A stretch of DNA of 64,000 bases, taken from NCBI RefSeq assembly GCF_006345805.1, contig NC_043022.1, positions 3,472,001 to 3,536,000 on the forward strand, read 5' to 3'. Below, in pieces: positions 1 to 64,000 of this stretch. The stretch comes from Octopus sinensis (Eukaryota). A model generated the notes under the pieces. The model was not told where the DNA came from. It ran no database searches and worked only from the letters and a program-made list of their open reading frames with translations. Positions within the stretch are counted from its first letter, which is position 1; every line of letters begins with the position of its first letter. A program made the translations under genes and the position numbers.

Positions 1-347
1 AAAGTTGCCACTCGTGGGATTTGAACATGGAATGTGAAGAACTGTAAATGTAACACATGGAATTTTTTCTGATGTTCTAATGATTCTGCCACTGAGTTTT
101 TTTGGGTTGGTGGAAATATTGTTAGATTGACCTTAGATGCACAGATCAGTAGGTGTTTAATGAGAGAGAGAGAGAGAGAGGATGGAGGAAGAGAGAAATA
201 GGGAAAGAGTGGGACAAAGAGAGGAAGAGAGAGGACAAAAGATAGACAGAGAGAAAGAGATAGAGACAAGAGAGAGGACAAAAGATAGACAGAGAGGTGA
301 GAGAGGGAAGAGAGAGGGAGAGAGAGAGAGAGAAGCTGGGAGCTTAC

Positions 348-484
348 CTATTTCCATGACACCATTTAGTAAGATTGAATAAACCAAAATCAGTGATGAC
401 AACTTTGCCGGTCTCTTCCCAAAATATATTTTTAGTCTTCAAATCTTTGTGTATGATTCCCCTTGCATGTAAGTACCCCATGCC
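348..484 (-). CDS. KSR: KSR exon n (137 nt, phase 0 to 2), catalytic loop and DFG
   Basis: Acceptor ttttgtttgcag, donor AG/gtaagc. Translates [45 protein letters not shown]. Confidence 0.96.
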
Positions 485-540
485 CTGCAAACAAAACAAG
501 AAGAAAACAAGGGGGAAAATAAATAACTAAAAATAACAAA

Positions 541-1422
541 CTTCATACATACATACACGCTTCTCTCACACACACATACGTACACTCTCACACCCACATA
601 CGTACACTCTCACACACACATATGCTCTCGCCCTCACACATACATAAGCTCTCTCTCTCACACACACATACGTACACTCTCACACCCACATACGTACACT
701 CTCACACACACATACATACACTCTCTCATACACACCCATACATATGCTCTCTCTCTTTCACACACATGCTCTCTCTCTCTCACTTATACATACACTCTCA
801 TACACACATACGCTATCTCACAAACACATACGCTCTCTCACACATACATACACTCTCTCAGACATACATACACTCTCTCACACATACATACACTCTCTCA
901 GACATACATACGCTCTCTCACACATACATACACTCTCTCAGACATACATACGCTCTCTCACACATACATACACTCTCTCAGACATACATACGCTCTCTCA
1001 CACATACATACACTCTCTCAGACATACATACGCTCTCTCACACATACATACGCTCTCTCAGACATACATACGCTCTCTCACACATACATACACTCTCTCA
1101 GACATACATACGCTCTCTCACACATACATACACTCTCTCAGACATACATACACTCTCTCAGACATACATACACTCTCTCAGACATACATACGCTCTCTCA
1201 CACATACATACACTCTCTCAGACATACATACACTCTCTCAGACATACATACGCTCTCTCACACATACATACACTCTCTCAGACATACATACACTCTCTCA
1301 GACATACATACGCTCTCTCACACATACATACACTCTCTCAGACATACATACACTCTCTCAGACATACATACGCTCTCTCACACATACATACACTCTCTCA
1401 GACATACATACGCTCTCTCACA
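541..1422. repeat. Compound microsatellite, about 20-bp unit (ACACATACATACACTCTCTC-like)
   Basis: Directly visible tandem units; the source of the HTYTLS-type ORFs. Confidence 0.95.
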
Positions 1423-1704
1423 CATTGCTTATTTTCAGACTGACATTGTAGGGTAGGTGTAAGAGGTTGGATCCAACAATCTGAACATAAAGTAGAATAT
1501 TTCATACATATATAGCACTGAGGTATATATGTCGTTAACATTAACCCTTTAGCATTCAGATTTCTCTGTCAAATGTAATCCTTATTTATCCACAATGTTT
1601 TGAATTAATCTTGCATTATCTCTGAGCTTCCAAGATTTTGATGATGGGATTAATTTATAGAATGTTGTAGATTAGGTGTGAGAGGCCAGATAAGGCCAAT
1701 TTGA

Positions 1705-2745
1705 ATATAATATATAATAATGAAATTTTTGTATACAGTGCTCAGGTGCACCACAACTTGTCAGAAAGTGCATATAAAGCACATGCAGTAATGTACAAAT
1801 GTCTGGAAAGCGAACAGTGTATGAGTCAGATACCTGCTTGTGTGTGTATGGAGGGGAGAAAATCAGGTGTAGTGTTGGTGAATCTCAGGAAGCATGGAAG
1901 TTTTGAAGGATGCAGTGCTCCGACAACTAACAACTGATGCCGGCAGTTTGTTCCATGCTTCAGCAACTCTCAGCATGAAAAAATGTTTCCTAAAGTCATG
2001 GGAGCTGTGCTGTTTTCTGACTTTGTAAACATGTCCATGGGTGTTAGACAGACGGACTCGGGAAGCATGGAAATTTTGAAGGATGCAGTGCTCCGACAAC
2101 TAACAACTGATGCCAGCAGTTTGTTCCATGCTTCAGCAACTCTCAGCATAAAAAAATGTTTCCTAAAGTCATGGGAGTTGTGCTGTTTTCTGACTTTGTA
2201 AATATGTCCACGGGTGTTAGACAGACGGACTCGGGAAGCATGGAAATTTTGAAGGATGCAGTGCTCCGACAACCAACAACTGATGCCAGCAGTTTGTTCC
2301 ATGCTTCAGCAACTCTCAGCATAAAAAAATGTTTCCTAAAGTCATGGGAGTTGTGCTGTTTTCTGACTTTGTAAACATGTCCATGGGTGTTAGACAGACG
2401 GACTCGGGAAGCATGGAAATTTTGAAGGATGCAGTGCTCCGACAACTAACAACTGATGCCAGCAGTTTGTTCCATGCTTCAGCAACTCTCAGCATAAAAA
2501 AATGTTTCCTAAAGTCATGGGAGTTGTGCTGTTTTCTGACTTTGTAAATATGTCCACGGGTGTTAGACAGGCGGACTCAGGAAGCATGGAAGTTTTGAAG
2601 GATGCAGTGCTCTGCCAACTAACAACTGATGCCAGCAGTTTGTTCCATGCTTCAGCGTGAAAAAATGTTTCCTGAAGTCATGGAAGGAGCTGTGCTGTTT
2701 TCTTACTTTGTAAACATGTCCACGGGTGGGGTTTGAAAAGGTGCT
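1705..2745 (-). mobile_element. CR1/L2-type LINE 3' end with about 5 tandem copies of a 173-bp segment
   Basis: Minus-strand translation NTRGHIYKVRK..RKHFFMLRVAEAWNKL matches the TRGH..RKxFFxxRVxxxWNxLP C-terminus of CR1-clade ORF2. ORF starts recur at 1983, 2156 and 2329. Confidence 0.85.
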
Positions 2746-2873
2746 CAGAGTTATTGTTTGTTTGTATGCAACAGATAGGAATATTTAGGCTGGACCTGGT
2801 CAGTTTAAATGCTAAAGAGTTAAACACACACACATAGGCATACCAACAGGTGGAAAGACGGAATAGAACTGAC

Positions 2874-2970
2874 CTGTGCTATTTGAGTAGCGATATATAC
2901 AGTTTTGCTGAATTGGAACTTTTGACGAAATTCGTAAATGCTTGAAAAGAGTGATTTCCCTTTACAGAAG
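2874..2970 (-). CDS. KSR: KSR exon m (97 nt, phase 2 to 0), kinase subdomains V-VIa
   Basis: Acceptor ttttttatttcag, donor CAG/gtcagt. Translates SFCKGKSLFSSIYEFRQKFQFSKTVYIATQIAQ. Confidence 0.93.
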
Positions 2971-3200
2971 CTGAAATAAAAAACAACAATAATAGCAATC
3001 AAAGGGATGTGAGTTCGAGTCTCATGGCTGGTTGCTGACAGAATTTTCCCGCTTTATATGGACATTTTATCCTTTCTCTGCTGTTCTATCAGCGTTTCTG
3101 TGTTTAAGAATAAATTGGGATCTTTTCCGTTTGAACGGCAGTTTGTAACATAATTTCTAGGTAACTAAAAAGTTTTAAACTTCGTATACTGGTAGAATCT

Positions 3201-3570
3201 CTCTCTATATAAACGGCAGTTTGTCTGTGCGTGTTTCTGTGTGTCTGTTTGCTTGTACCCTCACCCTGACCACGGCTTTCAACCGATTCTGATGAAACTT
3301 GACACACACATAGCCCAATGTCATAATTCAAAACTAACGCACCGAAAATTTTGAAAAGTTCCCCCAGTTCTGAAAAAATCGATAAATTCGACATGGGGTC
3401 GAGAATCAGAAACACAAACCGCAAACTGTCTAGGGGACGCAACTCCACCTTTTTTTACTCTCAAATAAAAATTTACCATCGTTTTTTTCCATTTTTTTGC
3501 CTATAACTCTAAAAATGCTTTATAGTTATTTCCCTTACAAACCTGAGCAACGCCGGGCGATACTGCTAGT
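3201..3570 (+). mobile_element. Helitron/Helentron-like non-autonomous element
   Basis: Starts tctctctatataaac and ends gagcaacgccgggcgatactgCTAGt (subterminal GC hairpin plus CTAG). Its 3' part recurs inverted at 45222. Confidence 0.65.
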
Positions 3571-4205
3571 GTGTTTATAAAACATCATTTTCTCTTGGCT
3601 TTATTGAGAAAATTCTATAAGTTGTAAGATATTTCGTCTGAAATTTCAAGCATTTCAGCAATTTTAACCAATCACTGACCTCCATTTAGGTAAATAACAT
3701 TCTGTGCATAATGAATATGTCCCTCCTTTAAGAAACAGATTGGGTTTATTTACGTTTGTGAAGAAAAAAGATACCCTTCCCCCACCCCTAACCCTAAATC
3801 TAAAATAGATTGAAATGCTATATTCATTTGACACCGCTAGAAAAAAATCTCATTTTCCGTAGCGGTGTCGTATGAAATTGTCACCCATAATTATAACCCT
3901 AGTATCAATCTATTGCATTTCAATCTATTTTAGATTTAGGGTTAAAGTTAGGGTTAGGGGTTGGGGAAGGGTATCTTTTCTTCTTCACAAATGTAAATAA
4001 ACCCAATTTGTTTCTTAAAGGAGGGACATATTCATTATGCACAGAATGTTATTTACCTAAATGGACGCTAGTGATTGGTTAAAATTGCCGAAATGCAAGA
4101 GATTAAAGACAAAATATGTTACAACCTATAGAATTTTCTCAATAAAGCCAAGAGAAAATGATGTTTTATAAACACACTAGCAGCATAGCCCGGCATTGCC
4201 CGGGT
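3541..4205. repeat. Long inverted repeat: arms of about 280 bp (3541-3818 and 3915-4205), spacer about 96 bp
   Basis: ctagtgtgtttataaaacatcattttctcttggctttattgagaaaattc and its reverse complement at 4133-4180. The arms contain TTAGGG-like units. Confidence 0.9.
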
Positions 4206-5636
4206 ATGTAAGAGCCCCTAGTAGGCAACGACTAATCCCAATCTAGTCCTTTCCCTCTAGGGAACGAAGGCGCATGTGTAGGTTGCAATGTCTTCTCTTC
4301 ACTCGAATACTTCTGTGTATACGATGTTCCTAGCTGTCCCTTTGGGCGATAAAAAGGTCGAGTTGCATCCCCTAGACAGTCTGTGGTTTGTGTTTAATAC
4401 ACAAATCGGTTTGCTATGTGTGCCACATATGATTTAATTAACCAATTTTTCCAGTAATAAAGTATCCTATTGGAATAAAAAGGGCCATATAGCTCCTTGG
4501 AGCAGACATGATACTCGCTGTGAATTTAAAAAAAATTCCTGCCAATTTGTGAAAGATATTGTCGAAAATATGTCATCTTGAATTTGAATGCGATTTTCCA
4601 AAATGGCATGATTTTATCGATTTTTTTCTGATGGTAAGGTATTGCATGGAAAACTAACGTCAGAATTAAGTTTCTTAGGGTAACATTAAGCTTCACCATG
4701 AGTTTGGTGAAAATCGATTGCAAGTTGCGAAAACTACAAAACTGGGGGAACTTTTCAAAATTTTCGCTGAGGCACAAGGCCTGAAACTTGCAGGGAGGGG
4801 ACTAGTTGATTAAATCAAACCCCCAATGTTTCACTGGTACTTAATTTATCGACTCTGAAAGGATGAAAGGCAAAGTCGACCTTGGCGGGATTTGAACCCA
4901 GAACGTAACGATGGGCAGAATACTACTAAGCATTTCATCCAGCATGCTAACGATTCAGCCAGCTCACCACAATACTACTACTACTACTACTGATACCACT
5001 ACAACTACTACTACTACTACTCTTTTACTCTTTACTCTTTGACTCGTTTCAGTCATTAGACTGCGGCCATGCTGGAGCACCGCTTTTAATTGAGCAACTC
5101 AACCCCGGGACTTATTCTTTTGTAAGCCCAGTACTTATTCTATCGGTCTCTTTTGCCGAACCACTAAGTACTACTACTACTACTAATAATAATAATAATA
5201 ACGGTGGTTTCAAATTTGGGCACAAGGCCAGCAATCTTAGAGCAGGGAGTAAATGGTTAATGCTGTGACAGACTGGTGCTCTGTTCAGAGGGTATGTTGG
5301 CCTGTCTGCTTAGCCAGTGGGGTGGCATCATTTGAAAAGCTACAATGCAAGGAAGCGCATTGTGACAAGCAGTGTATAACAATATGGTACTCTGGTTGAT
5401 ACAGTGATAAAGTACACACCAGCACACACTCATGTATAGTGTGTGGCTGTATAGTATAATTTTCACCGATGCATATCAATCAAGGGCGAAAATACTGGTA
5501 AGAAATGGTGGAAGGGGAAAACCCTGCAAAAAGTTATGAACAAAGTCCCTAGAAATTTTTGTTCTGCACCGAGTTATTGACACTCCCTTGTAATTCTCCC
5601 CAACCAAAATGCAACGAACCAGTGACTGGCCTATGG

Positions 5637-5667
<31 letters not shown>

Positions 5668-5671
<4 letters not shown>

Positions 5672-6110
5672 AGTAGTTGAATGAATTATCCTAGTATGGA
5701 TAATTCGGTGGGCAGTCATCTAAAAGTTTTTGTTCATCATGATGCTGACATAAGTTCCTTGTCTCTCCTGATGAGAAGACGGCATAATGCACCCCTTATT
5801 CCTTTGAAATTAGGAATATGCAGTCTTCGAAACATATGTCGAGAATAAAGGAATTTTGTTAAATCGTCGTTCAACTCCATTCTTTCATTTATTTGTATAT
5901 ATATATATATATATATATAACGGGAAGGTTTACGAAAATAAACAAAAGACGAAGGCAGGTGGAGTACAAACAAACAAATGTATTAGTATGGCGCTCAGGA
6001 ATAGAAACAGAATAAGTCTTTTACATTTCGAGCCTACGCTCTTCGACAGAAAGATACACAGAAAAAAAACAACAGAGAAACAGGAGAGAAAAAAAATGCG
6101 TGTAGGAGCT
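5668..6110 (-). mobile_element. (TA)n-flanked dispersed repeat, possibly Penelope-like-element derived; second partial copy at about 26722-27000
   Basis: The block aggcggcataatgcaccccttattcc...ctccattctttcatttattt is shared between the two loci, and the element carries a minimal hammerhead-like motif at 6017-6054. The family assignment is inference. Confidence 0.5.
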
Positions 6111-6185
6111 AACGATGTAGGGAATAGAGGGGACAAGACAGCAAAGAAGGATGGCCAGAGATAAATATGTTAACAATAGAGGTAC

Positions 6186-6274
6186 CTGGTCACGATGGCT
6201 AAATCTGGGGGCTTCATACAAGCACCCATGAAGAGAACCAAATTTTCATGTCGTGTCTTCTTTAGCATTGCCAC
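6186..6274 (-). CDS. KSR: KSR exon l (89 nt, phase 0 to 2), kinase subdomains III-V
   Basis: Acceptor cttgtgtttcag, donor AG/gtacct. Translates [29 protein letters not shown]. Confidence 0.95.
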
Positions 6275-6324
6275 CTGAAACACAAGAACACATAATGGAA
6301 ACTATAAGGAAGCCGTGTCATGTA

Positions 6325-7480
6325 TGTGTGAATGTGAGTATGTTTGTTAGACTATGCTCGTGTGCATGTGTGTGAGTGTATGAACGCTGCAGAGAGAGAG
6401 AGAGAAGGAATGTTTGTGTATGTGTTTGAGACAGAAAGAAAACGTGTGTGTGTGTGTATGTGTGAGAGAGCATGTATGTGTGTGTGAGAGAGCGTGTATG
6501 TGTGTGTGAGAGAGCGTGTATGTATGTGTGAGAGAGCGTGTATGTGTGTGTGAGAGAGCGTGTATGTATGTGTGTGAGAGCGTGTATGTATGTGTGTGAG
6601 AGCGTGTATGTATGTGTGAGAGAGCGTGTATGTACGTGTGAGAGAGCGTGTATGTATGTGTGAGAGAGCGTGTATGTATGTGTGTGAGAGAGAAAGGTAG
6701 AGAGAGTGTATGTATGTGTGAGAGTGTATGTATGTGTGTGAGAGAGTGTATGTGTGTGAGAGAGTGTATGTGTGAGAGTGCATGTATGTGTGTGAGAGAA
6801 TGTATGTATGTGTGAGAGAGTGTATGTATGTGTGTGAGAGTGTATGTATGTGTGAGAGAGAGTGTATGTATGTGTGTGTGAGAGAGAGAGAAAGTGTGTA
6901 TGTATGTGTATGAGAGAGTGTATGTATGTGTGTGAGAGAGTGTATGTATGTGTGAGAGAGTGTATGTATGTGTGAGAGAGAGTGTATGTATGTGTGTGAG
7001 AGAGTGTATGTATGTGTGAGAGAGAGTGTATGTATGTGTGAGAGAATGTATATGTGAGAGTGTATGTATGTGTGTGAGAGAGTGTATGTATGTGTGTGAG
7101 AGAGTGTATGTATGTGTGAGAGAGAGTGTATGTATGTGTGAGAGAATGTATGTATATGTGAGAGAGTGTATGTATGTGTGTGAGAGAGTGTATGTATGTG
7201 TGAGAGAGTGCATGTATGTGTGTGTGTGAGAGAGTGTATGTATGTGTGTGAGAGAGTGTATGTATGTGTGTGAGAGAGTGTATGTATGTGTGTGAGAGAG
7301 TGTATGTATGTGTGAGAGAGTGTATGTATGTGTGAGAGAGTGTATGTATGTGTGAGAGAGTGTATGTATGTGTGTGTGAGAGAGTGTATGTATGTGTGTG
7401 TGAGAGAGAGAAAGTGTGTATGTATGTGTGTGAGAGAGAGTGTATGTGTGTGTATAAAAGAGTGTGTGTGAGTGTGTGTA
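6325..7480. repeat. Compound (GAGAGTGTATGTATGTGT)n microsatellite filling almost all of the intron between exons k and l
   Basis: Directly visible; the complement of the 541-1422 motif. Confidence 0.95.
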
Positions 7481-7526
7481 TGCAGTTTGTCTGCGTAGAA
7501 CTGAGATGCAATGAAGTCCTTCTTAC

Positions 7527-7617
7527 CTCCAATTTGAAAGCAGACAGTTGTGCCTGGAAGTCCGACGTCGGGTCTATGTTTAGTTTCTTTATAGCTACGT
7601 CCCCATGCCAATGGCCT
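7527..7617 (-). CDS. KSR: KSR exon k (91 nt, phase 2 to 0), kinase subdomains II-III
   Basis: Acceptor ctctcattgcag, donor GAG/gtaaga. Translates KGHWHGDVAIKKLNIDPTSDFQAQLSAFKLE. Confidence 0.95.
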
Positions 7618-7889
7618 CTGCAATGAGAGAGAGACAGACACGGACACACGGCTTTAGTTGGTGGCCTTACACAAACAGTCTATAGTCCTTAGCTAAACAC
7701 AAACACACTGCATGTAGTCACCGTAACACACACACACGCATGCGCGCATACTAACATGCATACTAAACACACAGCACCAGTTGATAGTTAGAAACAGTGT
7801 ATAGGCTCCAGCTACAGACACTGGTATTGCACACAAGTGTTTATACCGAAGTAGCGTAATATAGAGTGTGTCTGTCTGTGCCTGGAGCC

Positions 7890-8152
7890 TATGCATCATC
7901 ATCATCATTGTTCAACCGTGGTCGAGACAATAGAATTTACCATGCTACGCCAGACTTCACGGTCCATCATAGCATTACGGAGGTCCTGTTGCTGGATGCC
8001 TGTATCCTTGGAGATTACATCAGGGTAGGAGAGTGTGCGCCCTCTGGTATTGCGAGTAGATGGCTTCCAGAGGAGAAGAGTAGAAATTACCTCTTTTTCA
8101 GCTCTACAACAATGTCCAGCAAACTGGACTCTCCTACCTTTCACAAGGGATG
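7890..8152 (-). mobile_element. RTE-clade LINE 3' fragment
   Basis: RRVQFAGHCCRAEKEVISTLLLWKP..RGRTLSYPDVI..DREVWR, with a (GAT)n tail. Confidence 0.85.
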
Positions 8153-8257
8153 ACACAACTGATGCTGTGTGCTTAGGATGTGTGTTGTGGTGAAAGAGAG
8201 AGAGAGACTGGGCTATGGTATATAAAAGCTGAAGCAGAAATCAAGGTCGATACTTAC

Positions 8258-8349
8258 TTATGTACAATACCAAACCGCCCTATGCCTATTCGGTCTCCAA
8301 TTGTAATATCTTCAAAAGGAATATTCCACTCTTTCAGTTGAACGGACAG
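8258..8349 (-). CDS. KSR: KSR exon j (92 nt, phase 0 to 2), kinase Gly-rich loop
   Basis: Acceptor ttgttgcttgtag, donor AA/gtaagt. Translates LSVQLKEWNIPFEDITIGDRIGIGRFGIVH. Confidence 0.95.
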
Positions 8350-8424
8350 CTACAAGCAACAAGAAAAAAACACTGCGTTAAAAATACACAAAATAATAAA
8401 GAAAAAGGAAAAAACATGTCTCTT

Positions 8425-8822
8425 TCACTCTTTTACTTGTTTCAGTCATTTTGACTGCGGCCATGCTGGAGCACCGCCTTTAGTCGAGCAACTCAACCCC
8501 GGGACTTATTCTTTTTGTAAGCCCAGTACTTATTCTATCGGTCTCTTTTGCCGAACCGCTAAGTAACGGGGATGTAAACACACCAGCATCGGTTGTCAAG
8601 CAATGCTGGGGGACAAACACAGACACACAAACACACACACACATATATATACATATATACGACGGGCTTCTTTCAGTTTCCGTCTACCAGATCCACTGAC
8701 AAGGCATTGGTCGGCCCGAGGCTATAGCAGAAGACACTTGCCCAAGGTGCCACGCAGTGGGACTGAACCCGGAACCATGTGGTTGGTAAACAAGCTACTT
8801 ACCACACGGCCACTCCTGCGCC
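8425..8822 (-). mobile_element. tRNA-derived SINE, dominant family (about 20 full or partial copies in the window)
   Basis: Head aggcgcaggagtggctgtgtggt (A box)..ggttcagtccc (B box). Other copies near 5020, 10030, 15050, 15845, 21420, 21730, 22975, 24930, 37724, 38240, 41517, 43245, 44335, 44930, 47270, 50262, 52460, 53335, 56995, 62381. Confidence 0.9.
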
Positions 8823-9349
8823 TGTCAACTTTGTTAAGATTATTTCTAGTCTAGACCCCGTCAACTGTTTATGTTTACTATTTCCAAACGCAGACCCTCA
8901 CCAATTTCTTCAGGATCAAATATTTCACATAATAAACTAACCACATGCGACATATTGTTTTAATGGAAGCAATGAAAGGCCTTGTACTGCTGTGTAGCGA
9001 CAAGACCCTAGGGTAGATCAAGCACCCTGATATATCATAGCTTATCAAGTCTTGTCTGACATTGATGATAATTATCATGGTGGCATTAGGAAGGGCATCC
9101 AGCCGTAGAAACACTGCCAGATCAGACTGGGCCTGGTGCAGCCTTCTGGCTTCCCAGACCCCAGTTAAACCGTCCAACCCATGCTAGCATGGAAAGCGGA
9201 CGCTAAATGATGATGATGATGATTTAACATGTTTTCCATGTTGGCATGGGTTGGACAGCTGGACAGGAGACGGCAAAACCAGGGACCACATCAAGTTCCA
9301 TTGTTTCGGCTACAGCCGGATGCCCTCACTCATGCCAACCACTCTACAG

Positions 9350-9660
9350 AGTAGTTAGTTAGTTAATTTGGCTCAAAAGCAAATAACAAGGCCATGTAGG
9401 GGGACATGGAGTTAAGTACAGGGTGGTGTTCATGTAAAGAGTTCAGGCCACTTGAGGTCAAGGGAGTTTTTGAACCGAGCGGTCGTTGGCATCTTCACCA
9501 TCTCGTCTGGCAGCTTGTTCCACGGATCCGCAACCCGGACGGAGAAAGCTCCTCTCCTTCGATTGAGATGAAATCGTCGCAGGTAGAGCTTTTCGGAATG
9601 ACCCCGCAGCCGACGCTCTGGAGTACACTGGGTACTTTTTACTTGGTACCAACACCAACT
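9350..9660 (-). mobile_element. CR1-type LINE 3' fragment (second family)
   Basis: LRGHSEKLYLRRFHLNRRRGAFSVRVADPWNKLPDEMV, with a short (TAAC)n tail. Confidence 0.85.
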
Positions 9661-9716
9661 CAAGAGGTAATCCTAGAAACCCTGCAAAGTCGCAATAAAA
9701 GCTCAGATTTACTCAC

Positions 9717-9809
9717 ACTGTGTTGTCGGGTCCAGCTGTGTTCTGATGAATCCTCGGGGGCCAACTCAGAAGAATCAACTCTGTCCAGCAGAGTCTTATC
9801 CTCTATACT
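9717..9809 (-). CDS. KSR: KSR exon i (93 nt, phase 0 to 0)
   Basis: Acceptor ttcttttttgcag, donor AGT/gtgagt. Translates SIEDKTLLDRVDSSELAPEDSSEHSWTRQHS, resembling KSR RVDS..WPRQNS. Confidence 0.9.
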
Positions 9810-11177
9810 CTGCAAAAAAGAACATCCCAATGTTAACAAACCATATACCAGTCATACAAGTGGTTCTCAACCATTTTTTTTTTGGCCTGTGGACCCCTTA
9901 TGATTCTTATTTTGCTCTACTGGGACCCCATAGCCGTTTGAAATTTTAAAAAATCCCGTCATATTTTTATAATTAAATATCATTAGGAACTGTATAAAAA
10001 AAAATTGTTAAAATATTTTATTCTTTTTTTCTTTTACTGGTTTCAGTCATTTGAGTGCGACCATGCTGGAGCACTGCCTTTAGCCAACCAAATCGATTCC
10101 AAGACTTATTCTTTGTAAGCCTAGTATTTAATTACCATCTTTTGCCCAACTGCTAAGTTACGGAGGACGTAAACACACCAACATCGGCTTTTAAGCGATG
10201 CTGGGAACAAACACATACATACATATATATACATTGGGCTTCGTTCAGTTTCCATCTACCAAATTCACTCATATGGCCTTGGTCGGCCCAGGCCTATAGT
10301 AGAAGACACTTGCCCAAGGTGCCACGCAGTGGGACTGAACCTGGAACCATGTGGTTGGGAAGCAAGCTTCTTACCACACAGCCACGCCTGTGCCTATTTT
10401 GTGTATTGTAGAGGTATAACCAAAATATTGCACATAATTTGGGGTCTGGAATTTTGGTACAAGGTCAACGATTATGGGGGAGGGGTTAAATCAAATACAT
10501 TGACCCCAGTAATTAACTGGTATTTATTTTATCAACCCCAAAAGGATAAAAGGCAAAGCTGACCTTAATGGAAATTGAACTCAGAACATAAGGATGGATG
10601 AAATGCTGTTATGCATATTTTGTCTGGCGTGCTAATGATTCTGCCAGCTCACAATATATTATGATTAAATATTATTAAGATGTGTATAGAAAAAAAAAAA
10701 ATTATTAAAATGTCTTCCGTATGGTACAAGTATAACCAATTCATCTATATATGTATATATATATATATATATATAAAACTGAGAATGCACACATGTGTGT
10801 GCATCACTAAAGCTCAAGAACTACCCAACTGATTTCATTCAAATTTTACATATACACTACTTAGGGTCCACAGTGTATCATGGGCCAAAATTTGCAACTT
10901 TTTGCCTGATGCAAGCCTGGAACAATCACTTAGACTGTTTCAGTATTACGTGTTAAAAGTGAAACAATAACATCTCTATTGTAATGTGAGATAATAGTTT
11001 CAGTTTTAATACTTTCACTATGTATATAATATATACATAGTGAAACCATTATTCTGCTGGTTGCACATAATTTTTAACAACTAAATTTTATAAGGACTCA
11101 CAAGGGTCATGTGGACTTTGGTTGCGAACCATTGAGTTACACAAATGAAATATAAGACTGTTACCAGTCATACTTAC

Positions 11178-11226
11178 AGGTACAAGGGTTCTATCGCTGT
11201 CATCAGATGTTGTGGTGTTGACATCA
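11178..11226 (-). CDS. KSR: KSR exon h (49 nt, phase 2 to 0)
   Basis: Acceptor tttatatatttcag, donor CCT/gtaagt. Translates IDVNTTTSDDSDRTLVP. Confidence 0.85.
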
Positions 11227-11433
11227 CTGAAATATATAAACAAGATGAATGTAATTGCATATCTTTCATTTTCCAAACGACAAAATACATTTCCCAATCA
11301 ACTTTAAGCTTATTGTAGCTGGACAATCACAGCAAGAATGTGAAATTCAAATAGCTAGATGTGAAGTGCAACATATCAGGACAATCTCCCCTGAAAACTA
11401 CCCAACTTGGGTAATTACCCCCTCTCCAATATA

Positions 11434-11749
11434 TTAACCCCTTACCCAACAATTATTTTGAAAATAAATGTATTTTTTCAGACATATTTTTTAATTGTTT
11501 TATTTTACTATGTTTTGAATGGTGATTTCGAGGTATATTTCAAACCTTATTTATTATGAATTTTAATTCAATAATATTGATTTTAAATTACTGCTTTGGG
11601 CAGAAACGAGTTAACCCGTTTTTAGACGAAGGAACTCGTTTGCTGTCGATTTTGGCGAGTCTATCTTTTGATGAGTTAACTCGCCAGAGATAGAAAAAAA
11701 CGATTTCAGTCAAAACGCATATATTCGTTTCTGCCGGGTAAGGGGTTAA
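11434..11749. mobile_element. piggyBac-like MITE
   Basis: Perfect terminal inverted repeat ttaaccccttaccc / gggtaaggggttaa, bounded by TTAA. Confidence 0.75.
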
Positions 11750-12127
11750 GAAGCTTTAAATCATCATTTGCTGTCCTCAGGGGTAAATGGTCCAAGACTC
11801 GACTGCAATAACCACGAACAAGTCCAGACCCTTGGCATTGACTTACTTTTCAGAACATCTCATCTATATCTACATACATTATACAAGTATCAGGTACGGG
11901 TGGGGGGACATGTGCTGTTTGTCAGTTATTGCTCAGGTTGTCCCAGGTAGGTCTCTGAGTAGTTTCCTAGTCAGTCCCCATCTACGTGAATTACTTCCTC
12001 ATCTGCTGTGTCCACATGGCAGGAGGCTGACCACTATGCACTGCTGCCCTAGCCAGATCCTCAGAGAAGACTATGATACACAAGATTCAACTTGGAAAAT
12101 GAAGCAACATGACCAAATACTTTCCGC

Positions 12128-12400
12128 TTATGACCACACTTTCTGCTTATGATGCTCACAACATCATAAGCAAAAAGTGTAACCTCTCGAAAGAGTTGCT
12201 CCGGGGTCACTCCGAAAAACTCTATCTGCGACGATTTCATCTCAATCAAAGGAGAGGGGCTTTCTCCGTCCGGATTGCGGATCCGTGGAATAAGCTGCCG
12301 GACGAGATAGTGAAGATGCTGACGACCGCTCGGTTCAAAGTCTCTCTTAATCAGAAATGGCCTGAACTCTTTGCATGAACACCTGAGCTGACATTATACA
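12128..12400 (+). mobile_element. CR1-type LINE 3' fragment, same family as 9350-9660
   Basis: LRGHSEKLYLRRFHLNQRRGAFSVRIADPWNKLPDEIV. Confidence 0.85.
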
Positions 12401-12578
12401 CCAATAACTTTGGATTTGAACTATTTCTTGAAGAATTTCACTCAATTCATCTGACCACATCAATGTTTCAGACAAACCAGTGTTTACTCTTTTACTTGTT
12501 TCAGTCATTTGACTGTGTCCATGCTGGAGCACCGGCTTTAGTGTAATAGTTCTTAAGAAATATTATTTTAGTGTAGTT

Positions 12579-13545
12579 GCATGGCGCAGTGGTTAGAGCA
12601 TTGGGCTCACAACCATGAAGTAGTGAGTTCGATTCCTGAACCGAGCCGTGTGTTGTGTTCTTGAGCAAGACACTTTATTTCACATTGCTCCAGTTCACTC
12701 AGCTCTAGAAATGAGTTTTGATGTCAGTGGTGCCAAGGTGTATCGGCCCCTTTGCCTTTCCCCTTGGATAACATTGGTGGCGTGGAGAAGGGAGGCTGGT
12801 ATACATGGGTGACTGCTGGTCTTCCATAAAATGACCTTGCCTGGACTTCTGCCCCAGAGGGGAACTTTCTTGGTGCAATCTCATGGTCAATCATAGCCAA
12901 AGGGGGTCTTAACCCTTACACTATCTTTATAGTGTGTGCGTGCATGGCTCAGTGGTTAGAGCAGTGATTCCCTAACATTTTTGAGCTGCTGCCCCCTTGA
13001 CACCCAGGCCACATTCCTAGTGCCCCCACGCCAGCTGACCTCTTCAGAGCAACTGTATTTCACAAATAATACTTAACCTAACGACCCCTTTATTTTGATG
13101 TCTATACATGACTCACCACCCCATTATCGCCCTAATTTTTACATGAATTGCTCCCCTATTATCATCCCACTTTCCTCCAATGCCCCAGGGGAGCAATACC
13201 ATCGACTTTGGGAACCACTGGGTTAGAGCATTGGGCTCACAACTATGAGGTAGTGAGTTCAATTTCTGAACTGGGCTGCGTGTTGTGTTCTTGAGCAAGG
13301 CACTTTATTCCATGTTGCTCCAGTTCACTCAGCTGTAGAAATGAGTTGTGACATCACAGGTGCCAAGCTGTATCATGGCCTTTGCCTTTGCCTTGGGTAA
13401 CATCAGTAGCATGGAGAGGAGAGGCTGGTACGCATGGGTGACTGCTGATCTTCCATAAACAGCCTTGCTTGGGCTTATGCCCCAGAGGGGAACTTTCTAA
13501 GTGCAATCCCATGGTCATTTATGACCAAAGGGGGTCTTTACCCTT
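12579..13545 (+). mobile_element. Two tandem copies of a CORE-like tRNA-derived SINE (the second interrupted by the hAT MITE)
   Basis: tggcgcagtggttagagc..gagttcgattcc head followed by ttgtgttcttgagcaagacactttatttcac..cactcagct, which resembles the CORE domain. Confidence 0.75.
12962..13220. mobile_element. hAT-type MITE with 8-bp TSD, inserted in a SINE head
   Basis: Termini cagtgattccc / gggaaccactg; GGTTAGAG duplicated at 12954-12961 and 13221-13228. Confidence 0.85.
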
Positions 13546-15271
13546 TTATATTATTTCAATAATAATTTCTGATTTAACCCTGTCATGCTGTGTTCCCGCT
13601 ATAGTGGGAATGGGTTAAACATCATCTCTGCCAGACTCCTCATAAAGCAGGAATGAACTACACGTGTAGTAAAAAGAAGATGCTGCAGATTCTGTCCATA
13701 CAACTCATCATCATCATCATCACTTAATGTCCACTTCCCATGCTGGCATTGGTTGGACGGTTTTACAGGAGCTGACCAGCAGAAGGGCAGTTCAGGCTCT
13801 GTTTTGAAATGGTTTCTACAGCTGGATGCCTTTCCTAATGCCAACCACTTTACAAAGTGTACTGGGTGCTTTTTATGTGGCACCAGCATCAGTGAAGGTG
13901 CCAAGTAACTTGCAAGATTAAGACTCCTCAACTGAGCAGGGTAGAGACTGGAGAAATAAGAAACTGTGACAGATGGGGAGGAACAGGTTTCTTCCCATCA
14001 GATCATTTAACGTCTCTCTTCCATGCTGGCATAGATTGGATAGTTTGATAGGAGCTAGGCAAGCCTGAGACTTGCACAAGGTTCCAACTGTTTGGTATGG
14101 TTTCTACAGCTGGATGCCCTTCCTAACACCAACCACTTTACAGAGGGTACCGGGTGCTTTTTATGTGGCACCAGCACCTACAAGATTTTATTGTTTGGAA
14201 GCCCAGGCAGAGGATAAAGTTAGACAGAGGGGCCCAGGTCTGAGAGGGTTAAGGAATTTGATATCGTTAAGCTGGATTACTTTGTTTTAATGAGATTAAC
14301 AGCCTTAAATGCTGGTTCCTCGATCAGACACAAAACCATTTGCTCAAAGATGATATATTTATAGCAGAACCAAAATTGAGGTCGATCAACATCAGTGGAA
14401 GTTGCAGCTGTGGTTAAGCGAACCATCCGATCGTGGCTGTTGCCGGCGCTGCCCCGTCTGGCCTCCATGCCGGTGGCACTTAAAAGCACCATTCGTTCGT
14501 GTCCGCTGCTAGCCTCGCCTGGCCCCCGTGCCGGTGGCACGTAAAAGCACCATCCGTTCGTGGCAGTTTGCCAGCTCCGTCTGGCACGTAAAAATCACCC
14601 ACTACACTCACGGAGTGGTTGGCGTTAGGAAGGGCATCCAGCCATAGAAACACTGCCAGATCTAACTGGGCCTGATGCAGCCTTCTGGCTTCACAGACCC
14701 CAGTTGAACCGTCCAACCCATGCCAGCATGGAAAGCGGATGCTAAATGATGATGATGATGATGATTAAACTACAACAACTCTTAACTATTAAATACAGCA
14801 TTCTGTTGGTGACTATGGACGGATGGAAAGCAAGCTCTATCCAGGTGAGTAACCAGCACAAGGTTGAGTGACAAAACTAAACAGTCTAATACATTTATAG
14901 TTTGGTTGCGACTAATATGGCCACTATCAAGACAATATTTTTCAAGATAAAATATTTGAAAACCAAAAAAAAAAAACTTTTCTTAAATAAATCTAGGACT
15001 GCAGAGTCGTCTAAATAAACAAAAACATCTTTCATTTACTTTGTGACAGAGTACTCTTTTACTCGTTTCAGTCATTTGACTGCGGCCATGCTGGAGCACC
15101 ACCTTTAGTCGAGCAAATCGCCCCCAGAACTGATTCTTTAAGCCCAGTACTTATTCTATCGGTCTCTTTTGCCGAACCGCTAAGTGATGGGGACGTAAAC
15201 ACACCAGCATTGGTTGTCAAGCAATGCTAGGGGGACAACCAGACACACAAAACACACATACATATATATAT

Positions 15272-15309
<38 letters not shown>

Positions 15310-17042
15310 GACAGGCTTCTTTCAGTTTCCGTCTACCAAATCCACTCACAAGGCATTGGTTGGCCCGGGGCTATAGCAGAAGACACTTGCCCAAGATGCC
15401 ATGCAGTGGGACTGAACCCGGAACCATGTGGTTGGTTAGCAAGCTACTTACCACACAGCCACTCCTGCGCCTAGTACCAAATCAGTAACACAGTTGTTGC
15501 ATCCCAAACAACAGACACTTCCGATTTGTCTAGTTTAGGATTCTCCCCCAATTAAGGGTCCATTGCTTCTCCCACAAAACATGCTGTCTGAATAACCCTT
15601 AATCCTTTAGCATTTAATCTGGCCTAAATATTTTGTTTTATGTTAAAACTGACCACATCCAGCCTCTCATACCTACCCAACAGTGTCATTCTAAAAATAT
15701 ACAATCATATCATCGAAATCTTGAAGCTACAAGACAATCCATGATTAATCCAAAGCAGTGTGAATGAATAAGCATTGCATCTAACAGAGTAATCCGAATG
15801 CCAAGTATTCAGATTATTCTGTCAATTGTAATGCATATTTATTCTCTTTACTCTTTTACTTGTTTCAGTCATTTGACTGCGGCCATGCTGGAGCACCGCC
15901 TTTAATCGAGCAACTCAACCCCGGGACTTATTCTTTGTAAGCCCAGTACTTATTCTATCGGTCTCTTTTGCTGAACCGCTAAGTAACGGGGACATAAACA
16001 CACCAGCATCGGTTGTCAAGCAATGCTAGGGGGACAAACACAGACACACACACACACGCATATATATATATACATATATATGACAGGCTTCTTTCAGTTT
16101 CCGTCTACCAAATCATTGTTTTTAATTAATCCTGTATTATCTCCAAGCTTTGAAATTTCAAGAATGTAGAATGACATTGTAGGGCAGGTGTGGCAGTCTG
16201 GATTTTGGTCAGTTTTAACAGAAAACAGGAAGAATATCTGGGCTGGATGCTGCGTGTTTAAATGCTAAATAGATGAACTGGATGATTATTATAACTGGTG
16301 TTCAAAAAAACAGAAGTCGGAATCGGTGAAAGAAGGAAATAGTGAAATCCACACCAAACTCTTAACCCTTTAGTATTTAAACCGGCCAGTGGAGGCGCAA
16401 TGGCCCAGTGGTTAGGGCAGCGGACTCACGGTCATAGGATCGCAGTTTCGATTCCCAGACCAGGCGATGTGAGTGTTTATTGAGCGAAAACACCTAAAAG
16501 CTCCTTGAGGCTCTGGCAGGGGATGGTGGTGATCCCTGCTGTACTCTTTCACCACAACTTTCTCTCACTCTTACTTCCTGTTTCTGTTGTACCTGTATTT
16601 CAAAGGGCCGGCTTGTCACTCTCTGTGTCACGCTGAATATCCCCGAGAACTACATTAAGGGTACACGTGTCTGTAGAGTGCTCAGCCACTTACACGTTAA
16701 TTTCATGAGCAGGCTGTTCCGTTGATTCGGATCAACCGGAACCCTCATCGTCGTAACCGACGGAGTGCTTCCACATAAACTGGCCAAAATAGCTAATCTG
16801 TTTTATGTTCAAACTGACCAGATCCAGGCTCTCACACCTACCCTACAATGTTATTCTACATTAGGTAATTACACCATCAAGATCTTGAAGATATGAGATA
16901 ATGCATGATTAATTCAAAGGCATTAATTGAAGATATGAGATAATGCATAATTAATTCAAATTCATAGGCATTATGTTTGATAGAATAATCAGAACACGAA
17001 AGGGTTAAAATATTCTAAGATATAAGAAAACTTCCAACTTAC

Positions 17043-17103
17043 ATATCTTGTGAGTAATCAAGATTTTTGCTTAGATGAGGATCAATAACGCCATCGACAA
17101 CAT
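17043..17103 (-). CDS. KSR: KSR exon g (61 nt, phase 1 to 2)
   Basis: Acceptor aattttctatcattttag, donor AT/gtaagt. Translates DVVDGVIDPHLSKNLDYSQD. It supplies the phase change needed between exons f and h, and FPFP/DV matches the KSR FxFP/D junction. It is not visible in the ORF track. Confidence 0.82.
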
Positions 17104-18409
17104 CTAAAATGATAGAAAATTGAAGATCAATAACAATCCAAGTATTGACAGAATGGTCATGCCATTTTTTTTGGGGGGGGGGAGAGAAAACAAAAACAAT
17201 ATTGTTAATAACAACAAAACAAAAACAAAAATTACAAAAAGATATTTCATAGAAACTGAGGTGTTTTAGTTTGGAAATTTCTTTAGCATTTACAATTCCA
17301 GTGTTGATTCTTTTATAGATACCAACCTGCTGGAGAATGTGTCACAAAAACCAGTCTAATTAGGCAATAAATTTTGTTAAACCTCTCTAATCACTGATTA
17401 TTTTTTCCCCAAAATTAATTGAAACATGTAAGCAGTGTTTTAGTTAAAGGATAAAGCTTAACCATTTAGCATTCAGATTACTCTGTCAAATGAAATGCTT
17501 CTTTATTCCAATCTTCCTTTCCGTTAACCCTTTTGCTACCAGTCTAGCTGAAACCGCCTCTGGCTCTCATCATCATCATCATCATTTAGCGTCCGTTTTC
17601 CATGCTAGCATGGGTTGGACGGTTCTACTGGGGTCTGTGAAACCAGAAGGCTGCATCAGGCCCAGTCAGATCTGGCAGTGTTTCTACGGCTGGATGCCCT
17701 TCCTAACGCCAACCACTCCGTGAGTGTAGTGGGTGCTTTTTACGTGCCACCTGCACAGGTGCCAGACAGAGCTGGCAAACGGCCACGAACGGATGGTGTT
17801 TTATGTGCCACCGGCACGGGGGCCAGGCGAGGCTGGCAACGGACACGAACGGAAGGTGCTTTTACGTGCTACCAGCACAGGGCCAGGCGAGGCTGGCAAT
17901 GGACACGAGTGGATGGTGCTTTTACGTGCTCTGTAGTTACAAATGTCTTGTTTTCAGAAGTTCTCAAAATCTTCCATCAAACCTTAGTCACAATTTATGT
18001 TCCTAACACTAGCTTAATGATATCTAATTTATTTTACTAAATTCTTTGCTATATTTAAAATTAATTGAAAAAAAAAAACACAGATCATCTCAAAAGAAAT
18101 ATGGTAATGAAAGGGTTAAACATGCATTGCAAAAACCATTGAAAGTTCTTGGTAATCTCTACCTAACCGGAGTTTGATTCAGCTCTGTTCCAGTTCAAAA
18201 CCCCACAACATGGCTGTTGAGGTTAGAGATTGTACAATCTCTGTAATAGTAGAACAGCTGGGGAAGGGGTACACGATTCCCTTTGGCAGAGGCACTTTTG
18301 GGTCTGCTGTATCAGCTGTATTGGATCAGGGGATTGTAGTGGGATACCCAAGGACTGACCCAAGGAGCTCACACTCTAGCTATGCCAATACTACATAAGA
18401 ACTACATTA

Positions 18410-21380
18410 GGCGGCGAGCTGGCAGAAACGTTAGCATGCTGGGCGAAGTGCTTAGCCGTATTTCGGCTGCCGTTACGTTCTGAGTTCAAATTCCGCCGAG
18501 GTCGACTTTGCCTTTCATCCTTTCTGGGTCGATAAATAAAGTACCAGTTACGCACTGGGGTCGATGTAATCGACTTAATCCCTTTGTCTGTCCTTGTTTG
18601 TCCCCTCTATGTTTAGCCCCTTGTGGGTAGTAAAGAAATAGGTATTTCGTCTGCCGTTACGTTCTGAGCTCAAATTCCGTAGAGGTCGACTTTGCCTTTC
18701 ATCCTTTCATCATCATCATCATCATCATCATTTAACGTCCGCTTTCCATGCTAGCATGGGTTGGACGGTTCAACTGGGGTCTGGGGAGCCCGAAAGCTGC
18801 ACCAGTCCAGTCAGATCTGGCAGTGTTTCTACAGCTGGATGCCCTTCCTAACGCCAACCACTCCGAGAGTGTAGTGGGTGATTTTATGTGCCACCGACAC
18901 AGGTGCCAGACGAGGCTGGCAAACGGCCACGCTTGGATGGTGTTTTTTATGTGCCACCGACACAGGTGCCAGACGAGGCTGGCAGACGGCCACGCTCGGA
19001 TGGTGTTTTTATGTGCCACCGACACAGGTGCCAGATGAGGCTGGCAAACGGCCACGATCGGATGGTGTTTGTTACGTGCCCACAGCACGGAGCTGGTACT
19101 GGCTACGGCCGTGTGCCACGTGCCACCGGCACTGGTACCACAAAGATACAAATTCCATTGATGTTCATCTATTTTGATTTGTTTTGATTTTCACTTGCCT
19201 CAACAGGTCTTCACAAGTGTCACGAGAAGGAAGGTATGCACAGGTGGACTGACTACGTCCCAGGTAGGGGCCACAGGTTATGGCCTGACTAGTCTTGCCG
19301 GGTCTTCGGATGGTGTTTTTATGTGCCACTGACACAGGTGCCAGATGAGGCTGGCGAACGGCCACGATCGGATGGTGTTTGTTACGTGCCCACAGCACGG
19401 AGGCCAGTCGGTGCGGTACTGGCTACGGCCACGTTCGGATGGTTTTCTTGTGTGCCACCGGCACTGGTACCACAAAGATACAATTCCATTAATGTTCATC
19501 TATTTTGATTTGTTTTGATTTGATTTGATTTGATTTGTTTTGATTTCATTTTGATTTGATTTTGATTTTCACTTGCCTCAACAGGCCTTCACAAGTATCA
19601 CAAGGAGGAAGGTATGCACAGGTGGACTGACTACGTCCCAGGTAGGGGCCATGGGTTATGGCCTGACTAGTCTTGCCGGGTCTTCGGATGGTGTGGGGCC
19701 ATGGGTTATGGCCTGACTAGTCTTGCCGGGTCTTCGGATGGTGTTTTTATGTGCCACCGACACAGGTGCTAGATGAGGCTGGCGAACGGCCACGATCGGA
19801 TGGTGTTTGTTATGTGCCCACAGCACGATGGCCAGTGATGCGGTACTGACTACGGCCACGTTCGGATGGATTCTTGTGTGCCACCGGCACTGGTACCACA
19901 AAGATACAAATTCCATTGATGTTCATCTATTTTGATTTGTTTTGATTTTCACTTGTCTCAACAGGTCTTCACAAGTGTCACAAGAAGGAAGGTATGTACA
20001 GGTGGACTGACTACGTCCCAGGTAGGGGCCACGGGTTATGACCTGACTAGTCTTGCCGGGTCTTCGGATGGTGTTTTTATGTGCCACCATGTTCCCACAG
20101 CACGGAGGCCAGTCGATGCGGTACTGGCTACGGCCACGTTCGGATGGTTTTCTTGTGTGCCACAGGCACTGGTACCACAAAGATACAAATTCCATTGATG
20201 TTCATCTATTTTGATTTGTTTTGATTGATTTTCACTTGCCTCAGCAGGTCTTCACAAGTGTCACAAGAAGGAAGGTATGCACAGGTGGATCGACTACGTC
20301 CCAGGTAGGGGCCACGGGATATGGCCTGACTAGTCCTGCCGGGTCCTCTCATGCACAGCACACTTCCATAGGACTCGGTCTTCAGTCATTTCCTTGGTGA
20401 GACCTAAAGTTCGAAGGTCGTGCTTCACCACCTTGTCCCAGGTTTTCCTGGGTCTACCTCTTCCACAGGTTCCCTCAACTGCTAGGGTGTAGCACTTTTG
20501 CACACAACTATCTTCAGCCATTCTCGTCACATGACCATACCAGCGCAGCCGTCTCTCTTGCACACCACAACTGACACTTCTTAGGTTCAACTTTTCTCTC
20601 AAAGTACTTACACTCTGACGATTATGAACACTGACATTACACATCCATCGGAGCATACTGGCTTCATTTCTTGCGAGCTTACGCATATCCTCAGCAGTCA
20701 CGGCCCATGTTTCACTACCATGTAGCATGGCTGTACGTACACACGCATCATATAGTCTGCCTTTACTCTTAGCGAGAGGCCTTTTGTCACCAGCAGGGTA
20801 AGAGCTCTCTAAACTTTGCCCAGGCTATTCTTACTCTAGCAGTTACACTTTCAGCACACCCACCCCCGCCACTGACTTGGTCTCCTAGGTAGCGGAAGCT
20901 ATCAACTACTTCTAGTTTGTCTCCCTGGAACGTGGTAGAAGTTGGTCTCTGCACATTTCCAGTGTTTATTGCTCCTGAGCATCTGCCACAGACAAAAACT
21001 ATTTTCTTAGTTAGCCTTCCTTTGACATTGCTGCACCTCTTATGTGTCCATAGCTTACACTTGGTGCACCTTATAGAGTTTCTACCTACACCTTTTTTAC
21101 AGATCGAGCAGGGCCATCTACCTGAAGTCGTTTGTGATTGGTCCACCTTCCTACTTATTAGGACTTTGGTTTTGGCTAGGTCCACCTTCCTACTTATTAG
21201 GACTTTGGTTTTGGCTAGGTCCATCTTCCTACTTATTAGGACTTTGGTTTTGGCTAGGTTGATTTCTGGGTCGATAAATAAAGTACCAGTTACGCACTGG
21301 GGTCGATGTAATCGACTTAATCCCTTTGTCTGCCCTTGTTTGTCCCCTCTATGTTTAGCCCCTTGTGGGCAATAAAGAAA
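18410..21380 (+). mobile_element. Second SINE family (ggcggcgagctggcagaa head), partially dimeric, split by the LINE, with a 16-bp TSD
   Basis: aatactacataagaac at 18387-18402 and 21383-21398; the SINE sequence resumes exactly after the LINE. Confidence 0.88.
18709..21262 (-). mobile_element. 5'-truncated RTE/RTEX-like LINE with an embedded PHD-like Cys/His finger and an expanded repetitive 3' UTR, inserted inside a SINE
   Basis: ORF 20787: KTKVL..WPCSICKKGVGRNSIRCTKCKLWTHKRCS..FVCGRC..GDKLEVVDSFRYLG. ORF 20330: MLHGSETWAV..RRLRWYGHV..GRGRPRKTW. (CAT)n tail at 18709; tttc on both sides. Confidence 0.9.
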
Positions 21381-22106
21381 TAAATACTACATAAGAACCT
21401 AATTAGTTGTGTCATTTCTTACTTGTTTCAGTCACTTGACATCCACTCGTAAGGTTTTGGCCATCCCGAGGCTATAGAAGAAGACACTTGCCCAAGGTGC
21501 CACGCAGTGGGACTGAACCTAGAACCATGTGGTTGGAAAGCAAACTTCTTATCACACAGCCATGCACAGTGCCTAGTTATATTTACTGTAGAAAACTTTT
21601 CTCCATGTAAAACGGTACAGGAGAATCGGTTAGAATTATGACTGGTAAATTTGATATACTTAAGGAAAAAAAAAATACTGACTGTTTATATACTGACTAT
21701 TTCCAACAATCTGATCTGCTGTGCATATATACTCTTTTACTCGTTTCAGTCGTTTGACTGCGGCCATGCTGGAGCACCGCCTTTAATCGAGCAACTGGGC
21801 CCCAGGACTTATTCTTCTGTAAGCCCAGTACTTATTCTATCGGTCCCTTTTGCCGAACCGCTAAGTAACGGGGACATAAACACACCAGCATCGGTTGTCA
21901 AGCAATGCTAGGGGGACAAACACAGACACACACACGCATATATATACATATATACTATGGGCTTCTTTCAGTTTCCGTCTGCCAAATCCACTCACAAGGC
22001 TTTGGTCGGCCCCAGGCTATAGTAGAAGACACTTGCCCAAGGTGCGACGCAGTGGGACTGAACCTGGAACCATGTGGTTGGTAAACAAGCTACTTACCAC
22101 ACAGCC

Positions 22107-22144
<38 letters not shown>

Positions 22145-25100
22145 TAATAATAATAATAGTGAGCATAGTTAATTTACTTGGTATGCTTGGTGTGTACTTA
22201 AGTCATTGACCCCTGGGGGAATCAAAAGTGAAATCGCACTTGGCGGGAGCTGAACAAAGAGCACAAATTAAAACACTGCAAGACATTTTACTTGTACACC
22301 ACTGATTTTTGTGACCAAAATTACCTTTTAAAACAACAATAATAACAGGTAATTGTACCCAAAATGAAGCACACAACAATGTTGCTAAAAATATAAAGTA
22401 TCAGTGCAAAAAAAAAAAAAACCAACAAAATAAAAAAACAACCCAAATTCCTCAAACAGCATACAGCACACCAATAAGAAAAGTTTATATTAAAAAAAAA
22501 AAGAAATAAAAAATCCCATTTGAAATAACATGAAAAACTGGAAAATTTGAAAATGAAAAAAAAAAAAAAAAAATTAAACCCTTTAGCAGTTATAGCACCA
22601 AAAATGTGGTGAAATGTGTTTTGATGTAGACCAGTGGTTCTTAACTGGGACCTATATAAGTTTTTTTTTTTTTGGGGGGGGGGGGGTCCACACAAGCAAA
22701 ATAGTAAATTAGGGACACACAGTAGTAGGGTCCCTGAAAAGTTTTTGGCAAGAAACAACCAAGTTTCTTTCTTCTTTTACAACTTTCTGGTTACTGAAAC
22801 CTGTTCGCTCAGAGAGTTTTTTTTATTGCAAGCCTACACAAGTAAATGGGGGGCGGGGAGGCAAAATAGGGATTTTGAAAGAAGTATTTAGAAAACTACT
22901 CGGTTGGCAAGAAAGTAATTTTGGTTTTTTAGTGTGAAATAAAGTAATTTTTTTTTTTTTTTTTACATACAAAGTGTTAGGAAAGGCATCCAGCTTGACA
23001 ACCGATGCTGGTGTGTTTACGTCCCCGTTGCTTAGCGGTTCGACAAAAGAGACTGGTAGAATAAGTACTGGGCTTACAAAGAATAAGTCCCGGGGTCGAT
23101 TTGCTCGACTAAAGGCGGTGCTCCAGCATGGCCGCAGTCAAATGACTGAAACAAGTAAAATATAAAAGAAAGATGTGTGTCCTGTTAAGCAATCAACACC
23201 ATAAATTTCCCATATCTCTGAGTGAGGCTCAGCAGCTTTCTTGCCTTTACGGATATAAAAAAGCAAAATATGGTGAAAATGTTCGTTTTTGCACTCCATG
23301 TTAAAACTGACACTGAACTAACAGCTGTAAATAAAATTGTGCAATTTGCTTCTTAAGTAAGCTAAAAGTAATGGCTATCAAATGTCACAAGGAAAAAAAT
23401 CATAACATTGACAAAAGACATTTTAAAAAATTGCGGCTTCCGTGCCGGTGGCACACATAAAAAAGCACCATCCGAACGTGGCCGATGCCAGCGCCACCTC
23501 GACTGGCTTCTGTGCCGGTGGCACACATAAAAAGCACCATCCGAACGTGGCCGATGCCAGTGCTGCCTTGGCTAGCTTCCGTGCCGGTGGCACGTTAAAA
23601 GCACCAACTGATCATGGCCGATGCCAGACTCCCCTGGCACCTGTGCAGGTGACACGTAAAAAGCACCCACTACACTCTCGGAGTGGTTGGCATTAGGAAG
23701 GGCATCCAGCTGTAGAAACTCTGCCAGATCAGACTGGAGCCTGGTGCAGCCCCTGGCTTCCCAGACCCCGGTCGAACCATCCAACCAGTGCTAGCGCAGA
23801 AAACGGACATTAAACGATGATGATGATGATGATTTGCGAAAAATGAAATTACTTTCTTGCCAACCCAACAGCTTTTAAACATCAAATGGCTATGGAGGTC
23901 TACTAGAATAAAATAGTAATTAAAGGGGTCTGCAGGTAAAAGAGGGTCAAGGACCACTGCTTTAGATATATTTATTGCAAGAAACAACTAGGTTTCTCTC
24001 CCTAATTCTTTACATAGTTTAACACGTTTCTGGCCCCTGAATCATGTTCTCTCAGAGGGTCCAATTGCAAACCCACACAAGTGAATGAGTGAAAAGCTAA
24101 ATAGGGATTTTGAAAGAAGTATCTGTAAAAATAGTTTTATTCCACCAGAATAAAATAGTAATTAGAGGGGTCCATAAGTAAAAAGTGCTTGGGAACCACT
24201 AATTGGTTGAATGAAGATACTAACGGGTAAAAAAAAAAAAAGGATGAAGAACAAAAAAAGAGGTGTGGATGCATGTGTTAAATGGTGATGTTCTCTGCTG
24301 TTGCTATTAAAGGTAACAGAAAACTTAGGTAACCAGGTGTAACTGGTGTATTTTAGGAAATGGGTTGGATACTAACCACAACCTGGAAAATTGAATCAAA
24401 ACAAACCAATATTAACCCAGGGTGCAAATTCCTCATCCCTCCCCCTCTCTGCACACTCCAATTGATGTTATTTCTTTCATACGGCGCCGAGTTCTTGAAA
24501 AGCCAAACCCAGAGACTTTCCCCAGTTTTGACCTGCTTCATAGAAGTCCTAAAAGTTAAAAATCATGGCCACCACTGGGAACTAATGTTGTGTGTAATAA
24601 GTACCCCCTCCAGAAATGTCGATCCTCAATGACCTTTCTAGATATTGCCACAATGTGGCAACGGTAGGGGACACAAAGTTTTTTGTGTGTATAGTAGCAA
24701 GTGGATGCAGTGGAGCGGAAGGATGGGTGGGGGGTGTCCAGTGGATTGAACAAGTTTGAGAGAAAGACACTTGGTTGTTACACAAAGCTTTAGTTCTAAA
24801 TTAGTAACGAGTTATGGATTAATTAATTAATGGCAAGGGTGCAGGCATGGCTGTGCCATAGGAAGTTTGCTTCCCACCTACATGGTTCTGAAATCAGTGC
24901 CACTGCATGGCACCTTGGGCATATATATACATAGGGGTGCAGGAGTGGCTGCATGTTAAGTAGCTTGCTTACCAACCACATGGTTCCAGGTTCAGTCCCA
25001 CTGCGTGGCACCTTGGGAAAGTATCTTCTACTATAGCCCTGGGCTGACCAAAACCTTGTGAGTGGATTTGGTAGATGGAAACTAAAAGAAGCCTATTACG

Positions 25101-27020
25101 TGTGTGTTACTGCCACCTAGTGTTGACATTGTGCGATAGTTATAAATGAGTGTCACCAACATGAAAGTAATGAGCCCCTTATTTCCAGTCTTCCATGGAA
25201 GCATCTCTGGCCATGGAGAAATATTAGCTTACCTGGAGGCAGGTGAGGGTTGGTGGCAGGTAAGGCATCCAGTGTCAACAAATTCTGTCTAACCCATGCA
25301 AGCATGGAAATGTGGACGTTAAAATGATGACGATGTCAAATACAGATTGACGTTAGATATAAGAAGCATGGGTTCATAAGAGAAGAGGAAAGCTGGTCTC
25401 TTCAGGGGGCAGATTTGTCTTCTGCTTCAAATTGGTGCTTATGAAGGTCCTAATAATATCAGAATTCTAAAGAAATGTACAATGTAACACAATCAATTAA
25501 ACATCGTCACCATTTAATGTCTGTTTTCCATGCTGGCATGGGTTGGACAGTTTGACAGGAGCTGGTAAGGCTGGGGACTGCATTACTAATAGCTAAAAAA
25601 AAGTCAATAAAATTGGTTACAGGTTAAATATTTGAACAGTTACAGACGAGCATACCAACTGGCATTATTTTGACCGTTCAAAGGCAGGAATATGGTGGAC
25701 CCATTAGACAGACCGTCAGACAAAAATCCCATGTGGTATTTAATCTGGCTGTTTATGTTCTGAGTTCAAATCCTGCCACGGTCAACTTTACCTTTTATCA
25801 TCCATTCAGGGTTGATAAAAAGTACCAGTCAAGTACTGGTTCTGATGGTATTAACTCTTTAGTGTTCGAATTATTCTGCCAAAATTAATGCTTTTTAATC
25901 CACATTGTTTTGAACTAATCATGCATTATCTTGTAGTTATGAGATTATGATGATGTAGCTGTTAATTTTTAAAATGATATTGCAGGGTTGGTATGAGAGA
26001 CCAGATCTGGCCAGTTTGAACATAAAACAGGCAGAATATTTTTGGCCGGATATGGCCGGTTTAAATGCTAAAGGGTTAACTAAACTTGTCTCCTCCCTAA
26101 AAAAAAAAAATCTGACTTTGTACCCAAAATTAAGAACAAATGGTTCAACCATGAAAGGGGAGTGAAACCAGTTTTTATTCAGAGACACAACAGAGTTATG
26201 TTCCTTCGCTCAATGGCTGTAGTTAGCAACTTTACAACACATGGTCGTCAACCGCCAGTAATTTTTGAATTCCACAATTACTGTGGCTATTAAAATAACA
26301 AGCTTGTAGCTTCTCAAACTAGTCATTCAAACAATATTTCTGTTTCCGTATTAAAAAAAAAGGGGGGGGGGAGAAAAGGATGCTAGTTAATGACTTACAA
26401 GTGAAAGCTCTCGTTTGAAAACAATTGCTACTTCAAATCTGAAGAAGGATTCTTTGGCGCAGGATTACAGGCCACAGAATGGAACCCTTGAACGAGAGGT
26501 TGTTTAAAGGACAAAACACTACAGCTGAAGAGCAGTGGAGTGGTGCACATCCACTACAGTAGAAAAATCCCATCCCCCAACTTAGCACACGATGGGATTG
26601 AACTTGAGGTCACACGGTTGCAAAGCAAACTATTCAACCACACAGCCATGCCTGCCCCTTGCAATGTATTTGAGAAATTTAAGCCTTAATCTCTCTCTCT
26701 CTCTTATATATTTATATGTATATTTAAGTAGTTGAATGAATTATCCTAGTATGGATAATTCGGTAAACCGATACCCGGGTAGCAAATTCACGTCAGAAAA
26801 CACGGTTGAAGCTACATGCCAAGGGCAGAGATCACGTGCTTTCGTGTGGAAATTTGTGTGTTTTTTTACTATAAATAAATGAAGGCGGCATAATGCACCC
26901 CTTATTCCTTCGAAATTAGGAATATACAGTCTTTGAAACATATGTCGAGAATAAAGGAATTTTGTTAAATCGTCGTTCGACTCCATTCTTTCATTTATTT
27001 ATACTTATATGTATATATAA

Positions 27021-27160
27021 GAAAAATTGAATGTAGGAGGTTCATATTTTTATCCGTGTGAGTCATGTCGGATATTTAACCACAACCATAAATATCCGAC
27101 ATGACTCACATCTCTTTCTCACATGGATAAAAATATGGATCTCCCACATTCAATTTTCCT
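27021..27160. repeat. Fold-back palindrome (perfect 21-bp inner arms, imperfect outer arms of about 36 bp)
   Basis: tgtgagtcatgtcggatattt (27057-27077) / aaatatccgacatgactcaca (27090-27110), 12-nt loop. Confidence 0.9.
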
Positions 27161-27536
27161 GATATATTCCCTCTCAAATTCATTGTATTATGGTTTGTAC
27201 TTCCTGCACTGAAGAGTACATTGATATATTAAATTTAATTTAATCATGAATTTATATTATCATCATTTTATATATATATATATATATATATATGAAACGT
27301 AGAGTAGATGAAACCATGGCGACTGAAGAAGGGGTTTTTTCTTTGTGTTAATTGTCCTGTACTCTATTTTTTTGTTGTTTAAAAAAAAAGTCCAGTTCCA
27401 TGGGTTTGTGTCTATGTTTTCGTTTCTCATTATGTCCGACGTTTTTTTGGTGTCCTGTACTCATATATGCGTGTATATATACATGTAGAGGTAGGTACGT
27501 ACATATATGTATATATATATGCATATGTTTTATTTA

Positions 27537-27580
<44 letters not shown>

Positions 27581-28070
27581 CATATTTATTAAAGATTGCT
27601 GCTAAAGTAATGTAGAAGGATGTATTAGTATACACAGTACATAGTGGAGAGAGTGAGAGAGGAGAGAGCGTAAGAGAGACAGAGAAGGTGAAGACGACTT
27701 AAAGTAATTAGAGAGAGAGAAAAGTAAAAAGAAAGCTGAAAGTAGGTTTACCCGTTACCAATAATTGCGAATTCACCCAATCGCAAGAATGCGTTCACCC
27801 TAATATGAAGTGTGTGTTCATCCAATAACAAGAGTACATTCACTGATAGCAAGTATGTTCCCCTTATACCAAGTGTGCGTTTGCCCTGATATGAAATACG
27901 TTCACCCAACATCAAGTGTTTTTTTTTTTTTTTACCCACATTTGCAAAAGAGCGAGAGGAAAGAAAAAAAGTTGAAAAGAAAAATTAAAAAACTGCCAAG
28001 TTAAATTTGAACCGGCCGTCATGCCAACCAAATTGCACCCTTAGCATGTGTTGTAGAGTCAACTGATTAC

Positions 28071-28799
28071 CTGAGTTGGTGTATTGCCAATGCGGTACCT
28101 GTTCATTGACACCAGAATATTCCGATGACGACGATGATGACAACGATGGCAGAAGTTTGGACATGGCTACCAGAGGCGACTGCATGGGGCCTTTAGTCTG
28201 CAGGAGATGCGACAATGCAGCCGGGGCCACAGCCGGAATGCCCGTCACTCTTTTCTTTAACTGACCTGAGTGAGATTGGTCGGAGAGCAACAACTTGTCG
28301 GCACAATTACGTAAACCTTGGCTGGCATGGAAGTCTTTGTGGTCCTTGTGTTTGCATGGTTTGTCAGAGGATGTGGAAAAGCATGGAAAACATAAAGTCG
28401 AAATAGATCTACAATGCACACATTCAGCGGAACCTAGGTTCAAACAGGGGTACGTATAGAGGCCAAGCTTTCGTTCATGTTCGTACACATGCTGACAAGC
28501 ACATCTCGATGGTAACGGGATGCTTTCAAGAGGAACACGTTTAAAATGAACATTGTGAAAATTAGATTTCTTTGTGCTGCAAACTGGTGATGAGGATGGT
28601 GAGGCCCGACCAAAGTGATGGAAGGAGCCATGTCTTGAGGGTTTGTTGACGGCACTCAGATTTGGCAGGGCCTTACTACTTAGATGGTTAGCAGGGTGGT
28701 TAGCATTCATGTTTAACGGATAAGCAGACTGACTACAAAAAACATCAAAGAAAGCAGGTTCAGTAGGTGTTGAGCAAGACACGGGATAATGGTCCTCAC
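28071..28799 (-). CDS. KSR: Candidate alternative in-frame extension of KSR exon f (729 nt, 243 codons)
   Basis: The frame stays open past the 28800 donor through repeat-free sequence. A second phase-1 donor, TCAG/gtaatc, sits at 28071/28070; otherwise the frame stops at 27985. Confidence 0.5.
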
Positions 28800-29012
28800 C
28801 TGGGAACGGAAACTGAGATGGTAAGGGCACAACCTTCGGGGAGGCAGCCGGAGAGGGAGAAGTGATGCTGGCAGGGGAAGTGATGGGGAGAGCAGGAGAA
28901 GATGGGGTGGATGAGTTACAAGACGATGTGTTGGAGCCTGAATCCTGGCGTTGGAGTGTAGGAACAGACTTCACCAGCTTTATAATGCTTCGCCGAGTGT
29001 TTTTGGGAGAAC
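28800..29012 (-). CDS. KSR: KSR exon f, short form (213 nt, phase 1 to 1): Ser/Thr-rich CA4 with FxFP ERK-docking motif
   Basis: Acceptor tatttttctag, donor CAG/gtgagg. Translates GSPKNTRRSIIKLVKSVPTLQRQDSGSNTSSCNSSTPSSP...SQFPFP. Confidence 0.9.
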
Positions 29013-29643
29013 CTAGAAAAATAGATATACAGAGGAGTGAGGAAATATTACTTGACATTAGGGGTCAGGAAACAATAGAATGGCATTAAACCCAGATCAA
29101 AAAAACAAAAACAACAACAAATTGGTTTCAGGTTTCTTTCTTTCCTTCTTTTTTTTTTGTTTTTTTTTTTAAAAAGTTTTCTGCCATGAAATTACAACAA
29201 CAAACAGACAGACAACAACGAACTGATTTCTGATACAGAACACGCCATAGAGAAAACCACAAGACAAATATAACAACAACAACAACAACAACAAATTATG
29301 ATTGCGAAATGAAAAACCGTCGAAGACAATTGGGGGGTGGGGCGAGGCGGAGGGAGAAGGGCAAAGGTGAAATATTTAAACAAACAAATTATTTTAACGA
29401 TGTTGTCTGAACTGTAATCCCTGAGTTTTTGGTTAGCTCTTAATATTACATTTCAAAATCACATCTACCGAGAGGAGAAACTAGTGACAAAGTCTTACGT
29501 AGGTCAGCAGTTCTTAACCAAGGTGGCCCGTGCGAGGAAAATAGTGAACTGGGGGAGCCATGGTGGTATTTTAAGGCCCCTATGAAAATGTTTTGCTAAA
29601 CCAGCAAGATTTCTTTCTTTAACACTTAACATAGTTTAACATG

Positions 29644-30027
29644 TGGAGGCGCAATGGCCCAGTGGTTAGGGCAGCGGACTCGTGGTCGTAGGATCGCGGT
29701 TTCGATTCCCAGATTGGGCGTTGTGAGTGTTTATTGAGCAAAAACACCTAAAGCTCCACGAGGCTCCGGCAGGGGGTGGTGGTGATCCCTGCTGTACTCT
29801 TTCACCACAACTTTCTCTCACTCTTACTTCCTGTTTCTGTTGTACCTGTATTTCAAAGGGCCGGCCTTGTCACTCTCTGTGTCACGCTGAATATCCCCGA
29901 GAACTACATTAAGGGTGCACGTGTCTGTGGAGTGCTCAGCCACTTACACGTTAATTTCACGAGCAGGCTGTTCCGTTGATCGGATCAACCGGAACCCTCA
30001 TCGTCGTAACCGACGGAGTGCTTCCAT
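29644..30027 (+). mobile_element. Third tRNA-derived SINE family, 14-bp TSD; another full copy at 16390-16773
   Basis: Head tggaggcgcaatggcccagtggttagg..ggtttcgattccc; atagtttaacatgt at 29631-29644 and 30030-30043. Confidence 0.88.
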
Positions 30028-30945
30028 AGATAGTTTAACATGTTTCCGGCCATTGAAACAGGTTCTCTCAGAGATTAATTAAACCTACACAAGTACAGGT
30101 GTGACAAACAAAATAAAGAGTTTTGATACAAAGAATGGCTATGGAGGTCCACAAGAATAAAATAGTAACCAAGGGTAACCAGAAGTAACAAAAAAAAAAA
30201 AAAAAGGAACAACTGATGTAGGTACTTGATGTTACAAGAAAATAGTAGCTAAATCACAATTAAATAACTCCATTATCTTATAAAAAGAAGAGCAAATTGA
30301 TAATGCAGTCCATGATACACTATGACTGAAGATAAGTTAGAAAAATATAGATGGTCATGGCTGGAATACCTTTGATCAAAAGGAGGTGTACCAGAACATG
30401 GCTGGCCTGGAGCTAAGCAAAGAACAAAAATAATCAAGAAACTATAGACGTGAACAATTTCAATGTTTAATGAGACCTGGCTAATTAGTCAGAAATTGAT
30501 GATGAATTAATTAGTAGATTGAATTGATTAGACAGCAACACAACCAACTCGTTACCAACATGTTGGAGGTGTAAGTAATTTCAAAGGCAGGATTTGAACT
30601 CAGACTGTACAGAGCAGAAGCATATATGGCAAGGCATGCCACTCAACTCCCTACCAATTCTATAAGCCCACAGCCCTGGACCACTACATTGTTTATCGAC
30701 CCAGAAAAGATGAAATGCAAAGTTGACTGTGGCATGATTTGAACTCTTGATCAGAGGATCAACACAAATGCCACAAAACATCCTAACCGACACTAACAAT
30801 TCTGCCAATTTACTGTAAAGAATGAAGAGCCTGATAGTCCAGGGCCAGCAGATGTGTCTGCAGTTCTATGTGGTATATAACATCATGTGTAACAACTATA
30901 ACAAATTCTACGTCAGAAATACTGCCAGATAAGTACACATATGGT

Positions 30946-31444
30946 TTAACCTTTTCGTTACCAACCCGACCGAAACCGGCTCTGGCTCTGTAGTACAAAT
31001 GTCTTGTTTTCATAAGTTTTGCATCAAAATATACCACCAAACCTTAGTCGCAATTTATATTCCTAATACTAGCTTATTTTACTAAATTCTTTGTTATATT
31101 TAAAATGAATTGAAAGAAACACAGACCATCTCAACAGGAATATGGTAAGAAAAGGGTTAAGGCATTAACCCTTTGGAAACTGCCTCTGGCTCTGTAGTAT
31201 TTAGACTTCTGTCATTAACCCCTTTTGATACCAACCTGGCTGAAACCACCTCTGGCTCTGTCATTCAAATGTCTTGTTTTCATAAGTTTTGCATCAAAAT
31301 ATACCATCAAACCGTAGTCGCAATTTATACTCCTAATACTAGCTTAATGATAACTAAGTTATTTTACTAAATTCTTTTTTATATTTAAAATAATAGAAAG
31401 AAACACAGAGCACCTCAAAATAAATACAGTAACGAAAGAGTTAA
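30946..31444 (+). mobile_element. Dimer of a TTAA-bounded MITE (piggyBac-like)
   Basis: ttaaccc/ttaacc...aagggttaa/gagttaa units with the internal ctggctctgtagtacaaatgtcttgtttt motif. Confidence 0.7.
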
Positions 31445-34378
31445 AGAACATTTCTGTGTCAATGCTACTTCCATAAACAAAAACAAAACAAAATCATACA
31501 CAGAAATGCCACACCCAAGGCATCCAAGTTTACAGAAAGAAACACTGGGAACTTGCGGATAAAAGATGCCATTTTAATTAACAAGTATAACAAAATATCT
31601 GAACTGCATACAGCTGATTGGCTACTACAGTAATGCAGAATCTCCCTCCATACATAGATATAACAGAACAGAGAAGTCAGCAAACAGCACCGTTTCTCCA
31701 TACATATTTTAAGGTCTTAATCATGAAATATTGTAATGCTAGGCAAAAGTACTGACCACCAATCTCTATTTTTAATTTTTAAATACCTTACATTAAGGAA
31801 AAGAACTGAAAGATATTTGTAAGAGATATATGAGAGGATGGGACATGCGGGACATTAGGTCACCACAGAATACAAGCAACGGGAGGACATTTGATGCATC
31901 TCAAAGACCAGGTTTGAATTAGGAAGACTCGAAATGGATGGAATGGTAACAAATTTAGAAAATACACTACAGAAATAAGACAGCAACATTATAAGTAAGC
32001 TTGAATGAGAGACAGCGAGGGACGGGAACATTGAACAAGTCTCCAACAGACATATAAAAATATATAATATATATATGTACAAAACAACAACAACATAAAC
32101 AAAACAGTACGAGGAGGCTGGTGAAAGATGAGAAGACAGAGTGGAAATAAGACAGTAGATAATATACATTGAACGAGATGACAAAAAAAAGCAAAGATCA
32201 TTACACCAAAATACGATTGCTAAATGCTGTTGAAAGACGAGGACGAATGGAGACACACAGACACTGATATATGTCGTGAACAGAACCAGAACACGAGTAA
32301 CAACAACAAAGAAATACAAACAATTAACAAGCAAAATAACTTCAAGAAATATCAAATTGTTGCTTAACAAATAATCAAGTGCAATAATTTGCATTGTTTT
32401 AGCTTCGAGTAAAATATAAACCATTGCTCAACCATTTCAAGAGTGGAATTTCTTTTCACTTAACTCCTTTAACGTTCTTCAGATTCCTCAATCAAATGGA
32501 ATTGATAATTTATTTACATTGTTTTGAATCAACCATGCATTATCTTGTAGCTTTGACATTTCAATGATGTGGTTGTTTATTTTTATAATGGCATTGTAGG
32601 GTAGGTGTGAGAAGCTAGATCTGGCCATTTTGAACAGGAAGCTGACAGAATATCTGGGCTGGATACAGCTGACTCAATCTATTCGGTCAAATGTAATGTT
32701 TAATGAACCGTGCGTTATCTTGTAGCTTCAAGACTTCAATAATGGGACCACTTTTAGAATGACATTGTTGGGTAGGCATGAAAGGCCAGATCTAGCTAGT
32801 TTGAACATAAAACCACGAGACTATTCAGGCCAGAGATGGACTATTTTCAATGGTAAAGGGTAAATTCTTTTAGTGAGAAAGGAAGAGCAGTGCCTTTGAC
32901 TGTTTGTATGACTTCTGACACTGGTGGGACGGAGGGAGAGATGACCCCCAATTGGAGGCCAAACCCAAATGCTTCGAACAGAGGCACCAAAGCACGCAAG
33001 GTCTAGACAGTGGTGTTAAACGGAAGAAAAGATTAAGTCTATAAACCAATTTCTCACAGTGCTTCACTGTAATACAAGAGCTACAATGAGACATTATACA
33101 AACATTGGTTAGAACCAAAGACATTTTTTGTAGGTTTAGGGCCTCTCAAACCATCCCTTTTACGGCAACTCATTGGATGTGTTAAGTAATAAACTATTCA
33201 ATAGAACGAACCTAAGCTCGCGGTATGGCCCACGTACGTGTGGACGTACCCACGACCGATGCCGGAAGGCGTTCACGAGATACACGCGGTCGATACGTGT
33301 TATGTTTCAGAATGCAATCAGGGTTTTAATCAAACCAGCCCCTATTTATTGTGAGATATACAGTCCCGAAAGTTTAGGAATTTAAAGTATGTAAGTTAGT
33401 TGGCCCTTATTTATTGAGAAAGATAAAATCTGCAAAATTTAGAAATTAAAAGCATGATTAGTTGATCCCTGTTTAAAGGGAGGCATAAAGCGAGATTATA
33501 TTTAGTTTAGTTTAAAATATGTGGTCAGTTAGTCCCTATTTAAGGGGAGAAATTCTATGCAAGATTAAATTTAGTAATGTAAAATGTAGTTAGTTGGCTC
33601 CTATATATTGAGAGACATCCCTAAAATATAGGAATTAAAGATGATTAGCTGACATGCACATCAAAAGTAATTAGCTATAAGATAATTTAATTGGTTTTGC
33701 ACTGTGTTAAAACTATAATAGGTGTGTTTAGTTAGCAGGGTTCTGAGTAGATATGTGTATCAGAGGTTGAACTATCCACATATAAATTACATACACACAC
33801 ACACTGTATTTGTGGGTTGACAAGGCTATCATTGATTTAATGCCAAGAGAAATTTTCATAGCAAATATCAAGTCTTTCACATGGAACAGTGGTACTTGCT
33901 TCCATCTTGGATGAGAATACATGAGGCTACACAAGAATGTACGGGATTAGGAGATAAATAAACATTTATTCTTTTGAAGCTGAAAAGACTTCACAAGCTG
34001 TTACTCAAGCAGTCAGACTCTTTGATCACTGGTTCAGTCACGTGAAACTCTCATTATCATTAGCTTTAATAAAACACTATTTTACTCTACCTTTGGTATT
34101 CGAGTACTATTTTCCCCACCAAGTTTTGCAACTATATGCTCCCATGCATACGTGTGTGCATTTAAACTGAAATATTACTCAATTCTTTTTAATAAAATGC
34201 GTGTTTATAAAAAAAATTTCCAGGAAGAGAGGCAACAGTAGCTTAGAAGGTTCAAACTCAGACAAAGGCTAGCAGGCCCAAAACATTAAAAGCACCGTCA
34301 GCAACCTCTCCCTGTAAAAGTGTGTGCTTATGTATACATATATATATACACGCACATAAGTGTATATATATATATATG

Positions 34379-34575
34379 TAATTAGGGTTCAGCAAAAATA
34401 TTTACTTTACCACACACCGAACTTTTAGAAATAGCAGCCAAAGAATTTAGCTATTTCTCCTACTACATTGTCTGGGAGATTCTTCTTATAGTAGGAGAAA
34501 TAGCTAAATTCTTTGGCTGCTATTTCTAAAAGTTTGGTGTGTGGTAAAGTAAATTTTTTAACTGAACCCTAATTA
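34379..34575. repeat. Fold-back palindrome, arms of about 87 bp, 23-nt loop
   Basis: taattagggttcagc...gctatttctcctacta and its reverse complement tagtaggagaaatagc...ctgaaccctaatta. Confidence 0.9.
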
Positions 34576-34669
34576 TATAAAGTAATGTTTAAATATACCG
34601 TAAATGGTCCTTTTACATACTGAACACTGCTTGGTAAAATTATTAATTACTAATTAATTAATTTTACCC

Positions 34670-34714
<45 letters not shown>

Positions 34715-34854
34715 GAAGGTTCAAAAGGAACACACGAGTTGATATATATATATATATACTAACGATATAGGATGAAGTCCCTTTCTCTACAGAAAAGGAT
34801 TCCATCAAAAAGCGTGGCAGTATATTAAAAAAACCCATTACGGTTGAAGTATAA

Positions 34855-35007
34855 ACATCTTATAATTAAGGGCTAAAGAAGGTTATTCTAAAGCCAATAC
34901 ACTGATTTACCAACTTATAATCCACTTGTTCAATTTTCCTGTAACAAGTGGATAAATCAGTGTATTGGCTATAGAATAACCTTCTTTAGCCCTTAATTAT
35001 AAGATGT
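34855..35007. repeat. Fold-back palindrome, 55-bp arms
   Basis: acatcttataattaagggctaaagaaggttattct... mirrored with one mismatch; extra inner pair tccacttgtt / aacaagtgga. Confidence 0.9.
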
Positions 35008-35027
35008 ATATATATATATATATATAT

Positions 35028-35354
35028 AAAAGTCAAGGTAGAAAATGTTATCATAGCTTTATAAAAGATATTTCAGTACCGGTTTCAGTCATGGAGACTT
35101 TTTCAACTGTAAGCATGGAAAACAGTTAAATTTTGGGAAAATTGAAAGAAAAGTTTTTTTAAAAGAACATTTGCATAGTGTCCAAATACAAGGGGTGTTT
35201 TCCTTGTTTCCCTCTGTCACTGTCTCCCTTGTGGGTTCGAGGTCGTTGTGAATTGAATTGTTTTCCACACTTACAGTTGAAAAGTCTCAATGGCTGAAAC
35301 CGGTACGGAAATGTTTTCTATAAAGCTATGATAACATTTTCTACCTTGACTTTT
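35028..35354. mobile_element. Inverted-repeat element with arms of about 85 bp, between (TA)n and (CA)n tracts
   Basis: aaaagtcaaggtagaaaatgttatcatagcttt...caactgtaag mirrored at 35270-35354. Confidence 0.8.
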
Positions 35355-35358
35355 TTTT

Positions 35359-35359
<1 letters not shown>

Positions 35360-35392
<33 letters not shown>

Positions 35393-35420
35393 TTTACATA
35401 CATACATAAATACATTTATA

Positions 35421-35451
<31 letters not shown>

Positions 35452-35960
35452 ACACACATAGACACATGTATATACATAGACACATATACATATATATACA
35501 CATAGGTATATACATATACATATATATATATATAGGTATATACACATATATATATATATATATAGGTATATACACATATATATAGGTATATACATATATA
35601 TATAGGTATATACATATATATAGGTATATACATATATATATATATATATGATGATGATGATGATGATGATGATATATAGGTATATACATATATACACATA
35701 TATAGATACATATACACATATATATACATATATATATATATACATTTACATATATACATATATAAATACATATACACATATATATACATATATATATATA
35801 CATATATATATATATACATTTACATATATACATATATAAATACATATACACATATATATACATATATATATACATATATATATATACACAAATACATATA
35901 TATATACATATATATATATACACAAATACATATATATATACATATATATACACACATATA
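35360..35960. repeat. (CA)n/(TA)n/(GAT)n compound microsatellite
   Basis: Directly visible. Confidence 0.95.
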
Positions 35961-36192
35961 TATGAGCTACAAAGTTATGGGGGTTGTAAAGAAACCAACA
36001 CCAGTTGCCAAACAGTGCTGGTGAACACACACGCGCACGCTCGCGCATGCACACACATGAAGTGTGTCTTTCAGTTTCCTTTTATCAAATTCACTCCTAA
36101 GGCTTTGGCCAGCCTGGAACTCGTGCAATATACATATATATGTGAATGCATAAGGCTGTATGAAGTTGACATAAGTGGCGTATCTGACTCAC

Positions 36193-36257
36193 CATACTTT
36201 AAACGAAGGCTGCAGGTATTGGGAGCTCTATTGGCACAATCGCGATGACATTTATAC
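36193..36257 (-). CDS. KSR: KSR exon e (65 nt, phase 2 to 1), second half of C1 domain
   Basis: Acceptor ttattatttccag, donor G/gtgagt. Translates [22 protein letters not shown], completing the H-C-C-C-C-H-C-C zinc ligand set. Confidence 0.93.
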
Positions 36258-37127
36258 CTGGAAATAATAAACACATAACTTGAACTGACAGACAAAACAT
36301 TTAAAAAAGTTACTGTTTCTTCTTTCCTTTATAAATCAGCTACGGCCCCACAAATGTAAAATGTAGTTAGTTGGCTCCTACATATTGAGAGACATCCTGC
36401 CGGAGCCTCATGGAGCTTTTAGGTGTTTTTCGCTCAATAAACACTCATAACACCTGGTCTGGGAATCGAAACCGCGATCCTATGACCGCGAGTCTGCTGC
36501 CCAAACCACTGGGCCATTGCTCCTCCACATCTCTCTCTATATATATATATAGTAAGAGAGAAAGAAAGAGAGTATGAAGGCAGGTCGCTTTGTGGTTAGG
36601 AGTATTTGGATCATGATCATAAGTTCAAATACTGGTGGTGTGTTGTGTCCTTGAGCAAGACACTTTATTTTACGTTGCTCCAGTCCCCTCAGCTGGCAAA
36701 AATCAACTGTACGTGTTATTCACAGGGGCCAGCCTTGTCACATTCTGTGTCACGCTGAATGTCCCCGAGAAATACAGTAAGCGTAGATTTATCTGTGGAA
36801 TACTCAATCACGTGCACGTTAATTTCAGGAGCAGGCTGTTCCGATGACGGGATCAACTGGGACCGGAAAAACCGATTGTCATAACTACACAGATTGCCAG
36901 TTACATATCGACATAGTTTGTGACAGCACGATACAAAGATGACTAATCAACGGCATGTGACACCGTTTGCGACAGGCTCATTGAGCAATAATTTGCGACA
37001 GTTCAGTATGAGGCAGGTGTGGTGACTTGCAGTAGTTTGTGACACAACCCAGGAGAGAGGCGACTCAACTTGTTTGCGGCACAGAACTTATCAAAGAGAA
37101 GGAGAGAAGAAAACATGCGGCACTTAC

Positions 37128-37208
37128 CTACAATCTTTACATATTTTTCCAAATAAAACATGCTTCCCACAATAATCACAGATCTCAAACATAGGTTTAA
37201 TGATAAAT
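37128..37208 (-). CDS. KSR: KSR exon d (81 nt, phase 2 to 2), first half of C1 (CA3) domain
   Basis: Acceptor atccatttcag, donor AG/gtaagt. Translates FIIKPMFEICDYCGKHVLFGKICKDC. Confidence 0.93.
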
Positions 37209-37311
37209 CTGAAATGGATTAAAGGAAAGCATGGGATTAAAAGCAATTCCGGTGAGGAAGACAGTAAGCTTTGTCATTCAGAAACACACAAAGACTCTCT
37301 TTACCCTTTTA

Positions 37312-37826
37312 CTCTTTTACTTGTTTCAGTCATTTGACTGCGGCCATGCTGGAGCACCGCCTTTAGTCGAGCAACTCGACCCCAGGACTTGTTCTTAGCA
37401 AGCCTTTCCCTTTGCTCTTTTACTTGTTTCAGTCATTTGACTGCGGCCATGCTGGAGCACCGCCTTTAGTCGAGCAACTCGACCCCAGGACTTATTCTTA
37501 GCAAGCCTTTCCCTTTGCTCTTTTACTTGTTTCAGTCACTTGACTGCGGCCATGCTGGAGCACCGCCTTTAGTCGAGCAACTCGACCCCAGGACTTATTC
37601 TTAGCAAGCCTTTCCCTTTGCTCTTTTACTTGTTTCAGTCATTTGACTGCGGCCATGCTGGAGCACCGCCTTTAGTCGAGCAACTCGACCCCAGGACTTA
37701 TTCTTAGCAAGCCTTTCCCTTTGCTCTTTTACTTGTTTCAGTCATTTGACTGCGGCCATGCTGGAGCACCGCCTATAGTCGAGCAACTCAACCCCGGGAC
37801 TTATTCTCTTGTAAGCCCAGTACTTA
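37312..37826 (-). repeat. Tandem array of a 103-bp SINE 3' segment (4 extra units ahead of a full SINE starting at 37724)
   Basis: ctcttttacttg recurs at 37312, 37415, 37518, 37621 and 37724. Confidence 0.92.
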
Positions 37827-38938
37827 TTCTATCGGTCTCTTTTGCCGAACCGCTAAGTGACGGGGACATAAACACACCAGCATCGGTTGTCGAGCAATGC
37901 TAGAGGGACAAACACAGACACACAAACGCATATATATATATATATATATATACATATATACGACGGGCTTCTTTCAGTTTCCGTCTACCAAATCCACTCA
38001 CAAGGCTTTGGTCGGCCCGAGGCTATAGTAGAAGACACTTGCCCAAGGTGCCACGCAGTGGGACTGAACCCAGAACCATGTGGTTGGTAAGCAAGCTACT
38101 TACCAGACAGCCACTCCTGCAACTCTTTACTTCACTTAAACATCTTTTTGTAAAATGGTTTGTCATAATTGCCATTACTCGAAACTGTAACATGTTCACA
38201 AGTATAAAATATTGCTACGTCTGAAACTTCTGTGATATAGGCATGGGAGTAGGTATGTGGTAAGTAGCCTGCTTACCAACCATATGGTTCCAGGTTCAGT
38301 CCCACTGCATGGTACCTTTGGCAAGTGGCTTCTACTATAGCCTCGAGCCAACCAAAGCCTTGTGAGTGAATTTGGTAGACGGAAACTGAAAGAAGCCCGT
38401 CATATATATACATAGGGGTGCCGGAGTGGCTGCATGTTAAGTAGCTTGCTTACCAACTACATGGTTCCAGGTTCAGTCCCACTGCGTGGCACCTTGGGAA
38501 AGTGTCTTCTACGATAGCCCTGGGCCGACCAAAGCCTTGTGAGTGGATTTGGTAGACGGAAACTGAAAGAAGCCTATCATATATATGTATATATATGTAC
38601 ATGTCGCTTGACAACCGATGGTGTGTTTACGTCCCAGTAACTTAGCGATTCGGCCAAAGATTCCTAGAATAAGTACTAGGCTTACAAAGAATAAGTCTTG
38701 GGGTCAATTTGTTTGTTTATAAGCAGGGGCCACAGTCAAATGACAAACAAACAAAAGAATAGGTGCAGGTGTGGCTGTGGGTTAAGAAGTTTGCTTCCCA
38801 ACCACATGATTCTGGGTTCAGTCCCACTGCGTGGCACCGTGGGTATTTATCTTCTACCATAGCCTCACACCAACCAAAGCCATGTGAGTGGATTTGGTAG
38901 ATGGAAACTAAAAGCAGCCCATTGTATGTATGTGTGTG

Positions 38939-38970
<32 letters not shown>

Positions 38971-39196
38971 ATATCTCGTTGCTATTACGTTAAACTGTTG
39001 TATGTCCAAATTTGCTAGCAATAGCCAGTTCTTTCGGTCGAACAATCCTATCTCCAGCTGCTTCAGATGCCAAGATATCAAAAATTGTTAAAAATAGTAC
39101 AATGGTTTTTCTATGGAATGGTGAAACTATTTTTTTATTTTCTGAAAAAGCAACGCTTTGGACTTGCGACACTTTTGCATAATAGTAATGAGATAT

Positions 39197-39233
<37 letters not shown>

Positions 39234-39588
39234 AATATATTGCCAGCGCCACCCCGACTGCCTCCATTGCCAGTGGCACATAAAAAGCACCATCCGATCA
39301 TGTCCATTTGCCAGCCTCACCTGGCCTCCGTGCCGGTGGCACATAAAAAGCACCATCTGATCGTGTCCGTTTGCCAGCCTCCCCTGGCACCTGTGCCAGT
39401 GGCAAGTAAAAAGCACCCACTACACTCATGGAGTGGTTGACGTTACGAAGGGCATCCAGCCGTAGAAGCATTGCCAGATCAGACTGGGCCTGGTGCAGCC
39501 TTTTGGCTTCCCAGACCCCAGTTGAACCATCCAACCCATGCCAGCATGGAAAGCGGACGCTAAACGATGATGATGATGATGATGATGA

Positions 39589-39641
<53 letters not shown>

Positions 39642-39965
39642 ATCATCATTGTTAACGCCCGCCTTCCATGCTGGCATGGGTTGGTCGGATTGACAGGAAC
39701 TGGGAAGCAGGATGGCTGCACCAGGCTTCTGTGTCTGTCTTGGCATGGTCTTCACTGCTGGGTGCCCTTCCAAATGCCAACCACTTCACAGTGTGGACTG
39801 GATACTTTTTACATGGCACCAGCACCGTCCGGGTCACAAAGCAACTATGATTATCTCCCACTCCCCATCCCTGCATTGCTGCTTTCGCCACCCCTTCTTC
39901 ATACCCAGGTTCTCACCAATCACTGCACCCCCCCCCACATTGACTGACAACTGGTGCTGGTGTGT

Positions 39966-40490
39966 CTAACACTCATCATCATCATTGTTCGACCGTGGTC
40001 GAGACAATGGAATTTACCATGCTACGCCAGACTTCACGGTCCATCATGGCATTATGGAGGTCCTGTTGCTGGATGCCTGTATCCCTGGAGATTACATCAG
40101 GGTGGGAGAGTGTGCGCCCTTTGGTATTGCGAGCAGATGGCTTCCAGAGGAGAAGAGTAGAAATTACTTCTTTTTCAGCTCTACAACAATCTCCAGCAAA
40201 CTGGACTCTCCTACCTTTCACAAGAGATGACACAGGTGGTAGTTTCCCATATATTTGTATTTTGGTTGGATGGCGCTTCCACGAGAGATTTTGAGCTCTC
40301 ATAAGGAGGCGAGTGTAGGTTCCATCCAACCGCCTCTCAAGCTTCTTTGATAACATCCAGGTTTCTGAGCCATGTAGTAGAATTGGTTCGACTGTGGCTT
40401 TGAAGATTTCAAGTTTGAAGTCTCTACTTAAATTTGATGACCAGATCTTATGCATGTCATTACAGGCTGACCAGGCTAACACTAGTTCTT
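39966..40490 (-). mobile_element. RTE-clade LINE 3' fragment, same family as 7890-8152
   Basis: KLEIFKATVEPILLHGSETWMLSKKLERRLDGTYTRLLMRAQNLSW...DREVWR. Confidence 0.9.
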
Positions 40491-42159
40491 TAGGGGCTAG
40501 GTACAAAACCATAATTTGCGCAGGAACCAATCAGTTGACTGGACGTTTGTAGTTTATTGGTCCTAACTTTATTGATCACTGCTGGGATGAAATGCAGAGC
40601 CAGTGACGACCCTGGACAGATTTAACATTGGAGAGTAAGAGAAATGGAAAATAGGATTGGTAGTGGTAGTGATGGGTGGGGGGGGATGCACAGATTCTAA
40701 TCTTTTTACAAGTGAATAAACACAAGGTCTAACTGCAGTTTGGTAACAAGGACCACAAGAAGGGGTTTGAAGTGTTTTATGTATTGAAATATTTATTGTT
40801 AAGTATTCAGTTGTCACTGTTAATTTGAAATTGGGAAAACGAATGGTAATAGATATTGTATTATAGATTTGGGATAAGTATCAGAAGAGTGAGAGAGAGA
40901 GCAAAAGTATGAAATACAGACAGTAAGAGTGTGTGAGAGAGAGAGAGAGAGAGAGTGGAGGGCACGTGTGTACTTTGACCATATGTTACACAGCAAACAT
41001 GAAACAGTTATTTCAATGGCCCAGCAAATCAAAATGACCATAGAGATATGGACATATGTAAGCATTATGCACTAAACTTTATTACAGGCAAGATAGCTTT
41101 TTCAATTTTCTTTTTCTTTTTTTTTTTCAATAAGACAGCGAAAGGAAGAAAATAACAAAAAAAAAAGAAAAGAAAAAAACACAACAACAAAGTTTGTTGA
41201 TATTTTTTTACATAAACCTATTTTAAGCTCAAAATTAAACGCACAACAGCTGATGTTTTAAATCATCATCATCATCATCATCATCCAATGTCAGTCTTCT
41301 ATATTACGCAAGTTGCACAGTGCGAAGGGACCCAATGAGTCAGAGAACTTCACTGTGCTGCAATGTTTTGAATGTTTTCTACAGCTGGATGCCCTTCCTA
41401 GTGCCAACAACTTTAGAGAGTGCACTGGGCACATATTTCATGGCACCAGCACCTGTGGGGTCACTTGAAAACTTGCAGGACTAAAGATTCACCTTCACTG
41501 ACTGAAAAAATATATAGGGCAGGAGTGGCTGTGTGGTAAGAAGCTTGCTTCCCAACCACATGGTTCCGGGTTCAGTCCCACTGTATGGCACCTTGAACTA
41601 GTTTCTTCTACCATAGCCTCAGGCAGACTAAAGCCTTTGTGAGTGGATTTGGTAGACAGAAACTGAAAGAAGCTTGTTATGTGTGTATGTTCAGAGGCGA
41701 GGTGGCTGAGTTCCTTTTGAGCATTGGGCCTCATGGGAGAAATGACCAAGACCTTTGGCATTATGTTTTGCTTGAGAAGAAAACCCCTCAAGCCAAGCAA
41801 AATCGCAGTCATGGCAGATACAAATGTCATGCAAATTGGCACCTGCACCGGTGGAATGTAAACGCACCCACTACACTCTCAGAGTGGTTGGCGTTAGGAG
41901 GGGCATCCAGCCTTAGAAAACCATGCCAAATCAGACTGGAGCCTGACGCAGATTCCAGCGTGTCAGTCTGGTCAAACCGTCCAACCCATGCCAGCATGGA
42001 CAATGGATGTTAAATGATGATGATGATGGTGATGATTTGTGTGTCCCCTTTTGTGTCTGTGTTTGTCCCCCACCCACCACTTGACAACTGGTGCTGATAT
42101 GCTTATGTCCCCGTAACTTAGGTGTTTGGCAAAAAGAGATGCAAGAATAAGTATCAGGT

Positions 42160-42776
42160 CCTGGGTTTAATTCAGGTTCCAGAAATTCCGAGCCAGAAAC
42201 TACAGCCAAGAAGACGAGCCTCGTCCTTGAAGATCTCTAGATCTTGACATGGATGTCCTGCAAACCCTGGTGGAACAAAATCCCATCGTAACTGTTGAGG
42301 AACTAGAAGAGAAGCTTGGATTTGGTCATTCAACCATTGATCAACACCTGCACTAGAAGGAAAATTACCATCTTTGGTTTCAAGACCAAAGATGTTCTTC
42401 CATTAGGATAACGCTAGGCCACATACAGAGTGGATGACATTCCAAGGGCTGAAGCAGTTTGAATGGGAAATGATGCCCCACCCACCATATTTGCCAGGCA
42501 TTGCCCCATCTGATTATCATTTATTCCATAGTCTTCAAAATCATTTGGATGAAAAAAATATGAATTCTGTAGACGAGGTCAGAACAGTAGTGGAGAATTT
42601 TTCGTCACAGACAAGTCAACTTTGGAAGAGGGGCCTTGCAAATCTACCAGATAGATGGAAGAGCATTTTAGAAAATGAAGGAGAGTATATTTTAGATTAA
42701 AAAAGAACTTTGTTTATCTTAATTTTGAAAAATGAAAGAAGTATAAAAAAAACTGCATTATTTATGGGATGACTCA
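42160..42776 (+). mobile_element. Internally deleted mariner (Tc1/mariner) transposase remnant
   Basis: PHPPYLPGIAPSDYHLFHSLQNHL..LPDRWKSILENEGEYI corresponds to the mariner YSPDLAPSDYHLF motif. Upstream are a broken FH*DNARPH and an HTH-like VEELEEKLGFGHSTIDQHL; most of the catalytic domain is missing. Confidence 0.9.
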
Positions 42777-44100
42777 AAAGGATGAAAGGCAAAGTCAACC
42801 CTGGCAGAATTTGAACTCAGAACATAAAGATGGACAAAATGCCTGTAAGAGTTTTTGTTCATTGTGCAAACAATTCTGCCAGCTCCCTGCCTTGGAGGCT
42901 ATGGAGATGGGTTCTAAATTTTGGGACACGGCCAGCAGGTTTGGGGGAGGGTGGGGCAAAGCCGATTTCATCAACCCATGCTCAGCTGGTACTTTTCTGA
43001 CCCTGAAAGTATGAAAGGCAAAGTGGCCCATGGCAGTATTTGAAGCCAGAATGTAAAGAAGGATGAGCATTTGTACCTCATGTGCCAACAATTCTGCCAG
43101 CTCACTGTCTTAGAGGCTATGGAGATTAACCAACCAACATGTGGTCTACTCCTAGGTCACTTGTTAGTTGGATTTACAAGTAACCCCTCGACTATCACGA
43201 GTGTTAAGTTCCAAAACTCCCCACAATAGGGGAAGTAGAAACTACTCTTTTACTCTTTTACTTGTTTCAGTCATTTGACTGCGGCCATGCTGGAGCACTG
43301 CCTTTAGTCGAGCAACTCGACCCTGGGACTTATTCTTTGTAAGCCCAGTACTTATTCTATTGGTCTCTTTTGCTGAACCGCTAAGTGACGGGGACGTAAA
43401 CACACCAGCATCGGTTGTCAAGCAATGCTAGGGGGACAAACACAGACACACAAACACACACACACATATATATACATATATACGATGGGCTTCTTTCAGT
43501 TTCCGTCATCCAAATCCACTCACAAGGCTTTGGTCGGCCCGAGGCTATAGTAGAAGACATCTGCCCATGGTGCCACACAATGGGACTGAACCCGGAACCA
43601 TGTGGTTGGTAAGCAAGCTACTTACCACACAGCCACTCCTGCGCCTACCGTATATACTTTTTAAAATTATTTTTATAATTTGTATATATTTATTTTATAA
43701 TAAATGCAAAACACCACTGCGGAGGAATCGACGTCGGCTTAAATAATAAACCGTGATAAGTGAAGCGCGATATGGCGAGGGATTATTGTACTTGTAAACT
43801 CTGACAATTCTTTCCTCACGTATTCTAACCACACGACTGTAATACCAGAGCTCAAAAAAAAAAAAAAAGCGATTAAAGGACACTGGCTCAAATAGGGATA
43901 GAACCCAGTATCTGACTGACTGTATGAGACTATGCTTGGTTATCAATTATGCAACACTGCTAATTCTATTTTGGTTTTAATTATCGCGGAATGTAATTGA
44001 AAGCGAACACAGTTACCTCCCCTGAACTTGCTAGCTAATTCCACGTCTTGAGAATAACGACGGTCAAGTTGCTCATACGGGAGATTTTTACCTGTATCTC

Positions 44101-44255
44101 CACTAGCGTAGCTTGGGGGTGGGGTCTGCCCCGGGACGGCGGACTCTGAGGTCTGCTGTAGGCAATATGTGTTTTTTTTAGTTTTTTATAGGGTCCGGGG
44201 GGCAGCAAACGGAAGGGCCGCCCCCGGGCGTTATCACGCTCTAGCTACGCTCGTG
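44101..44255. mobile_element. Small GC-rich MITE-like element
   Basis: Terminal inverted repeat cactagcgtagct / agctacgctcgtg (12 of 13 matching). Confidence 0.55.
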
Positions 44256-44507
44256 CCAGTTTTTCATACCCCGCTTAGAAACGATCACCCATTCTATTTC
44301 GCACTATGAAAACATCGCCTGTTTTCAGTTTGAACAGGCGCAGGAGTGGCTGTGTGGTAAGTAGCTTGCTAACCAACCACATGGTTCCGGGTTCAGTCCC
44401 ACTGCGTGGGACCTTGGGCAAGTGTCTTCTGCTATAGCCCCGGGCCGACCAATGCCTTGTGAGTGGATCTGGTAGACAGAAACTGAAAGAAGCCTGTCGT
44501 ATATATG

Positions 44508-44538
<31 letters not shown>

Positions 44539-45221
44539 GTGTTTGTCCCCCCAGCATTGCTTGACAACCGATGCTGGTGTGTTTACGTCCCCGTCACTTA
44601 GCGGTTCGGCAAAAGAAACCGATAGAATGAGTACTGGGCTTACAAAAGAATAAGTCCCAGGGTCGATTTGCTCGACTAAAGGCGGTGCTCCAGCATGGCC
44701 GCAGTCAAATGACTGAAACAAGTAAAAGAGTGTTGTTTAGCCTCAAGACAGAATTATGATCAAAACCAACCCAGCCATGCCCATCCAACTGACTTTCAGA
44801 CATTAAATCTAATAAGACTAGCATTAAATTAATGTGCCCTTCCTTTTTGTTCTCAAACCTTGTCTGTCCTAAACTTATGAAACCCGTGCCCGTTTACTTG
44901 ATTGCGCCCACGCTGTAGCACCACCAGGACTTATTCTTTTGTAAGCCTAGTACTTATTCTGTCGGTCTCTTTTGCCGAACCGCTATGTTACGGGGACGTA
45001 AACACACCGACATCGGTTGTCAAGCGATGGTTTGGGTCAAACACCGACACACACACACACACATCTACGACGGGCTTCTTTCAGTTTCCACCTACCAAAT
45101 TCACTCACAAGGCTTTGGTTGGCCATACAGCTATATTACTTGTATGTCTTGAGTGACATAAACCTTTCCTTTCATAAGGTCCAAGTCACTCAGATGGTTA
45201 GAAAAAAAGGGTGTATCATAT

Positions 45222-45737
45222 ACTAGCAGTATCGCCCGGCGTTGCTCGGGTTTGTAAGGGAAATAACTATATAAGCATTTTTAGAGAGTTACTTCCCTTA
45301 TAGATGCCAATTCGGGCTTTCTTAGCCATTTCTGTTTTGGTGTCTTCAAGCCATGAAGTCGTTGTTCTAAAAGAACGCTGGTCTCCTTGACAACGCTTTA
45401 CGACGTTGATTTCCTTACACTCCCTTCCCCACAGCTTCACGAGGGAGGGAAGAAGGGGGAGAAGCAACACAGGTGCAGGTGTGACCATGGACGCCAACTC
45501 CGCCGCCATCGACACACGAAAAATTATGCATTAAAATGGAATAAAAAATGATGTTAAATTATTTTTAAAATCGTAGACTCATCGTAGACGCGCGCTAATA
45601 CCCAGACGGGCTCGATATGAATCACGACTATAAGATACCCGAATTTGGTTAAACTGCACCGCAAAATGTGGGAGTAGTTAGGAATCTAAATCGAAGGGGA
45701 CAGACACTCACACAACTAGAGTTTTATATATATAGAT
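45222..45737 (-). mobile_element. Helitron/Helentron-like non-autonomous element
   Basis: actagcagtatcgcccggcgttgctcggg at the left end and ttttatatatataga at the right end; shares its terminus with 3510-3570. Confidence 0.65.
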
Positions 45738-45759
45738 GACGCATGGACACCAGGGAAAT

Positions 45760-47100
45760 AAGTTGTGTATCAAATGACAAGTAAATCGCCGTATTTACAG
45801 TTGCATCGCAATAAATTTCACAAACTCCAGCTGGGTTTGAACCCGGTTTCTCTTGTTTTGCAAAGTAAGCAGCACACATGTGTTGATCGTCAGATCAAGT
45901 TGTTTACAACCAAACGAGTTTACTTTGTATTGCTGACAATACGGTTTACACAACGCACACTACACACACATATATACACTCGCATCTACATTGTAACTAA
46001 CGAAACTTTTCTGTAATAACGTACCCGCCGCCACCCCACCCCGACAACGAACCACCACCGCGCCCGCGCGCGCGCGACCCTGCCATCACTTTGAAATCGA
46101 TTGTCATGTGTCTTGGCTTTGACGTCATTGGGTGGAGGAGGGTGGTGGTGATGGGGGGGGGGCAGCGGTGAAGGTGAAGGTGATGGTGGCAGCGGGGAGA
46201 AAACGGTGGTGGGGGGTTGGGGTTGGGAGGGTGAGAAGAGAGCTGTGGTGGTGGGGGGGACGGTGGTGGTGGTGAAGGTGATGGTGGCAGCGGGGAGAAA
46301 ACGGTGGTGGGGATTGGGGTTGGGAGGGTGAGAAGAGATCTGTGGCTGATGACATCAAAAAAAAACTAACAAAAACAAAAAAAACCGACGACTACCACGA
46401 CGACGACGGCTACCACACACGCACGCATACATACACACTCTTACATGCACACACACACACACACACACACATTGGCCAGCTTCGCCAGTCTCCAATCACA
46501 CAGCTGACATGTGTTGCTTGTGTGTACACCCTCCTCCTCCTCCTCCCGTTGTTGCTGCTACTGCTCCGCCTCCGCCACCACCACCACCACCGCCTCCGCC
46601 GCCGCCGCCACACACACACACACACACACATTGGCCAGCTTCGCCAGTCTCCAATCACACAGCTGACATGTGTTGCTTGTGTGTACACCCTCCTCCTCCT
46701 CCTCCCGTTGTTGCTGCTACTGCTCCGCCTCCGCCACCACCACCACCACCACCACCGCCTCCGCCGCCGCCGCCACACACACACACACACCAGATCAATG
46801 CTTCTTGACGTCATCACGCCATCATCAATTGTTGTGTGAGTGGGCAAATAGAGCTGCGATTTGATGTACGGTCCCAACAGTATTTCCATCATTGTCAACG
46901 CCGCCGCCGCCACCACCACCACCACCACCACCACCACACGTCATCATCTATCATCCATCATCATAATCATCATCATCATCATCATCGCCATTACCATCGC
47001 CGTCGCCACCCCCCCCCCACCACCAATCGTCCATAACTGACAAAACCATCTCCGTTTTAATGACGACCCATCATCATACAACTTTTTCTTCTGTTTATCA
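45760..47100. promoter_or_regulatory. CpG-rich intronic island with two perfect CRE palindromes; candidate internal promoter or enhancer
   Basis: TGACGTCA at 46120-46127 (overlapping ATTGG, a reverse CCAAT box) and at 46806-46813; a cgcgcgcgcgcg run near 46066; CCAAT and E-box motifs in a 159-bp duplication. Confidence 0.35.
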
Positions 47101-48179
47101 ACATCGTTAGACACTGACTTGTCACTGTGTGTGTGCGTGCGTATGGTAGAGAAGAGCGAAGGTTCGGTCCCTGCCAAGTCAGAACTATTTGGAACTGCCA
47201 CAACAATCACCATCACCTTCGCTACAAGCATCATCATCATCATTACCCCTGCCTCGCCACCACCATCATCTTACTTTTTTACTTGTTTCAGTCAAAAAGC
47301 ACCGCCTTTAGTCGAGCAAATCGACCCCGGGACTTATAAAGCCCAGTACTTATTCTATCGGTCTCTTTTGCCGAACCGCTAAGTTACGGGGACGTAAACA
47401 CACCAAGCAATGCTAGAGGGACAAACACAGACACACAAACATATACACACACATACACATATATATACATATATGACAGGCTTCTTTCAGTTTCCGTTTA
47501 CCAAATCCACTCACAAGGCTTTGGTCAGCCCGAGGCTATAGCAGAAGACACTTGCCCAAGATGCCACGCAGTGGGACTGAACCCGGAACCATGTGGTTGG
47601 TTAGCAAGCTACTTACCACACAGCCACTCCAACAAAATATATACCGAAAACTGTGGTGTGGAATCTTTTCTATGCACGACCAAAGCAACAAGTGCGGTGT
47701 TTAAGTGAAAAATAACTCGACCGAACGTATTTGCTGCTCGACTGATTGTAATTAGGCAATTAGAGTGGTAAGTGCCACTGATTTCAATGTAAGGAGAAAA
47801 ACGGAAGTGGTGGCATTCATTCCTTTCCCTGAACGTTAGTTACACGAGTAAAGTGACTGCAACCATGCTTCCTTGTCACTGCCACTACGACGACGACCAC
47901 CACCACCACCAACAACAAAGAGTTTTACGTCTACATTTCCCTGCCAGCATGGGTCCACTGGTGATTATGCAGCTGCAGGGTTTTATGATCAGATGCCCCT
48001 CCTGTTGTCAATTGCTTTAGTTGACTGTGATAACAAACCGGGGCACAGTGTACTAGTGATGGCAGATACTGATGTCATGTATAAGAACCTAACACACACG
48101 TAAAAATATACAACATAACACACCTAACATCAATACAGCAGCTGAAATGAAATGAAATATGGGGGTTTTAGAGAAGACT

Positions 48180-48712
48180 TTTACGGATTCCATGGACAGC
48201 GAGGCTCACCAATGGAGAAGTTCTTAAGCAGATCAGGCCGAAAATGTCGCTAGAAGCTAGGATCACCAAGCATAGATTGGTATATTTCGGTCATATTATG
48301 CAGAGAAAATCCCTGGAGAAGGACATCATGCTCGGAATGGTCAGTGGCAAGAGAGGAAGAGGCCGACCAAGAACCCGCTGGCTTGACACCATCAAGAGTG
48401 ATACCGGAATGGACATAGCCAATCTGAAAGAAGCGGCCCAGGATAGAACTGATTGGAGGACTCTGATCCATCGAGTGACTGAGAGTCGACTTTGACTGAG
48501 CGGATAGATATATATATATATACGGAATGGTCAGTGGCAAGAGAGGAAGAGGCCGACCAAGAACCCGCTGGCTTGACACCATCAAGAGTGATACCGGAAT
48601 GGACATAGCCAATCTGAAAGAAGCGGCCCAGGATAGAACTGATTGGAGGACTCTGATCCATCGAGTGACCGAGAGTCGACTTTGACTGAGCGGATAGATA
48701 GATAGATAGAGG
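48180..48712 (+). mobile_element. RTE (BovB-like) LINE 3' fragment with the last 180 bp or so duplicated in tandem
   Basis: RITKHRLVYFGHIMQRKSLEKDIMLGMVSGKRGRGRPRTRWLDTIK; ggaatggtcagtggcaag occurs near 48333 and again near 48524. Confidence 0.88.
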
Positions 48713-49029
48713 TAAACACAGAAAAAAACAAACAAAACCCATCACACGGAATTGTTGCTGATTTTAAGGATTGGTGAGTGGTCAGAAAATGTTTGGTAAA
48801 TAGAGGAGACTGCTAAAGCCAGTCCATGCCATGGTTTGGATGTGGAAGAGAAAAGGAAGGGTGAAGCCTACTAACCATAACTGTAGCTACAATCTAACTC
48901 TAGAATGAATGAGAAATAGTTGAGCAAATGCCAAGGAAACGGCAGCAGTTTTTGGCAACAGTTTTCGACATTCTAACACGTGTTTTTCACTGCTGGTATG
49001 GCGCTAGCTGGATTGGTAAGGCATCCTTC

Positions 49030-49680
49030 AAGTTGAGAGAGAGAGGTAGGGGTGTGTGTATGTGTGTGTGTGAATATGTGAGTGAATGTGTGTGTGAGTG
49101 AGCATGTGTGTGTGTGTGTAAGTGAGCGAGTGTGTGTGTATGAGTGAGCGAGTGTGTGTAGAGTGAGCGAGAGTGTGTGTGAATATGTGAGTGAATGTGT
49201 GTGAGTGAGTGTGTGAATGAGCATGTGTGTGTGTATGAATGAGTGTGTGTGTGTGTGAGAGTGAGAATGAGCGTGTGTGTGTGTGAGAGTGAGAATGAGC
49301 GTGTGTGTGTGTGAATGAGCATGTGTGTGTGTGCGCATGTATGAGTGAGTGTGTGAGTGAGCGAATGTGTGTGACTGAGTGAATGTGTGTGTAGAGTGAA
49401 CGAGAGTGTGTGTGAGTGAGCGAATGTAAGTGAGTGAGCAAGTGTGTGTGTGTGTGTGTGTGTGTGAGCGAATGCGTGTGAGTGAGTGAATGTGTGTGAG
49501 AGTGAACAAGTGTGTGTGTGTACGTGTGAGTGAGCAAGTATGTGTGTATGAGTGAGAGAGCGAATGTGAGTGAGTGAATGTGTGTGTGTGAGCAAATATG
49601 TATGTGTGAGCGAGCGAGAGTGTGTGTGTGAGCGAGTGTGAGTGAGTGAGTGAGCGAATGTGTGTGTGCGTAAGTAAGTG
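49030..49680. repeat. (GT/GA)n compound microsatellite
   Basis: Directly visible. Confidence 0.95.
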
Positions 49681-50063
49681 AACAAACAGAGATGTTGGTG
49701 GAAGAGGAGGAGGAGGAGGGTGCACAAATCTATGTAATAATAATAATAATAATAATAACAACAATGAATTTATTACTATACAACCACAGCAAAAATCAAA
49801 ATATCTATTGCACGTCCACAGATTCAAACCAGAGCAAAGGATGAACATGGAGGCAATAAACAACCAAAAATAACCGGAAAAATATCTCCATAGATCTGAG
49901 GGGACCTTTAGGAGCTAAAGCTTAGATATCTAGTTCCACAGCAGAAGCGGATGATAGATAAAATCTCAACCTGGATAGGCTATCAGTCTACTTCAGATCA
50001 CATTTCCTGCCCTCGACAACCAGAACTGAAGTACAGGAAATGAAGTACATAAACAGAGAGCAG

Positions 50064-50099
<36 letters not shown>

Positions 50100-50593
50100 C
50101 CTGTGTCTGTATTTGTCCCCCAACACCACTTGAAAATTGTTGAGTCACATCCCATTAACTTAGTGGTTCGACAAAAGAGACTGATTGAAAAAGTACCAGG
50201 TTGAAAAAAAAAAATAAAGTACTAAATAAAGTAATAAAAAATAGGCGCAGGAGTGGCTGTGTGGTAAATAGCTTGCATACCAACCACAAGGTTCCAGGTT
50301 CAGTCCCACTGCGTGGCATCTCGGGCAAGTGTCTTCTGCTATAGTAAAAGAGTACCGAGATTGATTCGTTAAGATTAAAATTCTTCAAGGCAGTGCCCCA
50401 GCATGGCCACAAACTAATGACCGAAACAAGTGAAAGGAGGCATAACAAGACAACCGTCCTGCTTCTGGAGAATGAAGTTTCCAAGGGGAAGAGAGATCGC
50501 TGGACCTAGCAGAGCAAGCTTAAGAAACACCCGTCAGTTTTACAGTGGTGCCACCGTTTTAAAGGAGTGGACCATACGCTGCTGAGGTACCTG

Positions 50594-51107
50594 CTTAGAA
50601 GTACCTTTTCAAACTCCACCCGTCTAACACCCGTGGACATGTTTACAAAATCAGGAAACAGCACAGCTCCCATGACTTTAGGAAACATTTTTTCACGCTG
50701 AGAGTTGCTGAAGCATGAAACAAACTGCTGGCATCAGTTGTTGGTTGTCAGAGCACTGCATCCTTCAAAACTTCCATGCTTCCTGAGTCCGTTTGTCTAA
50801 CACCCGTGGACATGTTTATAAAGTCAGAAAACAGCACAGCTCCCATGACTTCAGGAAACATTTTTTTACGCTGAGAGTTGCTGAAGCATGGAACAAACTG
50901 CTGGCATCGGTTGTTAGTTGTCGGAGCACTGCATCCTTCAAAACTTCCATGCTTCCTGAGATTCGCCAACACTACACCTGATTTTCTCTCCTCCATACAC
51001 ACACAAGCATGTATCTGACTCGTACACTGTTCGCTTTCCAGACATTTGTATATTACTGCATATACTCTGACAAGTTGTGGTGCACCTGAGCACTGTATAC
51101 AATAATT

Positions 51108-51143
<36 letters not shown>
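50594..51143 (+). mobile_element. CR1/L2-type LINE 3' end, same family as 1705-2745, with a duplicated tail segment and (TTA)n end
   Basis: ORF 50793 SNTRGHVYKVRKQHSSHDFRKHFFTLRVAEAWNKLL; near-identical to the reverse complement of 1705-2745. Confidence 0.85.
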
Positions 51144-51145
<2 letters not shown>

Positions 51146-51450
51146 AGTAGGTGACTTCAACCTTTGGGAATTAGTTGTCATGGTAACAGACAAAATCAAA
51201 ATACATAAAAATACATAGCTACAAAGTACATACAGGCATTCAATCCCCACCCCATCAGACATGCCTATATCAACCAATCAACATATCATCATTTAACATT
51301 AGTATTCCATACTGGCATAGGTTGGATGGTTTGATAGGAGGAACTAGGTGAGCCAGAAGGCTGCACCTGGCCCCAATTGTCTGTTTTGGCATGGCTTCTA
51401 TGGCCGAACGCCCTATCTAAACCCAACCACATTACAGAGTGTACTGGACT

Positions 51451-52148
51451 GGGTGCTTTTCACGTGGGACCTGCACAAGCACTTTTTATGTGACACCAGC
51501 ACGGGTGTTTTTCACGTGGCACCAGCACGGGTGTTTTTCACGTGGCACCAGCACGGGTGTTTTTCATGTGGCACCAGCATGGGTGCTTTTTATGTGACAC
51601 CAGCATGGGTGTTTTTCACGTGGCACCAGCACGAGTGCTTTTCATGTGGCACCAGCATGGGTGTTTTTCATGTGGCACCAGCATGGGTGCTTTTTATGGC
51701 ACCAGCATGGGTGCTTTTTATGACACCAGCATGGGTGTTTTTCACGTGGCACCAGCACGGGTGCTTTTTATGTGACACCAGGATGGGTGTTTTTCACGTG
51801 GCACCAGGATGGGTGTTTTTCACGTGGCACCAGGATGGGTGTTTTTCACGTGGCACCAGCATGGGTGCCTTTCACGTGACACCAGCATGGGTGCATTTTA
51901 TGTGACACCAGCATGGGTGTTTTTCACGTGGCACCAGGATGGGTGCTTTTTATGTGACACCAGCATGGGTGTTTATCACGTGACACCAGCACGAGTGCTT
52001 TTTATGTGACACCAGCATGGGTGCCTTTCACGTGACACCAGCATGGGTGCATTTTATGTGACACCAGCATGGGTGTTTTTCACGTGGCACCAGCACGAGT
52101 GCTTTTTATGTGACACCAGCATGGGCGCTTTTTACGTGGCACCAGCAT
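51451..52148. repeat. Minisatellite, about 26-bp unit (gcaccagcatgggtgtttttcacgtg), roughly 27 copies
   Basis: Directly visible; grows out of a LINE-3'-UTR-like repeat starting near 51290. Confidence 0.92.
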
Positions 52149-52186
52149 AAAAACATAAAATGTAAGTGAATGAAGTCCTTCCTTAC

Positions 52187-52253
52187 CTGTGGTTTGTAGA
52201 TACCATAATAGTCTGGTCAGGGGCTAGAGGAGATTTAGGAACTGGAAGAGTAT
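52187..52253 (-). CDS. KSR: KSR exon c (67 nt, phase 1 to 2), pre-C1 segment
   Basis: Acceptor ttctatttctctag, donor AG/gtaagg. Translates NTLPVPKSPLAPDQTIMVSTNHR, resembling KSR NTLSVPR.SP...HR. Confidence 0.9.
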
Positions 52254-52655
52254 CTAGAGAAATAGAACAAATAAAAGATATGTGATTAAACAAAAACCAG
52301 ACACTGCATTGAGGGGATATTTGATATAGGTGGGGGGGAGAGATCATCCTAGAGGGGCCAGTTTGGGTTGCAAAAGAAGGAGAAGGACAAATTGCTGTGC
52401 TTAATGAAAGTGAAATGGTTTAAAAATACTGTCTTAATCCTTTAGCATTCAGATTACTTACTCTTTTACTTGTTTCAGTCATTTGACTATGGCCATGCTG
52501 GAGCACCGCCTTTGGTCGGGTAAATCGACCCCGGGACTTATTCTTTGTAAGCCCAGTACTTATTCTATCGGTCTCTTTTGCCGAACCGCTAAGCAACGGG
52601 GACGTAAACACACCAGCATCGGTTGTCAAGCGATGTTGGTGGGGACAAACACACA

Positions 52656-52692
<37 letters not shown>

Positions 52693-54704
52693 TTATATAT
52701 GATAGGCTTCTTTCAGTTTCCGTCTACCAAATCCACTCACAAGACTTTGGTCGGCCCGGGGCTATAGTAGAAGACACTTGCCCAAGATGTCACGCAGTGG
52801 GACTGAACCCGGAACCATGTGGTTGGTTAGCAAGCTACTTACCACACAGCCACTCCTGCACCTAATTATGGATTATCTTACTTTGAGATTTTGATGATGT
52901 GATTTTTTTATTTTTAGAATGACATTGTAGGGTAGGTGTGAGAGGCTGGATCTGACCAGTTCGAGCATAAAATGCATAGAATGTTTGAACTGGTTTAAAG
53001 TGGCGAGCTGGCAGAATCGTTAGCACACTGGACGAAATACGGTATTTCGCCTCTCTTTACATTCTGAGTTCAAATTCCACCGAGGTTGACTTTGCCTTTT
53101 ATCCTTATCGGGGTCGATAAATTAAGTACCTGTTGCTTACTGGGGTCGATCTAATCAACTGCCCCCGCCCCCAAAATTTCGGGCTGGTTATGGCCAGTTT
53201 AAAAGCATTCGGATTATTCTTTCCAATGCTGTGCTTACTTATTCAGATTGTTAATCATGTAATAATATTTTAGCCTTCTTATAGAAAAATCAGCAGAACT
53301 AATGAGCATTGTAATGCTTATATAACGTATATGAGTGGCTGTGTGGTAAGTAGCTTGCTTACCGACCACATGGTTCAGGGTTCAGCCCCACTACGTGGCA
53401 CCTTGGGCAAGTGTCTTCTACTATAGTCTCGGGCCGACCAAAGCCTTGTGAGTGGATTTGGTAGACGGAAACTGAAAGAAGCCCGTCGTATATATGTATG
53501 TATGTGTTTGTCCCCCCAACATTGCTTGACAACCAATGCTGATGGTTCAGGGTTCAGCCCCACTACGTGGCACCTTAGGCAAGTGTCTTCTACTATAGTC
53601 TCGGGCCAACCAAAGCCTTGTGAGTGGATTAGGTAGACGGAAACTGAAAGAAGCCCGTCGTATATATGTATATGTATGTATATGTGTGTATGTTTGTGTG
53701 TCTGTGTTTGTCCCCCCAACATCGCTTGACAACCGATGTTGGTGTGCTTACGTCCCCGTAACTTAGCGGTTCGGCGAAAGAGACCGATAGAATAAGTACT
53801 AGGCTTACAAAAGAATGTCCTGTGGTCGATTTGCTCGACTAAAGGTGGTGCTCCAGCATGGCCACAGTCAAATGACTGAAACAAGTAAAGAGGAATAGTA
53901 CATACATAAGGTGTATATAGTCAATGCAAGATTATATATCCAGGTAGTTTGAACTTGTTATTATCTACGAAAAGCAACGGTTTTCAAAGATAATATTTTA
54001 CAAGTTGTACAAACATCATCATCATCATCATCATCACCATTTAGCGTCCATTCTCCATGCTAGCATGGGTTGGACGGTTCGACCGTGGTCTGTGAAGCCG
54101 GAAGGCTGCACCAGGCCCAGTCTGATCTGGCAGTGTTTCTATGGCTGGATGCCCTTCCTAACGCCAACCACTCCATGAGTGTAGTGGGTGCTTTTTACGT
54201 GCCACCCGCACAGGTGCCAGACGGAGCTAGCAAACGGCCACGAACGGATGGTGCTTTTACGTGCCACCGGCATGGGGGCCAGGCGAGGCTGGCAGCGGAC
54301 ATGAACGGATGGTGCTTTTAGGTCCCACTGGCACGGAGGCCAGACGGGGCGGCGCCGGCAACGACCACGATCGGATGGTTCGCTTAACCACATCTGTATA
54401 GCACTTCACATATGTAATATGAAGATAGATTATAGAGAGAGAGAATGTGTATGTGTGACCCCAAGATCAGCAAGTATGAGCGCTGCTAGAGCTGGTTCTA
54501 GGATCAGCCGATTATACATGGCCCAAGAGGCAATGAGTGTATACATGTCCACATGATCAGCATTACGTGTGGCCCCAGAGCTGGTTTTATGATCAGGAAA
54601 TACACATGGCAACAAGTGCGCGTGTGTGTGTGTGTGTACACATCTGAAGTTAGCAGTTTCTTTTCAAGCATTTGTAAGGTAGCTGTGTGAAAAAGTGCCA
54701 CACC

Positions 54705-55325
54705 CTAGCGGTTGAGGGAACCTGTGGAAGAGGTAGACCCAGGAAAACCTGGGATGAGGTGGTGAAGCACGACCTTCAAACTTTAGGTCCCACCGAGGAA
54801 ATGACTAGAGACCGAGACCTATGGAAGTATGCTGTGCGTGAGAAGACCCGGCAGGACAAGTGAGGCCATAATCCCGTGGCCTACACCTGGGATGTAGCCA
54901 GCCCACTTATGCATTCCTTTCCTTCTAGGGACACAAAACTCCACTTGTGAAGACCTGTTGAGGCAAGTGAAAATCAAAATCGTAATCTATCAACATCAAT
55001 GGAATTTGTAGCTGTGATACCAGTGCCGGTGGCACGTAAGAGAACGATCCGAACGTTGCCAGCTTCGTCTGGTCCCCATGCCGGTGGCACGTAAAAAGCA
55101 CCATCCGATCGTGGCCGTTTGCTAGCCTCCTCTGGCACCTGTGCCGGTGGGACGTAAAAAGCACCCACTACACTCACGGAGTGGTTGGCGTTAGGAAGGG
55201 CATCCAGCTGTAGAAACACTGCCAGATCAGACTGGGCCTGGTGCAGCCTTCTAGCTTCCCAGACCCCAGTTGAACCGTCCAACCCATGCTAGCATGGAGA
55301 ACGGACGTTAAACGATGATGATGAT
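54705..55325 (+). mobile_element. 3' end of the same RTE-like LINE family (coding tail plus 3' UTR and (GAT)n)
   Basis: 54715-54860 matches the C-terminus of ORF 20330 (GTCGRGRPRKTWDEVVKHDL). The UTR is shared with many short copies (about 9070, 14400, 17565, 23430, 39240, 41860, 54015, 58560). Confidence 0.85.
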
Positions 55326-56994
55326 GTATATATGTGTCTCTGCATGAACTTAAATCTTCATTTGTAGTCAACAAATGTGTGTGTGTGTCTGTGAGTGTTA
55401 ACACATGTAATTTAGAAACTAGCAAATATTTTGATAACAAGACCCCCCTTCTGCTACTCTATCCCTCAAAAACAGGGGAGTCAAATGTATGAGCAGCAGT
55501 GATGCTTAGTCTGACACCTGGCATAACTTTATATAAAAAAACAATTATCATCATAGGTGCAGGTATGGCCATGTGTTAAGAAGTCTGCTTCTCAACCACA
55601 CGGTTCCGAGTTCAGTCCCACTGCGTGACATCTGAGTCTACTATAGACTCAGGCTGACCAAAGCCTTGTGAATGAACTCGGTAGATCATCATGTGCATGT
55701 GTGTGCGTGGATTGAAACATGTAAAACACAGCCTTGGGGTTGAAACATCTAAAAGAATATGATAAATCTATGGAAGATGGCGCTGACGAAAGACATGAGA
55801 TATATTTTCATATTTCTAATCTAGAAACATGTTCGCTATTAACGGTTAGGCTTTGTTTTCGTTAGTTAATCCTTCGGTTTTGCATATGTGAATTGCAGGG
55901 TTATGTCGTATGTGGAGCCCCACTTGTAGAAAATAGAAATAAACAGCTATTTCTAAACTGCTATTTCTAATTCTTTCAGTATGCGGCTAAGCAACCTGTT
56001 GCCTGCCCCTTCTACTTATATACAATATATACTGAACTTCACAGAAGTTCCTGCCGCTAATCGTTATATTTACATACCGAAATCTACCAGTAAATAATTG
56101 TTGGTTTTTTGAAAAACCATTGAAGAAATTATTTACTATTATTATTAAGTAAAAAATATATATATATATATATACATATATATATAAGATAAATATTTCA
56201 ATTACCTGAAGATTGACTGTAACCATAACTCGAATTATTACGAATTGGACAGCCATGAAACGATCGTAGTGTTTTACTCATTATCTTTTATTAAACTTTT
56301 AATACTTTTGATATATATTTAAAATAATATAAATTAATTAATTTTATGTATTGGCTTAAGTTTTTCATTGTTTGATTTGCCTAATAGTGGTTTTATCTCT
56401 AATTTAATATAATATATATATATATATATATATTGTTGCTATTATATTAAACTATCATATGTCCAAATGCGTTTTTTTCAATATTTAATTTTGCTTGTAG
56501 TAGCCAGTTCTTTTTGGTCAAACTATCGTATCTCCAGCTGCTTCAGATGCCAAGATACGAAAATTGTCAAAGTGTAGTACAACGATTTAGCATTTTGCAA
56601 AAGTGTAGTAAGTCCCACATACGACAGTTTTGCAAAAATATTTCTGACTGAAAATATCATACACGCATGGAGTTAGGATTTTATACATCCAACAAAGTAT
56701 TATTGCTAAGCTGAAACTGTTGCTAAGGTAACAAGAAATGGAAGGGTGAAACTATTTTATCCTTTTCTGAAACAAAAAAAAAAATAAAAAAGCAACGTTT
56801 TGCACTTCAGACACTTTTGCATAGTAGCAATGATATGTGTGTGTGTCCCACTATCACTTGACAATTGGTGTTGGTGTGTTTACATCCCCATAACTTAGCA
56901 ACTCAGCAAAAGGGACTGATAGAGTTTTTACTAGACTTAACTTTTTAGCACTCAGATTTCTTTGTTTAATGTATTGTTAATTTATTCACATTAT

Positions 56995-57390
56995 AGGCGC
57001 AGGAGTGGCTGTGTGGTAAGTAGCTTGCTAACCAACCACATTGCTCCGGGTTCAGTCCCACTGCGTGGCATCTTGGGCAAGTGTCTTCTGCTATAGCCCC
57101 GGGCCGACCAATACCTTGTGAGTGGATTTGGTAGACGGAAACTGAAAGAAGCCTGTCGTATATATGTATATATATATAAGTGTGTGTTTCTGTGTCTGTG
57201 TTTGTCCCCCTAGCATTGCTTGACAACCGATGCTGGTGTGTTTACGTACCCGTCACTTAGCGGTTCGGCAAAAGAGACCGATAGAATAAGTACTGGGCTT
57301 ACAAAGAATAAGTCCCGGGGTCGATTTGCTCGACTAAAGGCGGTGCTCCAGCATGGCCGCAGTCAAATGACTGAAACAAGTAAAAGAGTA
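56995..57390 (+). mobile_element. Dominant-family SINE, full length
   Basis: Complete head-to-tail copy ending gaaacaagtaaaagagta. Confidence 0.9.
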
Positions 57391-57631
57391 TTATTCTGAA
57401 ATAATCCTGCATTATTTTGTGGCTTCAAGATTTCAATGGTGTGTTTGTAAGTTCTTAGAACTGACATTGTAAGGTAGGTGTGAGAGGCTGGATCTGGTCA
57501 CTTTTAACATAAAACAGAATATTTGGGCCGGATACAGCTGGATTAAATGCTAAAGGGTTAAAAGCAAAAAAAAAAAAAAAAAGGGCGGGGGGGACCCCTC
57601 GTTAGCAGAAGAGTTAAACATGGTCACTTAC

Positions 57632-57816
57632 TTGTTTTGTGATATTCTTTCAAACTATTTGGATCAGCTTTGTATGGAGGAGATCTCATTGCAGGCGAGA
57701 GAACCGGGGAAGGGCCCTGGCTGTTTCCCCCGGCCTCCGAGCCTTCTGTTGAAGGACGGCGATTTATTATTTCAAAACTGCCTCCTATCTTACTGTTCCC
57801 GGGCTTCTTTTTCTGT
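57632..57816 (-). CDS. KSR: KSR exon b (185 nt, phase 2 to 1)
   Basis: Acceptor aaaatttccag after a pyrimidine tract, donor A/gtaagt. Translates RQKKKPGNSK...QGPSPVLSPAMRSPPYKADPNSLKEYHKT. Phases link exons a and c. Confidence 0.88.
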
Positions 57817-59755
57817 CTGGAAATTTTAGGAAAAAAAAGAAAAAGAAAGAAAGAAAGAAAGAGAAGGTTAATTAAATACAATTTTGAATACCAAAATATG
57901 AGCTTTTCTGGAAATACAAGAAGGCTATTATGCTTTCTGAAAAAACATTTTTTATTTGAGTAAAAACAATCATTTGTTGAAGTCAATCATTATTCATGAC
58001 TAACACAGATTTACAGCCATCTCACTATAGTTCAAGCAATATTGGTTTCAAATTTTGGCACAAGGCCAGCAATTTCGGGAGTGGGGGGGGGGGATAAGCC
58101 ACTTACATTGACTCTCGGTATTCAACAGGTACTTATTTTATTGATCCTGAAAGGATGACAGGCAAAGTCGACCTTGGCGAAATTTGAACTTAATTGAAAT
58201 GCTGCTAAAAGCATTTTGTCCACATTGCTAATGATTTTGCTAGCTCACCACCTGAATAACAACAAGAACAACAATAATAATGGTTTCAAATCTTGGTAGA
58301 AGACCAGCAAGTTCAGGGAATCATGGTTGGGAAGCAAATTTCTTACCACACATCCCACATCATCAGAATGAGACTAAATGGTTGACTGGTTTTAGTAGAC
58401 TACCAACTCACTGCAAGTGATAAGTTAATATACTGTGTAATCATTATTTTTTTGTTAATACGTTCAACTCAGTGTAACATTGGTTAATCTGGCTGTGAAT
58501 GAATGGGGACCAGGAGTTTATATTTTGGGAAATATTAATCTCTAATATACTAATTAATTACTGGCCGATGCCAGCGCCACCTTGGCTGGCTTCCGTGCTG
58601 GTGGCACGTTAAAAGCACCAACCGATCGTGGCCGATGCCAGACTCCCCTGGCACCTGTGCAGGTGGCACGTAAAAAGCGCCCACTACACTCGCGGAGTGG
58701 TTGGCATTAGGAAGGGCATCCAGCTGTAGAAACACTGCCAGATCAGACTGGAGCCTGGTGCAGCCTTCTGGCTTTCCCGATCCCCGGTCGAACCGTCCAA
58801 CCCATGTCAGCATGGAGAACGGATGTTAAACGATGATGATGATGAATAAGGCTTGCACAACACCTCACAGACCCTCTCCACTCTATTAATATGATCCATA
58901 GACAAACCAGAGCAAGATATCAAGTGCCAACATGCCATTCCCTGCATTTCTAGTTTTATATCAGAATGACATTCTACAGACATGCTATAACAAAAGCTGA
59001 GAGGGGCCTCACTCCCGGTGGTTTTCCAACACACCAGACGCCAACCTGAAATTTCTGAGGGCTTATGCTGTTGCTGGAAAGTCATTGAACCTACACTAGG
59101 TTCATCTTTCCTTTCGATTGGTCTTGTTTTTCATCCTACTGGGTTTTTAGCAATCCTCCTCCCCAGGCAAGCCTAGAGGGTGTGCTGGTTTACTCGTCAG
59201 CGACCCGACCATTCAACAGGTTGTACTGGAGTCCAAGTTACCAGTAGCAGTTATGAGAGACCTTACAAGTTATCTGGCATACATATGATGAGCTTTTTTT
59301 CAGGTTCTCTCAACCAAATCTATGCACAAAGCTGTGTCTGACCTAGGGCTAAAGTTACAGACACTTGGCCAAAGTGTCTGAAACAGTGAGACGGAACCTA
59401 ACACAAAATTATGTGGTTGAGAATCGAACTTCCTAATGCCGCCTCCTCTTGCCCTCAAGACCAAACATCCACTTCTGATCTTTAGCTGCTGCAGCTACTT
59501 TCCACAGTGGACTTCTTGCAGTTTCCGCCAAACAATTCCACTCACAAGGCTTTGGTCGGCCAACGGCTACGGTAGAAAACACTTGTATAAGGTTTCATGC
59601 AATGGGACTGAACTCGAAACCATGTCGTTGGAAAGCAAACTTCCTAACCTCAAGCCTGCACCTATCATATATTCAGCGCTAAAAAAAAAACCAAACAGAA
59701 ATAATTAATGCATGGTGGAAAAGATGACATTAGTCAATGCCTTATATTATTTTGA

Positions 59756-60606
59756 AAAACAAGGGAAACAACCCTGGACAACTTTCAGCCTTATAAAACC
59801 TCATCAGAAATTACTCGGTGACACAACCAGTATGAAAATCTACAGTCCAGTTATTGTTATTATACTCAAAACAAGGGAAACAACCCTGGACAACTTTCAG
59901 CCTTATAAAACCTCATCAGAAATTACTCGGTGACACAACCAGTATGAAAATCTACAGTCCAGTTATTGTTATTATACTCAAAACAAGGGAAACAACCCTG
60001 GACAACTTTCAGTCTTATAAAACCTCATCAGAAATTACTCGGTGACACAACCAGTATGAAAATCTACAGTCCAGTTATTGTTAATATACTCAAAACAAGG
60101 GAAACAACCCTGGACAACTTTCAGCCTTATAAAACCTCATCAGAAATTACTCGGTGACACAACCAGTATGAAAATCTACAGTCCAGTTATTGTTAATATA
60201 CTCAAAACAAGGGAAACAACCCTGGACAACTTTCAGCCTTATAAAACCTCATCAGAAATTACTCGGTGACACAACCAGTATGAATATCTACAGTCCAGTT
60301 ATTGTTATTATACTCAAAACAAGGGAAACAACCCTGGACAACTTTCAGCCTTATAAAACCTCATCAGAAATTACTCGGTGACACAACCAGTATGAATATC
60401 TACAGTCCAGTTATTGTTAATATACTCAAAACAAGGGAAACAACCCTGGACAACTTTCAGCCTTATAAAACCTCATCAGAAATTACTCGGTGACACAACC
60501 AGTATGAAAATCTACAGTCCAGTTATTGTTAATATACTCAAAACAAGGGAAACAACCCTGGACAACTTTCAGTCTTATAAAACCTCATCAGAAATTACTC
60601 GGTGAC
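59756..60606. repeat. Minisatellite, 112-bp unit, about 7.6 copies, highly homogeneous
   Basis: gacaactttcag recurs at 59777, 59889, 60001, 60113, 60225, 60337, 60449 and 60561. Confidence 0.97.
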
Positions 60607-60685
60607 GAAGCGAGCACCATTAAGCCAATATAGACTTGTCTCATACCTGATGATGTATAATGTAAGAACTAGTGCAGGTACTCAC

Positions 60686-61313
60686 CTCACAGGGTCGATG
60701 TTTGTAACTCGACTCGCCAGCTGAGATTCACAGGATCGGCTTTTCTTTAGCGATGAGGCATCTGGAAATAGTTGGATCTTTTTCTTGGGGGGAGGTGTAC
60801 TTGGGTATTTGCTGCCCATGGGTTTTGCCCTGACTAATGTTGGGGTCGGAGGAGGGGTGCCTCTGTGTCTTTCTTTTGGGTTGCGCGGCACGGGCGACGA
60901 TGGGGTGCTCTGCGGGGACGTGGGGATGTGGACCGGTTGAAAGCTTTCCGAGGGAAGAGACGACGTGGAAGGGCAAGAGATATATTTCGGGGATCCGGTA
61001 TCAACCCCGCCACCGCCGCCGCTACCACTGCCTAAACCACCACCACCACCACCACCACCACCACTACTCCCCCCGCCGCCTCCTCCTCCTCCTCCAGTGG
61101 TACTGGTGCTGCTGATGCCGCGACTATTACCACTGCCCCCCTCATTGGCACCACTTCCCGCAGTACCCTCACCCCCATTACTATTTCCTTCACCGTCAGC
61201 AGCTTCAGTGTTGCTGCTGCTGTTAGCAACACTGGAGGACTGAGACGGTGTGTATCGAGTCCAATGAAGCTCAACATCGTTTTCATCACAAGAATCTCCT
61301 TTAATCTGCTTGT
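60686..61313 (-). CDS. KSR: KSR exon a (628 nt, phase 1 to 2): Gly-rich linker and CA2 Pro-rich region
   Basis: Acceptor ttttcactttcag, donor AG/gtgagt. Translates DKQIKGDS...RGTPPPTPTLVRAKPMGSKYPSTPPPKKKIQLFPDASSLKKSRSCESQLASRVTNIDPV, resembling KSR TPPP..RSKSHESQL. Confidence 0.92.
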
Positions 61314-61389
61314 CTGAAAGTGAAAACAAAAACAGGTAAATGTCATTAAATTAGAATTGAAACAGGAGTAATTAACTCCTGTGGCACCA

Positions 61390-62221
61390 TTAACCCTTTT
61401 GTTACCAACCCGGCTGAAACCACCTCTGGCTCTGTAGTACAAATATCTTGCTTTCAAAAGTTCTCATTTAAAATCTTCCACCAAACCTTAGTCACAATTT
61501 ATCTTCCTAACACTAGCTTAATGATAACTAAGTTCTTTTACTAAATTCTTTGTCAAATTTAAAATTAATTGAAAGAAACACAGAGCATCTCAACAGGAAT
61601 ATGGTAAGAAAAGGGTTAAGGCAACTACCCTTTGGAAACTGCCTCTGGCTCTGTAGTATTTGGACTTCTGTCATTAACCCCTTTTGATACCAACCCGCCT
61701 AAAACCACTTCTGGCTCTGTAGTACAGATGTCTTGTTTTCATAAGTTTTGAATTATAATCTTCAACCAAACCTTAGTCACAATTTATGATCCTAACACTA
61801 GCTTAATGATAACTAAGTTATTTTACTAAATTCTTTGTTATATTTAAAATGAATTGAAAGAAACACAGATAATCTCAACAGAAATATGGTAACGAAAGAG
61901 TTAAAGACAGTCAAATGTGTCTTCAGTTTGCACAAGATTTGGCTGCTATTTCTAACAAGTCAAACAACTATGTGAAACAAAATCTGCAAATAAACCATTT
62001 TGATACCAACTGGGCTGAAACCGCTTCTGGTTCTGTAGTACAAATGTCTGGTTTTCAAAAGTTCTGAATTAAAATCTTCCACAAAACCTTAGTCACAATT
62101 TATGTTCCTAAAACTAGCTTAATGATAACTAAGTTCTTTTACTAAATTCTTTTTTATATTTAAAATGAATTGAAAGAAACACAGAGCATCTCAACAGAAA
62201 TATGGTAACAAAGGGGGTTAA
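61390..62221 (+). mobile_element. Trimer of the same TTAA-bounded MITE
   Basis: Three units of about 230-290 bp; the first two are joined by the same linker as at 31150-31215. Confidence 0.7.
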
Positions 62222-62380
62222 AGCATTTCTAAATATGAAAAAAGAGCATTGTAGTTTGTTTGAAGCATTGTAGTGTAAAACAGAATAATGAACGAAATTA
62301 AGAACAAAGAAAGCTTTTAGCGAAGCTAAAAAAAAGCCTTTATATATTGCGCGCCAGAAGAAGGGCCATAACACTTGATA

Positions 62381-62791
62381 TACTCTCTTTTACTTGTTTC
62401 AGTCATTTGACTGCGGCCATGCTGGAGCACCACCTCTAGTCGAGCAAATCGACCCCGGGACTTATTCTTTGTAAGCCCAGTACTTATTCTATCGGTCTCT
62501 TTTTGCCGAACCGCTAAGTGACGGGGACGTAAAAACACCAGCATCGGTTGTCAAGCAATGTTGGGGGAGGGGGGACAAACACAGACACACAAACATATAC
62601 ACACACACTTATATATATACATATATACGACAGGCTTCTTTCAGTTTCCGTCTACCAAATCCACTCACAAGGCATTGGTCGGCCCGGGGCTATAGCAGAA
62701 GACACTTGCCCAAGATGCCACGCAGTGGGACTGAACCCGGAACCATGTGGTTGGTTAGCAAGCTACTTACCACACAGCCACTCCTGCGCCT
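62381..62791 (-). mobile_element. Dominant-family SINE, full length
   Basis: Complete copy, inverted relative to 56995-57390. Confidence 0.9.
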
Positions 62792-63085
62792 ATATGCAAG
62801 TTTTTAAAACTTTCTGCATTGTTAGAAAGTTCTTATTTCTCATTTCATTCAGTTTTAAATATCTTAAATTCAGTTCCAAGGTTGCCTTAAGCCTTTAGCA
62901 TTCAGATTACTGCCAAACGTATTATCTATTCACTTTGCTTTGAATAAATTTTGCATTATGCTTCGAGGTTTCAATAATGTGATTATTTATTTTTAGAATG
63001 GCATTATAGGGTAGCTGTGAGAGGCCAGATCCGATCAGTTTGAACAAAAACAGGTAGAATATCTTATATATGTATATAATGCCCA

Positions 63086-64000
63086 ATGCCAGTGCCACCT
63101 GACTGGCTCTTGTGCCAGTGGCACGTAAAAAGCACCATTCGAGTGTGGTTGATGCCAGTGCCACCTGACTGGCTCTCGTACCGGTGGCATGTAAAAAGCA
63201 CTATTTGAGTGTGGTTGATGTCAGTGCCACCTGACCGGCTCTCGTAACAATGGCATGTAAAAAGCATCATTCGAGTGTGGTTGATGCCAGTGCCACCTGA
63301 CTGGCTCTGTGCCAGTGGCATGTAAAAAGCACCATTTGAGTGTGGTTGATGCCAGTGCTGCCATGACTGGCTCTTGTGCCAGTGGCATGTAAAAAGCACC
63401 ATTCGAGTGTGGTTGATGCCAGTGCCACCTGACTGGCTCTCGTGCCAATGGCATGTAAAAAGCATCATTCGAGTGTGGTTGATGCCAGTGCCACCTGACT
63501 GGCTCTCGTGCCAGTGGCATGTAAAAAGCACCATTCGAGTGTGGTTGATGCCAGTGCCACCTGACTGGCTCTCGTGCCAATGGCATGTAAAAAGCATCAT
63601 TCGAGTGTGGTTGATGCCAGTGCCACCTGACTGGCTCTCGTGCCAATGGCATGTAAAAAGCATCATTCGAGTGTGGTTGATGCCAGTGCCACCTGACTGG
63701 CTCTCGTGCCAATGGCATGTAAAAAGCATCATTCGAGTGTGGTTGATGCCAGTGCCACCTGACTGGCTCTCGTGCCAATGGCATGTAAAAAGCATCATTC
63801 GAGTGTGGTTGATGCCAGTGCCACCTGACTGGCTCTCGTGCCAATGGCATGTAAAAAGCATCATTCGAGTGTGGTTGATGCCAGTGCCACCTGACTGGCT
63901 CTTGTGCCAGTGGCATGTAAAAAGCATCATTCGAGTGTGGTTGATGCCAGTGCCACCTGACTGGCTCTTGTGCCAGTGGCATGTAAAAAGCACCATTTGA
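63086..64000. repeat. Minisatellite, 66-bp unit, about 14 copies, truncated by the window end
   Basis: The unit gccagtgccacctgactggctctcgtgccaatggcatgtaaaaagcatcattcgagtgtggttgat resembles the gtgccggtggcacgtaaaaagcacc LINE 3' UTR module. Confidence 0.95.

Follow-up and report, generated by a model that had tools for sequence, protein, structure and literature searches.

A predicted cephalopod-specific coding extension of the KSR CA4 exon, bounded by two same-phase splice donors, in Octopus sinensis

The KSR locus and its open frame

The window, i.e. the whole stretch of 64,000 nucleotides of Octopus sinensis analyzed here, carries on its minus strand a gene for KSR, a scaffold of the Raf-MEK-ERK cascade that sets gain and location of Ras-ERK signalling. 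The parts of this gene were placed by tblastn with mollusc KSR proteins and are listed in Table 1. An atypical C1 domain (CA3) is indicated by collinear matches upstream of CA4, and a Ser/Thr-rich CA4 region with an FxFP motif by an exon that carries ...DSGSNTSSCNSSTPSSPA...SQFPFP. The kinase or pseudokinase domain (CA5) is represented by kinase exons on the same strand and, in the Octopus bimaculoides model, by PF07714/PF00069. Linker and kinase exons beyond exon g, the next KSR exon, reach 487-347 at the window end. The N-terminal regions CA1 and CA2 would be expected further upstream than 36.3 kb or beyond the window. The CA4 exon follows the acceptor ttttctAG/GT, with 29012 as its first base, and its peptide, ...KSVPTLQRQDSGSNTSSCNSSTPSSPALPITSPASITSPSPAASPKVVPLPSQFPFP, is followed by the donor CCCAG/GTGAGG.

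Table 1. Positions of KSR gene parts, splice sites and sequence motifs in the window (L002 and L001 denote the contigs of a closely related octopus and of a much more distant cephalopod, respectively)
Feature	Position	Strand	Remarks
C1 exon	~36259-36161	-	weak but collinear tblastn matches, E 0.001-0.005
CA4 exon core, 213 nt, Ser/Thr/Pro-rich, FPFP at its end	28800..29012	-	aligns with gastropod and chiton KSR CA4 (P0004, P0006, P0007)
FPFP (ERK-docking FxFP motif)	28812-28801	-	
Donor 1, CAG/GTGAGG, last exon base 28800, phase 1	28794..28802	-	11.4 bits, best donor-like site in region
Predicted coding extension, 729 nt, 243 codons (codon start 28800), Ser/Pro/His-rich	28071..28799	-	open in one frame, constrained in L002 and L001
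RHGS, basophilic R-x-x-S site, extension aa 56-59	28624..28635	-	RHGSL at homologous L001 position
Most conserved core, extension aa 104-151, HVYxxxRKLGLYTYPxLNLxSxxCVHxRSxSTLCFPCFSxSSxKPCxH	28348..28491	-	48 residues
RSIS, R-S-x-S site within core, extension aa 131-134	28399..28410	-	RSIS in window and L002, RSVS in L001
Donor 2, CAG/GTAATC, last exon base 28071, phase 1	28065..28073	-	7.0 bits; the gene's other donors 6.9-10
Read-through tail, 28 codons and TAA (27987-27985), best read as intron	27985..28070	-	no coding signature
Intronic 14-mer TTTGGTTGGCATGA, contains GCAUG, candidate intronic splicing enhancer	28019..28032	-	39 nt downstream of donor 2
Exon g, acceptor ttttAG/ATGTTGTC, encodes (D)VVDGVIDPHLSKNLDYSQDI	17043..17104	-	in frame with both donors
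Kinase exons	9821-347	-	tblastn
Tandem-repeat open frames of similar length	563-1425, 6450-7453, 49052-49668, 63086-63997		

Past this first donor the reading frame stays open. The minus-strand ORF 29058..27985 comprises 357 aa from the first ATG and 359 codons from stop to stop; after donor 1 it runs through 243 open codons to a second donor and then through 28 more to a TAA. A reading made earlier from the letters of the window (the sequence-only reading) had described an open frame of about 270 codons at this place, and we recovered it together with every motif named there, the peptides RCACQHVYEH, CLNLGSAECVHCRSISTLCFPCF and CKHKDHKDFH, the RHGSF site and the SSSSSS run all being found in frame. 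In the extension between the two donors, Ser accounts for 16% of the residues, Pro for 9% and His for 7%. The second donor had been assigned phase 1 and a splice to exon g that places 243 aa between CA4 and the kinase domain; both the phase and the match to exon g were verified. Exon g begins with AT GTT GTC, and the phase-1 G/AT yields Asp at either junction, with FPFP-D-VVDG as the product of donor 1 and QYTNS-D-VVDG as that of donor 2.

Stop trinucleotides make up 4.7% on the minus strand; at this frequency a run of 272 open codons has a chance of about 2e-6 at any one start, with about 6200 frames to be considered. Only one of the six frames is stop-free across the extension; the other five contain 9-18 stops. 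Comparably long open frames elsewhere in the window all lie within tandem repeats and are open in several frames simultaneously, and the frame at 27985-29064 is the sole long one in unique sequence of the 64-kb window. Neither a tandem repeat nor a second copy of the extension was found in the window, in agreement with its earlier description as repeat-free and unlikely to be open by chance.

Comparison with cephalopod and other molluscan sequences

A search of 5.8 billion proteins yielded three cephalopod relatives (P0001, P0002, and P0003). The source of P0001 is L002, a Logan contig of 1761 nt (run SRR11869384) from a closely related octopus, and this contig was aligned to the window base by base. 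The source of P0003 is L001, an ENA contig of 25.6 kb (ERZ21867824) from a cephalopod that is much more distant, and P0002 is a protein model of O. bimaculoides. The cephalopod comparison comprises four sequences, perhaps from two lineages.

In the close octopus contig, identity to the window is 79% in the upstream intron with nine indel runs, 99.5% in the core CA4 exon, 95.1% over the 729 nt of the extension, 92% in the 87-nt tail, and 84% with four indel runs in the intron beyond the tail; the core exon, the extension and the tail are free of indels. The difference between extension and introns is highly significant (Fisher p = 6e-15). The 36 differences within the extension are distributed over the codon positions as 10/5/21 (chi-square p = 0.004), and dN/dS is 0.21 by NG86 and 0.35 by maximum likelihood.

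The distant cephalopod contig has a CA4 exon with 81% DNA identity to that of the window and the acceptor in place, weak collinear C1-like matches upstream of it, and introns that cannot be aligned. Its extension measures 693 nt or 231 codons and contains no in-frame stop, as compared to 5-20 stops in the other frames. Protein identity over the extension is 48%, with dN/dS of 0.16-0.23 at saturated dS. The best-conserved part is a core of 48 residues, in which the two proteins agree at 36 of 46 aligned positions. In these 46 codons the differences by codon position are 10/3/27, which indicates constraint on the protein rather than on the DNA. When P0003, the distant orthologue, was itself used as query, no further relatives came up. 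The sequence-only reading had suggested dN/dS as a check and had named frameshifts or stops in relatives as counter-evidence. Purifying selection was seen in two cephalopod comparisons (0.21-0.35 for the close and 0.16-0.23 for the distant contig), and neither contig shows a frameshift or stop in the extension.

These comparisons bear directly on the idea that the frame is open by chance or represents functionless noise from a retained intron. Such an origin would be compatible with the Ser/Pro-rich composition and with the failure of AlphaFold2 to produce a fold, but we consider it extremely improbable, because divergence is fourfold below that of the flanking introns with not one indel in 729 nt, differences are in excess at third codon positions, and in the distant lineage the frame is kept without a single stop, its length differing by a multiple of three. 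Judged from this pattern of substitutions, the open frame past donor 1 genuinely codes for protein, and selection has maintained it in two or more cephalopod lineages.

The O. bimaculoides model (P0002, UniRef100_A0A0L8HAC8) opens with a Met that lies within the extension (MNANHPANH...) and shares 97% identity with the window. It passes through ...QVPHWQYTNS/DVVDGVIDPH..., i.e. the donor-2 junction, on into the kinase domain. Being a prediction, it does not count as transcript evidence, and its start may reflect an 'initial exon' called ab initio. To describe the segment as hidden was an overstatement, since this UniProt model has contained it from the time O. bimaculoides was annotated in 2015. 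The proposal of a long KSR isoform fared better: as coding sequence it is supported by selection in the two comparisons and by the 28071 junction of this model. In the cluster look-up every cephalopod match was a singleton. A junction-centred protein query composed of the extension tail, exon g and the linker gave no matches and also missed the O. bimaculoides model, which contains this junction.

In other molluscs FxFP is joined straight to D or E and then to the DSDKTL linker (FQFPDV in P0004, FNFPDV in P0006, and FKFPEI in P0007), and a non-cephalopod genomic read-through (P0005) meets a stop after about 38 unrelated codons. A profile built from the four cephalopod sequences and run with no word filter against 1.84 billion representatives found no relatives of the extension outside the cephalopods. 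Its matches were two cephalopod representatives and P0008, which was rejected as a spurious tandem-repeat protein. This result agrees with the earlier statement that the segment is lineage-specific and unlike known KSRs. A literature search on KSR in octopus or cephalopods returned no relevant paper. Since other molluscs splice FxFP directly to Asp or Glu and the extension occurs in cephalopods only, donor 1 represents the ancestral junction and the extension a former intron turned exon. At the level of sequence, the segment is best described as coding DNA that lengthens the CA4 exon of KSR in cephalopods only.

The Met at which the O. bimaculoides model begins might also suggest that the segment is a nested gene of its own, or an ORF domesticated from a mobile element, and stands in the KSR frame by accident. 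This explanation is hardly credible. The segment matches nothing in Pfam or PDB and is neither a repeat nor present in another copy in the window, the distant contig keeps both the frame continuity with CA4 and the phase-1 fit of both donors to exon g, and the 30 residues preceding that Met, with GEDxYP and AxFDxF, are conserved as well.

Two donors, the intronic tail and the residues of the extension

Donor scores were obtained with a generic metazoan donor matrix. The 9-mer of donor 1 is identical in the window and in both contigs, three synonymous positions included; by our estimate, such conservation at three synonymous sites could occur by chance in about 7%. Donor 2 is identical in the close octopus contig and reads CAG/GTAACC at the homologous place and in the same phase in the distant one. 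The locus has two features of a candidate alternative 5' splice site: two donors of the same phase, which both fit the exon g acceptor and are both conserved in the two contigs. Another GT at 28266 (CAG/GTCAGT, 8.65 bits, phase 1) was rejected as a conserved intermediate donor, being CGG/GT in the close contig and having no GT at this place in the distant one.

Downstream of donor 2, the 14-mer that contains GCAUG is identical in the window and in both contigs and unique in each; its distance from donor 2 is 23 nt in the distant contig. Besides this block, the two introns of about 10 kb in the window and the distant contig have just one other 14-mer in common that is not of low complexity. GCAUG is the core of Rbfox-type (U)GCAUG intronic enhancers, which are situated downstream of regulated 5' splice sites. 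The GCAUG block beside the weaker donor 2 may act as a regulatory intronic element.

According to the mechanism that we propose, the 5' end of an ancestral intron, which in other molluscs starts right after FxFP, became exon in cephalopods. Use of the donor at 28071 in place of that at 28800 would insert 243 residues in frame between FxFP and the kinase-like domain and leave the rest of the protein the same. The two donors would compete and give rise to a short mollusc-type isoform with FPFP-D-VVDG and to a long isoform. That both donors are used is suggested solely by the conservation of both. A long KSR isoform produced by a regulated alternative 5' splice site, with two competing donors, is with moderate confidence the reading we prefer. 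It is favoured by the combination of a strong conserved ancestral donor, a weaker conserved second donor and an adjoining conserved intronic block.

A constitutive long exon of 942 nt (213 plus 729), always spliced at 28071, is possible but rather doubtful; the GGT-GAG at 28799 would then be Gly and Glu codons and a short isoform would not exist. Strong purifying selection over the entire extension, with dN/dS of about 0.2 in two comparisons, is what such an exon would show, the sole public model covering the region uses donor 2, and G-E-D is kept as protein, so that coding explains part of the conservation of donor 1. However, donor 1 has a near-perfect consensus and is the top site in the region (11.4 vs 7.0 bits), it is unchanged at three synonymous positions where dS is saturated, it corresponds to the junction of all other molluscs seen, and a stretch of conserved intron next to the weaker of two donors is what regulated sites typically show. 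A truncated, kinase-less scaffold as the main product, made by read-through to the TAA at 27985 and intronic polyadenylation and retaining C1 and FxFP to sequester ERK, we regard as very unlikely. The frame does continue for 28 codons to a stop, hexamers of the AATAAA/ATTAAA type occur 400-450 nt downstream (at 27590, 27538, and 27534), and conservation in the 87-nt tail (92%) exceeds that in the bulk of the intron (p = 0.013). Yet this conservation is concentrated in the 14-nt block, which is kept as DNA across different frames, and the poly(A) hexamers carry no weight within an AT-rich microsatellite. Between the window and the close contig the 87-nt tail has dN of 0.078 and dS of 0, with differences of 2/1/2 by codon position, and its stop is absent from the close contig, where P0001 reads on. 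In the distant contig a 16-nt indel shifts the frame, the resulting peptide is unrelated, and so is the sequence outside the 14-mer. Given a tail with no coding signature, a stop lost in one relative and a frame shifted in the other, the kinase-less, dominant-negative or ERK-sequestering form that the sequence-only reading had proposed was not upheld.

Within the extension, R-x-x-S/T matches are limited to two per species, RHGS and RS[IV]S, which occupy homologous positions. Other conserved stretches are GEDxYP and AxFDxF at the N-terminal end, RHGS[FL]xHH, SSPVxSxKKS, and ExxGVxxQxxHxQY at the C-terminal end. The strict 14-3-3 mode-1 motif R[SFYW]x[ST]xP has no match in the extension of the window or of either contig, RS[IV]STL and RHGS[FL] both being without the Pro at +2. 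A D-motif-like KKRVTGIPAV and the poly-Ser run were rejected as functional elements, both missing from the distant contig.

Four of the 12 Cys residues are kept between the window and the distant contig (C127, C137, C140, and C149), together with H129 and H151, in a pattern of CxH-x7-CxxC-x8-CxH for the two lineages compared. Replaced in the distant contig are C100V and C102S, which form the RCAC pair, as well as C119Y and C130R. The extension gave no Pfam family and no match to PDB sequences at E <= 1, and Rfam returned only sub-threshold miRNA models on AT-rich repeats. AlphaFold2 predicted the insert from a shallow alignment with a pLDDT of 33.5 and nothing above 50; in a control with the O. 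bimaculoides model and six aligned sequences, not even the kinase domain rose above 50, so that the prediction has no power at this depth and bears neither on order or disorder nor on a metal site. The sequence-only reading had considered a metal-binding module. Some Cys and His residues are kept and others (RCAC, C119 and C130) are replaced, Pfam and PDB give no match, and the metal-binding reading is a possible but weak one.

The insert is probably for the most part a flexible Ser/Pro/His-rich regulatory linker. Its conserved serines in RHGS and RS[IV]S and its Cys/His/aromatic core may serve in phosphorylation-dependent control, docking, or contacts to membranes or partners. Docking of the 14-3-3 type, as at Ser297 and Ser392 of KSR1, may be taken as a model for the insert sites. 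The insert would not create a dominant-negative form. Quite unlikely, in our opinion, is the further-reaching proposal that the 48-residue core constitutes an undescribed cephalopod-only module, such as a small zinc knuckle or a palmitoylated and phosphorylated switch for membrane or partner contacts, with GCAUG-controlled and perhaps neuronal splicing. If this were true, one gene would provide cephalopods with a second, differently regulated Ras-ERK scaffold.

Relation to known KSR forms and splicing signals

The octopus insert is large and under selection, and it occupies precisely the stretch that separates the ERK-docking site from the MEK-binding kinase domain. In mice, a changed CA4, as in B-KSR1, is known to affect neuronal signalling. 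The insert offers a concrete case in which cephalopods have perhaps modified a core signalling scaffold by a change from intron to exon. The present gene models are incomplete at the KSR locus, as illustrated by the UniProt model that begins inside the insert. The insert represents a modest lineage-specific variant of a well-known scaffold, and no general principle is challenged by it.

The closest known form is the short KSR of other molluscs, as modelled in Liolophura sinensis, Elysia marginata and Batillaria attramentaria. It shares with the cephalopod gene the C1 domain, a Ser/Thr-rich CA4 with DSGSNTSSCNSSTPSSPA and FxFP, the DSDKTL linker and the kinase-like domain, as well as an exon junction right after FxFP with Asp next. 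In contrast, the cephalopod gene has 231-243 more open codons and a second conserved donor. In splicing, the octopus GCAUG resembles Rbfox-type enhancers by its location in a block that shows deep conservation and follows the weaker donor at a distance of 23-39 nt. It differs from them in that GGCAUGA has a G instead of the optimal 5' U and in that the 14-nt block exceeds an Rbfox site.

The putative phosphorylation sites of the insert are reminiscent of the 14-3-3 sites of KSR1 and KSR2, as they are basophilic R-x-x-S sites and RS[IV]S has the mode-1 R-S-x-S spacing, although the Pro that the strict motif has at +2 is missing from both. The counterpart of the Ser392 site (KSVP), judged by the mouse sequence, presumably lies upstream in the core CA4 exon and not in the insert. 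In KSR1 the 14-3-3 sites are Ser297 and Ser392 and in KSR2 Ser310 and Ser469, which are phosphorylated by C-TAK1/MARK3, and FxFP is located in CA4 (PMC5583734).

Variation in CA4 length provides the nearest parallel to the long isoform. B-KSR1, the KSR1 form of mouse brain, has no sequence relationship to the octopus insert and has a truncated C-terminus, in contrast to the unchanged C-terminus in octopus. The insert of B-KSR1 is said to be far smaller than that of octopus. B-KSR1 has a longer CA4 and is linked to neuronal signalling, and an isoform of C. elegans ksr-2 has a shorter CA4 (summarised in PMC4050188). Alternative splicing alters the length of CA4 between C1 and the kinase domain in both, as the competition of the two donors would do in the octopus gene.

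Candidate splice-site elements and charge at the KSR extension

The same 14 nt, TTTGGTTGGCATGA, were found shortly 3' of the second donor of the KSR (kinase suppressor of Ras) extension in all three cephalopod sequences, namely the window, L002 (a contig of a closely related octopus) and L001 (a contig of a distant cephalopod). The 14-mer, which includes GCAUG, is a candidate splicing regulatory element. Within the extension itself, an additional phase-1 GT is located at window position 28266 of the minus strand (CAG|GTCAGT, 8.65 bits), and splicing at this site would result in an insert of 178 codons. Because L002 carries CGG|GT at this position and the site is missing from L001, it is probably ruled out as a conserved donor. 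After the conserved core of 48 residues, L001 encodes an acidic run, DDDDEEDDDD (10590-10625), in place of the basic KHKDHKDF; therefore, the charge adjoining the core is reversed.

Coordinates of the 14-mer and of repeat arrays
Feature	Sequence	Positions	Strand or orientation	Remark
14-mer	window	28032-28019	minus	intronic
14-mer	L001	10891-10904		intronic
14-mer	L002	1369-1382		intronic
Tandem repeats, 20-66-nt units	window	563-1425, 6450-7453, 49052-49668, 63086-63997		coincide with long stop-free frames
~60-69-nt unit, short arrays	window	17732-17929, 18882-19080, 23435-23627, 39260-39417, 51450-52148, 54187-54350, 63086-63997	both	
173-nt unit arrays	window	1884-2728, 50622-50960		
190-nt unit, 2 copies	window	48333-48708		

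Open frames and Rfam matches on tandem repeats and microsatellites

The long open frames over the four arrays of 20-66-nt units are no genes. These frames extend up to 453 codons, with two or three open simultaneously, and the repeat units include, among others, CTCTCTCAGACATACATACA and GTGTATGTATGTGTGAGAGAGA. One array (6450-7453) is situated inside a KSR intron, flanked by two kinase exons. Rfam miRNA models matched at 27459-27530 and 27028-27152 with sub-threshold scores of 27-39 bits, compared to gathering scores of 81-245. The matches lie on AT/TA microsatellites and are almost certainly artefacts of composition.

Putative repeat families

Arrays of the ~60-69-nt unit (GGTGCTTTTACGTGCCACCAGCAC...GGCCAG..GAGGCTGGCA..GG.CAC) are scattered across the KSR introns and appear to represent an interspersed or satellite-like family. 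The 173-nt arrays yielded two consensus sequences, each resembling the reverse complement of the other. Separated by about 48 kb, the arrays apparently belong to a single repeat family, with one copy inverted relative to the other. Translated in one frame, the 190-nt unit gives ...GRGRPRTRWLDTIKSDTGMDIANLKEAAQDRT, a peptide that may resemble the tail at the C-terminus of ORF2 proteins from retrotransposons.
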